Shown here piece by piece: positions 1 to 64,000 of a stretch of DNA of 64,000 nucleotides. Position 1 is the stretch's first letter. Every line of letters starts with the position of its first letter. A program made the translations under genes and the position numbers. The stretch is taken from sequence record NC_014636.1; one strand, written 5' to 3'. A model generated the notes under the pieces. It made no database searches, had not been told where the DNA came from, and saw only the letters and a program-made list of their open reading frames with translations.

Positions 1-204
1 GCAGGTACATCCTAATCGCTTTCCATGTAGAGATAACAGCATTTCTTTTGTAATGTTACCAGATCTGATTTCATTACGCAAGTGATTTTTGAACTTTTCG
101 ATATTTTCAGCTCGACTACCATCTTTGTGTGGGTTTCCCCAGATTGTACCGCGCTGGATGTCGATATCGAAATCCGTTTTATACTTGTTCACCACATAGC
201 ACAT
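1..204 (-). CDS. DUF4326-like protein, N-terminal part (runs off the window edge)
   Basis: Not in the ORF track. Manual translation from ATG at 204 gives MCYVVNKYKTDFDIDIQRGTIWGNPHKDGSRAENIEKF...LHGKRLGCTC, with the RG..WGNP and GK.LGC.C motifs typical of DUF4326. Confidence 0.7.
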   Translation of the reverse strand, partial: MCYVVNKYKTDFDIDIQRGTIWGNPHKDGSRAENIEKFKNHLRNEIRSGNITKEMLLSLHGKRLGCTC

Positions 205-676
205 AGATTGCTTTCTCCATGAGATTTTCAGTTAGCCCATAACGCGCAGGACACACGTGGCGATCTTCCATCTCTTTATACTGAGAAAACAATTGGATGT
301 CGTCGAGCACAACAAAGTTTGTAATACCGTTTTCTTTTATGTGGCGAATCACCGATTCTACTCGAAGATGTCCACCACCTGTGTAATCTATCACATCCGC
401 GATTTCGATGTCAAGAAAATTAGCAATCTTTTGTGTTCTCATATCGTCGCCGACACGGAACCAAGAGCTAATCCCAACGACTTTCGCGTTAGTCTCGCAA
501 ATGATTCGGTGCAGTCGTTCAAGCATCGGGATATAAACCCAATCAACTTTACCATACAACCGAATCACTCGTTTGTCCATATTGATTAGCGTATCTAGCT
601 CGGAGTATGAGTTCAATACGCCATCGATGTCAAGATAAATTACACTGCCATAGGAGCTTTGATCGCTGAGTGGCAT
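179..676 (-). CDS. HAD-superfamily phosphatase-like protein (HAD_SAK_2 type)
   Basis: YLDIDGVLN (DxDGV motif I), ISSW, and FVVLDD C-terminal acidic motif. Confidence 0.75.
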   Translation of the reverse strand: MPLSDQSSYGSVIYLDIDGVLNSYSELDTLINMDKRVIRLYGKVDWVYIPMLERLHRIICETNAKVVGISSWFRVGDDMRTQKIANFLDIEIADVIDYTGGGHLRVESVIRHIKENGITNFVVLDDIQLFSQYKEMEDRHVCPARYGLTENLMEKAIYVLCGEQV

Positions 677-1473
677 TTGTAATCCTCTAGTTGAATATCA
701 TCCACTGAGAGATTACACGCTTCTTCCAGAGTTGTAAAGTCTTTTTTGAACACCAGTTTTGGCAGTTCGTAAGGCTCACGGCTCAGTTGTTCGCGCACTT
801 GTTCAAAGTGGTTGTTATACACGTGGACATCATCCAACATGCCTGTTAGCAAACCCGCTTTGTAGCCAGTGATCTTTGCAACGATTTCAAGCAGTAAACC
901 ATAACTAGCGATATTAAACGCCAATCCAAGGAAGGTGTCAACACTTCGCTGATACCAAGTCAAATTCAGACGTCCAGCTTTCACACTGAATCGGAACAGA
1001 ACGTGACACGGCGGCAGTGCCATATGAGGCAAGTCAACCGGATTCCAAGCACTGACGATATTACGACGACATTCTGGATTAGTCTTAATTCGTTCGATTG
1101 CTTTAGCGAGTTGATCGACCCCGTTAAAATCGCGCCATTGCTTGCCATAAACAGGACCAAGCTCACCGTCGGTATAACCCAGTGCTACCCCTTGATTATT
1201 GAAATTATCGTCCCAAATCGTTTTGGTAGATGATCCAACACCATAGGTCATAGTGCGCAGAGTTTCAACGTTAGTGAATCCGTTCATGAACCACAACAGT
1301 TCACCGCGAACGGCTTTCCATGCGAGTGTCTTAGTTGTGGTAGCAGGGAACCCGTCTGCCATATCAAACTGAATCATGCGACCGACAACAGAACGAGTAC
1401 CAACACCCGTTCTGTCCATTTCGTCAACGCCATGAGTCAGGATATCTTGCATTAAATCCTGATAGTTCTTCAT
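640..1473 (-). CDS. td: Thymidylate synthase, uninterrupted
   Basis: DRTGVGT, ELLWF, GPVYGKQWR, ALPPCH catalytic Cys, YQRSVDTFLGLAFN. Confidence 0.98.
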   Translation of the reverse strand: MKNYQDLMQDILTHGVDEMDRTGVGTRSVVGRMIQFDMADGFPATTTKTLAWKAVRGELLWFMNGFTNVETLRTMTYGVGSSTKTIWDDNFNNQGVALGYTDGELGPVYGKQWRDFNGVDQLAKAIERIKTNPECRRNIVSAWNPVDLPHMALPPCHVLFRFSVKAGRLNLTWYQRSVDTFLGLAFNIASYGLLLEIVAKITGYKAGLLTGMLDDVHVYNNHFEQVREQLSREPYELPKLVFKKDFTTLEEACNLSVDDIQLEDYKCHSAIKAPMAV

Positions 1474-1769
1474 AGCAGCAGAATACCACCTTCGCTACGT
1501 GAGCCACCAGACTCGCCAGCACCCTTGATTACATCAAGTTGTTTGCGCAGTTCGATGATTGCACTTTGCAATTCGGTGATACAGGTTTCGTGCATCTTGA
1601 ACACGTCAGACGCTTCCTGCAAACGCTGATTAATGACCTTGATGGTCTCACTTTGACTTTCGATCTTATCGCTCATATTCTCGAACAGATAAAAGAACAG
1701 CGCGTTTAGTTCTTCCTGAGTCATATTCTCAGGATCTTTTTCCATTAGCTCTTGAATGTTTACAGCCAC
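1470..1769 (-). CDS. Hypothetical coiled-coil protein
   Basis: 99-aa ORF with heptad pattern, overlapping its neighbours in the same operon. Confidence 0.6.
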   Translation of the reverse strand: MAVNIQELMEKDPENMTQEELNALFFYLFENMSDKIESQSETIKVINQRLQEASDVFKMHETCITELQSAIIELRKQLDVIKGAGESGGSRSEGGILLL

Positions 1770-2212
1770 TCAGAAATATCCTCTACAAGTTCGGCCATTA
1801 CATAACGACCGTATTTTTCTAAAATGAAATCGAATTCAACAACCATTTCTTTCGCATCGATAACGGTAATCGTATTTTCAAGAATACCTTTCATCAGCTT
1901 TGGAAATGAGTTTGTACCAATCTGGATTTTATAATCTCTACCATTAGCCAGGATACTACCATCGATGTAATAAGCTGACCCGTTATAGTTCGAGAGAATG
2001 CGACCAATCTTGATTTGAGCACGGTATACAAAATGCCCGTTCTTGGTCGGCTTAGGCTCTTTACCATATGACCCGTTACAATATGATTCTCCGGTCTGCG
2101 GGACTCCATCATATTCAGTCACAAACCAACGTCTTTGTTTGGCATCCTTGCGAATGCCATGAACCTTGATTGCGGGATTGATTTTATCAGCGTCGTCTGA
2201 ACTAATAAACAT
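1760..2212 (-). CDS. Hypothetical protein (possible paralogue of 2213-2698)
   Basis: 150-aa ORF in the frd-td operon; C-terminal IQIG...EFDFILEKYG resembles its neighbour. Confidence 0.65.
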   Translation of the reverse strand: MFISSDDADKINPAIKVHGIRKDAKQRRWFVTEYDGVPQTGESYCNGSYGKEPKPTKNGHFVYRAQIKIGRILSNYNGSAYYIDGSILANGRDYKIQIGTNSFPKLMKGILENTITVIDAKEMVVEFDFILEKYGRYVMAELVEDISEWL

Positions 2213-2698
2213 TTAAACGCTCTCCAGAGGAATAATATCACCGAAATACGGCTCGATGTAAGCGTTTTCGCCTTTCTTCTCAACAGTAAATGTCAGCTCA
2301 AATTCACCGCTCGCGTTTCCCACCAAAGTTTGATCTGCCAGACGCTTCATGATTTCTAGAGTACCAGTCGCACCCGTCTCAATCTCAAAACCAGATGCAG
2401 TTTTCAGACCGATTTGGAATCCACTTTGACCACGATATACATCAGCAACAGTCACAACAGTTTTGAAAACGTAGTGAGCAGAACGATCGGTAGCCGCTGG
2501 ACGGTATTTCAACCAGCCATAGTAACCAGTCATCAGTTGACCATTATGAGCAATCATGATCGCCCAGTTGCGCTTTTTCTTGTAGTCGGATCGATACCCC
2601 AGAACTTTAATGCACGGATCCAGAGCATTCAGAGATTGGCAGTTGCCCATCAACATTTGAAACGTGGGCTTTTGGGAAAGATCGTAGTTATACGACAT
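2213..2698 (-). CDS. Hypothetical protein (possible paralogue of 1760-2212)
   Basis: 161-aa ORF with GAGGA SD; C-terminal IETG...ELTFTVEKKG. Confidence 0.65.
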   Translation of the reverse strand: MSYNYDLSQKPTFQMLMGNCQSLNALDPCIKVLGYRSDYKKKRNWAIMIAHNGQLMTGYYGWLKYRPAATDRSAHYVFKTVVTVADVYRGQSGFQIGLKTASGFEIETGATGTLEIMKRLADQTLVGNASGEFELTFTVEKKGENAYIEPYFGDIIPLESV

Positions 2699-3212
2699 TT
2701 TTATTCCTCATTAGTTTATAAGCAATGGCAACGTCTTCTAGATATGTCATATCATACACCCAGAAATCGGTCATCAGTTTATTTGTGAATTCTTCATCCG
2801 CTCTAACGTCGCATTCGAATTCATCATCATTGAGGATCACAGTATGCGCCACTTCGTCGCATTTGTCAATCGCTTCCTTCAACACAGTCATACCGCCAAT
2901 AACACATATGTTGTCATAAGTGTTTCTAAGCTCGTCCAACGCTTGGCAAACATCACCATGCATGAACATATCGGGTCTGTCTCCGTTCTTCGCTATCACG
3001 CGGTTGGTGTCGTTTTGCGAGCTAATCACCACGTTAGTTCTGTTCTTTAATGCAGACGGCAGACTCATGAATGTTTTAGCACCCATTACAAGACATGCAC
3101 CAGCGGTAGTCTTCATGAAATGCTTCATATCTTCTTTGCAGTGACCCCAAGGAAGTTCTCCCTTGTTACCGAACTCACCATTCTTACCAGTTGCAAACAC
3201 AGCTTTGATCAT
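2688..3212 (-). CDS. frd: Dihydrofolate reductase
   Basis: GEFGNKGELPW, EDMKHF, VMGAKTFMSLP, LKNRTNVVIS, VIGG motifs. Confidence 0.95.
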   Translation of the reverse strand: MIKAVFATGKNGEFGNKGELPWGHCKEDMKHFMKTTAGACLVMGAKTFMSLPSALKNRTNVVISSQNDTNRVIAKNGDRPDMFMHGDVCQALDELRNTYDNICVIGGMTVLKEAIDKCDEVAHTVILNDDEFECDVRADEEFTNKLMTDFWVYDMTYLEDVAIAYKLMRNKNVV

Positions 3213-3231
3213 TGTTTTCTCCTTGTCTCAC

Positions 3232-3260
3232 TAATAAAAAAGGCTCCCGAAGGAGCCTTT
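3232..3260 (-). terminator. Intrinsic terminator after gene 32
   Basis: GGCTCC-TTCG-GGAGCC stem with UUCG loop followed by a T-run on the minus strand. Confidence 0.85.
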
Positions 3261-3266
3261 GTTTGA

Positions 3267-4172
3267 TTAGATTTCGTCCAGCAGGCTGTCGAGTTCAGCA
3301 TCCAGACCTACGGTGCTTGGAGTGAACGGAACATCGTCGTCGGCAGTTTTTTCTGCCGGAGTCTGCGGCTCGTCGAACTGTTGCATTTGACGCTCAAAAT
3401 CATCGGTAGCACGACCAGCGGAACGCTTCTCGGCACCCATGATGCGATTAAACGCAGTGCTCAGATCTTCGAAAGACTTGAATTTGTCTTTGGCGACCAG
3501 ACTCATGATGTCGTGCATTTGTTCGAACAGTTGAGCTTGATAAGCTTCATCTTCGATGTTCGGCAGTTGAGAAACTTTACCGAATGCGGAATCATCATAG
3601 TTGTTGTTGCCGCCAACTTTCTTGATCTTGATAGTGAAGTTCTTACCTTCGAACGGGCAAGTAACGTCGCACGGCTCTTCGCCAAGATCGGTGTTAACGT
3701 CTACCTCGGCTTGAATCTTGTCCATGATCTTCTTACCGAAGCGGAACTTGAATACTTTGCCTTCGTTTTCCGGATTAGCCGGATCTTTGATAACGAGAAT
3801 GTTAGCCCAGAAAGCGACTTTACGAGTTACGCCAGAAGCGTACATAGCTTTCTTGTCTGCTTCGTTGTTGTAATCCCAGTTCTGTTCTTTGATCCACTGA
3901 CAAGCAGGGCAAGAATCATAATCACCGTGGGTACTGGAGCAGTTCTCGATATACCACTTGCCATTGCGTTGGAAGCCGTGATTTACGAGCTTAACGAAAG
4001 TGGTTGCATCGTCACCTTTAGCAGGCAGGAAGCGGATAACAGCGGCGCCGTTGCCTTGCTTGTCTTGTACCAGTTTCCACTCAGCGCCATCAGATTCAAA
4101 ACCTTTCTTAGCGGAGAAAGAAGCCAGTTGCTGTTGCAGTTGGGACGGGTCACGACGTTTGAAAATAGACAT
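3267..4172 (-). CDS. 32: Single-stranded DNA-binding protein gp32
   Basis: MSIFKRRDPSQL N-terminus, AVIRFLP, HGF..NGKWYIENC, Zn ligands C-H-C-C, acidic tail. Confidence 0.97.
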   Translation of the reverse strand: MSIFKRRDPSQLQQQLASFSAKKGFESDGAEWKLVQDKQGNGAAVIRFLPAKGDDATTFVKLVNHGFQRNGKWYIENCSSTHGDYDSCPACQWIKEQNWDYNNEADKKAMYASGVTRKVAFWANILVIKDPANPENEGKVFKFRFGKKIMDKIQAEVDVNTDLGEEPCDVTCPFEGKNFTIKIKKVGGNNNYDDSAFGKVSQLPNIEDEAYQAQLFEQMHDIMSLVAKDKFKSFEDLSTAFNRIMGAEKRSAGRATDDFERQMQQFDEPQTPAEKTADDDVPFTPSTVGLDAELDSLLDEI

Positions 4173-4193
4173 TACAGTTTTTCCTTATACAGT

Positions 4194-4844
4194 TTAAGAC
4201 AGTTTATTTTGATTTGCGATTTCAATAAAGCAGGCTTTCGCTTGCTCTTTATTTATACGTGTCAGCATACGATATGCCTTAATTCGAGAAGCATATCCAT
4301 TTGCCCACACATGGTCATCAAGTTTATCATAACTATCGACGAAATTAAACAAAGCATCGAGAATTATCATTGTTTCATAACTGATTGTACCAGTTTGAAC
4401 GAACTTGAATATCCATGGTTGCCCATTAGTTGAATATATTAGTTCCTTGAACTTCATATTCTTCTTACGGGCGAAATAGAACATTTGTTCCACTTCTTCT
4501 TTAAAAACTGTGCTCATTTGCTCATAGCGTCCAAGCGCAGTTCTATAAAAAGTTACGGCATCAGCGTTGGCTATATCACCACCCCATGCGTCAGGGTTCG
4601 CTGCAAAGTTCACAGTCATAATAGCAGCGAGTTCACCGAGAGTAAACTTTGTGGCTAATCTTTCGAATATAGCACGACTGCGATGTTTGACGAAACTTTG
4701 TTCGGTTGCCCGAATAGGTGTCCACTGATATTTCACGATGTCATATTTACCGGCAAAGTGATTTTTCAGCGTCAGAAATAGACGATATACACTAATACCA
4801 TTGACAGTCATTTTCGGCTTGGGTGGTAATATAAGTTCGATCAT
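4194..4844 (-). CDS. 59: Helicase loader gp59
   Basis: NGISVYRLFLTLKNHFAGKYDIVKY, ISYETMIILD; T4 synteny 33-59-32. Confidence 0.93.
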   Translation of the reverse strand: MIELILPPKPKMTVNGISVYRLFLTLKNHFAGKYDIVKYQWTPIRATEQSFVKHRSRAIFERLATKFTLGELAAIMTVNFAANPDAWGGDIANADAVTFYRTALGRYEQMSTVFKEEVEQMFYFARKKNMKFKELIYSTNGQPWIFKFVQTGTISYETMIILDALFNFVDSYDKLDDHVWANGYASRIKAYRMLTRINKEQAKACFIEIANQNKLS

Positions 4845-5083
4845 GCGCCCAGAAAATCAAGAGTAGCATTATTATCAGGTTTAATTGTCCTGTTTTCGAT
4901 GCCTTCTTGCTCCATTTTGTCTTTAAGTGCTGGATAAATTAAACGAGGAATATCCATCGGCTCAATATCCAACTCTTCCGCGACTTCAAGACAAGATTCG
5001 ATTAAAGAGAGACCCAGATCCCTGGATCTCGCTTCGACCATCAAGCTGAAATCGATCTTGCTAATTTCAGTCTTCTTTTCCAT
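4841..5083 (-). CDS. 33: Late transcription co-activator gp33
   Basis: 80 aa, LIESCLEVAEELDIE..DIPRLI.PALKDK..EG..NR pattern; synteny. Confidence 0.85.
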   Translation of the reverse strand: MEKKTEISKIDFSLMVEARSRDLGLSLIESCLEVAEELDIEPMDIPRLIYPALKDKMEQEGIENRTIKPDNNATLDFLGA

Positions 5084-5370
5084 TACTTGCTCGGGAAAGT
5101 AGCGTCATACAGCTCAAAAATGCCTTCTGCCTCAGCTTCTGCCTGGTCACGCTCGCGCTTATGACGAATCTTGAGCAGCTTGCCAAAGTCTTTACCTTCA
5201 ACGCCCATTTCTTCTTTAGCCCGAGTCTTGATCTCTTTGATCATTTCTTGGAAGCTCGCGATCTGGGTCAGATGGCCTTCTGCTTCATCGATCAGTGCTG
5301 CCAGACTCTCGGCATGAACGTTTACGTTGAATTCTACTTTGGCTTTCTTTTGCTTCTTTTCGTTGGTCAT
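5083..5370 (-). CDS. dsbA: Double-stranded DNA-binding protein DsbA
   Basis: IKEIKTRAKEEMGVEGKDFGKLLKIRHK; synteny rnh-dsbA-33. Confidence 0.9.
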   Translation of the reverse strand: MTNEKKQKKAKVEFNVNVHAESLAALIDEAEGHLTQIASFQEMIKEIKTRAKEEMGVEGKDFGKLLKIRHKRERDQAEAEAEGIFELYDATFPSK

Positions 5371-5406
5371 TTTCAGTTTCTCTTTGTTTAACAGAAGTTT
5401 ATATTA

Positions 5407-6327
5407 TCAAAAATCGTTAGCACTGTCTAGCAATTTTTTGATGGCTTTTTTCACAAAGTACGGATAGATTTTGCTACGACCCGGCACTTTGATTGTTTCA
5501 AATTCATTGATGATTGCGCTTCGGATGTGATCGGGAATCATTTCGAAGTCAACCAATTCACGGTTTTCATTGTATCTTACTAACTCGTCGCCAGTAAACA
5601 ATGTTGCCGGATCTTTAGTTTCAAACGCTTGTGCCAACAGCTTGGAGCTGATTGACTTCTGACGCTCGCCATCAAGCTTCGTGTAGATGAAATCCGAACG
5701 AGACTTAATATTAGCAACGCCATCACCAGTATCGCCTTTAATGATCTTAGTGATCAAAGATTGACGCCATGTGCCTTCTTTGGGCTTGACCCATTTCTTC
5801 TGGCCTGGACTCCACTGCTTGACGTTTTTATAACGTTGCGTTTGAGTCATATCACCATCTGATGAAACAACAAGCACAGGTGCATCTGGACATTTTTCGT
5901 CCAAATACTTACACAGCACACCGATGATATCATCTGCCTCGGTATGAGGAAGAATCAATGTCTTATACGGCATGTTGTCGCGAATCTCGTATGCAACGGT
6001 TTTCAGTGAATCAAAGATAGATTCCCAGTCCCATTCGGATTCTTTGCGATCACGCTCGCGGTGCTTTTTGTAGAAATAATATTTCTGACGTCGCCAGTAT
6101 CCACCATCGGCGCTATTATCTACCGCGATAATGATATTCGGATACTCGCGCTTGCGATTCAGAACGTTGTATTTCAGAGACGAAAGGATCAGATGTCGCA
6201 CCAGATTGGTGTCGATCTTATCAGTCGGCTCATAAGTTTGTAAGATTGTTGCAATAGCGATCTGACTAAAGTCAAAGATGCAGTATCCTTGGCTTTCCTC
6301 TTCGCCTAGCATTGATGATAAATCCAT
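5407..6327 (-). CDS. rnh: RNase H / 5'-3' flap exonuclease
   Basis: IFDFSQI, YWRRQKY..YKK.R, EADDIIGVL, SSDGD..Q, KGDTGDGVANI. Confidence 0.97.
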   Translation of the reverse strand: MDLSSMLGEEESQGYCIFDFSQIAIATILQTYEPTDKIDTNLVRHLILSSLKYNVLNRKREYPNIIIAVDNSADGGYWRRQKYYFYKKHRERDRKESEWDWESIFDSLKTVAYEIRDNMPYKTLILPHTEADDIIGVLCKYLDEKCPDAPVLVVSSDGDMTQTQRYKNVKQWSPGQKKWVKPKEGTWRQSLITKIIKGDTGDGVANIKSRSDFIYTKLDGERQKSISSKLLAQAFETKDPATLFTGDELVRYNENRELVDFEMIPDHIRSAIINEFETIKVPGRSKIYPYFVKKAIKKLLDSANDF

Positions 6328-6367
6328 GGGACTCCTCTAATCGTCTGAACTTCGACGGGGTTAAGTT

Positions 6368-6374
6368 CTAAATA
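6368..6374 (+). promoter_or_regulatory. Putative gp55-dependent late promoter (CTAAATA) for gene 34
   Basis: Variant of T4 TATAAATA about 30 nt upstream of the gene 34 ATG, at the switch to plus-strand late genes. Confidence 0.65.
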
Positions 6375-6404
6375 ACAGCATAACATACACAAAAGAGGTA
6401 CGCA

Positions 6405-9400
6405 ATGGCTTTACAACCGCTACGCGCTACGGCAGGATTGGATGCTGCCGGACATCGCGCTATTAACTTCGGCTACCCTGATAAAACTAAAGGCGGGGAC
6501 GGCGTTAACGTTGATTTCTTCACCTACGAAAACACCATTCAGCCACATAGCCCAAGCAGAACATATCCAAAGGACTTTGCTGTAACATATAACGACCGCA
6601 TCTATATTAGCGAAGTCGAAATTACAGCACCGGAGCCTTTCAATCTTAACAAATGGAAAGCGACTCGCGTTGACCCATCATGGCGAGTAGTTACATCGAC
6701 TGCTAACTTGCAGGGTAACGTTCGTCAAGGTGAATACATTCTATCTCAGATTGTAGGCGCAAACTCAGTATACACTATGCCGTTCGATGCTGCAAACAAT
6801 ATTCCAGCAGCGGGCGATACCGTAGTTATCAAAGACAACGGATTCGCTACCCACGATTATGAAATCGTAGTAAACGGCAACGGCAAAAAAATCAACAATC
6901 AGGCAACACATCGCATCACACTATCTGGATCTACCACTGTATTCATTTACAATGGTACCGAGTGGGTTGCTCAGTTGTGGGCACAGGGAGATTCTAATCG
7001 AACTTATGTTAGTTCGACAAGCTATATTCCCGGTGAAAACTTCTTCCGTGCTAAGGTTGGCGATCATCTTGTCCGCGAAACTCAATACGGCGGTGGCATT
7101 CGTATTCGTCTTCCTCGTTATGCAAACCATGGCGATACCATTGTAACATACGATTTGGATAGATTGAATCCACTTACTAAAACTGAGTTTTTCGTTTACC
7201 CAAACAGTAACCATAAGATTCTAGTTGGCGTAGGCGAAACACCAGTTGACAGTGCCAAGTTTGATAGCACCGGTTGGGGTTATTTCGTGTTTGACGCGAG
7301 AATTAACCAGTGGCGCGTTTTTGATGCAGACACCAAAGCTCGTTGGAACATGATTGAATCCAATTATACAGCTATTCTTGGTGAAAAACTAGCGGTACAC
7401 GCTGCAAATGCAACAGATACAATCACCGTAACGTTTCCTCAAGAAGCATCCAACGGCGATAGCTTTATCATCGATACAAGTTATATGGTACAAGGTTCTA
7501 AGATCACAGTCAAGATCCCGGACGCACAAGCTAACGATTATATCGTTCCAGACGAAAATGCACTTGGTACTCCATATGTTAGTAAGTATCGCGACATTGT
7601 TAAAGACCTGACTAAGTTTACAACAAAGACAGAGACTTTCACAATCGACGGTCGTTCCCATCAATGGGAATTCACTTACTTCCGAAATGCACTGGGAACT
7701 GGTCTTGATGTTTGGGTTTTGATCTCCAACACACCAATGCCATTCAGAGTTGATCGCAATGATACATCATTTGTTGGTCTAGCGGCAATCGCTACACAAG
7801 TAGAAGTAAACAAAAACAAAGAGCAAATTACAACTGGTCAAAATCGTGATTGCGAAGCATTTGTAACACCAGAAACCCTGAGTAACAAAGTCGCCACACA
7901 GACTAACCGTGGTATCGCTCGATTGGCAACTGATGCTGAATCAAAAGCAACAAGCGGTACAACCGAAGCTTGGAACAGTGTAATCATGACTCCGGAAAGA
8001 GTCAACAACAGATTGGCAACTGAGACCATGCGTGGTGTTTTGACTGTAGCAACACAAGCACAAGCTAACGCAATGAGTGGCACCGGTGAAATGTGGGCAC
8101 AGACTGCAATCACTCCAAAAGTGCTGGATGGTCGCAAGTCAACCGAGACACAAACCGGTATTACTTACCAAGTTATTCAGGCTGGCGCAAAACAAGCAGA
8201 GCGTGGTACTAAAGGTGTAGGTGTTCATGATTTCGACGAGCATTACCGTTATGTAACACCAAAAGTTTTGTTCGAGAAGGTCGCTACCGAAACTTCTCAA
8301 GGTATGGGATTCGTCGCTACTCAACCAGAAACTGACGCTGGCACAGATAACCATGTTAATGGTCCGTTGCTCGTTACTGCTAAGACTCTGCAAGGACGTC
8401 AAGCTACGACAGCACTAACCGGTTTGTCAAGAGCTGTTACCGATGCGGAAATGAGTTCAAATACTCCTCCAACTGGCGATAACATTCATGTTACACCGGA
8501 TGCGATTGTTAAGCGTACTGCAAACGAAACCCGCTGGGGTCTAGCAGAAACGGCAACACAGGCAGAAGTCGATGCTGGCACTTTGCATGATCGTTGGTTT
8601 GTAACTCCAAAAACATTCGGAGTATGGTTGAATGGTACACGGTTAACAGTTGATGTGTCAAGCGGTTTAACCACTGCTGGTACAATCTGGGCAGGACAGA
8701 GTTTTAATATCGTAGAATCAACCGAAACACAACGCGGAACATTGCGTACTGCAACACAAGCAGAAACAAACACAATGATTAATCCGCTTGATAACGTGAT
8801 GATTACGCCTAAGAAATTGAACGACAGAAAAGCAAGTGAAACCCTGACTGGTATTATTGAGATCGCGACTAAGGCAGAATCCGACGCTGGCACAGATGCA
8901 ACTCGCGCAATGACTCCAATTCGTGTTCTTGATTCTATGCGCACAAGCGCGAACCACAGAATGAATGAATCTCGTTATGGCGTTGGTATGATGTGTGTTC
9001 TGGCAAATGATGCAAGCGCGAATACAGTGTGGCAAGGTGATGATATTCAAGGATCAACTCGCCCAGTTGGTCAATATGCAACGGATAATATCGTTGTTAG
9101 TCCACGAGCACTGAATACCGCATTAGCTCATTATTTGCCCCTTCTAGGTGTTGCCGAAAGTTCACGTTCTATGGATACAGCAGACGGCACAAGAGTTAAA
9201 GCCGATGATTGGATTCGTCGTACAGTTGCACAGACTATTACCGGTGGTATGAAGTTTACCGAATCTCCAGTTATTGAACGTGCAAGCGTTGTTAGACTTG
9301 ATATGATTGCAACTGGTGGCAAACAAGATACCGCAATTATGTTCAGAAACAGCACCAATAAAAATTGGTGGGCAAACGGCGTTCATGTTATTGACGGTGC

Positions 9401-10118
9401 TTATCAGGTCAGCACTATTACCGATGATGTATTCGACGCGAAAATGAGTATTTTCAGAACAGGCGATGTTCAGTTCTATAGAAACGTTTCAAACGGTGGA
9501 CAAGATCCTACCGCTGATAATCATTTGGCACGTTGGAGATATAACGAAGATCGTTATGTTCGCAAGACTGGAAACGTCACTGAGACTATTACCGGATTGA
9601 AAACATTCCAGAATGATACAACATTCAGTGCTGGTAACGGCAATGCGTTCAGTATTAAAGTTGGCGGTGCAATTGCATTAACTGGTTTGTATGCTGGAAC
9701 TGATGGTGCTCTTAACATCGGTTCAAACAAAATCGCATTGAACATTAGACCGAATGGGTATACAGACCCAACAAACCAGACACGATTCCATCCTGATGGT
9801 ATTGTTGAGGCATCCAGTCAAGTTAGAACTAAAGCAACCGCACCGGTCGCAGCTAACGATTTAACCCGCAAGGATTACGTCGATAACTTGATTGATGATG
9901 TTACTAAGTCTGCCGATAGTCGTGTAAATAAGAAAGGTGACAACATGACTGGCGAATTGATTATTACATCCCCACAAGCTATTACTGCAAATGGTGATGT
10001 GACAATCAAGGAACTGCTAACAGTTAAGCGTCTGAGAATTGAAGTCGGTAACGGTGAGTTCTTGGAAATTAGACCTAACGCAGTAACCAGATCTGTTGAT
10101 TTTATTTGGATTAGTTAA
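6405..10118 (+). CDS. 34: Long tail fibre proximal subunit gp34
   Basis: 1237 aa; FRATAGLDAAG-like N-terminus; many ATQAE..G....TPK repeats; divergent from rnh as in T4. Confidence 0.93.
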   Translation: MALQPLRATAGLDAAGHRAINFGYPDKTKGGDGVNVDFFTYENTIQPHSPSRTYPKDFAVTYNDRIYISEVEITAPEPFNLNKWKATRVDPSWRVVTSTANLQGNVRQGEYILSQIVGANSVYTMPFDAANNIPAAGDTVVIKDNGFATHDYEIVVNGNGKKINNQATHRITLSGSTTVFIYNGTEWVAQLWAQGDSNRTYVSSTSYIPGENFFRAKVGDHLVRETQYGGGIRIRLPRYANHGDTIVTYDLDRLNPLTKTEFFVYPNSNHKILVGVGETPVDSAKFDSTGWGYFVFDARINQWRVFDADTKARWNMIESNYTAILGEKLAVHAANATDTITVTFPQEASNGDSFIIDTSYMVQGSKITVKIPDAQANDYIVPDENALGTPYVSKYRDIVKDLTKFTTKTETFTIDGRSHQWEFTYFRNALGTGLDVWVLISNTPMPFRVDRNDTSFVGLAAIATQVEVNKNKEQITTGQNRDCEAFVTPETLSNKVATQTNRGIARLATDAESKATSGTTEAWNSVIMTPERVNNRLATETMRGVLTVATQAQANAMSGTGEMWAQTAITPKVLDGRKSTETQTGITYQVIQAGAKQAERGTKGVGVHDFDEHYRYVTPKVLFEKVATETSQGMGFVATQPETDAGTDNHVNGPLLVTAKTLQGRQATTALTGLSRAVTDAEMSSNTPPTGDNIHVTPDAIVKRTANETRWGLAETATQAEVDAGTLHDRWFVTPKTFGVWLNGTRLTVDVSSGLTTAGTIWAGQSFNIVESTETQRGTLRTATQAETNTMINPLDNVMITPKKLNDRKASETLTGIIEIATKAESDAGTDATRAMTPIRVLDSMRTSANHRMNESRYGVGMMCVLANDASANTVWQGDDIQGSTRPVGQYATDNIVVSPRALNTALAHYLPLLGVAESSRSMDTADGTRVKADDWIRRTVAQTITGGMKFTESPVIERASVVRLDMIATGGKQDTAIMFRNSTNKNWWANGVHVIDGAYQVSTITDDVFDAKMSIFRTGDVQFYRNVSNGGQDPTADNHLARWRYNEDRYVRKTGNVTETITGLKTFQNDTTFSAGNGNAFSIKVGGAIALTGLYAGTDGALNIGSNKIALNIRPNGYTDPTNQTRFHPDGIVEASSQVRTKATAPVAANDLTRKDYVDNLIDDVTKSADSRVNKKGDNMTGELIITSPQAITANGDVTIKELLTVKRLRIEVGNGEFLEIRPNAVTRSVDFIWIS

Positions 10119-10128
10119 CGGAGGCCAA

Positions 10129-13100
10129 ATGGCTGAATTAGTTATTGCCCGTGTTACAGAACAGGGTATTCAAGCTCGCGATCTGTCAGAAACATTTTCT
10201 GGCGATAACGAGTTAGTTATTAAGGGTCAACAAGGCAACGCAGGAGGTGAATGCGTTGCCACCTTAAACGGAATCAGCCTTAGCCCTTCTCAAACGAAGG
10301 GCTTAAACTGCATTCATTTGACCGAAGATTTTAAAGCAACCGGTATGGCATTTGACTTTTCAATTGCCGCGGATACAGATAGATTTACAAACTGGGTTAA
10401 TAGTTTGTCTACTGGTATTATTCTTCTAATGAGTCACACAGAAAACGTGACTAATGACAAGCTTAATACATATTTCGATCAAATTGGTTCTGTTGGTTGG
10501 AAGTATTATTGGAATCCAGCAAAAGGAACAAATAGAAGTTCTTACGTTGCTATTATTGATTGTCCACTGAAAAAGATCATGACTGAACAATTCATGGGTC
10601 ATGGTAAAACAACTATGCAAGCCCAGCTTTGTATTGTATTTGATACATTCGCTGATATTGGTGTTACCGGTTACGGTGATATGATTGCGTGGGAAGAAAA
10701 CGAAGTAATATCATCCACTGCTGGATATGCAGTTGTTAAAATCATCGATAAGCCATTATCTGAGTTGAATATCAAAGTCGGCGAATATATCGAAATGAAT
10801 GCGGAAGTGTTTCACGAACAAAAAGCAATTACAGATAAAACTGGTTGCGCTCTTATTATGCAGTTCTGGAATGGAAATACATATATTTCTGGTATGCACA
10901 TTAAGCCAACTGCGGTAGATGTTTGGACGCCGGGTTCAAATATGTCTAGGGTTCCGACAAACTGCAATCGAATTGAGTTGTCATTATATCGATATCCTAG
11001 TGTGCCAACAAGCACAGCAGCTATTGGTATGCGCGACGTAATGGTAAAGCTTAGAAAGCCGGAAGTTAATAAGTCTAGATCACATGGAACAGTTGGACAA
11101 TGGGGCTTTATTACTTCTACCGCCAATGAAGGCGATGCGGAAGCGTCTTTCGTTGCTAGTTCTAAGGTAGGCGATCTAGTATCTCAATCATACGAAGAAC
11201 TAGATCAAGAATGGTTGCCACAATTCGATCAAACTGGATATTTCGATATACCAGACTGGATTCCGGGTTCTAAATTCGAAGTTAGTCAAACTATCTCTTA
11301 TGACTATCCAGATATTACCGATACGTGGATGCGTTCTGGTATGGGTGGAACTACCGACGGAACGGAGAATAGAAATCTAAAAGTTGGTATTAGAACAGTT
11401 CATCATGATAGAGGAGAAGGACACTTCTTTAGTTATGGAGGATTTGGATACGATTTTGATGCTAGAATCGAATATGGTAAATCATACACATATAAGATTG
11501 AGGTTGACGGCTCAAATGTTAAGTTCTATCTGGATGGTGTAGAAGTTCAATCTGGAATCGCTACAGCTCCGTTTAAACAAATAACTCATTTTGCAGTCGG
11601 AGCAGATAAGCGAGGAAACGTTTATATGCATAAACTCCGCGGATCTGTCCATGAACTAAACATGATTGACAAAACTCGCCTGAATGGAACAAATGATCGC
11701 TTTTATAATTTCGTTAGACCCGGTCAACTAGATGATAAACGAACAGTTCCTGGCAAATCACGCTATAGCGGCAAAGAATATTTTGCTACCAACATTTCTC
11801 CTGATAATAGTGCAAATGCTCTTTATTGTGGACCTGGATCTAAACTTGTTCCCGGTGGTCTATGTGACGAAAGTAAAGATGTTTTCGTGACGATTTTAGA
11901 CGCCGGCGGAAACACATTGCTTCCTGGATTGGAACTCAATAAACGATATTCTTGCGTTGTTCGTGAGATCGCTAGTCCAAGAGCAGATTGGGTACAAAGC
12001 TCAAGTCAATATTCTATCAGAAATCCACTCGATGTTAATAATGGAGCGTGGATAGCAGAAGCCGACGGTAAAAACGTTAACACAATGAAGTTTAAGATTG
12101 AGTGTGTTATTAGTCCGAAGATTAACGGCAAAGTGACTAACGTTGATTGGATTGATATTAATAAGCAAATCGCTCCATTGAATGGCGTAGATCAATATTC
12201 AGATATTCAGCCTTGGAATGGTCCCGGTGAGTTTCAAATCAAATTCAATTCTCGTTCTGGTAAAGGATATATTCTTGAAGGTAGAACATTAACTGAAACT
12301 ATCAATCAGTTTGGTGGAATTTACATTGCAACAACTGGAATATTAACTGCATACGGAAATTATGTGATTTCTACTGTAAACGGAACTCCATTCACTGCCG
12401 GAATGCAAGTTCTTGCAAATACGGATTACGTTCTTAGTGGATATATCAAGTCGGGTAGTAGAGTTGTTCGGGTTGGTGCAAGATATAATAACACCGAGTT
12501 TTTCGATGGATATATCTGGGACTTCTCACTTGATGGAAAGGGTAAAGATGATCGTTATTACAAAAATTATAACATGAGTCGATATGATGCCTATAACAAC
12601 TATGTCAAGGACGAACTGGCAAAAGCAGATGTAATCGCAAGCAAAACTTACGTTTCAGATCTGAGTTTGTTTAGCACTGCCGTTAGACAAAATGAAAAGT
12701 CGTATAAGTTCAATACCGCAACGACTCCTAGTGGAGGCACTCTGAAATTTAGTGCACCAAAGGGTTCTATTGTTCGAATTGATTTTGACATCGAAGGAGA
12801 AACTCGGATTGAGTTGAGATATTCACCGGCACAAAGTGGTAGTGCTCCATTGATCAAATCTCTTCCTGCTGGAAGATGCAAAGGGTCAGTTGCTTATAAA
12901 ATCACGGACGAAGCTCCTGGCGTCTATATAAGAACGGTTGCACCTAAGCTCAATGAGGTAGTCAAGATTCATAAGCTAAACGTCTCCAGAGTTTACACCG
13001 ACGTTATTATCGAGAATTCTAGTGGAAGTGAATATAAACTAGAAGATCGAGAGACTCCGATCATGAAAACTGTGAATCGAACTAAGTGGATTCCTGATTA

Positions 13101-14046
13101 CAGAACTGGATATCTTCATATTCAAAACGCTTGGAAGCCAGATCCTAAAGATTGGGCAATTCGTGTTAAGTGTAAAGCTGGTGCTCTAAAAGACGATATC
13201 AATCCTATTTTGAGCGGGCCAGTCTATGATACCAGCACGATTTGCGTTGACCAATATCGAAGTGTTAGCTCAGTTCGTGTGTTCTCCTATAATGCGGCCA
13301 AGCAGCTCAATACAGGAATAACAATCGACGCTGGTGCTAAAGTGGGTGACGAGCTTGATATATTTGTGCGTGTTGTTGGTAACACAGTCACGATAACAGT
13401 AAATGGAAAAACTGCTACCGGGGCTTGGAATCCAGATGGTACAGAAAGTATAAATTTGATCGGCGCAAGGGCTGGAGGATATAGATTCAACAATGATATC
13501 ACGCTTGTTGAGTTGATTGACAGTAGCACTAAGTTGTGCAATAGCCGTCGTTATGATCTATCACAATATTCAACCGTTAAACCAGTTGATACTTTCATAG
13601 AAAACGAGTTGGGCGCAATCAAATATATTAGAATTGGTGAGATTGACGCAACAAACAAGATCTATGGATGGGATATAACTAAAGGCGAAGAAAATCAGAT
13701 TGGCAGAATGAAAGACTCACATTATATCGACGGTGTTCAAATGGATCTTTTTACTACTATAAATACAAGTGGTTATAGTGCTTACTTGCACTTTGTTGGC
13801 GATAAAAGACCATATAACGCAATCGATGTTGAGCTGTATCAAATCGACGATAATAATAACGAGCAGTATATCGGAACGTTTACTGCAATTCAGGCAATCA
13901 ACGCAACTGGATATGGAATTCCAGAAAACGCTGTTGTCACTTCTTGGTTCAGTGGATTGAACACTAACAAGAAAGTTATTTTCCGTCCCCGTGGAGCAGG
14001 ATCGCAACTAGCTTTAGCAGATGCGAAACCGTGGGTGGCAATCTAA
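10129..14046 (+). CDS. 35: Long tail fibre hinge gp35, greatly extended with beta-sandwich/LamG-like domains
   Basis: Follows gene 34; ATG at 10129 with GGAGG SD; about 1305 aa versus about 370 for T4 gp35; three repeats ending in ..GA....F.G.I...L.D....R.Y. Confidence 0.75.
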   Translation: MAELVIARVTEQGIQARDLSETFSGDNELVIKGQQGNAGGECVATLNGISLSPSQTKGLNCIHLTEDFKATGMAFDFSIAADTDRFTNWVNSLSTGIILLMSHTENVTNDKLNTYFDQIGSVGWKYYWNPAKGTNRSSYVAIIDCPLKKIMTEQFMGHGKTTMQAQLCIVFDTFADIGVTGYGDMIAWEENEVISSTAGYAVVKIIDKPLSELNIKVGEYIEMNAEVFHEQKAITDKTGCALIMQFWNGNTYISGMHIKPTAVDVWTPGSNMSRVPTNCNRIELSLYRYPSVPTSTAAIGMRDVMVKLRKPEVNKSRSHGTVGQWGFITSTANEGDAEASFVASSKVGDLVSQSYEELDQEWLPQFDQTGYFDIPDWIPGSKFEVSQTISYDYPDITDTWMRSGMGGTTDGTENRNLKVGIRTVHHDRGEGHFFSYGGFGYDFDARIEYGKSYTYKIEVDGSNVKFYLDGVEVQSGIATAPFKQITHFAVGADKRGNVYMHKLRGSVHELNMIDKTRLNGTNDRFYNFVRPGQLDDKRTVPGKSRYSGKEYFATNISPDNSANALYCGPGSKLVPGGLCDESKDVFVTILDAGGNTLLPGLELNKRYSCVVREIASPRADWVQSSSQYSIRNPLDVNNGAWIAEADGKNVNTMKFKIECVISPKINGKVTNVDWIDINKQIAPLNGVDQYSDIQPWNGPGEFQIKFNSRSGKGYILEGRTLTETINQFGGIYIATTGILTAYGNYVISTVNGTPFTAGMQVLANTDYVLSGYIKSGSRVVRVGARYNNTEFFDGYIWDFSLDGKGKDDRYYKNYNMSRYDAYNNYVKDELAKADVIASKTYVSDLSLFSTAVRQNEKSYKFNTATTPSGGTLKFSAPKGSIVRIDFDIEGETRIELRYSPAQSGSAPLIKSLPAGRCKGSVAYKITDEAPGVYIRTVAPKLNEVVKIHKLNVSRVYTDVIIENSSGSEYKLEDRETPIMKTVNRTKWIPDYRTGYLHIQNAWKPDPKDWAIRVKCKAGALKDDINPILSGPVYDTSTICVDQYRSVSSVRVFSYNAAKQLNTGITIDAGAKVGDELDIFVRVVGNTVTITVNGKTATGAWNPDGTESINLIGARAGGYRFNNDITLVELIDSSTKLCNSRRYDLSQYSTVKPVDTFIENELGAIKYIRIGEIDATNKIYGWDITKGEENQIGRMKDSHYIDGVQMDLFTTINTSGYSAYLHFVGDKRPYNAIDVELYQIDDNNNEQYIGTFTAIQAINATGYGIPENAVVTSWFSGLNTNKKVIFRPRGAGSQLALADAKPWVAI

Positions 14047-14089
14047 TCGTACCTACCCGGTACCCTTAACCGTAACAATTACGGTTTTT

Positions 14090-14116
14090 GCCCCAACTTA
14101 GGTTGGGGCTTTTTTT
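14090..14116 (+). terminator. Intrinsic terminator after gene 35
   Basis: GCCCCAAC-TTAG-GTTGGGGC followed by a T7 run. Confidence 0.85.
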
Positions 14117-14126
14117 ATTCCAATCT

Positions 14127-14134
14127 CATAAATA
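14127..14134 (+). promoter_or_regulatory. Putative late promoter (CATAAATA) for distal fibre 1
   Basis: ATAAATA core about 25 nt upstream of ATG 14160, directly after the terminator. Confidence 0.6.
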
Positions 14135-14159
14135 ATGAAAACTAACATGAGGATTAGAA

Positions 14160-17100
14160 ATGGCAGATCTTAAATTAGGGTCTCAGATTGGTGGAAATCT
14201 AATCTGGCATCAAGGAATTCTGGAATTAAATCCTGTTGACGATAAACTATATTATCAAGATCAGGAAATGATGACAACTAGAGGCAATCAAACTCTACTG
14301 GGTGCAATTAAATTCGGTACTCCGAATGATATGTACGATATTGAAAGTATGAGTGATGGGGCAGGCGGAATTAAGCGTTATCTACGTAAGTTTAGATCTG
14401 GTGCTACATCTACTATTTGGCACGAAACTATTACCGATCGTTTATACACAATTTCAACCGGTGTTACTGATACCGCTCCACAATTCACGTTGAATAACGG
14501 TGATAGTGCGACGTTTCAATATCCAGTATTAACTAACAGTCCACAATCTGGATTGGGGAATGCATTAGCAAGAAAAGATTATGTTGACTCTATTGATGCG
14601 AAAAACGTTGCTAAAGCAGGCGACACGATGTCCGGGGATTTACTTTTTAACTCAACAGCAAGAAAAATTCGAGTTAACGAGATTGCTAGTATTACATCTG
14701 GATGGGATGCAGCTGGTAATTCTACCTTTTTCAAATTGGGTGCTTATGATGTATCAAAGGGTGGCGACTTACTCGAAATAAGAGCAGCTGGTGCTGGAGT
14801 TGGAAACAGAACATCTGGATTCGATGTCAGAACAACAAAGAACATTTCAAATACACCGCTTTATGTTGGCGACAACATGGTTTATCATCCGGGAAATAAA
14901 CCTACTCCGGGCGATATCAATGCATACACAAAATCCGAAGTAGATGAAAAACATTGGATTCGAGTAAAAGACGAACGTGCCGCAATGATTGCGCCAAACG
15001 TATTACCAAAGAGTACAATGGCAGCTTATTTCACAAATCAAAGCGACGTTAGTTCTAGCTGGGTTTCTGGATTCACTGTGAATGGCTGGGATAGCACCTA
15101 CGCAGCTTGGTCATTGTTTGCTGGTTCACGTTCAGACGTCGATCAAAATCAGTTATGGTTTAAGCATGGTCGTTCCTCATGGCTTCCTAGCTCAAGAATC
15201 TATCACGAACAAGATAAACCAACAAACGACGAACTAAATCTGGTATCTCGCGCTGGCGATAGCATGACCGGTGTTTTGAACATGAAAGTTACTGATAGTA
15301 TGGGATTTGGAAAGTATTCTATCAGAATGAACAACGGTTCTATTGGTGGATTAAATCAACTGGTATTCGGAGATCCATCCGATACTACATCAGAAGGTAT
15401 TGCTTGGCCGAAGACCGGCAAAAATGATAGCGCGACAACAAACGCAGAATACGATTTGTTGTGGGCACTTGATGGTGATTTAAAGTTCAATAATAAGAGT
15501 ACATACGGCGAGTGGAATAAACCAACAAACGAAGATCTAAATCTTGTTTCCAGATCTGGGGATTGGATGAATGGTAAACTGGAAATTAGAAATGCTGAAT
15601 TTGAAGTAAAACATAATAACGTTAGACGTGTTATTACTCGTCTTGGTGTGCAAAATGATGCCAAACCATTCATGGTGTTGATTTGTCCAAAATACGTAGG
15701 CAAAGCATTACCGAAACGCGGGTTTGTTGGTCGTGTTACTTTCGAACGTGGAGCAACCACTTCAACTCTACAATCACAGTATGTTGACATTTCTGCTGTT
15801 ACTGCATACACGGCAACCGATGCGCAGATTCATTATGCTAGTTACTATGCTAATGTCAAACTTGTTTATCACACTCACACAGACGGTATCGAATATCTGG
15901 CATTGTATCGTAACATTCAAAGTTCTGCTACTGTGTTCATAGACGGATATTTGTATGGTTCCGAAGAAATGATTGTTATTTCGGATGCAACTGGATTAAC
16001 TGTCACTGATGTTTCAACCAGAGAAAGAATCTATAGTTCTGGTAATAAACCAACAAACGAGGATCTAAATCTGGTATCTCGCGCTGGCGACACAATTACC
16101 GGGGATCTTGTGGTTAGTGGAAAAATTACGGTATCTAAAGTATTACTATCTGGCGCACAAGGGACAGAAGAAAACGCATTAACTCGTAAGGATTACGTAG
16201 ATACTAAAGTAGGTACCGCAGTTCAATCGGTAACAGCTACCGGCGCAGTCAAGAGCACTGGCGGTATTAATCCAGTAATCAGCTTGGTAAATGCAACAAC
16301 AACAGAAGATGGCGCAATGTCTGCTGCTGATAAAGCCAAGTTGAATGGACTTCCTGCTGCTGCTGTGAATAAGACTGGCGATTCAATGACTGGTAGTTTG
16401 ACTTTCACAAATGATAGTCAACTTGTCTGGAGTAGAAACACCGATTGGGCTAAGATTGGATTTAAAAACGATTCCGACTCGGATGCTGATAGTTATATGT
16501 GGTTCGAAACTGGAGATAACGGAAACGAATATTTCAAGTTTAGAGTTAAACCTACTGGTTCTACTACATCGGAAGATGTGTTTTTAATAAAAAGAAACGA
16601 AACGAGATCCAACGGTAGATTTTTTGTAGATCCATCAATATCAGGTAGTGATTTAATTACGTTGATTGGGACACCCAATCCAACCGGAACTAATGCTCGT
16701 GGTATAAGTGGATATGAATCAACAGGCACAACTCGTGAATGGGGTGTAGGTGCATATTCAGAAAATGGTGTGATTTTGTATTCCTATTTGGGATTCGGAG
16801 AAACTCCATGGAATAATGGAGTTAAAATATACGCAGATAAAGTAGTTTCTCCAACCTCGTTCAATGCTCCTGATTTTATTCAGACAACACCGCAAAGTAG
16901 TGTAGCTGGTGCGAGTACAAGAAAGGATTATGTTGATACTCAAATTGCGGCAATAGACGCGAAAAATGTTTCTAAAGCTGGCGATACTATGACTGGCGAA
17001 TTGACTATGCCTAAGGTTAAAAGTGCGTTAAACTTGTTGGACAAAGCCAGTATTAGGTTTGCAGATCTGACTAACACTTGGTTCCATATATATTCAGAAG

Positions 17101-18101
17101 GAAATCAGTTTAAGATCAGTCAAGGAACTACTGCACAAACAAACGTATTTGCAATAAACAGCAACGGTGATATGGATATTGCGGGTTCGACTATTTCTAA
17201 GTATTTTAGAACTGATGAACTAGGAGGAACTAATACAGTAGCTCCATTTGCGAGTAAATCCAGTGGTGGTTCTTATGCCGCGATGTATACTAGATATGCT
17301 CCATTCCATACTGATGTTGTGCAAACTGGATCATCTTATGCTCCTAATGCTTCAATCAGATATACACATAACGGCACATACGCTGGTATGTATTCGACTG
17401 GTGTTTTGTGTGAGAGTGCAGGAACTCCTGGTAAATATACTATTCATCACATTAACCAATCTGCTGGTTCATCCAAAGTTTGGAGCTTTGATGGTAGTAC
17501 AGGTAGATTTACTGCTGATGGTCCTATTAGTTGTACCAATATTGATGTAAATGACGTTATTAGCGGAGAAAATTTACATCTTACTGGAAATATTAGACTG
17601 AACAATAGTGCTCCTACTATTACCATGCAAGATACCGATCACATGGGCGCATTCTTGCACACAAATAGTAATAACTTCTATGTGTTGAGATCTCCGACTG
17701 CGAATAACGGAAACTTCGATAGTGGTCCAGGTGGTGTTCATCCAATGACATTAAACTTGTCAACTGGCGATGCACAATTTAGCCGCAACGGTAGCTTTAA
17801 CGATGTTCAGATTAGATCTGATATTAGACTGAAATCTAACTTCGAACCAATCTTGAATGCTGTTGATAAAGTTTGCACATTGAGCGGTAAGACATTTGAT
17901 AAAGTTGGATGCGACAAACGAGAAGCTGGTATTATTGCTCAAGATCTTGAGAAAGTATTGCCAGAAGCGATTGGTAGTTTTAAAAATACTGCTGGTGAAG
18001 AGTATCTGACTGTTTCTAACTCTGGTGTTAATGCACTATTGGTAGAAGCTATCAAAGAACTTAAAGCCGAAATCGAAGAACTTAAATCTAAACTTAACTA
18101 A
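14160..18101 (+). CDS. Distal long tail fibre 1 (gp36-gp37 fusion-like) with C-terminal peptidase S74 intramolecular chaperone
   Basis: N-terminus MADLKLGSQIGGNLIWHQG matches the T4 gp36 start pattern; RKDYVD and AGD.MTG fibre repeats; C-terminal SDIRLK...REAGIIAQDLEKVLPEA plus coiled coil. Confidence 0.85.
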   Translation: MADLKLGSQIGGNLIWHQGILELNPVDDKLYYQDQEMMTTRGNQTLLGAIKFGTPNDMYDIESMSDGAGGIKRYLRKFRSGATSTIWHETITDRLYTISTGVTDTAPQFTLNNGDSATFQYPVLTNSPQSGLGNALARKDYVDSIDAKNVAKAGDTMSGDLLFNSTARKIRVNEIASITSGWDAAGNSTFFKLGAYDVSKGGDLLEIRAAGAGVGNRTSGFDVRTTKNISNTPLYVGDNMVYHPGNKPTPGDINAYTKSEVDEKHWIRVKDERAAMIAPNVLPKSTMAAYFTNQSDVSSSWVSGFTVNGWDSTYAAWSLFAGSRSDVDQNQLWFKHGRSSWLPSSRIYHEQDKPTNDELNLVSRAGDSMTGVLNMKVTDSMGFGKYSIRMNNGSIGGLNQLVFGDPSDTTSEGIAWPKTGKNDSATTNAEYDLLWALDGDLKFNNKSTYGEWNKPTNEDLNLVSRSGDWMNGKLEIRNAEFEVKHNNVRRVITRLGVQNDAKPFMVLICPKYVGKALPKRGFVGRVTFERGATTSTLQSQYVDISAVTAYTATDAQIHYASYYANVKLVYHTHTDGIEYLALYRNIQSSATVFIDGYLYGSEEMIVISDATGLTVTDVSTRERIYSSGNKPTNEDLNLVSRAGDTITGDLVVSGKITVSKVLLSGAQGTEENALTRKDYVDTKVGTAVQSVTATGAVKSTGGINPVISLVNATTTEDGAMSAADKAKLNGLPAAAVNKTGDSMTGSLTFTNDSQLVWSRNTDWAKIGFKNDSDSDADSYMWFETGDNGNEYFKFRVKPTGSTTSEDVFLIKRNETRSNGRFFVDPSISGSDLITLIGTPNPTGTNARGISGYESTGTTREWGVGAYSENGVILYSYLGFGETPWNNGVKIYADKVVSPTSFNAPDFIQTTPQSSVAGASTRKDYVDTQIAAIDAKNVSKAGDTMTGELTMPKVKSALNLLDKASIRFADLTNTWFHIYSEGNQFKISQGTTAQTNVFAINSNGDMDIAGSTISKYFRTDELGGTNTVAPFASKSSGGSYAAMYTRYAPFHTDVVQTGSSYAPNASIRYTHNGTYAGMYSTGVLCESAGTPGKYTIHHINQSAGSSKVWSFDGSTGRFTADGPISCTNIDVNDVISGENLHLTGNIRLNNSAPTITMQDTDHMGAFLHTNSNNFYVLRSPTANNGNFDSGPGGVHPMTLNLSTGDAQFSRNGSFNDVQIRSDIRLKSNFEPILNAVDKVCTLSGKTFDKVGCDKREAGIIAQDLEKVLPEAIGSFKNTAGEEYLTVSNSGVNALLVEAIKELKAEIEELKSKLN

Positions 18102-18134
18102 GGAGGACGGGGAGAAATCCCCGTTTAAATTATG
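18101..18134 (+). promoter_or_regulatory. Hairpin-bridged ribosome-binding site of the gp38-like gene
   Basis: AGGAGG (18101-18106), then ACGGGGA-GAAA-TCCCCGT stem (18107-18124), 7 nt, and ATG 18132; same design as T4 gene 38. Confidence 0.75.
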
Positions 18135-18572
18135 GTAGCATTACCGTTTTGGCTTAGCACGGCCAATACAGAATTAAGAGCCAATGGATGGGCTAGCAAC
18201 ATGAGAACACAAGCGGGTTTGCCTGCTGCTGGATTTATGAGTCAGTTGGTAAATAAAACCGCGATCAGTTTGATTGCTGCACCAAGTAGAACTAGCTCAA
18301 TGCCAGTTTATTTCTCATACGTAGGTGGAAAAGTTATTATGGAAGTTCCAACATATAACTTGAAACAAGAGATTATACTCGGCATGCCATATGTAAATAT
18401 TACATGGACTGGTCCAGTAGAAGCACAGGGATATCATGGTGGATGGCAGAGAATGGATGCTGGAATGATTAAAATGGTGAAAACAGTTCAAGCGACGACA
18501 GAATTTGTTATTACGTTTTCTAGCTCACCAGATGGAACAACATCAAGACATCAGTGGACGTTTAAAAACTAA
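18132..18572 (+). CDS. 38: Short gp38-like fibre-tip adhesin
   Basis: N-terminal FWLSTA..E...GWASNMRTQAGLPAAGFMSQLVNK resembles the Trp-containing gp37-attachment domain of T2-type gp38; position after the S74 fibre. Confidence 0.6.
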   Translation: MVALPFWLSTANTELRANGWASNMRTQAGLPAAGFMSQLVNKTAISLIAAPSRTSSMPVYFSYVGGKVIMEVPTYNLKQEIILGMPYVNITWTGPVEAQGYHGGWQRMDAGMIKMVKTVQATTEFVITFSSSPDGTTSRHQWTFKN

Positions 18573-18593
18573 GGCACCTTCGGGTGCCTTTTT
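18572..18593 (+). terminator. Intrinsic terminator after the gp38-like gene
   Basis: AGGCACC-TTCG-GGTGCCT plus T-run. Confidence 0.85.
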
Positions 18594-18594
18594 G

Positions 18595-18601
18595 CTAAAT
18601 A
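18595..18601 (+). promoter_or_regulatory. Putative late promoter (CTAAATA) for distal fibre 2
   Basis: Immediately after the terminator, 27 nt before ATG 18628, which has a GAGGAG SD. Confidence 0.65.
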
Positions 18602-18627
18602 CTGCTATAAACTGAGAGGAGTCTATA

Positions 18628-21600
18628 ATGGCAGACCTTAAATTAGGATCACAAATCGGAGGTAATCTGATTTGGCACCAGGGCATTCTTGAGCTAAACC
18701 CTCTTGATGATAGCCTGTTTTATAAAGAATTCGATGTGATCACCTCAAAGGGCGGTCAGACAATTAATGGCGGTATTAATCTAAAAGGCGATATCGTTAC
18801 AACTGGAAAAGTTATTGCAGTCGGCAATGATGTGGGTTGGGGACAAGCACCAAACGCAGCATTCAACATGGACAAAGATAACACAGCTGGTGCTCACTGG
18901 CTTATTGCAAGTCGTAAAGCAGATGGAACCCCGCGCTCTGGTATTCAAGTTCTTACAAACGATGTTGGCGAAGTTAGAATTTACACAAACAAAAACGCTA
19001 ACTATGTCGGATTCCGAGATGGCCAAGTTTTTATCCCTGCAACGACGCCATCGGCAGCGTCTCACGCAGCTCGGAAAGATTATGTAGATCGTGAAGTTGA
19101 TAAAGCGATGCAGTTCGCAGAAACAACTACCGATAAACTCACTGCTGATCTGGCTACCGCAAATACCAAGATTGATACCCTTGATGCACAGAATGTAAAG
19201 ATTACTGGCGCTCAATCAATCGCTGGAACAAAGACATTTACCGACCCCGTTGTTTTGGAAGATCAGCCAACTGCTGATACTCATGCAGCAAACAAGAAAT
19301 ACGTCGATACCAAAGTCGGTACTGCGGTCCAAGGCATTGCGACTACTGCACCATTGACTACTACTGGAGGCGTCAATCCAACGCTGGCCATCACGGCTGC
19401 TTCGCGCACTGCTTCCGGTTCTATGAGTGCTCAAGACAAAGTTAAACTAGACGATCTTCCAGCCGACGCTTTGAGCCGTTCTGGTGGTAACATGAAGAAC
19501 GGTGGATATATCAACATCGAAGGTGTTGGTGGATTGCGTTCATTGTATAACAGCAAGACATATTCTATTATGCGAGATCATAATAACGGCAACGTTACTT
19601 TAGGCGCTGCTAGTGGTGATCTGTATTTGGGATATAATACAACTGCCGAAGAATATACAACAAAAAACGTTGTATTGCATCAAGCAATGAAATGGAATGC
19701 GGGTAATGGACGAGTTCTGGTTGATACAGATGGATTTATTCCATGGGCTTCTATCAAAGATAAAGTTGGTCTAGAAGGTAAGACTAAGAATATCAGGGGT
19801 CCAATCAACTTTGACGAATACGAGTCAACCGGTTTTTATAACTTGTATTTGGCACGTGCAACTGGATCAGTTAATCCTCCTCCATTGGATTACGGTACAA
19901 TGTTTGTTATTGGCTCAGATAAAGACGCTAATACCTTCGTGACTCAAATCGCGACAGATAGAACACAAGGCTCCACATACATCAGAACTAGAAATGATGG
20001 TACAATGGCTTGGACACCTTGGGTAAAACAAATCGATGAACGTGGCGGAGATGTTGATAAACTAAAAGTGAATCAAGATCTAGTAGTAGGAAACGGAATC
20101 GAAGTAGCGGCAACATCCGTCGTTCATACTGTAAAAGCATTAGGAAATACAGCGGATGCTAAACCTTCTCTAATTCTTCTTGCGAAGCGTTCTAGTTCTA
20201 CTCCTATTGAGAAAAATGGATTTATAGGAAAAATTATTTTCAATCGCGGTGCTACTACCTCTAATTTGCAAAGTGATTATGCAGAAGTTGCAGTATATAG
20301 CGGATATACCGAACAGTATGCAAGGATCCATTATCTATCCGGCGCAAAAACATCTGGCACAAAACTGGTATATCATACATACAACGGCGTTGAATATATT
20401 GCGCTGTATCGTTCCGCAATTAGTATGGCACATGTTGTAGTTGATGGACTTAGATATGGAGCACATCCGATACTTATTCCAGACGCAACCGGATTGACAG
20501 TTACCGACATTAGTGTCAGAGAAGAGATTCTTAGTCTTCATAATCTACCGACAAATGATGATTTAAATCTAGTGTCTCGCGCTGGTGATGCTATGACAGG
20601 AACACTGACTGCTGCTAAAATCAAAAACTCAATTATGGTGAATGATAAAGGTAGTATTAGTTTCCAAGATGCGGCAGATACAAGATTCCATTTGGCATCA
20701 GAATCAAACTCTCTTACTTTGAGTCACGGCAACGAAGGACAAAACGCTCTTGTTTCTTTCCTTGGTGATGGATCTATTAACGCAACTGGACCAGTTGTAG
20801 CAACTGCATTCAGATCTTCTGGTGATTATGGTTTCGTTCGTTCGACTAATAGCACTCAAGGTATGTTTGTTGGTGCAGACGGTAGAACTATTATCGGTGG
20901 CGGAGCTGGTGCAACAGGAACAATCCATTTGCGTCCTCAAGGCATAGGAACAACAACAGTTGAAACTATTATCGCGAATGATGGTACTATTACACTGGGC
21001 AAACAGGGAACGGCTGCTGGACATCTAGTTAATAAGGCATATGTTGACGCAGTAGACGCGAAGAACGTTGCGAAAGCCGGCGATTCAATGACTGGTGCAT
21101 TAAACAACACCAAAGCGTTTGTCTCGAATGATTATATCATGGTAGACAAGAACTCCAAGAAGTTGGCATTGGAAATTGATTCCGGTACATCTAAGATTCC
21201 TTATATTAGCGTCGATGCTACTTATAGAGCATTAGAATTTTTGCCTAATAGAAGGGTACTGGCAACACATGGATATGAAGTCGGAGGAACTAATTCCACT
21301 TCCGAATATTTCTTTACTCCATTATCTGGAGTATCAACTGATTGGGCAAGAGGATTTACTGCTATTGAGACCGATGGTTCAAGAAAAGCGGCATTTGGAT
21401 TCCACGGAAAGCCAACCGGAGAAATTGATTTCATTTATCTTGGAGTTGGTGCTGCTCCTTGGAATGCCAACGCAGGTATTCAAATCAACGCTAACAATCA
21501 GATGTTGATGAAAGATGGACAATCCGGCGCTGCTACATTCGGCGCGGGCGCGAGTGCTTTGTTTATCAATAATACATCAAACGCTTGGTTCCATATTAAC

Positions 21601-22623
21601 AGACAAACCGGAAAAGGATTTGAAGGACTTGCTATTTCCGATGGCGTTGCTCCCAGTGAAACTAACCCAATCGCTGTATTTGAAGCTAGTAAAATACTAT
21701 TGCGTAGACCAACATATGTGTATGGTAATGGTCAATTCCAGATTAACACAGGCGGTAATCCAGTATTAGAATTTCATGTTCCTGGAAAACACGCTCGTAT
21801 TGTATGGCTTGATAATACAACAGGCGATTTGAACTTTGGTCAGTCGAATGGTTCATTTGGTGAAGCGAAACGATACATGCAAATGCGAGCAGAGGGAACC
21901 GGATTGACTATGTATGGAACTAACTGGGCAGCCGGTGGTTCACACGCATATGCAGATCAATGGGCAAGAGAAGCTCCTATTCAAATTGATTTTGGAGCCG
22001 TGGCTGGTTCGTCTGATTATTATCAAATCGTGAAGGGACGTTCCGTTGTTTCGGGTGTTGGATATACAACTGACGTTGAACTTGGAGTATTGCGTTCTGG
22101 CAACGTTTGGGGTCAAGGTATTATTCGGGTTGGTTCCGGTGAAAGTGGTACTAAAGGAACAATGGGAATTTATACTTTTGATATCAGTGGTAACTTTAGA
22201 TCTCCGGGTGGAGTATACGGAGGAACTGGAGTATATGATTCTGGTGACCGCGTATATTCTGTAAATAACCCGCCGCCGTCAAACACGCACACACACAATA
22301 ATATCAGAGCTACTAGCGCAGTCACGATATTTGATGGGGATGTTGGTGGAGGAAACTTCGCATTAACTCGTCCATGGACAGACTTTGACATGATAATGTT
22401 TGTTGTTGGCTGGGATGATATGGGATTAGTTAGTCCGAAAACATTCACTAGATATGATCTAGAATATCTACAAGCAATTGGTTGGAACTACGATATTTCT
22501 GGTGGTTCGGGTGGATTAGGTTGGGGCGGAAGATTCTCTGCTGATAACCGGACATTCGTTACCGCTTGGGAAAATGGTAGAGTTCGAAAAGTTGTCGGAT
22601 ATAATCTGAGAACCGTTAACTAA
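18628..22623 (+). CDS. Distal long tail fibre 2 (second gp36-gp37 fusion-like), no S74 chaperone
   Basis: First 25 residues identical to fibre 1 (MADLKLGSQIGGNLIWHQGILELNP); gp37-like YADQWAREAP...SDYYQIVKG segment; different C-terminal tip. Confidence 0.85.
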   Translation: MADLKLGSQIGGNLIWHQGILELNPLDDSLFYKEFDVITSKGGQTINGGINLKGDIVTTGKVIAVGNDVGWGQAPNAAFNMDKDNTAGAHWLIASRKADGTPRSGIQVLTNDVGEVRIYTNKNANYVGFRDGQVFIPATTPSAASHAARKDYVDREVDKAMQFAETTTDKLTADLATANTKIDTLDAQNVKITGAQSIAGTKTFTDPVVLEDQPTADTHAANKKYVDTKVGTAVQGIATTAPLTTTGGVNPTLAITAASRTASGSMSAQDKVKLDDLPADALSRSGGNMKNGGYINIEGVGGLRSLYNSKTYSIMRDHNNGNVTLGAASGDLYLGYNTTAEEYTTKNVVLHQAMKWNAGNGRVLVDTDGFIPWASIKDKVGLEGKTKNIRGPINFDEYESTGFYNLYLARATGSVNPPPLDYGTMFVIGSDKDANTFVTQIATDRTQGSTYIRTRNDGTMAWTPWVKQIDERGGDVDKLKVNQDLVVGNGIEVAATSVVHTVKALGNTADAKPSLILLAKRSSSTPIEKNGFIGKIIFNRGATTSNLQSDYAEVAVYSGYTEQYARIHYLSGAKTSGTKLVYHTYNGVEYIALYRSAISMAHVVVDGLRYGAHPILIPDATGLTVTDISVREEILSLHNLPTNDDLNLVSRAGDAMTGTLTAAKIKNSIMVNDKGSISFQDAADTRFHLASESNSLTLSHGNEGQNALVSFLGDGSINATGPVVATAFRSSGDYGFVRSTNSTQGMFVGADGRTIIGGGAGATGTIHLRPQGIGTTTVETIIANDGTITLGKQGTAAGHLVNKAYVDAVDAKNVAKAGDSMTGALNNTKAFVSNDYIMVDKNSKKLALEIDSGTSKIPYISVDATYRALEFLPNRRVLATHGYEVGGTNSTSEYFFTPLSGVSTDWARGFTAIETDGSRKAAFGFHGKPTGEIDFIYLGVGAAPWNANAGIQINANNQMLMKDGQSGAATFGAGASALFINNTSNAWFHINRQTGKGFEGLAISDGVAPSETNPIAVFEASKILLRRPTYVYGNGQFQINTGGNPVLEFHVPGKHARIVWLDNTTGDLNFGQSNGSFGEAKRYMQMRAEGTGLTMYGTNWAAGGSHAYADQWAREAPIQIDFGAVAGSSDYYQIVKGRSVVSGVGYTTDVELGVLRSGNVWGQGIIRVGSGESGTKGTMGIYTFDISGNFRSPGGVYGGTGVYDSGDRVYSVNNPPPSNTHTHNNIRATSAVTIFDGDVGGGNFALTRPWTDFDMIMFVVGWDDMGLVSPKTFTRYDLEYLQAIGWNYDISGGSGGLGWGGRFSADNRTFVTAWENGRVRKVVGYNLRTVN

Positions 22624-22626
22624 ATA
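22620..22626 (+). promoter_or_regulatory. Putative late promoter (CTAAATA) for the lysis cassette
   Basis: Overlaps the fibre 2 stop codon, upstream of 22672. Confidence 0.45.
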
Positions 22627-22632
22627 ATAAAC

Positions 22633-22659
22633 TAAGGGGCTTCGGCCCCTTTTATTTTT
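22633..22659 (+). terminator. Intrinsic terminator after distal fibre 2
   Basis: AAGGGGC-TTCG-GCCCCTT plus T-rich tail. Confidence 0.8.
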
Positions 22660-22671
22660 AAAGGAGATAAA

Positions 22672-23199
22672 ATGAAAGTTATTTTAAGAATGCTACAGCA
22701 TATTGTTTTGCTGCCTATTCACTTATTCATGTGCCTAACGTGCTGGATCTTATCACCAGTGCTTCCTTTGTTTGCGATAAATAAAGAGACGCTACCAAAC
22801 TGGTTGAGCTGGTATCAAACTCCAGACGCTCCACTAGATGGCGATAGCGGTCACGTAGAACGTTGCCAAGGATATCCTCGTTATATTCAACGAGTATTAT
22901 GGCTAATTCGAAATCCGGCATATGGATTTGCTTGGTCTGTTCTTGCATATCAGCCAAAGAGTCCAAAATTTAAATGGCGAGGATCTCTTGGATATACTAA
23001 AGGAGACGAAGCCAAGTTTGGCTGGTATTTCATCACTCAAGAATGCGGACATTTCCAATTCAGTATGAGATATCCGAGTGTATTTGGGAAACAGTTCAGA
23101 TTTAGATTTGGATGGAAAATGATTGGGATTGCTGCTGCTGGGACATGGCGTGAACGGAAGAAATTTGTTTTCACATTGAATCCACTTGACGGAGGCTAA
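22672..23199 (+). CDS. Conserved Trp-rich phage protein with hydrophobic N-terminus, function unknown
   Basis: AAGGAG SD; LPNWLSWYQTPDAPLDGD and WLIRNPAYGF motifs recur in lysis/tail-adjacent phage proteins. Confidence 0.7.
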   Translation: MKVILRMLQHIVLLPIHLFMCLTCWILSPVLPLFAINKETLPNWLSWYQTPDAPLDGDSGHVERCQGYPRYIQRVLWLIRNPAYGFAWSVLAYQPKSPKFKWRGSLGYTKGDEAKFGWYFITQECGHFQFSMRYPSVFGKQFRFRFGWKMIGIAAAGTWRERKKFVFTLNPLDGG

Positions 23200-23697
23200 A
23201 TGCTTGCACAAATGCTAAAGCAAGATGAAGGTTATAAAGAGACTGTATATTGGGACACAGAAGGATATCCCACTATCGGAATCGGACACCTCATCATGCG
23301 TAAAAGAACAAAAGATATGGGAGAGATTAATCGCGAATTAAGTTCCCATGTTGGAAGAAATATTAAAGACGGTAAGATCAGTGCAAACGAAGTATTGGCT
23401 TTGTTTGAACGAGACATGGACGTTGTTAGACGTTCAATCGCGAATTATGCCGCATTGTCCGGTGTATACGACACTTTAGACACGGTGCGCAAGAATGCCA
23501 TTGAGAACATGGTATTTCAAATGGGGGCGCTTGGTGTGTCGAAATTCCCTAGTATGCTAAGAGCACTTCGAAACAAGGATTGGAACGAAGCATATCGCCA
23601 AGCACTCAACAGTGCATGGGCAAAACAAACGCCAAATCGCGCCAATCGCGTGGCCAGCGTTTTGAAGCTCGGCAGCTATGCTCCCTATGGCTTCTAA
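23200..23697 (+). CDS. e: T4-type lysozyme (endolysin)
   Basis: DEGYKETVYWDTEGYPTIGIGH (catalytic E-D-T), NMVFQMG..GVSKF..ML, WAKQTPNRANRV. Confidence 0.95.
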   Translation: MLAQMLKQDEGYKETVYWDTEGYPTIGIGHLIMRKRTKDMGEINRELSSHVGRNIKDGKISANEVLALFERDMDVVRRSIANYAALSGVYDTLDTVRKNAIENMVFQMGALGVSKFPSMLRALRNKDWNEAYRQALNSAWAKQTPNRANRVASVLKLGSYAPYGF

Positions 23698-24025
23698 TCA
23701 GGAATCTCGGATATTCTCGTTGGGAGAGTGGTCAACGCTTCTTAGTGTTATCGTTATTGTTACGGTAGCTGCGGCAGGTGCGATGACTGCGATCTATCGT
23801 TTAGGACAGATAGAATCGGCACAGGAGAAAATGGAAAGTCGAATTGTGTCAATCGAAAATCGAGTAAACGAAATGAATACCGTAGATAGTAATCAAGATA
23901 CCAAGATTGAATATCTACAGAAGCAACAAGAGAAGACAAACGAAATAACGGAAAAGATGAATGATACCCTGAATAACTTGAATGTGAGTATAAACAAGTT
24001 GCAGGTAGCCATTGATCGGAAGTAA
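23678..24025 (+). CDS. Single-TM, coiled-coil membrane protein; candidate holin or inner spanin-like lysis protein
   Basis: One hydrophobic helix (LLSVIVIVTVAAAGAMTAIY) followed by about 70 aa of heptad coiled coil; overlaps the endolysin end; start codon uncertain. Confidence 0.55.
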   Translation: MLPMASNQESRIFSLGEWSTLLSVIVIVTVAAAGAMTAIYRLGQIESAQEKMESRIVSIENRVNEMNTVDSNQDTKIEYLQKQQEKTNEITEKMNDTLNNLNVSINKLQVAIDRK

Positions 24026-24027
24026 AC

Positions 24028-24059
24028 AAAAGGGAGCCCTCGGGCTCCCTTTCTTTTTA
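24028..24059. terminator. Bidirectional terminator between the late block and asiA
   Basis: AAAGGGAGCC-CTCG-GGCTCCCTTT flanked by A and T runs between convergent genes. Confidence 0.85.
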
Positions 24060-24350
24060 TGCAAAGTCAACGTGACCGCGTGGTCCCATCATTGCATTCA
24101 ACATTTCATAGTGTTCTTGCGCGGAGAACTCAGTCAGCACTTCGGCTCGTTCTTCATCAGTGAGTCTACCGACCATTTGTCTAAAACTCATTTTGGTGAA
24201 CTCAAGCCCACGTACAGTTCGGAATCCAGCTTCATTCAGAAAATCGATAAGATTTTGCTGGGTATCCAATATTTCGCCTTCAACTTCCAGTTTGATTAGA
24301 AGTGAGACAGTCGCGATGATATCTTTAACAAGTTCCAATTTGGCGTTCAT
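24057..24350 (-). CDS. asiA: Anti-sigma70 factor AsiA
   Basis: LELVKDIIATVSLLIK...LIDFLNEAG...SFRQMVGRLTDEER aligns by eye with T4 AsiA; syntenic. Confidence 0.85.
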   Translation of the reverse strand: MNAKLELVKDIIATVSLLIKLEVEGEILDTQQNLIDFLNEAGFRTVRGLEFTKMSFRQMVGRLTDEERAEVLTEFSAQEHYEMLNAMMGPRGHVDFA

Positions 24351-24607
24351 ACTACATAGCCTATTTCGCGCAGGGTAATCGCCTCATTTTCGAGTGCGTT
24401 ACCTCTAAATCTAATTTGGTGTCCGTCATTTAGCACGATTAGGCTTGACGTAACACGGTTATGAATATCCCGAGTTAAGGTTACGTCAACCTCTGACATC
24501 TGATATTTTTCCAGGTCGATTTGAATCGACGTCTTAACTTCTTGTTCTTGCCAATCGGGTGGCAAACCCTCACAGATCTTTCCTGTGACTAAAGTCATGA
24601 GCGGCAC
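24347..24607 (-). CDS. Hypothetical protein
   Basis: 86-aa ORF overlapping the asiA start (ATGA). Confidence 0.55.
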   Translation of the reverse strand: MPLMTLVTGKICEGLPPDWQEQEVKTSIQIDLEKYQMSEVDVTLTRDIHNRVTSSLIVLNDGHQIRFRGNALENEAITLREIGYVV

Positions 24608-24887
24608 GGGTCAGTTTCTCCACAATGTCGTCCATGGTAACCAGTTGAATGCCGTCTGCTTGTTTGAATGCAATATCACCGTCGTTTTCCATATGACGGA
24701 ACATAGCGTTCACACTGTCAAACAGTCGAAACTTTGTGGAGTATCGATCCTTGATACTCATTAACATACCGAACTGGTCGAGTTCGAAAATGCCATCTGA
24801 GATTGTAATCGCGTCGAGCGGTAATGCGTGATTATCAGAGTCAACGGCAAACACATGGTTACCACGAAACAGAAAATAACGTTTCAT
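24570..24887 (-). CDS. Hypothetical protein
   Basis: 105-aa ORF with GAGG SD. Confidence 0.6.
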   Translation of the reverse strand: MKRYFLFRGNHVFAVDSDNHALPLDAITISDGIFELDQFGMLMSIKDRYSTKFRLFDSVNAMFRHMENDGDIAFKQADGIQLVTMDDIVEKLTRAAHDFSHRKDL

Positions 24888-24913
24888 TTTGTATACCTCA
24901 AACCAGAATTGAA

Positions 24914-25039
24914 TTAGTAGTCGATTTTGCCTTTGTGCTTCATCTTGCGAGCACCGGCGTTTTTGCTTTGCTTCTTGCGATCAACCATGACAACGGCATT
25001 GTTGAATTCGCGAGCATGTTTGGCAACAAAGTTTTGCAT
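24914..25039 (-). CDS. Small basic phage protein (41 aa)
   Basis: Not in the track; GAGG SD; MQNFVAKHAREFNNAVVMVDRKKQSKNAGARKMKHKGKIDY, N.VAK..FN...DRKK pattern seen in small myophage proteins. Confidence 0.7.
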   Translation of the reverse strand: MQNFVAKHAREFNNAVVMVDRKKQSKNAGARKMKHKGKIDY

Positions 25040-25048
25040 TTCTTTACC

Positions 25049-25483
25049 TCAGTCAATGAATACAAGTATGGTAGCGACAATCACAAAGAAAGTCAACAGT
25101 TGAATATTTAGTTGACGTTCGATTTTCTTTCGCTCGTCTTTGCTGAGACGATCAAACTTTTCAGCGGCAAAATCTGCGATCTCAGTTGCACCATTACCAG
25201 ACTTGCGGCAGAGGTAATCGAAGATCAGAATATGCTTGAACTTGTTGCCTACCGTCTGAATTCTGTTTGCTTCGATTGTATATGTCTTGACATACGCACC
25301 GAACATAAACATCGAACCCCAGATTTTCAGACCAAGTACCCATTCTGTAGGTTCACCCAGCAACATTGCGAAGACGTTAGCGGCGACAATCAATATGCCG
25401 AGTAAACCAAACACGCGGCATAGAGAATGCCACTCGACTTGCTCTTGCTTCATTGCGCGATTGAGTCGAGTGGCAAGCATCAT
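25049..25483 (-). CDS. Hypothetical membrane protein
   Basis: Three hydrophobic segments. Confidence 0.65.
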   Translation of the reverse strand: MMLATRLNRAMKQEQVEWHSLCRVFGLLGILIVAANVFAMLLGEPTEWVLGLKIWGSMFMFGAYVKTYTIEANRIQTVGNKFKHILIFDYLCRKSGNGATEIADFAAEKFDRLSKDERKKIERQLNIQLLTFFVIVATILVFID

Positions 25484-25755
25484 TTCAGCAGTTCCTCGAA
25501 CTTCTGTGCGATACGACCGGCGCGTTCCGCATCTTGACGCTTGTTGGCTTGACGCTTTTGGATAACGGCGATGTCTTTGTCCAGTTGCTCTACTTGTGCA
25601 ATATCATCGGCTTGACGCTCTTTCAGCTCGGTAACAGTTTGTTCCAGTTGCTCAACAATTGCAGTCAGCGGACGAGGACCGATAGTCAGTTCAGCATCAC
25701 CTGCGAATTCACGAACACGGCGTTGTGCAGCTTGCCAGAATGAAAAAATACTCAT
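25480..25755 (-). CDS. Hypothetical coiled-coil protein
   Basis: 91 aa, heptad-rich, ATGA overlap with gene 52. Confidence 0.65.
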   Translation of the reverse strand: MSIFSFWQAAQRRVREFAGDAELTIGPRPLTAIVEQLEQTVTELKERQADDIAQVEQLDKDIAVIQKRQANKRQDAERAGRIAQKFEELLK

Positions 25756-27068
25756 TTCAAAAATTCCTTGATGTCAGATTGGTATTGCTTCTTGGGAGAA
25801 GTGTTCTTCCAGAAGTCGTTTTCTTTGGTCAACTCGGTGACTTGCTTTTCTAGCTTAGTCAATTCGTCTTCCGTCATGTGGTACAAGTTCATTTGCACCA
25901 GTTGTTCGGCATAGTCTTTCAGACTATCGAAAGCTTGAATCTGTTCGATTACTTGCTTGCGAGTCTGTTTATGGAACTTGATCTTCTCGTCTAGCACAAG
26001 CTTGATAAACTCTACCTTAGCTTGAGCATATCCAAGTTTCTCAGTCGTTGCTACAATAGCATTATCGATTCGCTTTTGCAAGATGCCGAAGCGATAATTC
26101 ACGAAATCAACAATCAGATCAGAAGCTTTTTCGTATGGCTTCAAATCGCCGTTTTGATCGATTACGCGAATGTATTGTGACACATTCTGAGCCAGTTTGA
26201 AAGTCTTAATGATGTTTTCGTGACTGGTATCGAAATCACGCTTTAGCGTGATCTTGAAACAGAACTCACGATCATCCATTTTGGACTCGTCATAGCCAAC
26301 AATCTTGTCGGTCTCTACCAGCTTATCCAGTAAAGTCACATACTTAACGCGATCATATTTTACTGGAATCTCGCTGATTGTCAACTTAGTTTTACCGCTA
26401 AGTTCATAACAGCCTTCCAGTGTCCAAGCTTGATTCTTATCGACAACAGGAGTGATTTTACCATAGAACAGCGGGAACTGAATCTGTGGTTCATCGCACT
26501 TACCAGTTTTAAGAACTTGCTCAACACACTTAGCAACACTCACCAAGCTATGTGGCAGAATCTTGGTAGCAAATCCAGTTGCAATACCGCTAACACCGTT
26601 CAGCAGAACAGTTGGCAGAATCGGCAGATAGTAGCGTGGGAGTTCAGAACCATCAGCGGTAGACTCTTCCAGCAGCTCCATATCTTTGAACATACTATCG
26701 AATTGATCGTGCTTGGTACAGAAGATATAACGCGCTGCCGCACCTTCTTGCACAGCTCGGGAACCGAAGTTACCTTGACCCTGAATAATAGGGAAGTTGT
26801 TGTTCCAAGTAGAAGCCATCAAACATGCGGCATCCATGGCAGCAACTTCGCCGTGGTTGTAACCATACTCAGAGATCACACCAGCGATTGCGGCATTCTT
26901 TTTGAAAGACTTGCCAGCATTCTTCAACACGCTATAAAGAATATAACGTTGTACCGGTTTTAGACCGTCTACCATGCTTGGCAGAGCGCGTTCCTCAATG
27001 GTATACATCGCAAATTCTTTTGCTTCGTTATTGACTAGACTAGATATTCCACGTTTAGTTACTTGCAT
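25752..27068 (-). CDS. 52: DNA topoisomerase II medium subunit gp52
   Basis: RALPSMVDGLKPVQR, YNHGE, GNFGSR, AAARYI catalytic Tyr, LNGVSGIATG. Confidence 0.97.
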   Translation of the reverse strand: MQVTKRGISSLVNNEAKEFAMYTIEERALPSMVDGLKPVQRYILYSVLKNAGKSFKKNAAIAGVISEYGYNHGEVAAMDAACLMASTWNNNFPIIQGQGNFGSRAVQEGAAARYIFCTKHDQFDSMFKDMELLEESTADGSELPRYYLPILPTVLLNGVSGIATGFATKILPHSLVSVAKCVEQVLKTGKCDEPQIQFPLFYGKITPVVDKNQAWTLEGCYELSGKTKLTISEIPVKYDRVKYVTLLDKLVETDKIVGYDESKMDDREFCFKITLKRDFDTSHENIIKTFKLAQNVSQYIRVIDQNGDLKPYEKASDLIVDFVNYRFGILQKRIDNAIVATTEKLGYAQAKVEFIKLVLDEKIKFHKQTRKQVIEQIQAFDSLKDYAEQLVQMNLYHMTEDELTKLEKQVTELTKENDFWKNTSPKKQYQSDIKEFLK

Positions 27069-27096
27069 TCTTTACCTCTTTTCAAACAGTCAGGAT

Positions 27097-27124
27097 ATTA
27101 TACACGGCTGTTTGAAGATGTCAA
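27097..27124 (-). promoter_or_regulatory. Sigma70-type early promoter for gene 52
   Basis: TTGACA-16 nt-TATAAT; a 9-bp inverted repeat (27081-27089 / 27108-27116) encloses the -10. Confidence 0.8.
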
Positions 27125-27126
27125 CA

Positions 27127-27633
27127 TCAGGATTTCAGACGACCAATAAAGTCATATTTGGTGCGAAGCTCGGTGATCATAGCGATACCGTTGTTTTTCG
27201 CGCTGTATTCTTCGATACCAAGCAGGTCGCGCATTTGTGCGTAGGACACGAAGAACACTTGATGTTTTGCTTCTACCTCACGCCAAGCTTTTACGATACT
27301 GGCATCGGTGAAGATTTCGGTAGATCGCTTGCACAAGTAATCGCCCAATGCTTTGTTTTGCTCGGTACGCGGATTATTCAAGCGACGCAGAACTTCCTTA
27401 AAGCCAGTTTTGCGTTTCTGAATACCGACGTGGTTTACGCTAACGATATCGCGCAGGCGAGCGTCATTAGTCGGGAAAGTAGCGATCAGATAGAAACCAG
27501 GAGTAGTCAGATCGTGATTCACAGGTACCCGAGCAATTTGGCCAGGAGTAAACTCCAGAATGCCAGTTTTGTTAGGGAACAGAGTACCGATATACAGTGC
27601 GTTTCCCATAAGGAGATTAGTATTCAATTTCAT
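27127..27633 (-). CDS. ndd: Nucleoid disruption protein Ndd
   Basis: A..IGT, L..PGFY, HVGIQKRKTGFKEVL (T4 YVGNQRSKQGFSAVL from memory), VFFV..AQMRDL; syntenic between 52 and rIIB. Confidence 0.75.
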   Translation of the reverse strand: MKLNTNLLMGNALYIGTLFPNKTGILEFTPGQIARVPVNHDLTTPGFYLIATFPTNDARLRDIVSVNHVGIQKRKTGFKEVLRRLNNPRTEQNKALGDYLCKRSTEIFTDASIVKAWREVEAKHQVFFVSYAQMRDLLGIEEYSAKNNGIAMITELRTKYDFIGRLKS

Positions 27634-27660
27634 TTCATTACCTCATTAAGTAGAGATCGA

Positions 27661-27689
27661 ATTATTACACACTAGCTAACGTGTGTCAA
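27661..27689 (-). promoter_or_regulatory. Sigma70-type early promoter for ndd
   Basis: TTGACA-16 nt-TAATAAT; spacer contains an ACACAC/GTGTGT inverted repeat. Confidence 0.65.
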
Positions 27690-27737
27690 CACTGCGGCAT
27701 AGCCGCTAATTGTTACTATGTAACAAAAAGAGAAAAT

Positions 27738-27810
27738 AAAATCTCTTATATATCTTATATGAGAATTTACTTTGTCTTTTCGTTAGAAATCAATATGTTA
27801 GCTTCGCAGT
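27738..27810. repeat. Conserved non-coding element, copy 1
   Basis: About 70 bp, roughly 75% identical by eye to 53159-53229. Confidence 0.8.
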
Positions 27811-27864
27811 CGCTGGCGCGACATTTGGAGTTTAATTATTATACTATCTATTCACCAAATCGAT

Positions 27865-27925
27865 TTGGAGCGATTCCTTATCTAATTGATATCATCGCAT
27901 AGACTATCGCTAGGAATCGCTCCAA
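27865..27925. repeat. Perfect 14-bp inverted repeat in the ndd upstream intergenic region
   Basis: TTGGAGCGATTCCT (27865-27878) / AGGAATCGCTCCAA (27912-27925), 33-nt loop. Confidence 0.85.
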
Positions 27926-27935
27926 TGTCTTCCTA

Positions 27936-28157
27936 TTAACAGGAGAAAGTCATATGATCATAACAGTATTGAATGATCTCTTGTTGACGTTTGTTATCCC
28001 AATAGAAGAAATCCTTATCGGTACCTCTGATTGAATCCGCCAGTTCCGTTGGCAAGTTGTTGAACAACGCTTGACCAAAACGGTATTGGTCGCTTGTCTC
28101 GCAAATGCTCTTGCGGATAAGATCATACATCTGCGGTACAGTGAGTTTCATTGTCAT
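27936..28157 (-). CDS. Hypothetical protein
   Basis: GGAG SD before ATG 28157; R.GQA.FN.L motif seen in small myophage proteins. Confidence 0.65.
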   Translation of the reverse strand: MTMKLTVPQMYDLIRKSICETSDQYRFGQALFNNLPTELADSIRGTDKDFFYWDNKRQQEIIQYCYDHMTFSC

Positions 28158-28158
28158 A

Positions 28159-28725
28159 TCAGTTGCTCCAGTCATAGTCAACGCCCAGAAAGTCGAATAC
28201 TTCTACCAGTTCGGCTTTCACGGTACGAGCACAGTTGGCGTGCTTCATTTGTTTGATTGTCGGTGGTGTCAGATGCGCTACCGCGTTTCCGAAAGCTTCG
28301 ATACGCGAGTGGGTCGCATCCATTGCCGAACGTTGCATGTCATACAGTGCTTCCTCAGAAACACGGCACATATACAGGTGGCAATGCATACCACTTTCAG
28401 GAATCTTGTGTGTGCAAAGATGCAGCAGATGATCTGGATTCGGAGTGTATCCAATTTCTTCTTTGCATTCGCGCACCGCAGCTTCGATCAGGCTTTCGCC
28501 TTCATCTACCATACCACCCGGGAAGCCGAAACGAGAATCCCAACGAACATTCAGAAGGATTTTGTGTGCCCAAACGTGCTTCTTGTCTTCTGGGAAAGTC
28601 GGGTCGGTTGTATTGATATATGGCTGCACTTTGTCACAGTAGAAGCAGACAAACGCAGCATCCGATTTGCCACGTGCACCGCTTTCTACTTCAATGCAAT
28701 CGACAAACGATTTAAATGATTTCAT
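28159..28725 (-). CDS. Nudix hydrolase, NUDT16/X29-like
   Basis: Nudix box [23 protein letters not shown] preceded by [14 protein letters not shown], compare NUDT16 [16 protein letters not shown]. Confidence 0.85.
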   Translation of the reverse strand: [188 protein letters not shown]

Positions 28726-28754
28726 TTTGTTTACTCTCTTTGGTTGATGTGCTC

Positions 28755-28782
28755 AGTATACTGGTTCAGAATCACAAGTCAA
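28755..28782 (-). promoter_or_regulatory. Sigma70-type early promoter for the Nudix gene
   Basis: TTGACT-16 nt-TATACT with an upstream A-tract. Confidence 0.7.
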
Positions 28783-28794
28783 CACTTTTTAAAA

Positions 28795-28822
28795 TAAAAA
28801 AGCCACCCGAAGGTGGCTTTTG
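28795..28822 (-). terminator. Intrinsic terminator after rIIB
   Basis: AGCCACC-TTCG-GGTGGCT plus T-run on the minus strand. Confidence 0.85.
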
Positions 28823-28826
28823 ATGA

Positions 28827-30125
28827 TTAGTGCTTACCAAACTCTTTGGTAATGTCTTTCAGAACCTTGAACTCACAGCAACGCATTTTTGCGCCCTTGT
28901 AGTCTTTCGGAACTGCTACTACATGCTGAGGATCAACTTGTACCAGCAGAATACGACCTTGACCACCGTGATAGTTCGGGATGTAGTGTCGAGCTGCTAC
29001 GTGGAGACCGGCAGAACAAGTTGCGTCGGAGCTGTCACACTTAGCACGATCCAGTTTAACCGTTTCACCTACTTTGTTTGAAAGCTTACCGGTATAAAAG
29101 TCTTTATAATCGGTAGTGCAACGACGATAAGCATGGACGAAACCGTCGGTGGTGATTTCGATGTCGTTGTGCTCAAGGAAGTCAAACAGGCCTTCGATTG
29201 CTTTCTTGTTCGGATTCAGCAGCAGTTTTTCGAGAAACGCTACCAGGTGACCGAACGGCTTACCATCGTGCATGTTGCTGATGATACGCTTTACAACAGA
29301 ACCACCAATTTCCAGACCCTTATAAGTAACAACATCATTTTCTACCTTGAGTTGACCTTTAGCATAAGAGCTAACACCCTTAGCAACGTTGATCAGACCC
29401 AGAGCTTTCAGAACATCACCAGCGATACACAGATCCAGAGCTTTGCGGAACTGTTCGTGACTGCTATCGGCAGTGTAAGTCTTACCGTCTGCCATGATGT
29501 TGATGAACTTGGTAGACGCGAACCACTTGAGTTCTTTCGGAGTCTCAACCGGTGCAACAGCCGGAGAACCAGGACGACGGGCTTTTACGCCTTTACGCTT
29601 GAGAACTTCACCAACAGTGCTTTCAGAGCAACCAACCAGGGATGCGACAGTCTTTTGGGACTTGTACTCACCGGTGGTATAGAGTTCGACGATTTTTGCG
29701 TCTCGCTCGTCAGCTCGTTTGTCTGCTTCGTGAAATCGAGCGCCCAGATGGGTGTCCTCTTTCTTCGGTACAACCGGAGCGGCTTTCGGAGCAACAACAG
29801 CAGGTTTAGCAACTGGTGCGGCTTTAGTTGCCGGAGCTACGTTACCACGAATTGCTTCGATGATCTTGCGAGCTTCGGATTCTTTGATATTCAGACGCTT
29901 GGCCAGAACAGTGCGACCCAGTTTGCCTTCCAGAATCTCTTTGCGCATAGCTTCGGTAACACCGTTGCTCGGCTGTTTTGCCTTAGCCAGTCGATCTTCT
30001 TCTTTTACGAGTTCGATCATTTTACGAGCTGCGGATTCGCCGATGTTCAGTTCGCGAGCCAGTACGCCACGACCCAGAGTGCCAGCCAGAATACGTGCTT
30101 TTTGTTGTTCAGTCAGTTTAGCCAT
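28827..30125 (-). CDS. rIIB: rIIB protein with repeated N-terminal HTH modules
   Basis: W.AS.KFINI, DSSH..F, GKPFGHLVAFLEKLLLNP, FLEHNDIEIT.DG..AYR, CSAGLHV, K.RCCEFKV. Confidence 0.95.
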   Translation of the reverse strand: MAKLTEQQKARILAGTLGRGVLARELNIGESAARKMIELVKEEDRLAKAKQPSNGVTEAMRKEILEGKLGRTVLAKRLNIKESEARKIIEAIRGNVAPATKAAPVAKPAVVAPKAAPVVPKKEDTHLGARFHEADKRADERDAKIVELYTTGEYKSQKTVASLVGCSESTVGEVLKRKGVKARRPGSPAVAPVETPKELKWFASTKFINIMADGKTYTADSSHEQFRKALDLCIAGDVLKALGLINVAKGVSSYAKGQLKVENDVVTYKGLEIGGSVVKRIISNMHDGKPFGHLVAFLEKLLLNPNKKAIEGLFDFLEHNDIEITTDGFVHAYRRCTTDYKDFYTGKLSNKVGETVKLDRAKCDSSDATCSAGLHVAARHYIPNYHGGQGRILLVQVDPQHVVAVPKDYKGAKMRCCEFKVLKDITKEFGKH

Positions 30126-30204
30126 TTTACAGTTTCCTTTTCTTGTCAGGTTTGATTAGTTTAACGCTTTTGATTCTCATAATAAACATTATCTCCTTCT
30201 CATA

Positions 30205-30243
30205 ACGTGCGGTCATTATCTCATATGAATGACCGCACGTCAA
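30205..30243 (-). promoter_or_regulatory. rIIB promoter embedded in a 13-bp perfect inverted repeat
   Basis: TTGACG-17 nt-GATAAT; arms ACGTGCGGTCATT 30205-30217 / 30228-30240. Confidence 0.7.
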
Positions 30244-30246
30244 TAT

Positions 30247-32445
30247 TTATTTTACAGCAACTTGAACAATGTTTGTCGCAGTTGCATCTGGGATACTATA
30301 TACGGAGTTGGTATAAGCGACGATCAGAGGGTTATTCTTCTCGAACTCTTTTACCTTAACGTATGCGATATCATACGCTTTTCTTTCCAGTTCTGCAATA
30401 GCATCATGCAGACTTTTGCCGTTTGTCAGCTTGAGATCTGACATAGAATTCCGAGCACGACGCAAGAAATTACCGATCTCACTCACTTTGCCGTTATTAC
30501 AGATCTGATCTACCAGCGGCTTGGTGATAACGTTGCTTTCGAGACGACCAACCCAACGTTCCATGACTTGCACACCAAAGTGGGTTTCGTCAACGGCATC
30601 GGCATGTTTCAGAACATCAAACTGGATAATATCCTGAGATACCTGAGTGATATTCTTGTTCTTCCATGCACGTTGGAAGTGCGTAGGCTTGAACATATAA
30701 ACGGTTTTCTTCTCTACAGCAGCCCATTGAGAAATCAGCTCAGAGCTATACAGATTCACGCTCTTCCAATCGCCAAACTTCTCTTTGGTCTTACCGGATT
30801 TCAGAGTCTCGATGGTAATTGTCGGAGTAACATGACGCGGATTGCTCCACTCATAGCCCATCCAATAACAATCTTTCAGCTCGTCGATGTCTTCCACGTA
30901 CATCTGTTTTTCTTTGTAGATGCCATTTTCGTACACGACCACGTTAGTGGCTTTACCGGTACGCTTCTTGACTTCTACCAGACCCTTGTCCTTCATTTCT
31001 TTCAGAACATCGGCGCGAACTTTGGACAGAGTGACAATCATTTTGTCCTTCATCCGAGTCGGCCAGTATCCCAGGTAATGAATCAAGTTTTCTTTGTACG
31101 CATCACCGATTGTACCACGTGATGGGTCTTTCTTGTCGATTGGCGTAGTGTTGGCTACGTCAAACACCAGTGCACCTTCGACTCGGAACTTGTTCAGACG
31201 ATGCAGAGCCATCATAACTTCGCCAGCTCCGGATTTCAAGTCGTTAATGATTACACGCTTGAAATTGGCATCAAATCCAACCATGTTGCTGGTATAGCGG
31301 ATCTTGTTTTTGCGAACAGTGACACCAACGCTTGCATTCTGCAAATACACTTCCGTGTTCGGACGGGTATAGCTATTGAAATGCGCTTTCCACTGTTGGA
31401 TAGTCTTGCCGTGGAACACACGATTTTCGATCATTCGGCGCCATACGTCATGCGGCAGTCTGCCGTTGATTGACTTATACAGCTCGAATATGTCATTGGA
31501 CTTATCAAAAATCTTGTCAATTTCCACATCATGAACTTTGTTCAGAATCTTGATTCGCTTGTCAATAGAAGCGATGGTATCAGGGTCCAAACTCAGTTCT
31601 TCGCGGCTCGGAGTCATATCAAGTTCACCGATTTCGAAGCGAACGTAATAAGACTTGTCTTTAGCAAACAGCCCGATCATGGTGTTGTTCCAGTATTCGC
31701 TCGGGATTGGGTAAACTACACCACCCATAACAGCGAACACACCGTTACCATGTTGTGAGCGAGTATTCCAGCCACCTTCTACCTTACAGATACCATCGGC
31801 ATCGAAATCCAGGTAGTTGATTGTGATCGACTTACCAACGAAACGAGGACGATATTTCTCGAAAGAGCAGAATACGCGGGCGGCTTCTTGTTCCCAAGTG
31901 TTCATGTCATTACTAACAGGTACGGTAACTTCAACACCAGTCGGCTCGTTGCTTTCTTCTTCGAACATTTTCATGATGTTCGGCTCGCCGTTCTTCATGA
32001 ATGCGCTGTAAATGCGCTTGAATCCGCCGTGCCAGGAAGTCACTGTGAACGTATCGGTATACGCAAACGGAGACTTACAACCAAGACCGAAACCACCGAT
32101 TTCATCGTTACTGTTCGACTTGGTACTTGCAAAATAAGTGCAGTACAGCCCGGTAACATCTTCCTCACTCAGACCAATACCGTAATCACGGACGCTGAAT
32201 TGTTGGTTCAGTACACTCGGCAGAGTAACGTCGAAAGTAGTCTTAACATCTACCCCAGTGCGAGCCAGAGCGATATGACCGTCTACCGCGTTGCAACACA
32301 GTTCACGAATGATGGCGCGTTGCTTGTACTTATACAGAGAACTGGACAGAATCTTGAATGCTTTTGCACTAGCCAGAATTTTGAATCCAGAACTCATGTC
32401 CGCGGCGCTGCCGTAGATCTCGGTTTGTTCCTGATGAATTTTCAT
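30247..32445 (-). CDS. rIIA: rIIA protein (GHKL ATPase N-terminal domain)
   Basis: AFKILSSSLY..K.RAIIRELCCNAVD, RDYGIGLS, IGGFGLGCKSPFAYTD. Confidence 0.96.
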   Translation of the reverse strand: MKIHQEQTEIYGSAADMSSGFKILASAKAFKILSSSLYKYKQRAIIRELCCNAVDGHIALARTGVDVKTTFDVTLPSVLNQQFSVRDYGIGLSEEDVTGLYCTYFASTKSNSNDEIGGFGLGCKSPFAYTDTFTVTSWHGGFKRIYSAFMKNGEPNIMKMFEEESNEPTGVEVTVPVSNDMNTWEQEAARVFCSFEKYRPRFVGKSITINYLDFDADGICKVEGGWNTRSQHGNGVFAVMGGVVYPIPSEYWNNTMIGLFAKDKSYYVRFEIGELDMTPSREELSLDPDTIASIDKRIKILNKVHDVEIDKIFDKSNDIFELYKSINGRLPHDVWRRMIENRVFHGKTIQQWKAHFNSYTRPNTEVYLQNASVGVTVRKNKIRYTSNMVGFDANFKRVIINDLKSGAGEVMMALHRLNKFRVEGALVFDVANTTPIDKKDPSRGTIGDAYKENLIHYLGYWPTRMKDKMIVTLSKVRADVLKEMKDKGLVEVKKRTGKATNVVVYENGIYKEKQMYVEDIDELKDCYWMGYEWSNPRHVTPTITIETLKSGKTKEKFGDWKSVNLYSSELISQWAAVEKKTVYMFKPTHFQRAWKNKNITQVSQDIIQFDVLKHADAVDETHFGVQVMERWVGRLESNVITKPLVDQICNNGKVSEIGNFLRRARNSMSDLKLTNGKSLHDAIAELERKAYDIAYVKVKEFEKNNPLIVAYTNSVYSIPDATATNIVQVAVK

Positions 32446-32494
32446 TTACATATCTCATGGTTGGCATTATATATTCCTCACATACGTTACAATA

Positions 32495-32528
32495 ACTGGA
32501 TAATACACGATGATTATCCAGTAGTCAA
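32495..32528 (-). promoter_or_regulatory. rIIA promoter embedded in a 10-bp perfect inverted repeat
   Basis: TTGACT-17 nt-TATTAT; arms ACTGGATAAT 32495-32504 / ATTATCCAGT 32513-32522. Confidence 0.7.
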
Positions 32529-32535
32529 TTACTTT

Positions 32536-32847
32536 TTACAGGTATTCGTCGAACCAGCGTTCACCAAGCTCTTCCAGATCGACATCATAGCCGAAGATCA
32601 GACGAAGATTGGCAGTTTTATGTGTGATTTCTTTGGTTTCTACCAGAGATTCGCGCAACTTCTTGATCTCATTCTTGACGGAAGACAGAACCAGGATGTT
32701 GTTTTCCTTGCAATGCTCTTCCCATTCTCCGAACTTCATATCGAAGAACTTGATAAACTTCTCACGAAGAAAAGTCATCTTGCCGATCTTGATACACGGT
32801 GTGATCTTCTTACCGATGTCTCCCAGATTCTTGGTCATGCTGTTCAT
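32536..32847 (-). CDS. Hypothetical protein
   Basis: 103-aa ORF contiguous with the CYTH gene. Confidence 0.55.
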   Translation of the reverse strand: MNSMTKNLGDIGKKITPCIKIGKMTFLREKFIKFFDMKFGEWEEHCKENNILVLSSVKNEIKKLRESLVETKEITHKTANLRLIFGYDVDLEELGERWFDEYL

Positions 32848-32849
32848 TA

Positions 32850-33320
32850 TTAAACCTTCTGTTTGATAGCGTTTTTAGCCATTCGACGATTAGCGTATTT
32901 CTTATCGCCGGTCACTTCTTTGCCGATCCAGTTGGGAAGAGGCAGAATTTCTTCTTTCTCATGGTTCAACTCGATTTCCGCAACTTGGAGTCCAGTATAC
33001 GGGTAAGAGCTAAAGGTGTCAAGCTCAATTTTATGTTTTCCGTGCTGATAAACATCGCGAATCTTTTCGAGGATGCCAGCGGGATTAGCATAGCGACGGG
33101 CGAACTCATAGACGAACTTGGGGATACGGGTCTCCAGTTCAATCTTGCTCATGCCTTTGCCGATCTTCATGTTCCAGTAATAAGACGTCAAACCCTCAAC
33201 TTGCTTGCGGAATCGCAGCTTGCCGAAGTAAAACTGAGTGATTGCAATACGACGAATCGGAATGTCATCGATGATCACATGCTCATTTCTCAGGAACTTA
33301 CGTTCAATTTCGAGTAACAT
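32850..33320 (-). CDS. CYTH / triphosphate tunnel metalloenzyme
   Basis: True start MLLEIERKFL (ExExK) at 33320 with GGAG SD; EKIR, IELD.F, AEIEL, WIGKEVTGD..Y. Confidence 0.88.
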   Translation of the reverse strand: MLLEIERKFLRNEHVIIDDIPIRRIAITQFYFGKLRFRKQVEGLTSYYWNMKIGKGMSKIELETRIPKFVYEFARRYANPAGILEKIRDVYQHGKHKIELDTFSSYPYTGLQVAEIELNHEKEEILPLPNWIGKEVTGDKKYANRRMAKNAIKQKV

Positions 33321-33369
33321 ATTTCTCTCCTTTGTAAAGCATACAATATACGCTTTAAAAAGGAGGGTG

Positions 33370-35214
33370 TCAACCCTCCTCCTCAATTTCTGCATCAAAA
33401 TCTTCACCGAAACCAAGCCATGTTTTACGCTTGCTTTCATCATCACCGAACAACATTTCCAGCATAGCGGGAGTGTCTTCGTCGATAACGATCTGTTCCA
33501 ACACAAGATTTTCGATACACTGCTTGTATTCGCAGTTTTTACCTTCGGTAGTCAGTGTGCCAAGACCCTTAATGTGTCGATGTGTCCACTTGCTATCGAA
33601 TTTCTTAGAACGGAACTCTTCGCGTGAATAGCTCCAATCAGTTTTCTTACCGTTGGTACTGATATACTCAGGTGTCCTAACGATATGAATACGACCTTGC
33701 TCGAACCAATGTGGCCAATACTTGTAGAAGAATGCAATAGCCAGCATAGCGATTGAACCCTTACCGTCTTGGTCCGCGTCGGTCATGATTGCGATGTTTG
33801 TATAAGCCGGAGCTTCTTTCGACCGAAGATCAACGTTAAGAATACCAAGCAGATCTGAAATCTCCTTGTTCTTCAACACTTCATGATCAGCTAAGTTCCA
33901 AACGTTCAGCATCTTACCACGCAACGGATAGCCGCCTTGTGACTCTTCGTTACGGAATCGAATGAAAGGACCGATAGCTGAATCCCCTTCTGCCAGGAAC
34001 AAAGTTGTCTTGGTTCGACCCAGTCCAGACGCTTTAACGTGCTTGGCAACGTTGGCAGCTTTCGCTTTCTTCTGTGCTTTGGTAGCCGCTGCTTTATCGG
34101 CAGCTTCTTTCTTCGCAAGTGCAGACGCGATAATCGGATCAATAACTTCCGGTGTTTTCAGAATCTTGCGAGCCAATCCCTTGTAATCCAAGTTCATGTG
34201 ATCGCGAATCTGTGCCCACGGGGAGCTTAACCGCTCTTTTGTCTGACCATCATACTTCGGCGCTACCAGATTACGAATAAACAAGCCAATAATCAAGCAT
34301 TCTTTAATTCGAGCTTTGTTAATTTCGATCTTGTGCTGACGCTTGATCATCGGGATCAGTTCTTCGCTCAGACTATCAAGCACACCATAAACGTGATTGC
34401 CGCCTTGCTTAGTATGAACACCGTTAACAAAACTCAGTTGTCTGTATTCTTCCGATGTGCCAAAGAACACACTAACATTGTCATCATTGTGACAAACAAC
34501 ATCGCCGAATTGTGCCGCAAACTTCTGGAATTTGCTATCGACTTTCTTGCCGTTATACTTGAATGTAACTTGTGGGAAGTTCACTGCCAGCGTGATTAGA
34601 CGCGACTTGATCACTTGCTCAAAGTCTTCATCAAGATTGAATACGCCGAATCTGGTGAAGTCTGGGACGAAGGTAACAACCGTGCCCTTGAACTTACCTT
34701 TCTTCACGGAATAGCTTACTTCATCCGCGTTGTTTGTGCAACTTACAGTAACAACAGTTTCGCCATTACCAGTTTCGCCAATAAAGCTATCGGAGAAGAA
34801 GTTAGTCAGCGCAGAGCCGACACCGTTTTTACCGATTGTCTTTCGATCTGCGGAGAAGTTTGAGCCGGCGCGAGCGCGAGTCCAAGCAGCTAGTGGCAAC
34901 GGAACTTCTAACCCCTCGGGTGTGACTACCGTGCCTTGTGGCAGACCACGACCGTTATCTTTCACCGACACTTTATTATCGGCAACAGTGATTTCAATCA
35001 CGTTTGCATGTTCGAAATTGGTACGAATCGCTTCATCCACGCTGTTATCGATAACTTCGTCGGTGATTTTTACCAGACCAGGAACATACGTTAGTGGTTG
35101 AAATTTACCATCGATTAGTACATCGTGTGTTTCCGTCGATACTGATCCCACATACATATCGGTGTTAATAAGGCAGTGTTCTTTGTCGGATAAAACTTTA
35201 AACTCTTGGGACAT
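33370..35214 (-). CDS. 39: DNA topoisomerase II large subunit (gp39 and gp60 fused, no bypass)
   Basis: EVIDNSVDEA, DNGRGLP, GKNGVGS, LAEGDSA, YPLRGK, MTDADQDG, KGLG in one frame; start MSQEFKV at 35214. Confidence 0.96.
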   Translation of the reverse strand: MSQEFKVLSDKEHCLINTDMYVGSVSTETHDVLIDGKFQPLTYVPGLVKITDEVIDNSVDEAIRTNFEHANVIEITVADNKVSVKDNGRGLPQGTVVTPEGLEVPLPLAAWTRARAGSNFSADRKTIGKNGVGSALTNFFSDSFIGETGNGETVVTVSCTNNADEVSYSVKKGKFKGTVVTFVPDFTRFGVFNLDEDFEQVIKSRLITLAVNFPQVTFKYNGKKVDSKFQKFAAQFGDVVCHNDDNVSVFFGTSEEYRQLSFVNGVHTKQGGNHVYGVLDSLSEELIPMIKRQHKIEINKARIKECLIIGLFIRNLVAPKYDGQTKERLSSPWAQIRDHMNLDYKGLARKILKTPEVIDPIIASALAKKEAADKAAATKAQKKAKAANVAKHVKASGLGRTKTTLFLAEGDSAIGPFIRFRNEESQGGYPLRGKMLNVWNLADHEVLKNKEISDLLGILNVDLRSKEAPAYTNIAIMTDADQDGKGSIAMLAIAFFYKYWPHWFEQGRIHIVRTPEYISTNGKKTDWSYSREEFRSKKFDSKWTHRHIKGLGTLTTEGKNCEYKQCIENLVLEQIVIDEDTPAMLEMLFGDDESKRKTWLGFGEDFDAEIEEEG

Positions 35215-35278
35215 ATTACCTCTTTCTATGGGGAGCTGTTTAGACTCCCCATTATACACAAAAACGACTTACTATAAA

Positions 35279-35773
35279 CTAACTAACGATCTGTTTGTGC
35301 CACTTTTCGTTCTTTTCAACGATAGACTGGCTTACCAGATTAATCACTGTTCTAGCCGTGCTTTCGTTGGCAGGCATGCCTTTTTGCTGAACAAGATGCA
35401 TATAAACGACATCGAGACCAGCAATGATCAGATCTGCGAACTCTGCATGGAGCGGTTCAGGATGTTGCTTTTTCGGCTTGTTGATCACCGTAGACATTTC
35501 GCCCAGTTCTTCGGTACATTTGCCTAGCACTTCATGAACCGTACGCTCTTTGGCAATCAAACTATTTCGCAGAACATCACAGAATGCTGTGGTAAGAGAA
35601 TGCTTTGGAACTTGTCGAGCTGCATTCCAGCCCATAACCCAAGTAGTCCAACAAGCGCCACGTACCATAAACTGCTGGTCATCAGTCAGATTGTACCAAT
35701 CGTATGCTTTCTGGAATGCAAGTTCGCATTCCATACGATCCACAACTTGAACAACGTTAATATTGTCGAGCAT
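35279..35773 (-). CDS. Protein with C-terminal MazG-like all-alpha NTP pyrophosphohydrolase domain
   Basis: KCTEELGEM...AEFADLII (EExxE...ExxD). Confidence 0.65.
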   Translation of the reverse strand: MLDNINVVQVVDRMECELAFQKAYDWYNLTDDQQFMVRGACWTTWVMGWNAARQVPKHSLTTAFCDVLRNSLIAKERTVHEVLGKCTEELGEMSTVINKPKKQHPEPLHAEFADLIIAGLDVVYMHLVQQKGMPANESTARTVINLVSQSIVEKNEKWHKQIVS

Positions 35774-35988
35774 TATTTCGCCTTGACTTGTTCGTAAAAA
35801 CCACGGGCGCGTTTGTAGCTGTCAATGATGCCATCAACGCGAGATTCGATGTCGATTTCTTTCGGAACACGCAGATCCATGATTGCACGGAAAATAGTGT
35901 CGCGGCTGCTATCGATAAGACGGTATACAGTCTTGTCCAGGGTGTCGATTTGTTTCTGTTCGAACTCGGTAAAAATCTTTTCTTCCAT
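35773..35988 (-). CDS. Hypothetical protein
   Basis: 71-aa ORF, stop/start overlaps on both sides. Confidence 0.6.
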   Translation of the reverse strand: MEEKIFTEFEQKQIDTLDKTVYRLIDSSRDTIFRAIMDLRVPKEIDIESRVDGIIDSYKRARGFYEQVKAK

Positions 35989-36164
35989 TACTCTTCGCCT
36001 TCTTCGTAATCGGTACCAGCGTCAGTCACGATTCGGACTGCCAACTGCTTACCGTCTTTGTTGTAAATTGCGGTAGTCATTTCTCCGAAGCCATACGAAG
36101 TGCGCTCAAAAGCACCTTCTACAGTGGCCAGGATTTCGTTGTAACGCACTTCGTTGATTTGCAT
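35988..36164 (-). CDS. Hypothetical protein (58 aa)
   Basis: Not in the track; GAGG SD; MQINEVRYNEILATVEGAFERTSYGFGEMTTAIYNKDGKQLAVRIVTDAGTDYEEGEE; TAATG overlap with the next gene. Confidence 0.7.
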   Translation of the reverse strand: MQINEVRYNEILATVEGAFERTSYGFGEMTTAIYNKDGKQLAVRIVTDAGTDYEEGEE

Positions 36165-36175
36165 TTTTAGCCTCT

Positions 36176-36183
36176 TATAAATA
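36176..36183 (+). promoter_or_regulatory. Canonical T4 late promoter TATAAATA for the HNH endonuclease
   Basis: Exact consensus 36 nt upstream of ATG 36219. Confidence 0.75.
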
Positions 36184-36218
36184 GATGTATCATAAACCTA
36201 GATCAGGATGTCTTTCAC

Positions 36219-36962
36219 ATGAATTATAAAATGATATACGAAAAACTCACTTCCGTCAACACAGAATCAGATAAATTTGAAGTTCATCACATAATTCCTC
36301 GGTGCATGGGAGGAACAAATGATCCTGTAAATCTCGTTAGATTAACGTATCGCCAACATTACATAGCACACAAACTCTTAACCAAGATTTACCCGGATAA
36401 CAATAAGCTTGAAATCGCATTCAAACTCATGGTATTCAAAAATTCACATAAGTATTATAACTCTAGAGACTTTGAGAATGCAAGAGTTTTGCAATCAACG
36501 CATATGAGAAATAATAATCCTATGAAATCATTCGAGACTAAGGATAAAATGCGACAAACTATGATTGATAAGTATAAAGCTGGATGGACTCCCAGAGTTG
36601 GTAAATCGCACAGTGAACAAGCCAAAGCTAATATATCCACTGGAAGATCTGGCAAACTGTGCGGCGAAGAAAATCCGAATTATGGTAAACAGCTCAGTGA
36701 AGAAACTAAACTGAAAATATCCAAATCCAGAATCGCAAATTCAGAGTTATACAAAAAGCCAAGAACCGAAGAAGTTAAGCGTAAGATATCCGAATCGTGT
36801 CGCAACAGGGTGATTTCCGATGAAACTAAACGAAAGATTTCTGAATATAAACTAAACTTACCACCTGTCACTTGTCCTCATTGTAATAAGACTATGAAAC
36901 AGGGACCTGGTGCTGTTCGTTGGCATTTTGATAATTGTAAACTATCCCCTAAGAATAGATAA
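36219..36962 (+). mobile_element. Free-standing HNH homing endonuclease gene with NUMOD3 repeats (mob-like)
   Basis: HHIIPRCMGGTNDPVNLVRLTYRQHYIAH; four S/T-EExKxKIS repeats; CPHC..HFDNC; opposite strand to all neighbours. Confidence 0.9.
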
Positions 36963-37622
36963 CGGATCAACATCATCGGAGGATGGAATTTCTTGCAAAC
37001 CCCAGGCATAGCGTTTTGAGTAGATCAGCATCAATATATCCTTAGCGGCATCATGAATACTATCATGTTTCACGAATCCGTCAAGCGTTCCTTTCGGTAA
37101 CGGGCAGATTGTTTGCATTCTAGTACCTAGATTTTGTTCAATCGCGGTGCGAATATCGCGCTGGCGAGAGAAGTTAACTGGCTGATCAAAGATCGTGTCG
37201 TCATTCCCAGTGAACTGAGATAACATATCCTCGAATATGGTAAAGTCAAAGCTATTGCCACGACACCATGCCAGCGATTTCCAGTAATCAACTTTGAACT
37301 CCGGCTTGCGGATAAAGTCGAAAAACTGTTGGATTCCGTCTTCGATTGTAACATCGTGTTCAGACGGTTTCAAGTTCTTTTTCGCTTCTGGTGATTGATT
37401 TTTCCACCAGTCGATTGTTGATTTCAGTTTATGACGATTTGACTGTGATTTCAAGTCAAATTTGATTTTTATGCCGCGAGACACCAAATCTTTAAAGCTA
37501 GGAGGATTCATTACATCCTCCCGATACACGATAACGGCTAAATCAATAGCCGTTGCGTTCGCTTTGTTGCTCAGAGTCTCCATGTCGATGATATAATCAT
37601 CATACTCTGGGACTTGTATCAT
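36942..37622 (-). CDS. dexA: Exonuclease A (DEDD 3'-5' exonuclease)
   Basis: IIDMET, TIDWWKNQSPEA, WCRGNSFDF, RDIRT, HDSIHDAAKD. Confidence 0.92.
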   Translation of the reverse strand: MIQVPEYDDYIIDMETLSNKANATAIDLAVIVYREDVMNPPSFKDLVSRGIKIKFDLKSQSNRHKLKSTIDWWKNQSPEAKKNLKPSEHDVTIEDGIQQFFDFIRKPEFKVDYWKSLAWCRGNSFDFTIFEDMLSQFTGNDDTIFDQPVNFSRQRDIRTAIEQNLGTRMQTICPLPKGTLDGFVKHDSIHDAAKDILMLIYSKRYAWGLQEIPSSDDVDPLSILRG

Positions 37623-38113
37623 TTGACGCCGGAACTCCCGAGACCACCTTCGCCGCGTTCAGAAACGGTTTCGAACTCGTCTACCCGCTTGAAAGTGAAT
37701 CCTTTCACGTACAGATGGAATACCATTTGAACAACACGGTCACCAGGCTCGATAGTAAGATCACCAGTGCCTTCGTTGCGCAGCTTGATCATGATCTCGC
37801 CTTGATAGTCAGCATCAATAACACCAGCAGTATTAGCCAGTCGGACATAGTGCTTGAAGCCCAGACCGGAGCGAGGCAGAATGCAGCCATACACACCAAC
37901 ATCCAGGAACACTTGAGCGAGATCAAGAGCGGCAATGTTCATTTTCAGACCACTCGGGATAACAACGTCCTCGCCCGGTTTCAGGGTAACAGCTTCGCTA
38001 ATTGCAGCTCGCAGATCTACGCCGGCGGCGTCTTTGGACTTGAACTCAGGCAGTTCCCACTTGTAATGTGGCAGTACGATTACAGGAATATCTCTCATTA
38101 AATTTTTCTCCAT
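37619..38113 (-). CDS. dut: Trimeric dUTPase
   Basis: AGVDL, PRSGLG, GVIDADYQGEI, GDRVVQ, RGEGGLGSSG. Confidence 0.95.
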   Translation of the reverse strand: MEKNLMRDIPVIVLPHYKWELPEFKSKDAAGVDLRAAISEAVTLKPGEDVVIPSGLKMNIAALDLAQVFLDVGVYGCILPRSGLGFKHYVRLANTAGVIDADYQGEIMIKLRNEGTGDLTIEPGDRVVQMVFHLYVKGFTFKRVDEFETVSERGEGGLGSSGVK

Positions 38114-39129
38114 TCGGAAAGTCTACGTTTAGCACTAAGTCCAGATACCGTATTCTGTTTGAGATACGTTTCGATTTGTTGAACAGTCGCGCCTTCATCT
38201 TTGATCATATCATTGATGTCCTTCGAGTGGAATGGACAATCTAACCATACGACCACCTTTTCACCAGCGTCTATAAGCTTCTCCAGACGCTCTACCGTCT
38301 CTTTGCTTCGCGGCTCGTTGTCTAACACCCACACACGCTTACCTTTGAATGGAGCGTCTGCCAAGTGCATAGAACCACCGACGATTGCCAAAGAGTTCGG
38401 AATAAATGTGCTGTCTATTGGACCTTCGAAGTACCAGACAGTCTTTGTTCCGTCAACGCGCTCAAGTCCATAAACTTTGTTCGCATCGTCGGACGGCTTC
38501 ACAGTCAGATACCGCTGATTTTTGTCAACGTTTCCCAATGCTCGACCTTGAATACAGCTCACCGTACCGTCAGCATTATAGATGGGAATTACCAATCGGT
38601 ATTCTTTCTCGATATGCTTGTAAGTATCGGGTTTTATGTGATTGCTCAGACCTTTCCAGTTGTCGGTGAAGTAGAACAGTTTCAAGTTCTCTTTCGGGAT
38701 ACAGCGATGAAGCATGTATTTTACAACTGGATGCGCTTCTGGCAGTTCAGATAGTCTAACACAAAACGGCAGTTCGGAAACAATTTTTTGCTCTTTTTTC
38801 TCAAGTTTCGCACCGAGGTCTAGCTTGACTTCTGACCGTTTTGGCTTGCTGTCCTTATACTTCTCTTTGATATACTCGCGGTATAGTTCTTCATGATACA
38901 GTTGGAGATATAGAGAAAACGGAAGCTGTTTGCCGCAGTTGAAGCAGCCATAGAAAACTTGTCCGTCGCGTTCGTAAAACCATCCGCGAGACTTGTATTT
39001 GTCTTTTTGTGAGTCGCCACAAATGTGACAACGGAAGTTATACTTGATTTCATGCGCACGGCTGTGATCCGAAAACATCGGCAACACAAACGCTATTTGA
39101 TGCGCCATTTGTCGTTGAATGTAAAGCAT
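38098..39129 (-). CDS. 61: DNA primase gp61
   Basis: RCHICGDSQKD..K.RGWFY, CFNC, EGPIDS, DNEPR, KDINDM; likely start MLYIQ at 39129. Confidence 0.96.
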   Translation of the reverse strand: MLYIQRQMAHQIAFVLPMFSDHSRAHEIKYNFRCHICGDSQKDKYKSRGWFYERDGQVFYGCFNCGKQLPFSLYLQLYHEELYREYIKEKYKDSKPKRSEVKLDLGAKLEKKEQKIVSELPFCVRLSELPEAHPVVKYMLHRCIPKENLKLFYFTDNWKGLSNHIKPDTYKHIEKEYRLVIPIYNADGTVSCIQGRALGNVDKNQRYLTVKPSDDANKVYGLERVDGTKTVWYFEGPIDSTFIPNSLAIVGGSMHLADAPFKGKRVWVLDNEPRSKETVERLEKLIDAGEKVVVWLDCPFHSKDINDMIKDEGATVQQIETYLKQNTVSGLSAKRRLSEWRKI

Positions 39130-39173
39130 AAACTCTCCAAATAAAAATGCCCTCTTATGAGGGCATGATATCA

Positions 39174-39644
39174 TTAGTATTCTTTCTTTTCAACTTTTTT
39201 CTTGCCCATATTCGATGGACCTTTCGATGTAACGCTACCGCTTTTCTCGCCGGTAGCAATCGCAGTTGCATCCCCGCCAGAGTCGCCAGAAATCATTTCG
39301 ATCAAAGTATGCAGATCGCTAGACTCTTCGCACTCCGTCAACGGCATACGACTCATGTCCGGTTCACCATATTCACTGATGATCGCGTTCCATCCCATCT
39401 TAACTGCCAGAGCTGATGTACCGAATCCACCACTGAATTTCTGAATAGTCTGCTTCAAACTTCTTACCATACTATGGAATTTGGTATAATGCGACTTTTC
39501 TTTCGGGGTTTCGGGACGACGGATCACGTTGCCTTGATCATCGATAATGCCTAGCTTGAATGCCTCCCACTTGCGAAATGATTTCCCAAGCAGTGTAGCA
39601 AGGCGATAGGCATACACAGCATCCATAACTGTTTTTGCACTCAT
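39174..39644 (-). CDS. 61.1: Conserved T4-like protein gp61.1
   Basis: YAYRL..LL.K.F..WEAFKLGIID..G.V...P.T..EK..YT.FH..VR.LK. Confidence 0.8.
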   Translation of the reverse strand: MSAKTVMDAVYAYRLATLLGKSFRKWEAFKLGIIDDQGNVIRRPETPKEKSHYTKFHSMVRSLKQTIQKFSGGFGTSALAVKMGWNAIISEYGEPDMSRMPLTECEESSDLHTLIEMISGDSGGDATAIATGEKSGSVTSKGPSNMGKKKVEKKEY

Positions 39645-39664
39645 TTAACACCTCCTAAACAAAT

Positions 39665-39671
39665 TATTTAG
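39665..39671 (-). promoter_or_regulatory. Possible late promoter (CTAAATA) for 61.1
   Basis: In the 31-nt gap between gene 41 and 61.1, before an AGGAGG SD; the 7-mer alone is weak evidence. Confidence 0.4.
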
Positions 39672-39675
39672 GGGA

Positions 39676-41130
39676 TTAGATCCCCCAATCGACCGCATCA
39701 TCAATCGTTGCGTCAGCAAGCTTGTCCATCTTGTTGCGTGTGCTCAAGTCTTTGGCTTTCGCCACGTTCTCCTTGTGCGCTTCGTTCATACGCGAGCTTG
39801 CATCATTCAGATTACCACCAAAGTTGCCCTCTGGTTCTGTCCAACGTTGTTTACCTTTGTTAACACATAGGTTAAATCTGGTAAACTTGTTTTTGTCACC
39901 ATAACGCGATTTGATTTGTTTAAAGAGTTGTTGATTGATTTCTGCCAACTCTTCGGTTTCCATCGCTGCCAACATAAAGTCACAAGTCGCGGGAAGACCA
40001 GCAGATTCAGCAACATCCGACATATTGATATCAGAGCTATCCCAGCCACCACGAGTAGTCTGTGCCGCAGACCAAACAACCACATCATGCTCGATAGCAA
40101 AGCCTCGAAGTTCTTCGGCAATCGCTTTCACCATGGTGTAACTGTTCTCAGAATATGCAGTCATTCGCTTAGACGCCATGATCCCAAGATAGTCAACAAT
40201 CACGATATCAGGCTTGAAACCCTTCTTGATCTGCAAGTCAGACATCAAATTGTCTAAGTGGTTGCAGTTCGCAGCACCGGTAGGGAACTGTTTAACAACG
40301 AGCTTGCCACAGTTCTTCTGCTTGAGTCCAGCGAATCGACGCATAAAATCGGTCTCAGAGATAAGACCATCGTCAATATCGTCCAGTGTGACATCCAGCA
40401 AGTTAGCATCGATACGCTTACCGCATACTTCTTCGCCCATTTCCATAGACACATACAGCACATTGTAACCCTGTAACAGGTACTCACATGCCAAATGACA
40501 CAGACCCAGCGATTTACCGACGTTAACACCTGCCAGAATGATGTTCAGCGTTCGACGCTCTACACCGCCCTTGGTGATAGTGTTCAGAATCTTTGTGATA
40601 AACGGAATCTTTTTCGATTTAGTCTTGTAAGACTGAAACCGGGATTCAACGTCATCAAAGTAATCATGACCGATTGCCAAGTTAAATGCAACAGCAAGCG
40701 CGTTTTTCATCAAGTCAGGAATAGCGCCGATGTCCTTGATCTTGCGGTCTCGTTCGTCCAGCGGCTTCGCGTGATTTTCTTGAATCAAGATTGCTTCGGA
40801 CAATGCATTATGCATCGCTCGTTCTTGGCAATACTTCTCGGTTTCAGCAAGCAGCCAACCGAGATCTTCCGGTACACCAACAAGTTCGCCGATACCAGAA
40901 TAGGCTTCATCAAACTCAACCTGAGAAATCCCTGTACGCTTCTCCAGCGCGATTGCCAGCGCGTTGTGAGTCGGGATTGTCTTATACTCAGTATAATGCT
41001 TTTGAATCAGTTCGAAGATTAAACGAATTGGTCCTCTCGGAAAATACTCCCGCTTTATGAACGGGAAGACTTGCCGAAAGTATTCCTCAGAAACGAGGAG
41101 ATTCGTGAGAATAGATTGTTCGATTGACAT
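39676..41130 (-). CDS. 41: Replicative helicase gp41
   Basis: AGVNVGKSLGLC, SMEM.EE, IVDYLGI, AEELRG, DVAESAGLP.TCD, KSRYGD. Confidence 0.97.
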   Translation of the reverse strand: MSIEQSILTNLLVSEEYFRQVFPFIKREYFPRGPIRLIFELIQKHYTEYKTIPTHNALAIALEKRTGISQVEFDEAYSGIGELVGVPEDLGWLLAETEKYCQERAMHNALSEAILIQENHAKPLDERDRKIKDIGAIPDLMKNALAVAFNLAIGHDYFDDVESRFQSYKTKSKKIPFITKILNTITKGGVERRTLNIILAGVNVGKSLGLCHLACEYLLQGYNVLYVSMEMGEEVCGKRIDANLLDVTLDDIDDGLISETDFMRRFAGLKQKNCGKLVVKQFPTGAANCNHLDNLMSDLQIKKGFKPDIVIVDYLGIMASKRMTAYSENSYTMVKAIAEELRGFAIEHDVVVWSAAQTTRGGWDSSDINMSDVAESAGLPATCDFMLAAMETEELAEINQQLFKQIKSRYGDKNKFTRFNLCVNKGKQRWTEPEGNFGGNLNDASSRMNEAHKENVAKAKDLSTRNKMDKLADATIDDAVDWGI

Positions 41131-41372
41131 TCATTGCCTTCTGTGATTTGCGCTTGTAAAGCGGCTTTAACGTGTTTGAATAATTCATCTTTCATGATCT
41201 CTTTCTCAGTATGGGGAGTGGACCAGTCCATGTAAACTTGTCCGTTAACAAAACTTACATCGTGAATATACGCGATGAAGGGCTTGCCGTCAACTAGAAT
41301 AACAAGCTCTTGTTTGATATCTTTTAATGCTTCGTCTAGTACGTCTCTGTAATTTCGCTCTTTGGCTTCCAT
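41055..41372 (-). CDS. 40: Head vertex assembly chaperone gp40
   Basis: IKQELVI...FIAYI..V.F..G.V.MD...EL..HV; directly upstream of 41 as in T4; overlaps 41 by 76 nt. Confidence 0.75.
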   Translation of the reverse strand: MEAKERNYRDVLDEALKDIKQELVILVDGKPFIAYIHDVSFVNGQVYMDWSTPHTEKEIMKDELFKHVKAALQAQITEGNECQSNNLFSRISSFLRNTFGKSSRS

Positions 41373-42079
41373 TGACGTCTCCGTTTACTTTGCCATTTCC
41401 AACTTTTCTGAACGGCTCGATCAGCTCGATCCCACCAAGCTTCGGTAATCTCATACGAATCAATGATAGAACTACGACGAATCGGCGGCTCAGGAATGTC
41501 GTACCAGTTTCCGGGTCCAGCTTCATAGTTGCCTTCGTACCACTCTTCGCGATACAAATCCCATTCGTATTCATTGACTTCCAGATCTTGGCGACGCTGA
41601 CTTTCCATAAAGCGTTGTGCAATTCGAATTGCACCGCGTGGCTTGCGATAGCCGTACACGCTCTTACGAGACCCACGATCACGGGCGTTCCAGCTCATAC
41701 AGCTCGGTGCCTTGCGTTTGGCCTGCTTATGATAGACTTGCATTGCCATATTGGGATCAATAACTCGACCACCATCGTCGGTAATGATGCCAGCACAGGT
41801 AGCAAATCCAACAAACAGATCAAACCAACCCCAACTGTCTTTAGTCTTTTTGTTCGCGATGTATGTCAGACGATATCCGTTATGAACGTAAAATCCGTTT
41901 TTCTCGATGCCTTCTTTGATCTCATGGCGATACTTGCCATAAGTTCCGATGTGCAGAAAAGTACCGAATCGTTTAAGATGATACGTTTCCCAGTTTTCGA
42001 TCACGTCGATCAACTTAGCACGTTTGAACGTGCCATTGGCCAGATCGATGTTGTATTCTTTGTGCAGATCGATTTTCAT
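41336..42079 (-). CDS. Hypothetical protein inserted between uvsX and 40
   Basis: 247 aa, GGAG SD; Trp/Arg-rich C-terminus KSWKWQSKRRRQW. Confidence 0.7.
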   Translation of the reverse strand: MKIDLHKEYNIDLANGTFKRAKLIDVIENWETYHLKRFGTFLHIGTYGKYRHEIKEGIEKNGFYVHNGYRLTYIANKKTKDSWGWFDLFVGFATCAGIITDDGGRVIDPNMAMQVYHKQAKRKAPSCMSWNARDRGSRKSVYGYRKPRGAIRIAQRFMESQRRQDLEVNEYEWDLYREEWYEGNYEAGPGNWYDIPEPPIRRSSIIDSYEITEAWWDRADRAVQKSWKWQSKRRRQWKPKSEITETY

Positions 42080-42131
42080 AAATCTCTCCTTGATTAGATA
42101 GGAATAGATTATCAGAGTCCAACATAAAAGT

Positions 42132-42156
42132 AAAGAGGGCCGAAGCCCTCTTTTTA
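42132..42156 (-). terminator. Terminator after uvsX
   Basis: AAGAGGGC-TTCG-GCCCTCTT hairpin directly after the uvsX stop. Confidence 0.75.
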
Positions 42157-43386
42157 ATCTAGATTTTCGAACAGCTCGTCGGCATCATCGGAACTAACGT
42201 CGATGTCTTCAAGTTGATCGATTTCTTCTTGTTTGTCTTCCATCTTGCGACCCATATTAACAGGCAAATCAGATTCCCCGTTAAACAGATCATCAACTTC
42301 ATCAAACACTTCATCTTTGACGCTAACAGCTTTCAGCTTGTATGCATCGGAACAAGCGCGTTTGAATGGCTCATGACTGAACAGCGGCTTCCAGAATTCC
42401 AAGCAACTTGTATCAGCACGACGCCACTTGCGATCTTCCTCAATCAACTCACCGGTTTCCTCGTCGAGGAAAGCACGACTGAACCAACCGTTAGACGGTT
42501 TAACGACGAATCCGACATCGAGCGCAATGTCAAGCATACCGGAGTAAGTGTTAATACCACCTTGGAAAGTCACCTCAAGCGGCAGCTTGGATTGTTCGCG
42601 AACGAAACGAGACTTTTCCATGTTCAAGATGAAGTTATAACCAAGCAGTTCTTTACCGTCTTTCTCTTGTTGACGACCGATAATGATTACGGTGTCGGCA
42701 GAGTAAGTGATACCAGTACCACCAGAAACGACTTTCTTGGAATACATTTCTTGAGTGTCATAGGTATGAGCAACCATGATCGCCGGAATGTCCAAGAATG
42801 TCAAATACGGAGTCATGATTCGGGTCAGAGACTTGATTTGTTTTGCTCGGGTCATATCGCTAACCGATTTTTCGTCGATAGCGTCGTCCACTTCTTTCTT
42901 AGAAGCAGCGTTACCGATAGAGTCAACGAAAACGATCACACGCTCGCCGCGCTCAATTGCTTCCAGTTTCTTAACAATGTCGAATTTGAGTTCTTCAATG
43001 TTTTTGAACGGACAATGAATTACGCGAGAAATGTCAACGCCTTGTGACTGGAAATAACCAGGAGTAGAACCGAATTCGTTGTCAAAGAACAGACAAACGG
43101 CATCGGGATATTTTCGCATATAAGCAGCAACGAATACCAGAGACAGGTTAGATTTAAAGTGCTTAGACGGACCAGCCAGAACAGTCAGACCAGGAGCCAA
43201 ACCACCGTCAAGTTCGCCACTCATTGCCAAGTTAAGCAACGGTACACGAGTTCTAATACTGTCTTTGTCGTTGAAGAATTTACTATCTACCAGAACGGAA
43301 CTCATGCCGTTAGAAGATGCGCTAGTGAGTTTGCCAATCAAACCACTCAGATTACTTTTGCTACCAGTTTTAATGCCTTTTGCCAT
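42154..43386 (-). CDS. uvsX: RecA-like recombinase UvsX
   Basis: LAGPSKHFKS Walker A, FDNEFG, DSIGN, SGGTG..YSAD. Confidence 0.97.
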   Translation of the reverse strand: MAKGIKTGSKSNLSGLIGKLTSASSNGMSSVLVDSKFFNDKDSIRTRVPLLNLAMSGELDGGLAPGLTVLAGPSKHFKSNLSLVFVAAYMRKYPDAVCLFFDNEFGSTPGYFQSQGVDISRVIHCPFKNIEELKFDIVKKLEAIERGERVIVFVDSIGNAASKKEVDDAIDEKSVSDMTRAKQIKSLTRIMTPYLTFLDIPAIMVAHTYDTQEMYSKKVVSGGTGITYSADTVIIIGRQQEKDGKELLGYNFILNMEKSRFVREQSKLPLEVTFQGGINTYSGMLDIALDVGFVVKPSNGWFSRAFLDEETGELIEEDRKWRRADTSCLEFWKPLFSHEPFKRACSDAYKLKAVSVKDEVFDEVDDLFNGESDLPVNMGRKMEDKQEEIDQLEDIDVSSDDADELFENLD

Positions 43387-43496
43387 TTTACAGTTTTATC
43401 CTTTAGTTACGATTTAAGTCATAACGAAGCAGGATTTATTTTTCACCTCACAAAGTTATGGGGCTATTATCGCATAGCCCCAGAAGCGGATAAACA

Positions 43497-46256
43497 TCAG
43501 AAGTCGAAAAGATCCATCAAGCTGGCTTTCTTCTCAGTCTCCCATCCGATTGCGTTACAGATATTCTCCAACGGTTTCAAATAGTGCTTCTGATACATGC
43601 CCATATAATCCATGTATTTGTCAAGATCGAGATTGAAATCATCAGGAATCTTTTCACCACTCGGGAATGCCAAGATTGGTGATTGAATGTGATTCGGCTC
43701 TCTCAGATAAACAATCTGGATTTTCTCACCACTTCGAATCATATCGCAATTCAGACGCTCGGCAGTCTTGTTGTACGCAAGCGCACCCTTGATATGTCCA
43801 GGACATCCTTTCAGCGGGACCCAGTTGTGATGATTCTTTTCTATGTTGTTCGCACTAGACACGCTCGCAAGTTCGCGATAATCGCGCTTTGGATACTCGG
43901 CCTTCACTTCCGCAACATAGTCTTGTAGGGCAGCTTCACCTTTAGTAAGGATTAGCTTGATACTCTTCTCAAGCGATTTGCCAGCAAATACTGGCGTGCT
44001 AGAACGTTGAGTTTCGATGCCCATAATTTTCAGCTTCGGAACAACGTTGCCGTGTTCGTCAAGCTTACGTTTACCTTCTGAGTCCCACACGTTAGCGGCA
44101 TAACGCTTCTTAGCAGTCCAGAAAGCAGTATCAGCGATGATCTCTCGGTCCATGAACAACTTATGATCGAAGCAGTTCACATACTCAGCCAGTTCTCGAT
44201 AGCTCTGGTCGATATACGGCTCGCATTTCTCTTTAGCGAACTTAGACAGAAAATCTACCCAGCGAATTGTCTCGATGTCACCGACTTGAATGCCTTTCTT
44301 AGCAGCCATCAGATTAACGAAACGTTCAAAGGTAAGATAGATTGAGTCGGTATCACCATACACAACATAATCAACGTTTTCAGTCTGGCACAGCGCGTTC
44401 ATGTATTCGTTCATCTTCCGCATGATCCAGCGAATCGCAAACTGACCACTCATGGTAATAGCTTCTGCGTTTCGAACGTCATAATAACGGAAGTGCTCGT
44501 TACCCAATGCACCATAAAGTGAGTTGATCAGTACCTTACGAGCTTGCTGGTTTACGTTCTCCAGCTTTTCCATAAAGCGGCAGTAATCAACGACGCCGTT
44601 TAGTGATTCGTTACTATAGCCCAACAGATCATCTTTGAACTGTTCGAGTGCTGCACCTTTCATTGACAGATCGATTGTCTTTGGATCAAAGAATGCTGGT
44701 TTGTCAGCTTCTCCGTTTTCTTTGCGACCAATCAAAATATCGTATGCAACGGTAGCGATTTTGTCCGCGGTAAATTCTGCGTTCTTCGCTGCTTTACGTT
44801 GCAGGAACACTTTCTCGATTTCAGTCGGGATAATACCACGCTTCTCGCGAGTGTATCGCATCCCATTTGCCGCGAACGAATGACCATTGTGTGGCACTTG
44901 CATCTTCTTATCGACAAGTCCGGTACCAAATACATCTGGTACCATGCGATCTTTCACAAAGATAGAAGGCATTTCAAACTGGTCAATAATAGTCTCGGGA
45001 CTAATATTCCAACCCATGATAATGTGCGGATACAGTGATGTCAAGTCGAAACTCAGAATCCAGCGGTAGAATGCGGTCACCGGGTCTTTGACATATGCGC
45101 CCGCGTACTTCTTCTTGGAAGTGCGCTTGTTCTCTGGTACGACGATTCCTTGAACATGCAGACTGTTATGGATAATCGCGTCCCAAGTCTTCAATGGACT
45201 AAATGTGTTGTTATAGTTGATCTTTGCGTAATAACTTACACTAAGAATCAGATGGAACAACGACAAACGAGCATCGAGCTTGACCAACAAATCAACGTCT
45301 CGAATCAAGTAATCAATATAAGCTTGTGGATTTTTCTGACTGAAAGCCAAATAGGTCTTTTCTGTCAGTTCCATTTTTCTCATACCGAGTTCAACTTGGC
45401 CGATATAATCCAACTTATATGATGGTCGAGTCTTGAACGTGAATTTCTTATAAGCTGCCATGTAATCGACACATGCAATGCCGAGCAATTCATAAGTTAC
45501 GATCTCTTCGTCTTCTTCTTCGTCGGAATCTTTGTCCTTGAAAATAGTACGCTCGATGATCTGATCCCAGGGACTCAGCTTGTTAGCATATACGTCGCCA
45601 AGAACTTTGCGATATCGATTAACGATGTACCGCAAGTCGAACATTTCAGAGTTCCAACCAGAGAAAACATCAGGAGTATGATCGCGGAAGAATTTCAGAT
45701 ATTTGACCAACAGTTCCTTTTCACTGGAACAGAACACATATTCAACTCGGTCAAGCAGGTCACACGGCAAACCCTTGTGATCTTTGTCGAGCATCGACTT
45801 AGATACATCCCACGGACGAGTTGTGAACAGGTAATACTTTTTGCGTCTGGTGCTATAGTGACAGATCCCATCAATCTCCCAATCGCAAATATGCGGCTCA
45901 GGGAACGGGCCATCAGTCGGCACCTCGATATCCACAAATGCGATGTCGATCTGTTCATAGTTGAACGAAACAGGACCGCTATATGTATGATAAAGATATT
46001 GCAGAACGAAATCATCCATACCCAAAGGCTCTCGGTTGATATCGCGCATATCCTTCATCCACTTGCGACAATCGCTAATCGTGTTGAACTCGACCGCAGT
46101 TGCTCGCTTGCCGTAGATATCTTTCATTTCGCCTTGCGGGCTATGCTTATACATCGTTGGACCAAAGGTCACTTTACGACTGCGACTAACACCCGCATCG
46201 TCGATGTATCTTTCCAGAACGGTATTGCCTTGAATAGCTATGTTGGTGTAAAACAA
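43497..46256 (-). CDS. 43: B-family DNA polymerase gp43, single 919-aa chain, TTG start
   Basis: DIEV exonuclease, FDLTSLYP, KVLINSLYGALGN, YGDTDS, KKRYA. Confidence 0.98.
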   Translation of the reverse strand: MFYTNIAIQGNTVLERYIDDAGVSRSRKVTFGPTMYKHSPQGEMKDIYGKRATAVEFNTISDCRKWMKDMRDINREPLGMDDFVLQYLYHTYSGPVSFNYEQIDIAFVDIEVPTDGPFPEPHICDWEIDGICHYSTRRKKYYLFTTRPWDVSKSMLDKDHKGLPCDLLDRVEYVFCSSEKELLVKYLKFFRDHTPDVFSGWNSEMFDLRYIVNRYRKVLGDVYANKLSPWDQIIERTIFKDKDSDEEEDEEIVTYELLGIACVDYMAAYKKFTFKTRPSYKLDYIGQVELGMRKMELTEKTYLAFSQKNPQAYIDYLIRDVDLLVKLDARLSLFHLILSVSYYAKINYNNTFSPLKTWDAIIHNSLHVQGIVVPENKRTSKKKYAGAYVKDPVTAFYRWILSFDLTSLYPHIIMGWNISPETIIDQFEMPSIFVKDRMVPDVFGTGLVDKKMQVPHNGHSFAANGMRYTREKRGIIPTEIEKVFLQRKAAKNAEFTADKIATVAYDILIGRKENGEADKPAFFDPKTIDLSMKGAALEQFKDDLLGYSNESLNGVVDYCRFMEKLENVNQQARKVLINSLYGALGNEHFRYYDVRNAEAITMSGQFAIRWIMRKMNEYMNALCQTENVDYVVYGDTDSIYLTFERFVNLMAAKKGIQVGDIETIRWVDFLSKFAKEKCEPYIDQSYRELAEYVNCFDHKLFMDREIIADTAFWTAKKRYAANVWDSEGKRKLDEHGNVVPKLKIMGIETQRSSTPVFAGKSLEKSIKLILTKGEAALQDYVAEVKAEYPKRDYRELASVSSANNIEKNHHNWVPLKGCPGHIKGALAYNKTAERLNCDMIRSGEKIQIVYLREPNHIQSPILAFPSGEKIPDDFNLDLDKYMDYMGMYQKHYLKPLENICNAIGWETEKKASLMDLFDF

Positions 46257-46275
46257 ACTTCTTACCTCTTGTCAG

Positions 46276-46295
46276 TGCGCCTTTCAGGGGTCGCA
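46276..46295 (-). promoter_or_regulatory. Candidate gp43 translational operator hairpin
   Basis: TGCG-ACCCCTGAAAGG-CGCA stem-loop 7 nt upstream of the GAGG SD; T4 gp43 represses its own translation through such a hairpin. Confidence 0.4.
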
Positions 46296-46341
46296 TCTTG
46301 AGTAAAACATCCATAATATGCCTCTCACAAATTGAAAGCTG

Positions 46342-46380
46342 ATTATAGATGTGCCCTCGGTTGTTGTCAACTAAGGGCAC
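46342..46380 (-). promoter_or_regulatory. Gene 43 promoter with the -35 inside a 7-bp inverted repeat
   Basis: TTGACA-17 nt-TATAAT; GTGCCCT 46351-46357 / AGGGCAC 46374-46380. Confidence 0.8.
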
Positions 46381-46387
46381 AGAAGAA

Positions 46388-46756
46388 TTACATACCGAAC
46401 TTATACTTGTGAATCAGTGTCCAGTTGTGCTTGTCTTTGTGAGAGATAACTCGGAAGAAGTTATTGCCAGGGGCAACTTGATCACTGACGATTTCACACA
46501 TATTCCATTCTTGCAACAGAGTAGCGATGTCGTTACGACGGTCGATATCTTCTTGACCGATCTCTACCTGACGGCCATCGAGTTGGAGCAGTTCCTTGAA
46601 GTGAACGATGTAATACTTGCCTTGCTTTTGCAGAATGTGGCAGCTTTGATACAGCTTCTTTGCCACGTTGTTAGCGATACCGATACGGGTCAGAGTCTCG
46701 CGGATTTTCAGAAAATCATCATCAGTTTTCAGTTTAATTTGCAGCATCATTTTCAA
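46388..46756 (-). CDS. regA: Translational repressor RegA
   Basis: DDFLKIRETLTRIGIAN, LYQSCHILQKQGKYYIVHFKE. Confidence 0.97.
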   Translation of the reverse strand: MKMMLQIKLKTDDDFLKIRETLTRIGIANNVAKKLYQSCHILQKQGKYYIVHFKELLQLDGRQVEIGQEDIDRRNDIATLLQEWNMCEIVSDQVAPGNNFFRVISHKDKHNWTLIHKYKFGM

Positions 46757-46762
46757 TATTCC

Positions 46763-47344
46763 TTACCATGAACGAATTGCGCGTTGAATCTTTTCACGCT
46801 CAGTTTTTGTTGGGATCATAGTCAAGCACGGTGCGTTGACATCAATTACAGTCGGAGAAAACATTTTCTTTAGCCGACCGATTTGTTCTTCCGTAAAGCC
46901 CGCGATGTATTCACGCGCTCTCGAAATGGAAACTTCGTAATACTCAGAAACAAGATATTCGAATGCACGAAGTTCCCAGTCGCCAGTTATCTTGGCGAAT
47001 TTTACCTTTGGTAGACTGCATTGTCGGATCGTGAAATACATATAATCATAATGCATTTGATCTGAAATAAAGCCTTCCATACTGTTAAGCTCGGAAGCAT
47101 AACCACTCATTGTAACGTGCTGTGATAGCGCGTTATTGATCATATGTTGATCGTAATCGCTGAAACGTTCAACAGTGCCGTGGCCTAGCTTCTTGGTAAC
47201 GTTATCGATAATCACGAACAAGCTTTGCTCGGCAGGAACTTTAAACTGCTTGCTCAATTCTTTAACAGCGTCCCAATCTCTGGAACGCCATGCGATTTCG
47301 TGTTCGTTTAGATCTTCTTCATCAAGAAACGCGGCTAAGCTCAT
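46763..47344 (-). CDS. 62: Clamp loader small subunit gp62
   Basis: EHEIAWRSRDWD, MINNALSQH, MHYDY; synteny 44-62-regA. Confidence 0.92.
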   Translation of the reverse strand: MSLAAFLDEEDLNEHEIAWRSRDWDAVKELSKQFKVPAEQSLFVIIDNVTKKLGHGTVERFSDYDQHMINNALSQHVTMSGYASELNSMEGFISDQMHYDYMYFTIRQCSLPKVKFAKITGDWELRAFEYLVSEYYEVSISRAREYIAGFTEEQIGRLKKMFSPTVIDVNAPCLTMIPTKTEREKIQRAIRSW

Positions 47345-48313
47345 TTACTTCCACTCCATTTCCATGCTCAAATCAGCAAGCAGATCGAACAGATGGATTT
47401 CCATATTCGGGATATCGTTCGCGAACTTCTGATTTTCAGCGATATATTTGATCATCATGCGAATACTTGTCGGCTTGATTTCCAAGAACAGACGTTCATA
47501 CAGCTTTGTGATAAAGCTATCATAATCGACGGTAAACTTCGGAACAAGTGCGCGAATATCACCAAGCTTTTTATTCTTGAGCATGGTAACAACGTCATTC
47601 ATGTCCTCGACTGCTTGAGTCGCTTTAGTCAAAACGCCTTCATCGATCTTACCAGATTTTGCATAACTATCTAAGGTTGTGATTGTACCGCGAACATCAG
47701 GAAAATTCTGTTTAACCAATGCGGCGATAGCTTTACGAGATTCTACAACAACGCCTTCCATTTCGCAAATCTTTTCGCATCGAACGATCATTTCTTTCAT
47801 CATTCGAATTTTGTCATTTGCAGTCGGATTACCGAACTCAACTTGACGGAATCGAGATTTCAGAGGAGCCGGAATCGCTTCAACGTTGTTACATGTCATG
47901 ATCACAGAGCAGTTAGAGCTAAACGCTTCCATCCAAGAACGGAGTTCTTCATGAACAGCTTTCATACCCTTGTTATCACCTTCGTCGATGATGATAACTT
48001 TGCCACCCGGCTTGCTTGTCATGGTAGAAGCGAAGTTGGTCAGATCATTACGCAAATCGTCAATGCGCAGTTTGCCACCGGAGATAAACATAACTTCGGC
48101 GTCGATCTCGTTACACAGAACACGTGCCATGGTAGTTTTACCAGTGCCCGGACTCTTGGAGAAGAGGAGAATATGAGGAATTCGACCACTCGCAACAATG
48201 CCACGAAAACGTTCGGCATCAGCGTCTGGAAGAATACATTCGGAGATAAGTGCGGGACGATATTTTTGTTCCCACATGAATTCTTTTGGATCAGATACAG
48301 TTACAACAGTCAT
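47345..48313 (-). CDS. 44: Clamp loader large subunit gp44
   Basis: WEQKYRP, SPGTGKTT, IIDEGD, SRF; likely start MTVV at 48313. Confidence 0.96.
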   Translation of the reverse strand: MTVVTVSDPKEFMWEQKYRPALISECILPDADAERFRGIVASGRIPHILLFSKSPGTGKTTMARVLCNEIDAEVMFISGGKLRIDDLRNDLTNFASTMTSKPGGKVIIIDEGDNKGMKAVHEELRSWMEAFSSNCSVIMTCNNVEAIPAPLKSRFRQVEFGNPTANDKIRMMKEMIVRCEKICEMEGVVVESRKAIAALVKQNFPDVRGTITTLDSYAKSGKIDEGVLTKATQAVEDMNDVVTMLKNKKLGDIRALVPKFTVDYDSFITKLYERLFLEIKPTSIRMMIKYIAENQKFANDIPNMEIHLFDLLADLSMEMEWK

Positions 48314-48358
48314 TTTATGTCTCTCAGTGCATGGGTAAAACAGTTTAGAATATCTTGT

Positions 48359-48396
48359 ATTATAAACTATTCTAAGTGGGGAGGTCAAGCCTCCCC
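48359..48396 (-). promoter_or_regulatory. Gene 44 promoter with the -35 inside a GC-rich hairpin
   Basis: TTGACC-18 nt-TATAAT; GGGGAGG...CCTCCCC inverted repeat right after the gene 45 stop. Confidence 0.55.
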
Positions 48397-48404
48397 GAAC
48401 TCAT

Positions 48405-49079
48405 TTAAACAGCGTATTTGGACTTGGCGTCGAGTGCAATCACGTAATTGGAAGTGCCTTCGAAACGAATTGCGCCTTCTTTAGCGATCATCACTTTGTA
48501 TTTGCCATCGATCATCTTGAGATTACCGATAGACACGATAAAATCAAAGTTAGCATCGGCACCTTCGTAGTCGTCAGCAATAGCAATCTCGAAGGTGTTG
48601 CTGTTGGTCTCGCCACCAGTCAGTCGAGCCAGGATCTTGCGACCGTCGTTGACAAAGTGCAGATCTACCAGGGACATAGTAGAAGCAGACTTGCCGATTT
48701 GCTTAATCTGGTCTTCGGTCAGTTCGAACACAACAGAAGCAGTCGGGAAAGTGATTGCTTTCTTCGGATGGGTAATGGTACCCGCTTCTGCCATCTTGAT
48801 TTTAGCCATCGCACGACCACCGGAAGCATTTTTCACGACGATATATTCACCATCTTCGGTAACTTGTGCAGGCAGACCCACCATCATTGCGACACCCAGA
48901 AACTCGCCCAGACTGTAGATTCGCAGCTCGCTATCAATCTGATCCTTGATGGTGCTTTCAGCATACAGAACGTTATTCACGCTCTTGGTGTTGATGAAAG
49001 TACCCGGTTTCAGAACAACGGACGGGTTGATTTTTGCGAAGTTGGACAGGATTTCTACGGTTTCTTTACTCAGTTGCAT
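48405..49079 (-). CDS. 45: Sliding clamp gp45
   Basis: MQLSKETVEILSNFAKINPSVVLKPG..I.T; F..GN.KM..G.Y. Confidence 0.95.
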   Translation of the reverse strand: MQLSKETVEILSNFAKINPSVVLKPGTFINTKSVNNVLYAESTIKDQIDSELRIYSLGEFLGVAMMVGLPAQVTEDGEYIVVKNASGGRAMAKIKMAEAGTITHPKKAITFPTASVVFELTEDQIKQIGKSASTMSLVDLHFVNDGRKILARLTGGETNSNTFEIAIADDYEGADANFDFIVSIGNLKMIDGKYKVMIAKEGAIRFEGTSNYVIALDAKSKYAV

Positions 49080-49111
49080 TTTAATTCCTCAGTTCATTAC
49101 AGGTCTTTAGT

Positions 49112-49396
49112 TTAAGCGGCTTTCCACTCGGAGTAAACAACGGCAGCGGCATCAGCGAAAAACTCGGTGAAATCACGCTTGCAGTTCAGATTCTCTTTGC
49201 GGAAGTTTTCGGACAGACGCATAGCGTTATCGATTACGTCCTGGTCAAATTCTTTATACAGATCAAAACGAACATCACGCTCCAGACATTGCAGACGATC
49301 ACGATCAGCTTGGCTCATGAGTGCAGTCCAAGACTTGCGGGCCAGGTTCTGATAGAAGTAAGCAGCGGAGGCAGTTTTCAGAGTCACGTCGGTCAT
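49112..49396 (-). CDS. rpbA: RNA polymerase-binding protein RpbA-like
   Basis: Position between 45.2 and 45; RKSW..LMS and Y...D.DV..... pattern; weak similarity only. Confidence 0.55.
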   Translation of the reverse strand: MTDVTLKTASAAYFYQNLARKSWTALMSQADRDRLQCLERDVRFDLYKEFDQDVIDNAMRLSENFRKENLNCKRDFTEFFADAAAVVYSEWKAA

Positions 49397-49550
49397 TTTG
49401 TAAATCCTATTAAGTATGTAAGATATCGTTTCAATCCGAGACACAAACGCTTGTTGTCTCTAGTGTTGGTCATTATACACTGCTTTAGCCATAAGTAAAG
49501 AACTATTATCAAAATGATTGGCGAAAGCAGTGTGAGGATTATTCGGTCAG

Positions 49551-49727
49551 TCATTCTTTCCAAGCTATCCAATAAGGATCGAAATTGTTGATGATCCTAG
49601 TTAGACGTTCTTCTCCGAATGTGGCTACCAGTTGTTGATAGGTAGTCTTGACTTCATGCTCCATTTGCTTGTTTGATAGTATCCAGAATTCCACATCTAG
49701 ATACACATCGGCTATGTTTTCGAACAT
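49551..49727 (-). CDS. 45.2: gp45.2-like conserved hypothetical protein
   Basis: F...ADVYLDVEFW; syntenic between 46 and rpbA. Confidence 0.55.
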   Translation of the reverse strand: MFENIADVYLDVEFWILSNKQMEHEVKTTYQQLVATFGEERLTRIINNFDPYWIAWKE

Positions 49728-49728
49728 T

Positions 49729-52038
49729 TTAAACCATCGTAGTAAAGCGACCTTGCTTTTGCATACGAATGTGGCGATCAAAGCTGTCGTCCATCGCGTC
49801 TTTGCGGTGTGAGATAACGATGATATTGGACTTCATGTCATTGAGCATTTTGTTAATGCCTACAATGCCAGCTTCATCACAACTACCGTCGAACACTTCA
49901 TCCATGCAAAGCAAGTTGATATTAACACCACTGATCATACTGCTAACGTCACGCCATGTAAACAACAAACTGAGATTAATTCGCGCTTTCTCACCTTCTG
50001 AGAAGGAAGCATAACAGAACTCCTCACGACCTCTTGACTTGATTGATTCATTGAATCCTTCGTCCAACGCGAACACATAGTCGGCGCCCAACGATTTCAA
50101 GTAGTCGTTGATTTTCTTGTTGAAAACTGGAATATACCGTTTGACAATATGGGCCTTTACGCCGTTGTCTTTCAACATATCAGCTACAATTGAACGTCTG
50201 TGCAACTCAAGAACAATGTCGGCTATGCCAGACTTGATCTCTTCGATGCGACTTTCAATCTCTTCAAGCTTGGAAGTATCATACTCGGTAGCGTTCAACT
50301 CGTCAATCTGTTTTTTCAAATCTTTTGCACGATTTGCCGCTTCTTCATACGTTTCCATGTTGGTCTTGACATTCATAGCCAACATTTCAAGATTAGCACG
50401 ATGTGCCGCTAGTGTCGAGCTGAAATTTGATTTCAGTTCAGCGATCTTGGCATCCCGTTCGTCTCCAATGCTATCAATCCGACGTTGGAGTGCGTCCTTA
50501 GCTTTCTCGTATGTAGTCTCGATGTGTCGTTTCTTTTCGTATAGACCGTTAAGGCGCTCGTTATACGACACTTTCTGGCGCTCATGATTGAGCGTCATTT
50601 CCGAGATCTGCTTGTCTATGAATGCAATCGCCGCGTGGTGATTTTCACTCAAATTCCGACATTGTTGCGCATATCTCGCGGTAGCTCGCTCATACTCCCG
50701 TTCGGCTTCTCGATTCTGTTCAATGATCTGATTATACGCCGCAAGTTCTCGCTTATAGTTCAGCTCATAGGAAGTTAACCGAGATGTTTCATCAGAGATA
50801 ACAGCCAGCTCGGCTTCCAGTTTCTCGATGTCAGAATCAAGTTCCTCGATGCTATGATCTGCATGAGACGAACAATCAGTACCGCAAGTAGGACACGCGC
50901 CACCTTTCTCGAAGAACTTTTTACGTTCTTGAAGTGCAGATATTTTACCGCGAATATCCCAAGCAGTATTGTCCAACTTGAACTTCTCGTTGGTATAATC
51001 AACTGCAACCGGCTCGGCGACGTCTTGAATAACAAGTTCATCAGGAATAGGCACCAGTGCAGTTGCAGCGCGAAGATCGTCCTCAGTTGGCTTAGATTTC
51101 TCCAGCTCACCGACATCGTGATCCAAAGCACAATCGAACGGTTGATCCATTTGGAGACAAGCAATATCCGAATTGATATCCGCGATGTCGTTGTTTCGCT
51201 GCTCACTCAGAGTCGCAAGTTGTTCAATAAGAGCCTGCGGCTGATATTTCGCAATTATTTCTCGTTCGGCAGTTTCGTCATACACGGGTTCAACTGCGTT
51301 GTCAATCTTCTCCTGATTTATATTCGCCAAATCTTTCGATGTTTTAGCGCGATCAATATCAGAACGGAAATTAGTCACCAAAACGTTGACAAGCATCCCG
51401 GTTTGTTTCTTCTGTGCTTCGATAGCAGATTCAGCAGTTGCGCGTTCGCTTTCGGCAGAGGCAAGCATGGCTTTATTTTGATCCTGTTGCCCTTTCAGCT
51501 CTTTGATCAAAGCTTTGTTTTGCTTATCCATTTCGCCGATAACAGAGACATCAAGCAGATCCTCAACGAGTTCGCGACGCTTACCAGCAGGCAGTTCCAT
51601 GAATGGCTTATAGCCAGCCGTGCCAAGAACGATGATCTGTTTAAAGCTGTCGTAACTGATACCCAGTAATTTCTCTTCGAAATATGCTTGGTACTCGGTC
51701 GCGCTCGCAACTTCTTTCAGTTCTTCACCGTTCTTAGTGATTTTCAACACATTAGGCTTGATGCCTCGAACGATGTGGAACTTGTCTTTACCGACTGAAA
51801 TCTCACCCTCAACGTGCAGTCCCTTTTTGTTGTGACTGTTTACAAGTAAGGGCTTAGGGACATCGCGAAACGCTTTGCCATAAAGCATGAATGTAATCGC
51901 TTCGATGAAGGTAGATTTACCAGCACCGTTAGTACCTGTTACCAGTGTTTTCTTGTGATGATCGAGTTCGATGCGGATGGGCTTTGCGCCCACCGACATA
52001 ATATTTTTGTACTCGACCCAGTGGAATAAAATGTCCAT
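49729..52038 (-). CDS. 46: Rad50/SbcC-like recombination endonuclease subunit gp46, long form
   Basis: GTNGAGKST, CPTC zinc hook, FSEGEKARI, DEVFD. Confidence 0.96.
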   Translation of the reverse strand: MDILFHWVEYKNIMSVGAKPIRIELDHHKKTLVTGTNGAGKSTFIEAITFMLYGKAFRDVPKPLLVNSHNKKGLHVEGEISVGKDKFHIVRGIKPNVLKITKNGEELKEVASATEYQAYFEEKLLGISYDSFKQIIVLGTAGYKPFMELPAGKRRELVEDLLDVSVIGEMDKQNKALIKELKGQQDQNKAMLASAESERATAESAIEAQKKQTGMLVNVLVTNFRSDIDRAKTSKDLANINQEKIDNAVEPVYDETAEREIIAKYQPQALIEQLATLSEQRNNDIADINSDIACLQMDQPFDCALDHDVGELEKSKPTEDDLRAATALVPIPDELVIQDVAEPVAVDYTNEKFKLDNTAWDIRGKISALQERKKFFEKGGACPTCGTDCSSHADHSIEELDSDIEKLEAELAVISDETSRLTSYELNYKRELAAYNQIIEQNREAEREYERATARYAQQCRNLSENHHAAIAFIDKQISEMTLNHERQKVSYNERLNGLYEKKRHIETTYEKAKDALQRRIDSIGDERDAKIAELKSNFSSTLAAHRANLEMLAMNVKTNMETYEEAANRAKDLKKQIDELNATEYDTSKLEEIESRIEEIKSGIADIVLELHRRSIVADMLKDNGVKAHIVKRYIPVFNKKINDYLKSLGADYVFALDEGFNESIKSRGREEFCYASFSEGEKARINLSLLFTWRDVSSMISGVNINLLCMDEVFDGSCDEAGIVGINKMLNDMKSNIIVISHRKDAMDDSFDRHIRMQKQGRFTTMV

Positions 52039-53066
52039 TATTCTCCTTTGCTATGAACAGCATTGGCATAAAGTTCTTGAATGTAGCGATCAACGGCTTT
52101 CTTGTCGTCTTCATCTACAGCCAACCCCTGGATGTAATCTTTCATTTGCTCAATTACTTTCTTCGTCTCGGTGATGTCTTCAACATCAGACGCAAAAGTA
52201 TACATCTGCTTCGGTCGGAACTCAAAGCATATATTCTCCAATTGAGCCATAACAGCGTCCAACTTATCGTCGAACTCATAGATCACCAATTCTACGACCT
52301 TGTCCTTGCATTTGTCAATAGCTTTGATGTCGAAATCTTTGCGATAATCAACTCGAATATGCCACATGTCGGGATTCGCGACAAACTCAATTGTCTTTGT
52401 ATCTGTGTCGAACACCCAGAAGCCACGAATCTCATTACTGTCACCCATAGTCAGAGTGTACGGAGTGCCGAGATAATGGATGTTTGCTTTCTTACTGGAA
52501 GTATGATAGTGACCGCTATATACTTGCTTGTAGCGATTCAGGAACTCCATACTCTCGCCAGTTGACGGAATGCCCTTGTAGAACTCAAACCCATCAAGTT
52601 CCCAGTGTCCAACGCAATAGTCAGAGTTTGTTTCGGCCGCATATTTTTCAATGGCAGCCTCGTTTTCGTCACACTTCCACGGAAACAGATCCCACAAAGT
52701 ATCAGCGAAACCGATTGTTGTGGGCGTTTCGATAACGTGAAATTTTTCAATACCATGAAACACTTCGTTAACACTGTTTGGACTGATTTTATCCTTAACG
52801 TGCATATCGTGGTTGCCCACAATGACATAGATGTCATCGAATGCATCTTGATAGATGGGAGTCAGTTGCTCACGCTGAAATTTCAACGTCTCTTGGCTTA
52901 GACCAGAACGAACGTCGAACCAGTCACCAGTTTGAATCATGTGTCGGATACCATGCTGCTTTGCATAGTTACACAGAAAGATAGATCCACGCAAGATCGC
53001 GTTTGTCATATAAGCACTGTCTTTCTGGGTCCCGACGTGCTTATCACCTTCAATGATAATCTTCAT
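52038..53066 (-). CDS. 47: Mre11/SbcD-like recombination endonuclease subunit gp47
   Basis: GDKH.G, QTGDWFD, GNHD, GHWE, SGHYH, GTPY..T..D; start MKII at 53066 with AAGGA SD. Confidence 0.96.
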   Translation of the reverse strand: MKIIIEGDKHVGTQKDSAYMTNAILRGSIFLCNYAKQHGIRHMIQTGDWFDVRSGLSQETLKFQREQLTPIYQDAFDDIYVIVGNHDMHVKDKISPNSVNEVFHGIEKFHVIETPTTIGFADTLWDLFPWKCDENEAAIEKYAAETNSDYCVGHWELDGFEFYKGIPSTGESMEFLNRYKQVYSGHYHTSSKKANIHYLGTPYTLTMGDSNEIRGFWVFDTDTKTIEFVANPDMWHIRVDYRKDFDIKAIDKCKDKVVELVIYEFDDKLDAVMAQLENICFEFRPKQMYTFASDVEDITETKKVIEQMKDYIQGLAVDEDDKKAVDRYIQELYANAVHSKGE

Positions 53067-53094
53067 ATCGTTTCCTTTGTTGAATGATATCGAC

Positions 53095-53124
53095 ATACTA
53101 CACGATCAAAAACGGTTTGTAAAC
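53095..53124 (-). promoter_or_regulatory. T4-early-type promoter for gene 47
   Basis: GTTTAC-18 nt-TAGTAT with GTG before the -10. Confidence 0.55.
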
Positions 53125-53126
53125 TG

Positions 53127-53237
53127 GTGCTTGCACTTCGAGCGTAGCGAGATAAAACAAAATCTCTTATAGATCTTAATGACAATCTATTTTATCTTCT
53201 TGTTATAAATCAGCGACTTACGTCGCAGTGCAAGCAC
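53127..53237. repeat. Conserved non-coding element, copy 2 (53159-53229), bracketed by an 11-bp inverted repeat
   Basis: GTGCTTGCACT 53127-53137 / AGTGCAAGCAC 53227-53237; core similar to 27738-27810. Confidence 0.8.
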
Positions 53238-53248
53238 TATCACAAATG

Positions 53249-53271
53249 AAAAAGGCTCCCGAAGGAGCCTT
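53249..53271 (-). terminator. Intrinsic terminator after the disrupted fibre gene
   Basis: GGCTCC-TTCG-GGAGCC plus T-run; same stem as the gene 32 terminator. Confidence 0.85.
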
Positions 53272-53275
53272 GTTA

Positions 53276-56227
53276 TTAAGCAAGTTCTAATCTATGTGGT
53301 AGATATTGCACAATAGGTGAGCCGCTAAGACATATGTTATTGGATTGTGTTGCTGTTCCTGTGCCAATAAATGAAGTAGCACTATAAACTGGAATGACAC
53401 CACCACCTCCGGGAAATGCCCAAGCTGAACCGTTCCAAAACGCAAGTCCAACCATTAATGATGGTATTTCTCTTTGTGCGGAAGTATCCCAATATTTCAT
53501 AGGACATACTGTGATCCAATGAATGTTATTTGCGTTGTCTCTACCTAAGCAAAGCTTAAAGTATTCGGTTGCACTTCCGGTTGGTGCTGGGGTTGTTCCC
53601 GATCCGGAAGTTAATGTTGGGTCAACGTCTGATAATGCCATACCGTTAATAGCGTTTCCGCCAAATCTACCCGCATTCATCATAGCTGGAACTGTGTTCA
53701 TAACTCGACCAGCTTCACCCAACAGACCATCGAATGTATTATCGTTGTCTATTGTGCCGCACAGATATGTATTAAATTTCTGATACAAATACCATGCTCT
53801 AGCCTGTTTCTCTGCCGCTGATTCACCAACTTTAAGAGCCACTGCCATTGAGGACAAATCGCCTATAAACGTCGCAAAATACCAGTCTGTTAGATGTTTA
53901 CTAACATCATAATTAGGGTTAATAACGTCGCGAGTCCAATAGTTCTTTGGATCATTCGGACTAACCACTATTTCTGATGTAGTTACTTTGGAGCTACCCA
54001 ACTGTTTGACAATCGCATAACTAGAACCAAGTGATGGGTCATCCGCATAAATTGTATGACTACCACCAGTATCGTATGTTACTCTAACTTTTACGTCCAT
54101 ATCAACGGAAGGGGTAATAACAGTTCTTGCTATGTTTTGTGGTGCAAAGTTTTCGGTTGATGGTGCAGCAACTTTAGCACCAATTGTTCCTGATAATCTG
54201 ACGTTATTGACATCATGCCAAGCATATGCAAAACGACCAGAACCGCCTATATTAGTGAATACATCGGCCAATAGTTCATATGTTTTATTTGCTTTTAAGC
54301 GGAATACTCCGTTGTTATTAACTACTTCGCCAATAGAAACTACATTTGAGTTAAATGGCAGATCGTATTGTGTACTTGTACCAGCACCAGTTAAATTAGT
54401 TGAAAGTTTTGCCATCAAATAATCGACTCGATCACCCTGTAAAATAACAGTGTTTCTAGCGTCGATGATTTCATCGCCTGAAATTTCTTCAACTAGAATA
54501 TAACTATCACCAGCATCACTTGTTGTATCCAATCCGCCACGAATGTTATGCGAATTACCGGCATAGATACAACGCATTTGAATGTCGGTTTGTACTGTTG
54601 TGTCAATAAACACAATACCAGTTCCGTTAGGCCCATAACCAGATGTACCAGTTGAGTTACCCTGCCAATGCGATGCATATGATTGGTTGGGTTGCCACGA
54701 TGCGGTTGTTACGTTAAAAATACCGTATCTAACCCAGTTACCGGATGTAACACTAGCGGGTTCCATCTTGAACGTAATTTTATACGTGCGTTTTTCTCTG
54801 AGTGTTATTGTGGCTCCATTACGAGTAATGTTATCACCAACAACTTTATTTGTGGTATCCAACGACCATACGCTATTTGTAGTCATACCGGTTTGTTCTG
54901 AGTTTCTTGTTGCCAACATCATTGAACGTTGTGTTGTAGAACCACCCGCAGTTGTCTTTAATTTTTCCAATACAAATTGGTAGCGTCATATTCATACACA
55001 TTTTTCGAAACTGTGGTTGTAAATGTCTGAGCATTTGTCGGCGATGTCGGGAACGTAATTGTTTCCTTGATACCATCAAATTGCGCATAGCTATTATCAT
55101 TGCGATGTAACATCATCAGTTTTAATTCTGTGTCGTAATATTCTTTTGGTGCATTAACTGGCTTGACATAAGAATTTGTTTGACGGCCCGATTTATTCAT
55201 CAATGTCGTTGTTGTGTCATTAATGCGTACCCATTCTTGTCCGGCGTTGAAAATACTACCAGGACTAACTGCTTTTATACATACCCACACGTTTTCGGAT
55301 AGACCGTAAATTACCAACGATCCGGTCGCATACGCCTTTGAGATTTCAAATCCATGAATAACAGTATCGTCGGTCTTTGTCATGTAATCGATTAAAGCAT
55401 AAGCGGGGTGCCGCCAATAAACGGAATCCAAATCGAACGATCTAATTTGATTGGAGTTGCTGCATTCAATGATTGTGTTGTATTTGAAACACACATATAC
55501 AATGTCATGTCACTGTCTGTTAATGGCAATTACATCGGCGAAATTATAATTTGTGTTAGTTGCAGGAACGACACCACGCCATACTGGTTGATATCTACCA
55601 GCATTAATAACTGGTCTGAATGTAGCTGTGTTTCCTGAACCCCACGCAAACGGAGTACCAGCGACAATAGCGGCATTCGCTTGTGCAATGATACCAGCAT
55701 AGCTTACGATTGCATTTGCATCATACGACAGTGCGGTACTATAGCTGGGCGCCTGCTTGAATCCAGTGAGCTTGGTGAAGTAATTCAGTTCGGAGATTGC
55801 TTTACCTGTGTTCGCGATAGATGCGCGATATAGGTCAGTTCTGTAATAGAACAAGTCTCCTTTTGCGATCACTTTATCCAAGAACGGGTTATATTCGTCC
55901 CAATCTGGTATGTTAGGCACCTGTGTTGCAGTTGTCAATTCGTGCCAATGTGTTGCCAATACTCCAATAACGAATGGAGTATTCGCTGGCATGTCTCCAT
56001 TCGCACGATACAGCTTACTGTCGCGATAGCACAAATCGTCTTTGCGCCAAGAACGTGCCTGTTCCCAATCAGGCACGTTGGCAGTCAATGCTGCTTCTGG
56101 AATTTTCCCATTACTATCAGCAACAATGATATTTGTTGCTGATGCGTCTACCCAGCTTCCGTCGTTCCATACTTTTTGGAACATTCGTTTTGGATGGTTG
56201 CGTTACTAACGCAAGTCTTTCTGCCAT
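53276..56227 (-). pseudogene. Disrupted late gene for a ~983-aa carbohydrate-binding fibre or decoration protein (track ORFs 55510-56184, 54958-55494, 53276-54970)
   Basis: In-frame TGA at 55510-55512 inside a repeat module; A5 frameshift at 54962-54966; probable A5 frameshift at 56173-56177; CBM5/12-like and C1q/TNF-like repeats. Confidence 0.7.
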
Positions 56228-56257
56228 TATAAAATCATCTTATTATAATTCTGTTTA

Positions 56258-56264
56258 TATTTAG
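56258..56264 (-). promoter_or_regulatory. Putative late promoter (CTAAATA) for the disrupted fibre gene
   Basis: 31 nt upstream of ATG 56227, directly after a terminator; same layout as the fibre 1 and fibre 2 genes. Confidence 0.55.
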
Positions 56265-56267
56265 AAA

Positions 56268-56295
56268 ACAAAAAGGGAGCCGATGGCTCCCTTTA
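56268..56295 (-). terminator. Terminator after a-gt.4
   Basis: AAAGGGAGCC-ATC-GGCTCCCTTT plus T-run. Confidence 0.75.
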
Positions 56296-56296
56296 T

Positions 56297-56686
56297 TTAG
56301 ACAGAACACACTGGAATCAGAGCGCCTTTGGATTCTTCACCAGACGTCGCTGGCTCGATTTTGTTTACTTGCTTATACGCTTCCACGACTAGCTCGTCGT
56401 AACGTTGTTTGGAGCTCATCCACAAGCTCTCCAGAACGTCTTTGTCCAGCACACTTTGCATAGTGATTTTGCGCAGCTTGGAGATAGCGTAGATGTAACC
56501 ATCTTTGTTACATACATGCAGACATTCTTCCGCGTGTTGTTTGAGGCGATCAATCTCTCTGGCATTCTTAGCAAGATGTTTTTTAGCGCGTTTCTCTGCT
56601 AGTTCGCGGAGAACTTTTTCCTGGCGCTCTTTGATTTCAGTTTCAATTTCATCATGCACTTCGGCACTAATAGGTTGTTCAGTCAT
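56297..56686 (-). CDS. a-gt.4: Conserved T4-like protein a-gt.4
   Basis: A.K.L.KN.REI.RLK.HAE......K..YIYAI.KLR; syntenic downstream of 55. Confidence 0.75.
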   Translation of the reverse strand: MTEQPISAEVHDEIETEIKERQEKVLRELAEKRAKKHLAKNAREIDRLKQHAEECLHVCNKDGYIYAISKLRKITMQSVLDKDVLESLWMSSKQRYDELVVEAYKQVNKIEPATSGEESKGALIPVCSV

Positions 56687-56930
56687 TTTGTTTCCATGTA
56701 AAGTTGTAATAAGAGTCGGCCACAATGCCAGTTCTAATAATTTCTTGCTTTAATTTGCCATGCTTTACGCTTATGACGTCAGATCGAATAGAAAGAGGAT
56801 CAATAATCACCGGGATTCCAGATTCGAGTAGTTTTATTTTGAGCATATAGCTAATTAGATCGGCTTCGAAATTACATTCGGCATAATTTTCGGCAACGTT
56901 AATTTGTACGTTGATATTATTCTGTATCAT
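56679..56930 (-). CDS. a-gt.5: a-gt.5-like protein
   Basis: IPVIIDPLS motif; directly downstream of gene 55; GAGG SD. Confidence 0.5.
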   Translation of the reverse strand: MIQNNINVQINVAENYAECNFEADLISYMLKIKLLESGIPVIIDPLSIRSDVISVKHGKLKQEIIRTGIVADSYYNFTWKQND

Positions 56931-57441
56931 CTTCGTCATCCTCAAGGAATGACAGTCCGACTGGTTGCTTTGGCTTTTTGGCTTTAGTCTTTTTCAAATT
57001 AGCCTCAAAGTCATTCGCTTTCGTCATCATGTCATTGTAGAATGCGAGATCGACAAGTTTTGCCATATCTTCGTCTTCCGCGTCATGAACGTGTTCCAAA
57101 AAGTATTTGTACTTTGCTGCTTCTTCTTTCTTGGAGTGTCTAATGCGGGCAATGAATGCGCGGGCGCAGATCATCGTGATATAAGCATGAGGATTTGTGT
57201 AGCGGTCGGTGTCAAAGTTCTTGCAATATTTCAAGCAAGTTTCAACTGCATCGCCAACCATGAGTTCTTTCCAGGTGTCTGTGTAGCGACTAAATCGCCA
57301 GTAATTGGTGAACCCGTTCGCGATTTTCATTATTGCGGACCCAATACTATTGGGCATTGGATGATTTGGATTTTCTTTTAAGTGATCTTTCCAAGATTTG
57401 AATTCTTGATAAAGCCACTCGTTATCGACATAATTTGCCAT
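56917..57441 (-). CDS. 55: Late sigma factor gp55
   Basis: NYVDN..LY, IG.AIMKIA.G.....FSRY...WKE.M.GD, FD..RY.NPHAYIT. Confidence 0.96.
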   Translation of the reverse strand: MANYVDNEWLYQEFKSWKDHLKENPNHPMPNSIGSAIMKIANGFTNYWRFSRYTDTWKELMVGDAVETCLKYCKNFDTDRYTNPHAYITMICARAFIARIRHSKKEEAAKYKYFLEHVHDAEDEDMAKLVDLAFYNDMMTKANDFEANLKKTKAKKPKQPVGLSFLEDDEDDTE

Positions 57442-57496
57442 AGAGTAATACTTCCCTTGTTTGTTGACAAGAGAAGTATACTATGATTTATATGAT

Positions 57497-58939
57497 CTAT
57501 AAACTTCTTGACTTATTAATCCACTCGGAAACAAGCTTAACGTGTTCCGGTTGAATCGCATCTAGTTTATAATCCAGCGTTCTGCACCAGCGATAGAATT
57601 TACCTTGTTCCGCTTTGGTAAAATCAAAGAGATTGGCAAACGTCACTCGCTTTTTTCTTGGTGCGGTTTCTTGTTTTCTCTCTTTACGAGCCGGACCAGA
57701 TACCATATGAGAAGTGTCAATTTTAGACTCCAATAAGTATCTCGACTTGAGATATTCAGCGGCGCGAAGATCTGGCACCAATAGACTGACTTTCCACGTC
57801 GAATGCTGATTTCGAATATCAGTTCGCAAGCATAGCTGGAACACGGGTTCAAGATATTTCGACACAAGAAACGCATCGATCAACTTGTTTGCGTCCATTT
57901 TATGACATTCGGACAGACATTTCAACAACTCTATTTGCCACGGCATTGGGTTATAGCTGAATAGCGCGACCGCAGTCGTATGGCTCATATAGTTGTTTAG
58001 ACCATGTGGATTATATGCCACTCGGTGTCCAACTTTCAACGCAGCTCGGTAGCTGTTTGTCGTGTAGATAAAGGGAGTCATTCCAACTAGATCATAGACT
58101 GTATCTTTGACTTTGTTGTAAACACTTTCTCCGTCAACGTCTTTATCAGCAGAATAACGCGACCAGATCCCGTTGTAAAGTGGAATAATCTCGACTCGAC
58201 TTGAATTTGGATACTGAATGAAATCCAGCTTCTTCATCAGTGGGCTAGTCTTGAAACTCCAACCGCAAAACTCTTTGAGAATTACGCCAGTAAACGTCTC
58301 TCGGAAGTTCGCACATGCTATGGTAATTCGATCAAAAACATGCCACTTTTGTGTTGTGCTGTCGTCGATGAAATATACCACATTGTCTTTTAGAATAACA
58401 GGAATGCCTTGCAAAAGCGATCTCGCTAGTGAGAAAACAGAAGATGAAACAACGTCATGACCATATAGACCATCTGTTGCAATCTTGTTTAAGTTTTCTC
58501 TACACTCTTCCTTGAGTGACATCTTTCCTTCATCAATATTACAGAACTTGCCGATGAAGTCAAGGTTATCCGTAAATTTTAGCTGATTGAGTTGTACCAA
58601 ATCTGGTACTTCATCAATATACAGCTCATAGCCTTTCATGTCATCATAATCAGGATACGCAAGCAATGCGGCATGAGTTATGAACAGAACACGGTTTTTA
58701 CCAATCGATTCGCTGATAACATCGCTAACGCTTTTACTTCGGCTAACATGATCTGAATCAATGATAATGCTATCATTTTCGCCTGTTATGTTGTTGTAAA
58801 AGTCATAACTTTGTTGTGACAACTGACAACTGATTGACGCAATGATACAAGGCTTTTTGTTCTTTCTAACGTGAGTCAAGATCGCTTTCGTTTTACCGGC
58901 AGCAGGTACAGCTTGTAAGATCTCGACGTTAGATGCCAT
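57497..58939 (-). CDS. SF2-like helicase/ATPase of unknown role
   Basis: AVPAAGKT (Walker A-like), FITHAAL, YIDEVP (Walker B), ACANF, QLCLRTDIR. Confidence 0.6.
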   Translation of the reverse strand: MASNVEILQAVPAAGKTKAILTHVRKNKKPCIIASISCQLSQQSYDFYNNITGENDSIIIDSDHVSRSKSVSDVISESIGKNRVLFITHAALLAYPDYDDMKGYELYIDEVPDLVQLNQLKFTDNLDFIGKFCNIDEGKMSLKEECRENLNKIATDGLYGHDVVSSSVFSLARSLLQGIPVILKDNVVYFIDDSTTQKWHVFDRITIACANFRETFTGVILKEFCGWSFKTSPLMKKLDFIQYPNSSRVEIIPLYNGIWSRYSADKDVDGESVYNKVKDTVYDLVGMTPFIYTTNSYRAALKVGHRVAYNPHGLNNYMSHTTAVALFSYNPMPWQIELLKCLSECHKMDANKLIDAFLVSKYLEPVFQLCLRTDIRNQHSTWKVSLLVPDLRAAEYLKSRYLLESKIDTSHMVSGPARKERKQETAPRKKRVTFANLFDFTKAEQGKFYRWCRTLDYKLDAIQPEHVKLVSEWINKSRSL

Positions 58940-59177
58940 TATCCACACCAAATGCGATTGCACCGTATTCTTTCAGAATGAAAGCTACCAGATGTTCGCG
59001 CAGTGCAAATTTAAACCACTTTTGATCTTCGAACTGAGCAACAACGGCAGAATGCATCCACTCGACTTGTTCATCCAACCATTTTGGATCGCAAGCAAGA
59101 CCGGTCTTCTTCCGAGTCTCAACTGCTTCAACGATTCGTGAATTGCAGATGTTGCCAAAAATTACAGCAGTATTCAT
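58929..59177 (-). CDS. Hypothetical protein
   Basis: 82-aa ORF with GAGG SD. Confidence 0.6.
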   Translation of the reverse strand: MNTAVIFGNICNSRIVEAVETRKKTGLACDPKWLDEQVEWMHSAVVAQFEDQKWFKFALREHLVAFILKEYGAIAFGVDNGI

Positions 59178-59254
59178 TTTTTAATCACCTCTTGTCTTGG
59201 TATAAGCATATTCTTGCATAACCAAAATGTTTAGTCAACAAAAAAGGTTCTGAC

Positions 59255-59761
59255 TTACGCCAGAACCTTGTTCCAATACTTATAGTTCATCTTTCTAGCT
59301 GTCTTGTAGCACTCAGCTGGATGCAACGGATGCTTATGCAAACGTTTAGCTGACTTTACCACTCTAGCGTAGCCGTCTGAATGAATGTAGATCAGCCCTG
59401 CCCACTCAGGAACTTCATCTGGCTTGATAAGTTGATCGGGCACTGCATACCAGAAATAATTGGACATATGTCCCATTTCTAGGGCTTCTCGTTTTGTAAA
59501 TCTAACAAACTTGTGAGTACGATAATTTATCGGCTTGTCAAGTTTGATTGATACTCTAACACTCTTTTTCGCGTCAACTTTAAAATCGGCACGACTCACT
59601 TTGATTTCGATTTCATCGCAGAGTCCACTGGGTCTGAGACCGAATAAATCTGCCTCATTATCATACATTGTGTAGCAGTTAGGCACAAGTATATCGTACC
59701 GCTTTTGAAACTCTGGAGTCTTCGCTATTGCTCGCTGAACATCAGCTTCCGTCATTTTCAT
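59255..59761 (-). CDS. PD-(D/E)xK nuclease, MmcB-like
   Basis: EADL....SG..DEIEIKVSRADF..D and VPEWAGLIY. Confidence 0.7.
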   Translation of the reverse strand: MKMTEADVQRAIAKTPEFQKRYDILVPNCYTMYDNEADLFGLRPSGLCDEIEIKVSRADFKVDAKKSVRVSIKLDKPINYRTHKFVRFTKREALEMGHMSNYFWYAVPDQLIKPDEVPEWAGLIYIHSDGYARVVKSAKRLHKHPLHPAECYKTARKMNYKYWNKVLA

Positions 59762-60045
59762 AATTCACCGGCCTCATATTTTTCTTTGAATGTCTGGTAT
59801 CCACCTATCCACTTATCGTCAACGAAGATCTGTGGATATTGGCGAGGCCTAGTGTCTTTATTCGCTCTAGTCTTGCATTCGTCGATGCGCTCAATGTCAT
59901 AACGAAAGCCCATCGGACTTTCGTCTTTAATTAGCACAGGGATAAACTCATAATCAAATGAATATGACTTGCAGAAATCAACGGCAGCAATACAACCGGG
60001 ACACTTGAACAACTCTTCCGGTATGCCGTAGATTTCTATTTTCAT
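59758..60045 (-). CDS. nrdH: Glutaredoxin NrdH
   Basis: KIEIYGIPE...CPGC, YPQIF, IGGY. Confidence 0.8.
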   Translation of the reverse strand: MKIEIYGIPEELFKCPGCIAAVDFCKSYSFDYEFIPVLIKDESPMGFRYDIERIDECKTRANKDTRPRQYPQIFVDDKWIGGYQTFKEKYEAGEL

Positions 60046-60314
60046 GCGTTTTCGTTAACCCAAGCCTTGAGTTCTTCGAATCCACCAATATATTGACCGT
60101 CAATGAATGCTTGTGGCATAGAAGTGACAACGACGCCGTGTTCCTTAGCGCGACGGGTCAGATCTGCTTTATTTACTTTGTGTTCTTCTGTCTTGCTGAT
60201 TTTAGCGATAGGCAGAAAAACATAATCTACCATACGGGTATCAAGCAGACGCTTGGCATTCAGGCATGGTTTGCATTCGAGTTCATTTGGATCAAATCCG
60301 TACAGCTCAATCAT
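60042..60314 (-). CDS. nrdC: Glutaredoxin/thioredoxin NrdC
   Basis: YGFD....CKPC.NAKRLL, MPQAF.DG.YIGGF. Confidence 0.8.
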   Translation of the reverse strand: MIELYGFDPNELECKPCLNAKRLLDTRMVDYVFLPIAKISKTEEHKVNKADLTRRAKEHGVVVTSMPQAFIDGQYIGGFEELKAWVNENA

Positions 60315-60323
60315 TTTTATTCC

Positions 60324-60701
60324 TTACATCGTTTGTGTGAATGTCCTGGAAACGATATCCAGTTGTTGTTCTCTTGTCAGAGAATTAAATCTAACAGCAT
60401 AGCCTGAAATGCGAACAACGATATTCGGATATAGTTCCGGTTGTTCCATCGCAAGCAATAGCTGATCTCGGCTCAATACATTAACATTGAGGTGGAATCC
60501 GCTATTTTGCATGACTTCGATTTCAACATCACGGAATGCGTTATTCGCGATCTCCGTTTTAATTGATTCGTATTTCACGCTTCCATTTTTAAATACTTCA
60601 TCTTCCCCATAACCAGGAGCACAAATAACCCTAACGGCTTCTTCGGTCATAAGAAAAATACCGCCTTTCAGACGGCCACTTAATACTTGTATTGCGTTCA
60701 T
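60324..60701 (-). CDS. grcA: Autonomous glycyl radical cofactor GrcA (T4 vs.6-like)
   Basis: HLNVNVL...L..A...PE.YP...VRISGYAVRFNSLT.EQQ.D...RTF. Confidence 0.93.
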   Translation of the reverse strand: MNAIQVLSGRLKGGIFLMTEEAVRVICAPGYGEDEVFKNGSVKYESIKTEIANNAFRDVEIEVMQNSGFHLNVNVLSRDQLLLAMEQPELYPNIVVRISGYAVRFNSLTREQQLDIVSRTFTQTM

Positions 60702-61177
60702 AGTTTCTCGATATAAATGATTCGTTGATTGGCAGAGCCTCTGAATTTAAGATCAACATCTTTCAATTCTTCCACGAATTTACCATCAACGAGTACGTCA
60801 ATCAGTGAGGTAACTATAACATGTTTTCTCGATTCAAGTAAACATTCCTCGCGAGTATATCCAGTCCATAGCCAGACAGTTTTATCTGGAAACTCAGCAC
60901 GAAACCATTCTAGAAATGAAATCAGAGCGTCTAGATTGCGCTCATAGAACGGATCACCACCAAGCAGTGAGATACCATCACGTTTGATTCTACTATCGCG
61001 CATATCGCGTTCCACGAGTTTTCGCAGTTGAATTTCTTCTTCTGTCTTACCTTCCCACTTCCATGTGTGCTTGCTGAAACATCCTTTACATTGGTGACTG
61101 CATCCAGCAAGCCAAATGCTAGAACGAACACCGGTTCCGTTTAATACGTCTAGTGACTTGTAATCCATTATTTTCAT
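60698..61177 (-). CDS. nrdG: Anaerobic ribonucleotide reductase activase (radical SAM)
   Basis: NGTGVR, CSHQCKGC, LGGDPF, DGKF, FRGSANQRII; start MKIMDY at 61177. Confidence 0.95.
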   Translation of the reverse strand: MKIMDYKSLDVLNGTGVRSSIWLAGCSHQCKGCFSKHTWKWEGKTEEEIQLRKLVERDMRDSRIKRDGISLLGGDPFYERNLDALISFLEWFRAEFPDKTVWLWTGYTREECLLESRKHVIVTSLIDVLVDGKFVEELKDVDLKFRGSANQRIIYIEKL

Positions 61178-61191
61178 ATTAGCTCCAAAGT

Positions 61192-61213
61192 TAAAAGGGC
61201 CCGAAGGCCCTTT
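61192..61213 (-). terminator. Hairpin/terminator between nrdD and nrdG
   Basis: AAAGGGCC-TTCG-GGCCCTTT(T). Confidence 0.65.
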
Positions 61214-61214
61214 A

Positions 61215-63326
61215 TTACATATGTTTGACACGACGCTGGACTTCGTCCTGTTTGCCGACGTTAAATGCGCGAGATCCAGGGTTACCCAAATACCCACAGA
61301 CGCGACGAATAACGTTCATCTTACGGTCATCGTGATTGCCACACTTCGGACATTCGTATCCTTTAGAAGTAGCGGTAAACTCACCGTTAAATCCACATTC
61401 AAAACAAACATCAACTGGAGTGTTTGTTCCATAGTACGGAGTGTTCCGATAAGCATAATCCCAAACTGCTTCGAGTGCTTCCAGATTGTGTTTCATATTC
61501 GGATATTCACCGTATGAAATGAAACCACCGGTACTAAGCGGAATGAATTGCTTTTCAAAATCGATCTTGTCATACGGATTTGTGTTCATATCCACAGACA
61601 GATGGAAGCTGTTTGTGTAATAGTCTTTATCAAACACCTTGTGCTCATACAGAGCGTGATCGATCTTAGCGAAACGATAACACAGACTTTCAGATGGAGT
61701 GCCATACAGACTAAACGCCAGTCCAGTTTCTGCTTTCCACGCATTAGCCATTTCTTTCATGCGAGACAATACGTCCAGCAAGAATGCTTGTTTCTCGGCG
61801 TTTTCCATAACGTGCGATTCATCGTTGAACTTGATGATCTCAGATACTTCATGCAATCCAATATAGCCAATGCTAACAGATGCGCGACCATTTTCAAATG
61901 CTTTCATGATGTCATCATTTGGTTTCAGACGAACACCACAAGCACCTTCAACATAAAGAATCGGAGCAACGCTTGCCTTGACACCACGCAGACGATCAAC
62001 GCGAGTCAACAAAGCTTTCTTAACGATTTCCATACGCTCTTCCAGAATTTCAAAGAAGCGCATTTGATTGCCGTTTGCGTCGAGTGCGATACGCGGCAAG
62101 TTCAGAGTAACAACACCGAGATTGTTTCTGCCTTCATGAACTTCATTACCGGTTTCGTCTTCCCAGCGATGCAAGAAACTACGGCATCCCATAGGGAACT
62201 TAAAGCTACCAGTCACTTCTACCACTTTATCATAACTCAAGATGTCTGGATACATACGCTTGGCAGCGCACTCCAGTGCCATCTGTTTGATACGATACAG
62301 AGGATCAGTTGGTTTCAAGTTGTGTCCGTCTTTCAGCGCGAAAACAAGTTTCGGGAAAACGGGAGTAATACCTTCTTTGCCAAGACCTTTCATCCGAACT
62401 TTCAGAATTGCTTCCTGAATGAGTTCGGATTCCCAGCTAGTGCCTAGTCCAAACCCGAAAGTGCAGAATGGAGTTTGACCATTTGCCGAGTGCAGAGTGT
62501 TTACCTCATACTCTAGGCTTTGCATTGCATCATACACGGCTTTGCGAGTCTTTTCAATAGCGTATTGCCTTTGATCTGGAATTTTCCAATAACGCGCTTC
62601 ATCCAAATGCTTTTCATGTGTCATCTTAACATAAGGTGCCAATGCTTCGTCAATGCGATTAATTGTGTTGCCACCATAAATGTGACTTGCAACCTGTGCA
62701 ATGATTTGAGCAGTAACAGCCGCAGCGGTAGCGATGCTCTTAGGAGTTTCGATCTGTGCATTACCCATGCGGAACCCACGCTCTAACATGCCGTTGAGAT
62801 CAATCAACATGCAGTTAAACATTGGGAAGAACGGAGAGTAATCAAGATCATGGAAGTGAATAAAACCAGCTTCGTGTGCTTGCAGAACTTCGGTCGGCAG
62901 ATAGTGCTTTGCAAAGTGCTTGCTTACTATGCCCGCGACTAAATCGCGTTGTGTCGGAATAACTTTTGCATCTTTGTTTGCATTCTCATTCATGATCCCT
63001 TCGTCTTCTTGCTTCATCAGTCCGACGATTCGCTTGGTCATATCGCTGTTCATATCGCGAGCAACGTCACGATCATAGCGGTATTCGATGTAGGCGCGAG
63101 CCACAGCAGGGTAACGGGAGCGCATTAGGGTATCTTCAACAACGCGCTGGATCTCTTCAATCGTTACGGTGTTGCGTCCAATCAGCTTTCGAACTACTGC
63201 TTCCGTAGCGTGATGCGGGAATGTTGGATCGGTGATATTGATAGACTTGAGGGAGTTGGAGATTGCTGTTTCAATAAAAGACTGGTCGAAATTAACGACT
63301 CGGCCGTCTCGTTTTTGTACTTGCAT
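61215..63326 (-). CDS. nrdD: Class III anaerobic ribonucleoside-triphosphate reductase, uninterrupted
   Basis: N-terminal ATP cone, ENANKD, IHFHDLDY, PMGCRS, YYTNS, C..C...C..C Zn site, RRVCGYLG. Confidence 0.98.
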   Translation of the reverse strand: MQVQKRDGRVVNFDQSFIETAISNSLKSINITDPTFPHHATEAVVRKLIGRNTVTIEEIQRVVEDTLMRSRYPAVARAYIEYRYDRDVARDMNSDMTKRIVGLMKQEDEGIMNENANKDAKVIPTQRDLVAGIVSKHFAKHYLPTEVLQAHEAGFIHFHDLDYSPFFPMFNCMLIDLNGMLERGFRMGNAQIETPKSIATAAAVTAQIIAQVASHIYGGNTINRIDEALAPYVKMTHEKHLDEARYWKIPDQRQYAIEKTRKAVYDAMQSLEYEVNTLHSANGQTPFCTFGFGLGTSWESELIQEAILKVRMKGLGKEGITPVFPKLVFALKDGHNLKPTDPLYRIKQMALECAAKRMYPDILSYDKVVEVTGSFKFPMGCRSFLHRWEDETGNEVHEGRNNLGVVTLNLPRIALDANGNQMRFFEILEERMEIVKKALLTRVDRLRGVKASVAPILYVEGACGVRLKPNDDIMKAFENGRASVSIGYIGLHEVSEIIKFNDESHVMENAEKQAFLLDVLSRMKEMANAWKAETGLAFSLYGTPSESLCYRFAKIDHALYEHKVFDKDYYTNSFHLSVDMNTNPYDKIDFEKQFIPLSTGGFISYGEYPNMKHNLEALEAVWDYAYRNTPYYGTNTPVDVCFECGFNGEFTATSKGYECPKCGNHDDRKMNVIRRVCGYLGNPGSRAFNVGKQDEVQRRVKHM

Positions 63327-63352
63327 TTGTGTTTCCGTTGTGAGTGTGAAGG

Positions 63353-63380
63353 AAAAGAAAAACGAGTCTTTCGACTCGTT
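63353..63380 (-). terminator. Terminator upstream of nrdD
   Basis: AACGAGTC-GAAA-GACTCGTT followed by a T-rich run. Confidence 0.7.
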
Positions 63381-63413
63381 TGTATTGTACTGCTATTTAG
63401 AGTGTAGATAAAC

Positions 63414-63806
63414 TTAGCCGAACAAAGAAAGTAGCTTGGTATCTTCTGCTTTCAGATTATCCACGATTGCTTTCAGTTCAGCATAACGAATCGAGCAACG
63501 ACCACTATTCACGTTGATGCCTGCCTCTTTCAGAGCGGACAACGGGATAGATTTCAAGTTGTCGAAATAGATGTCGTTGGTGTTGACTTCTTTGCCGGTT
63601 GCAGTGCCAGAACGAATGCTGGTGATCTCTGCAAAATACGCTTTGTTCCCTTTGTCAACGATGGCGATGTACTTCATCTTGTTGACACGTTCCTCCGCAC
63701 CGATGAAGCCTTTAGCACGTTTCAGAGCAATCATTCGCTCAAAAGTCAGGCAGCCAGCAGCGTCATCTTGGTCACGGCTCGGGATTACTACGATGGTATC
63801 TTGCAT
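63414..63806 (-). CDS. Hypothetical protein
   Basis: GAGG SD before MQDTIVV at 63806; own TTGACT promoter at about 63838-63866. Confidence 0.65.
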   Translation of the reverse strand: MQDTIVVIPSRDQDDAAGCLTFERMIALKRAKGFIGAEERVNKMKYIAIVDKGNKAYFAEITSIRSGTATGKEVNTNDIYFDNLKSIPLSALKEAGINVNSGRCSIRYAELKAIVDNLKAEDTKLLSLFG

Positions 63807-63872
63807 GATTTCTTCCTCAGTTTTGTTTCGATGTAGACATATTAACAGGACAGAATCGTGAGTCAACAACTT

Positions 63873-63998
63873 TTATTTATTTTTCGGGAAACCCAGAACA
63901 CTAAAGCCAGCCGACTCACACAACTGAATAACAGATTGAACATCCTGATATTCGTTGTTTGTGCAATACGCTTGGCGATCTTCCAGAACAAGACTCAG
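63873..63998 (-). CDS. C-terminal end of a hypothetical protein entering from beyond the window
   Basis: Open frame LSLVLEDRQAYC...GFSVLGFPKNK-stop. Confidence 0.4.
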   Translation of the reverse strand: MSLVLEDRQAYCTNNEYQDVQSVIQLCESAGFSVLGFPKNK

Positions 63999-64000
63999 AT

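Follow-up and report, generated by a model that had tools for sequence, protein, structure and literature searches.

The locus and the question

On the minus strand between the gp55 region and gp47 of Aeromonas phage phiAS5 (NC_014636; T4-like, Chrysonvirus), GenBank lists four "hypothetical" coding sequences, ORF0153-0156, and the question raised by this locus is whether they are separate genes or pieces of a single gene whose reading frame has been broken by decay, is switched by phase variation or is bridged by recoding. All positions refer to the window, the whole stretch of 64,000 nucleotides that was analysed, in which a position equals the position in the NC_014636 record minus 62000; the underlying GenBank record, HM452126, is dated 2010.

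One gene in five segments

Our analysis identified one gene at 53276-56227 (minus strand). From 56227 to 53276 it spans 2952 nt, exactly the 984 triplets that had been counted in the initial annotation. Its pieces are collinear from end to end with Aeh1p027 (NP_943905), an intact protein of 964 aa encoded at the same locus of Aeh1, directly upstream of gp47. When the five segments listed below are joined with an X at each of the four breaks, zero internal stops remain, and the joined sequence (1-985) aligns to Aeh1p027 (1-964) as a single HSP with 54.7% identity. Both the N-terminal signature of Aeh1p027-type proteins, MAER..LV.QP.K...PKVW.(N/D)G.W, and their C-terminal QYLPHRLELA are present in the phiAS5 gene. 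In the relatives, a single intact protein of 832-995 aa is encoded instead of three with the phiAS5 boundaries, and the one-gene reading thus withstands this comparison.

56174-56227, minus strand: segment 1, codons 1-18 from the true start (MAERLALVTQPSKTNVPK), with 72% identity to residues 1-18 of Aeh1p027
55519-56172, minus strand: segment 2, 218 codons, stop-free, 77% identical to Aeh1p027 residues 18-241
55407-55517, minus strand: segment 3, 37 codons, stop-free, annotated separately as ORF0155 (38 aa)
54964-55404, minus strand: segment 4, 147 codons, stop-free, CBM5/12-like repeat 5 and a linker, 42% identical to Aeh1p027 residues 247-425
53276-54961, minus strand: segment 5, 561 codons and the stop codon, 48% identical to Aeh1p027 residues 427-964

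The coding sequence of the sister phage phiWae14 begins at the same ATG as segment 1. Segment 2 holds the conserved N-terminal anchor, CBM5/12-like repeats 1-3 and part of repeat 4, and segment 3 matches Aeh1p027 at about 242-281 in this frame only (TDSDMTLYMCV...IPFIGGTP vs NDSDITLYMCY...MPLVGNVP). The ENVWVCIK of segment 4 is identical in the prophage protein P0002, while segment 5, which is 62-64% identical to the prophage proteins P0002/P0003, probably carries a pair of C1q/BclA-C-like domains and, at its C-terminus, a conserved domain that closes with QYLPHRLELA.

Four lesions in the reading frame

Alignment of the DNA to the relatives places four indels in the phiAS5 gene, three of them in homopolymer runs of 4-5 nt, and none has a counterpart break in any relative. 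The TGA that separates two of the open reading frames is listed with them.

56173-56177, minus strand: lesion 1, +1, in an A5 run; the aligned sequence is A4 in phiWae14 and GAAA in Aeh1
55518-55519, minus strand: lesion 2, +1, AAC-A-GAC, outside any homopolymer
55510-55512, minus strand: out-of-frame TGA; in the orthologue-matching frame these bases belong to codons AGT and GAC
55405-55408, minus strand: lesion 3, -1, in or next to a C4 run; ACC CC_ GCT vs ..GTG CCA GCA in Aeh1
54962-54966, minus strand: lesion 4, most likely +2 (A3 to A5), in an A5 run

The surplus A at lesion 1 had been proposed from the letters, and it is borne out by the alignment, by an indel census against phiWae14, which flags one extra base at 56177, and by the conserved MAER..LVTQP.K...PK encoded from the ATG at 56227. 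At lesion 2, frame A reads ..DVIAIN and frame B DSDMTL.., against DVIALNDSDITL in Aeh1; the homology leaves the frame three codons before the TGA and is back 111 nt later. The TGA at 55512-55510 is therefore exposed because lesion 2 shifts the frame. The claim that this codon splits two same-frame ORFs (56184-55510 and 55494-54958; ..INRQ*HDIVYVCFKY) is literally correct, but the codon is neither a nonsense mutation nor a readthrough site; it is a by-product of lesion 2, and lesion 3 restores the frame. Similarly, the A5 run at 54962-54966 is a real frame break, as suspected, but it is more likely a gain of two bases than a shortfall of one, because TGG AAA TTA AC is the sequence at this position in Aeh1 as well as in the prophage homologue. 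The description of the two A5 lesions as single-base shifts of opposite sign probably does not hold; +1 and +2 are the likelier values.

Expression signals

The gene keeps its late-promoter motif and has lost its Shine-Dalgarno (SD) sequence, within a transcription unit delimited by two intrinsic terminators.

56272-56294, minus strand: intrinsic terminator of the upstream gene ORF0157 (10-bp stem, 6 GC pairs, then a T run), the 5' limit of the transcription unit
56258-56264, minus strand: CTAAATA, Aeh1-type late-promoter motif within TCTAAATA, invariant upstream of the gene in phiAS5, phiWae14 and Aeh1
56228-56257, minus strand: 5' leader without an SD sequence, reading ..ATAAGATGATTTTATA-ATG in phiAS5
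53252-53271, minus strand: intrinsic terminator closing the transcription unit (8-bp stem and a T run), beginning 5 nt past the stop codon

The sequence CTAAATA is the published late-promoter consensus of Aeh1 (PMC1524935); its count across the window is not above chance, and three further copies there precede a strong SD and an ATG. The original description of the locus as one large, broken gene is supported, and the gene has this Aeh1-type late-promoter motif upstream. In both phiWae14 and Aeh1, GAGG lies 7-9 nt before the ATG, and the phiAS5 leader has extra bases relative to phiWae14. A functional member of the family has an uninterrupted ORF and a ribosome-binding site; in the phiAS5 copy the frame is broken four times and the SD is missing. 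Comparison of the region with Rfam gave only sub-threshold matches, on the terminator hairpins, the repeat search of the DNA at 53276-56227 gave no meaningful repeats, and the window holds no tRNA genes, suppressor or other.

Relatives, cassette and partner gene

Besides Aeh1p027, our study identified intact homologues in P0006 (995 aa, on a metagenomic T4-like contig) and P0002/P0003 (849/848 aa, in Aeromonas prophages), all of which share with the phiAS5 gene an end-to-end collinear homology, the N-terminal motif, the CBM5/12-like repeats and the C-terminus QYLPHRLELA. In Aeh1 and in contig L027 the gene lies immediately upstream of gp47, as in phiAS5, and the locus has the same neighbours in phiAS5, Aeh1, avDM12-TAAL and contig L027. 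In contrast to the phiAS5 copy, which has four breaks and neither SD nor partner, these homologues are single intact ORFs that follow a p029-type proximal fibre gene. This gene is found upstream, adjacent or one paralogue away, in five of five intact contexts (Aeh1, avDM12-TAAL, contig L027 and two Aeromonas prophages), and has no match in phiAS5 or phiWae14, a co-occurrence of 5 vs 3 genomes that are phylogenetically non-independent. Most of the module has been deleted both in phiWae14, which keeps an internally deleted p028-type remnant alone, and in Ah1, which keeps a 345-nt remnant. In the two Aeromonas prophages, the p027 homologues stand at the end of late operons, directly after a gpJ-like Phage_Tail_Tip gene and a 760-aa fibre-like gene.

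No near-identical intact allele was found in the databases searched (JGI metagenome contigs, IMG/VR and protein clusters): an exact-pattern scan of the JGI metagenome contigs with a 28-mer beside lesion 1 gave zero matches, the sole match in IMG/VR was phiAS5 itself, and for each of the four annotated pieces the protein cluster at 90% identity had no second member. A profile of the C-terminal part, compared with GTDB genomes and metagenomes, recovered distant relatives only, mostly freshwater Bacteroidota MAGs with the middle domains in common.

Probable tail-fibre nature of the protein family

The family looks like tail fibres on the basis of gene synteny, a single weak profile match and leads from the Atlas that fall below the reliability mark of the tool. 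The profile match (E 3.6e-6, confined to the repeat motif) is between the family profile and gp015 (PDB 9RKV), a long tail fibre of solved structure from Agrobacterium phage 7-7-1; the N-terminal, baseplate-anchoring region of gp015 contains the matched repeat W..Y..GD.V...G.LY.AN.DIP.GTPF; the beta-helix and C-terminal jelly-roll of gp015, however, have no detectable relation to the phiAS5 family. A single-sequence search did not recover gp015, and the C-terminal profile had zero matches in the PDB. The Atlas leads are to C1q/BclA_C-like domains, with TM by row of 0.66-0.84 over short domains and a query model pLDDT of 0.52. Neither the phiAS5 pieces nor Aeh1p027 matched any family significantly in Pfam, PHROGs and NCBIfam. 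With 62.8 bits, the paralogue avDM12_26 clears Pfam CBM_5_12, and repeat 1 of phiAS5 aligns, with an E value of 8e-8, to a repeat of avDM12_26 adjacent to the Pfam-passing one; the phiAS5 repeats are therefore described as CBM5/12-like and not as members of PF02839, since in the test against its gathering threshold the phiAS5 pieces and Aeh1p027 gave no match and P0002 scored 13.5 bits.

Are the lesions genuine?

Since three of the four lesions lie in homopolymers of 4-5 nt and lesions 1 and 2 are known from the 2010 GenBank assembly alone, with no independent read support, it is important to consider that the phage gene might be intact and the indels base-calling errors, for example in homopolymers, in the deposited genome. 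Several observations make this very unlikely. In two freshwater metagenome runs from 2025, both belonging to one study, independent Logan contigs match the phiAS5 sequence over lesions 3 and 4 with 100% identity: a 151-nt contig (55352-55502) is identical and gapless over lesion 3, and a 229-nt contig (54943-55171) is identical across the A5 run of lesion 4, all these contigs being short (151-229 nt) and of low depth (2-4). Lesion 2 is not homopolymeric, and the SD is missing as well. In the census against phiWae14, in which 59.6 kb of the window aligned at 92-98% identity, there was no other uncompensated frameshifting indel within a gene; against a sister genome of 97% identity, the assembly is therefore not error-prone in general, and the earlier remark that no other gene of the window looks broken is supported. 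By our own arithmetic, four random indels over about 58 kb would all fall within this 2.95-kb gene with a probability of (2.95/58)^4, roughly 7e-6. The contigs of both metagenome runs also carry one further change:

55284-55286, minus strand: G3 run, 1 nt shorter in the environmental relatives, an extra frameshift

Relative-rate counts of the Tajima type (48:51, 48:45, 53:56 and 54:46) give no acceleration, and the inactivation is accordingly recent.

Recoding, phase variation and fission as rival readings

Could the phage still make use of this sequence? Programmed recoding, by frameshifting at the A5 and C4 runs and/or readthrough of the TGA, would yield a full-length protein, and the sequence does offer some material for it: a tRNA-Lys on A5 can re-pair in +1 or -1, CCC-C permits a -1 slip, and an 11-bp hairpin (z -2.4) lies downstream of lesion 1. 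This hairpin, however, begins 29 nt from the lesion, is missing in Aeh1 and is not the kind of stimulator that +1 shifts use, whereas lesions 2-4 have no significant downstream structure. Four independent events of differing sign would be required, one of them at AAC-A-GAC without a slippery sequence, while the relatives are unbroken at all four sites and the missing SD already impairs translation initiation. Known recoded late or structural genes of phages, such as the tail assembly chaperone G/GT and T4 gene 60, resemble the phiAS5 locus in having an interrupted ORF. The G/GT frameshift and gene 60 bypass sites are single, conserved among relatives and equipped with defined slippery or take-off sequences and stimulators; none of these features is found at the phiAS5 locus, and none of its lesions has the conserved combination of slippery sequence and well-spaced stimulator that marks frameshift sites. 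Readthrough or reassignment of TGA is recognized by homology in the same frame across the stop; past 55510-55512 the homology lies in another frame, so that a readthrough product would be unrelated in sequence. Neither an Rfam element nor a suppressor or other tRNA gene in the window comes to the aid of recoding, which we consider extremely improbable.

Reversible changes in homopolymer length that switch the fibre on and off within the phage population are hardly more probable. The location of three lesions in mononucleotide runs and the change from G3 to G2 at 55284 in an environmental relative would fit such switching; yet the latter adds a break and removes none, and the runs are merely 3-5 nt long. 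The contingency tracts that are known, among them polyG tracts in receptor-binding genes of Campylobacter phages, measure about 9 nt or longer, and such a hypermutable tract controls its ORF alone. Here the runs at the two covered sites, lesions 3 and 4, have the same length in independent samples about 15 years apart, and four lesions, one of them outside any run, would have to revert together. Reversible switching is implausible because the lesion runs are of 4-5 nt, the lesions are four and simultaneous, and the SD is lost. Somewhat less remote, though still unlikely, is gene fission, whereby some of the pieces, for example the 564-aa C-terminal one with its putative receptor-binding domains, would still be expressed as functional proteins. 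GenBank lists the pieces as coding sequences, and piece 3 retains all residues that do not vary among the intact homologues, with no acceleration of its rate, but the latter is equally expected after a recent inactivation. All the pieces are without an SD (piece 1 would start at an SD-less ATG and piece 3 at a TTG inside the preceding ORF), piece 3 lacks the conserved N-terminal anchor common to all family members, and no relative has such boundaries.

Three further ideas were rejected. A compensating pair of + and - frameshifts would not restore function, since the out-of-frame stretch runs into a TGA three codons on. Translational bypass is contradicted by the homology, in another frame, of the very stretch that would be "skipped". 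Nor does phiAS5 have any additional DNA, compared with Aeh1, that could represent an intron or a homing-endonuclease insertion.

A probable pseudogene formed by decay

We conclude that 53276-56227 (minus strand) is very probably a recently inactivated pseudogene of an accessory tail-fibre or receptor-binding protein of about 982 aa. The gene is orthologous to Aeh1p027 and would be all that is left in phiAS5 of a fibre cassette with several genes, which related Aeromonas T4-like phages have between gp55 and gp47. The process is ordinary gene decay: of the fates first proposed, decay or loss of a virion appendage is favoured, and neither recoding nor homopolymer switching is supported. The four small indels of replication-slippage type (+1, +1, -1 and +2), together with loss of the ribosome-binding site, would end translation past a 36-residue N-terminal peptide. 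Given that a p029-type proximal fibre gene accompanies every intact copy and is absent from phiAS5, and that the p027-type protein probably docks onto the p029-type protein via its conserved N-terminus, the phiAS5 gene may have been left without a function, or its loss may have been favoured, and it would now be drifting. What the data show directly is a single gene with four frame breaks, intact orthologues, two lesions that recur in independent data, no other broken gene and an absent partner gene; the tail-fibre function, the dependence on the partner and the selective reason for the loss are what we infer.

The closest parallel is the stf gene of laboratory lambda (orf401/orf314), likewise an accessory, non-essential fibre gene that was inactivated by a frameshift and annotated as separate ORFs. 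Loss of stf is repeatedly selected in plaque-like growth, and frameshifts account for 15 of 19 stf mutants (PMC2762979). The homologues of the phiAS5 gene hold the position of stf, after gpJ, in Aeromonas prophages. Unlike the phiAS5 gene, with its four frameshifts and SD loss, stf carries one frameshift; moreover, lambda Stf has no sequence homology to the phiAS5 protein, and phiAS5 is a T4-like myovirus. A selective cause in phiAS5 is hypothetical. There is a very slight chance that the gene is leaky, with low-frequency intact alleles or spontaneous slippage at the short A and C runs giving traces of full-length fibre. If so, a few virions would carry an extra receptor-binding fibre as bet-hedging on host range, and the additional run-length change in the environmental relatives would be part of that dynamic.

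Significance

With decay as the explanation, a single dead gene accounts for the fragments ORF0153-0156, and their annotation as a pseudogene is warranted. In Aeromonas T4-like phages, the gp55-gp47 junction stands out as a hot spot: it holds an accessory fibre cassette that is common to T4-like phages and lambdoid Aeromonas prophages, with about 63% protein identity across morphotypes, and that has been lost in more than one way, since phiAS5 has frameshifts, phiWae14 has an internal deletion and Ah1 has deleted the cassette almost completely. The main value of these results lies in annotation and in the interpretation of host range; the mechanism is not new, and the losses in the phiAS5 group are a counterpart in nature of the classical lambda case, in which the side tail fibre was lost. 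Extra receptor-binding fibres may be present on Aeh1 and avDM12-TAAL, a point to consider in the choice of Aeromonas phages for aquaculture.

Genomic context and the four lesions

Over 53200-56300, the window shows 100% identity to Aeromonas phage phiAS5 (NC_014636/HM452126; record position minus 62000 gives window position), a T4-like phage of A. salmonicida with a 225 kb genome, which belongs to the genus Chrysonvirus. Within 53276-56227 (- strand), GenBank places four CDS, ORF0153-0156, all annotated as hypothetical proteins and flanked by the region of the late sigma factor gp55 on one side and the recombination nuclease genes gp47/gp46 on the other. The arrangement described in the initial annotation was literally correct: two upstream ORFs share one frame and are split by a TGA (55512-55510), a third, in the -1 frame, opens with a TTG (54970) where the A5 run 54962-54966 lies, the upstream ATG (56227) is one base out of frame at the A5 run 56173-56177, and 56227-53276 comprises 2952 nt, or 984 triplets. 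Adding one A at the downstream run does fuse the frames.

The recommended search for an intact orthologue, conducted by tblastn and BLASTP against phage genomes, found Aeh1p027, a 964-aa protein of Aeromonas phage Aeh1 whose gene lies immediately upstream of gp47. Its sequence is matched in the same order by the phiAS5 pieces (77%, 42%, and 48% identity), and the first 18 codons from the ATG at 56227 match its N-terminus. Around the TGA, Aeh1p027 (..DVIALNDSDITLYMCYVISTQTLNSTNTIKLDMTKWMPLVGNVPAFGL..) matches another phiAS5 frame, that of the separately annotated 38-aa ORF0155; consequently, the TGA is no nonsense mutation but a stop in the wrong frame, exposed when a single base was inserted. 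The gene carries four indels (+1, +1, -1, +2), all inside its first 1.27 kb.

Indels interrupting the phiAS5 gene
56173-56177, - strand: lesion 1, +1 in an A5 run, since this position reads A4 in the sister phage phiWae14 and GAAA in Aeh1
55518/55519, - strand: lesion 2, one-base insertion (AAC-A-GAC) outside any homopolymer
55405-55408, - strand: lesion 3, one base lost in or beside a C4 run, which restores the original frame 111 nt beyond lesion 2
54962-54966, - strand: lesion 4, most simply two extra A in an A5 run, because TGG AAA TTA stands there in Aeh1 as well as in a prophage homologue

When the five resulting segments (18, 218, 37, 147, and 561 codons) are joined with an X at each break, no other stop is present, and the product aligns with Aeh1p027 residues 1-964 in a single HSP at 54.7% identity. 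We consider the gene to be most probably a pseudogene.

Authenticity of the lesions

Short Logan contigs (151-229 nt, depth 2-4) from two 2025 freshwater-metagenome runs are 100% identical to the window. One of them (55352-55502) spans the C4 lesion gap-free with more than 50 nt on either side, and another (54943-55171) is identical end to end across the downstream A5 run; this support extends to lesions 3 and 4, lesions 1 and 2 being read from the GenBank record alone. In both runs, the G3 run at 55284-55286, within the conserved ENVWVCIK motif, is one G short; therefore, these reads do not derive from the GenBank record. The missing G is a fifth frameshift, in an environmental relative. Both runs are otherwise 100% identical over about 1 kb and thus differ from the original phiAS5 isolate by that single indel, without any substitution.

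As an assembly-quality control, the whole window was aligned to phiWae14 (LC778249), with 59.6 kb aligned at 92-98% identity. Lesion 1 is the sole uncompensated coding frameshift in this alignment, which agrees with the earlier statement that no other gene looks broken. Isolated 1-nt indels lie between genes or at a gene junction; at 47343-47345, a clamp-loader gene pair abuts spacer-free in phiAS5 and has a 1-nt spacer in phiWae14, a harmless junction indel. Compensated indel pairs occur in a large gene (14151-18101), in its hypervariable parts; the genes at 30247-32445 and 61215-63392 have a single such pair apiece. The large gene (+ strand, about 1300 codons), possibly a long-tail-fibre gene, has dense compensated small indels at 14320-14501 and 17878-18075, clusters that look like hypervariable segments; its gap unaligned to phiWae14 (15526-17786) holds one 639-bp block at 92.7% identity. 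Four indels in one 2.95-kb gene against zero in the remaining ~55 kb is not the pattern of random base-calling errors, but it is the one expected if selection on a single gene had relaxed.

Recoding, switching, and expression signals

The initial annotation had also offered programmed recoding and phase variation as explanations, and neither is supported by our results. Recoding would require shifts of differing sign at four sites, one of which is not slippery, and no significant downstream structure was found at three of them. The remaining site, lesion 1, is followed by an 11-bp hairpin, but this starts 29 nt off and is not conserved in Aeh1; it is a perfect inverted repeat (ATCAGCAACAA, 6-nt loop, TTGTTGCTGAT; window ~56117-56144, - strand) inside the coding region, with a fold z-score of -2.4. 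Neither Rfam elements nor tRNA genes, suppressor or otherwise, were found within the window. Against reversible switching, the runs are merely 4-5 nt long and keep their length in independent samples, and none of the relatives compared is broken at any lesion position, which speaks against both explanations. Decay of an appendage gene, the remaining suggestion, was right, and the observation behind it is real and non-random.

Two intrinsic terminators bracket the gene, and CTAAATA (56264-56258), invariant in phiAS5, phiWae14, and Aeh1, precedes it. Because this is the published Aeh1 late-promoter consensus (PMC1524935), the term late gene is reasonable. GAGG stands ahead of the ATG in phiWae14 and Aeh1, and the other CTAAATA-led genes in the window have strong SD sequences. 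In phiAS5, there is no SD ahead of the ATG at 56227, where the leader holds extra bases, nor at any of the gene's internal 'starts'. A 36-residue N-terminal peptide is the only likely product.

What the gene encoded

Profile libraries returned no family for the phiAS5 pieces or Aeh1p027. Two homologues in A. hydrophila and A. dhakensis prophages, P0002/P0003 (849/848 aa), are 62-64% identical to the C-terminal piece. Their genes close the prophage late operon, preceded immediately by those for a gpJ-like Phage_Tail_Tip protein and a 760-aa protein, which is the classical position of a side tail fibre gene. A search with the family profile hit the structurally solved long tail fibre gp015 from phage 7-7-1 (PDB 9RKV, E 3.6e-6) in the N-terminal region that anchors it to the baseplate, through the repeat W..Y..GD.V...G.LY.AN.DIP.GTPF; the previously noted Y..G/D.V......YVC repeat is this same motif, with five copies (counted by eye) in the N-terminal 400 residues. 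The paralogue avDM12_26 passes Pfam CBM_5_12 (62.8 bits), and an adjacent repeat in it aligns with phiAS5 repeat 1; the phiAS5 copy is below the CBM_5_12 threshold. ESM-Atlas leads, under the reliability mark, suggest two C1q/BclA-C-like domains at residues ~13-330 of the C-terminal piece. From these comparisons, we infer a tail-fibre function.

Residues ~7-330 of the C-terminal piece, its middle domains, are distantly related (26-41% identity) to sequences in GTDB MAG and JGI metagenome contigs, most of them in freshwater Bacteroidota MAGs (Sediminibacterium, Chitinophagaceae, Cytophagaceae).

Decay of a probable fibre cassette

The N-terminus MAER..LV.QP.K...PKVW.(N/D)G.W is common to the whole family, and in all five contexts with an intact member a p029-type gene lies upstream of it, either next to it or separated by one paralogue. 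The p029-type protein (760-890 aa) starts with MPFI..GGGSG..SLV, and its N-terminus resembles proteins annotated as tail fibres in Salinivibrio and Vibrio phages.

Intact contexts
Aeh1: p029 + p028 + p027
avDM12-TAAL, same genus as phiAS5: 768 + 625 + 686 aa
Metagenomic T4-like contig: 890 + 995 aa, then gp47
Two Aeromonas prophages

Neither the phiAS5 nor the phiWae14 genome contains a match to the p029-type protein at any position. In phiWae14, with flanks 97-98% identical to phiAS5 upstream and about 93% downstream, 56143-53279 is replaced by ~610 bp holding, in two different frames, the N-terminus (66% identity) and the C-terminus (39% identity) of a paralogue of the Aeh1p028 type.

Remnant in the phiWae14 locus (L004)
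L004:6950-7559 (LC778249 140264-140873): 102-aa and 108-aa ORFs in different frames, overlapping at 7233-7258, matching Aeh1p028

The insert looks like an internally deleted, frame-disrupted remnant, and phiWae14 therefore seems to have no working locus either. In phage Ah1, the entire cassette is gone except for a 345-nt ORF (L024:6992-7336), which shares 96.6% identity with the C-terminus of the 768-aa protein from avDM12-TAAL. The patterns in phiAS5, phiWae14, and Ah1 thus identify the locus as an accessory fibre cassette lost by different routes in each lineage. Proteins of the p027/p028 type may dock onto the p029-type fibre via the common N-terminus, and loss of the partner p029-type gene would have made the phiAS5 copy useless.

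Aeh1 (Aeh1p026, L002:7711-8262) and avDM12-TAAL (L005:9108-9659) share a 183-aa ORF that has a Walker A motif (GIPGAGKT); neither phiAS5 nor phiWae14 has it. Between its two carriers the identity is 96.7%, whereas it is only 30-75% for the fibre genes beside it; the ORF may be a recent transfer, and its 'clamp loader' annotation in Aeh1 is probably wrong.

Age and significance of the inactivation

The C-terminal piece (564 aa) keeps all residues invariant among four intact homologues, and Tajima-type counts of lineage-specific changes (48:51, 48:45, 53:56, and 54:46; two ingroups, two outgroups) reveal no rate acceleration in phiAS5; therefore, the inactivation is recent on the scale of the family's divergence. 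By our estimate, four to five indels and zero nonsense substitutions fit a short period of neutral drift.

Exchange of fibre modules among unrelated phage types is well known. The closest precedent for the phiAS5 gene is the lambda side tail fibre gene stf, which in laboratory lambda is split by a frameshift into orf401 and orf314. A plaque-like selection experiment found stf mutations in 19 of 21 lambda isolates, 15 being frameshifts (PMC2762979). Like lambda, phiAS5 loses a dispensable adsorption organelle through small indels; unlike stf, its gene has four lesions plus loss of the SD, lacks homology to Stf, and sits in a T4-like myovirus. The phiAS5 case is mechanistically ordinary, and it is useful for annotation and for understanding the turnover of fibre cassettes in Aeromonas phages.
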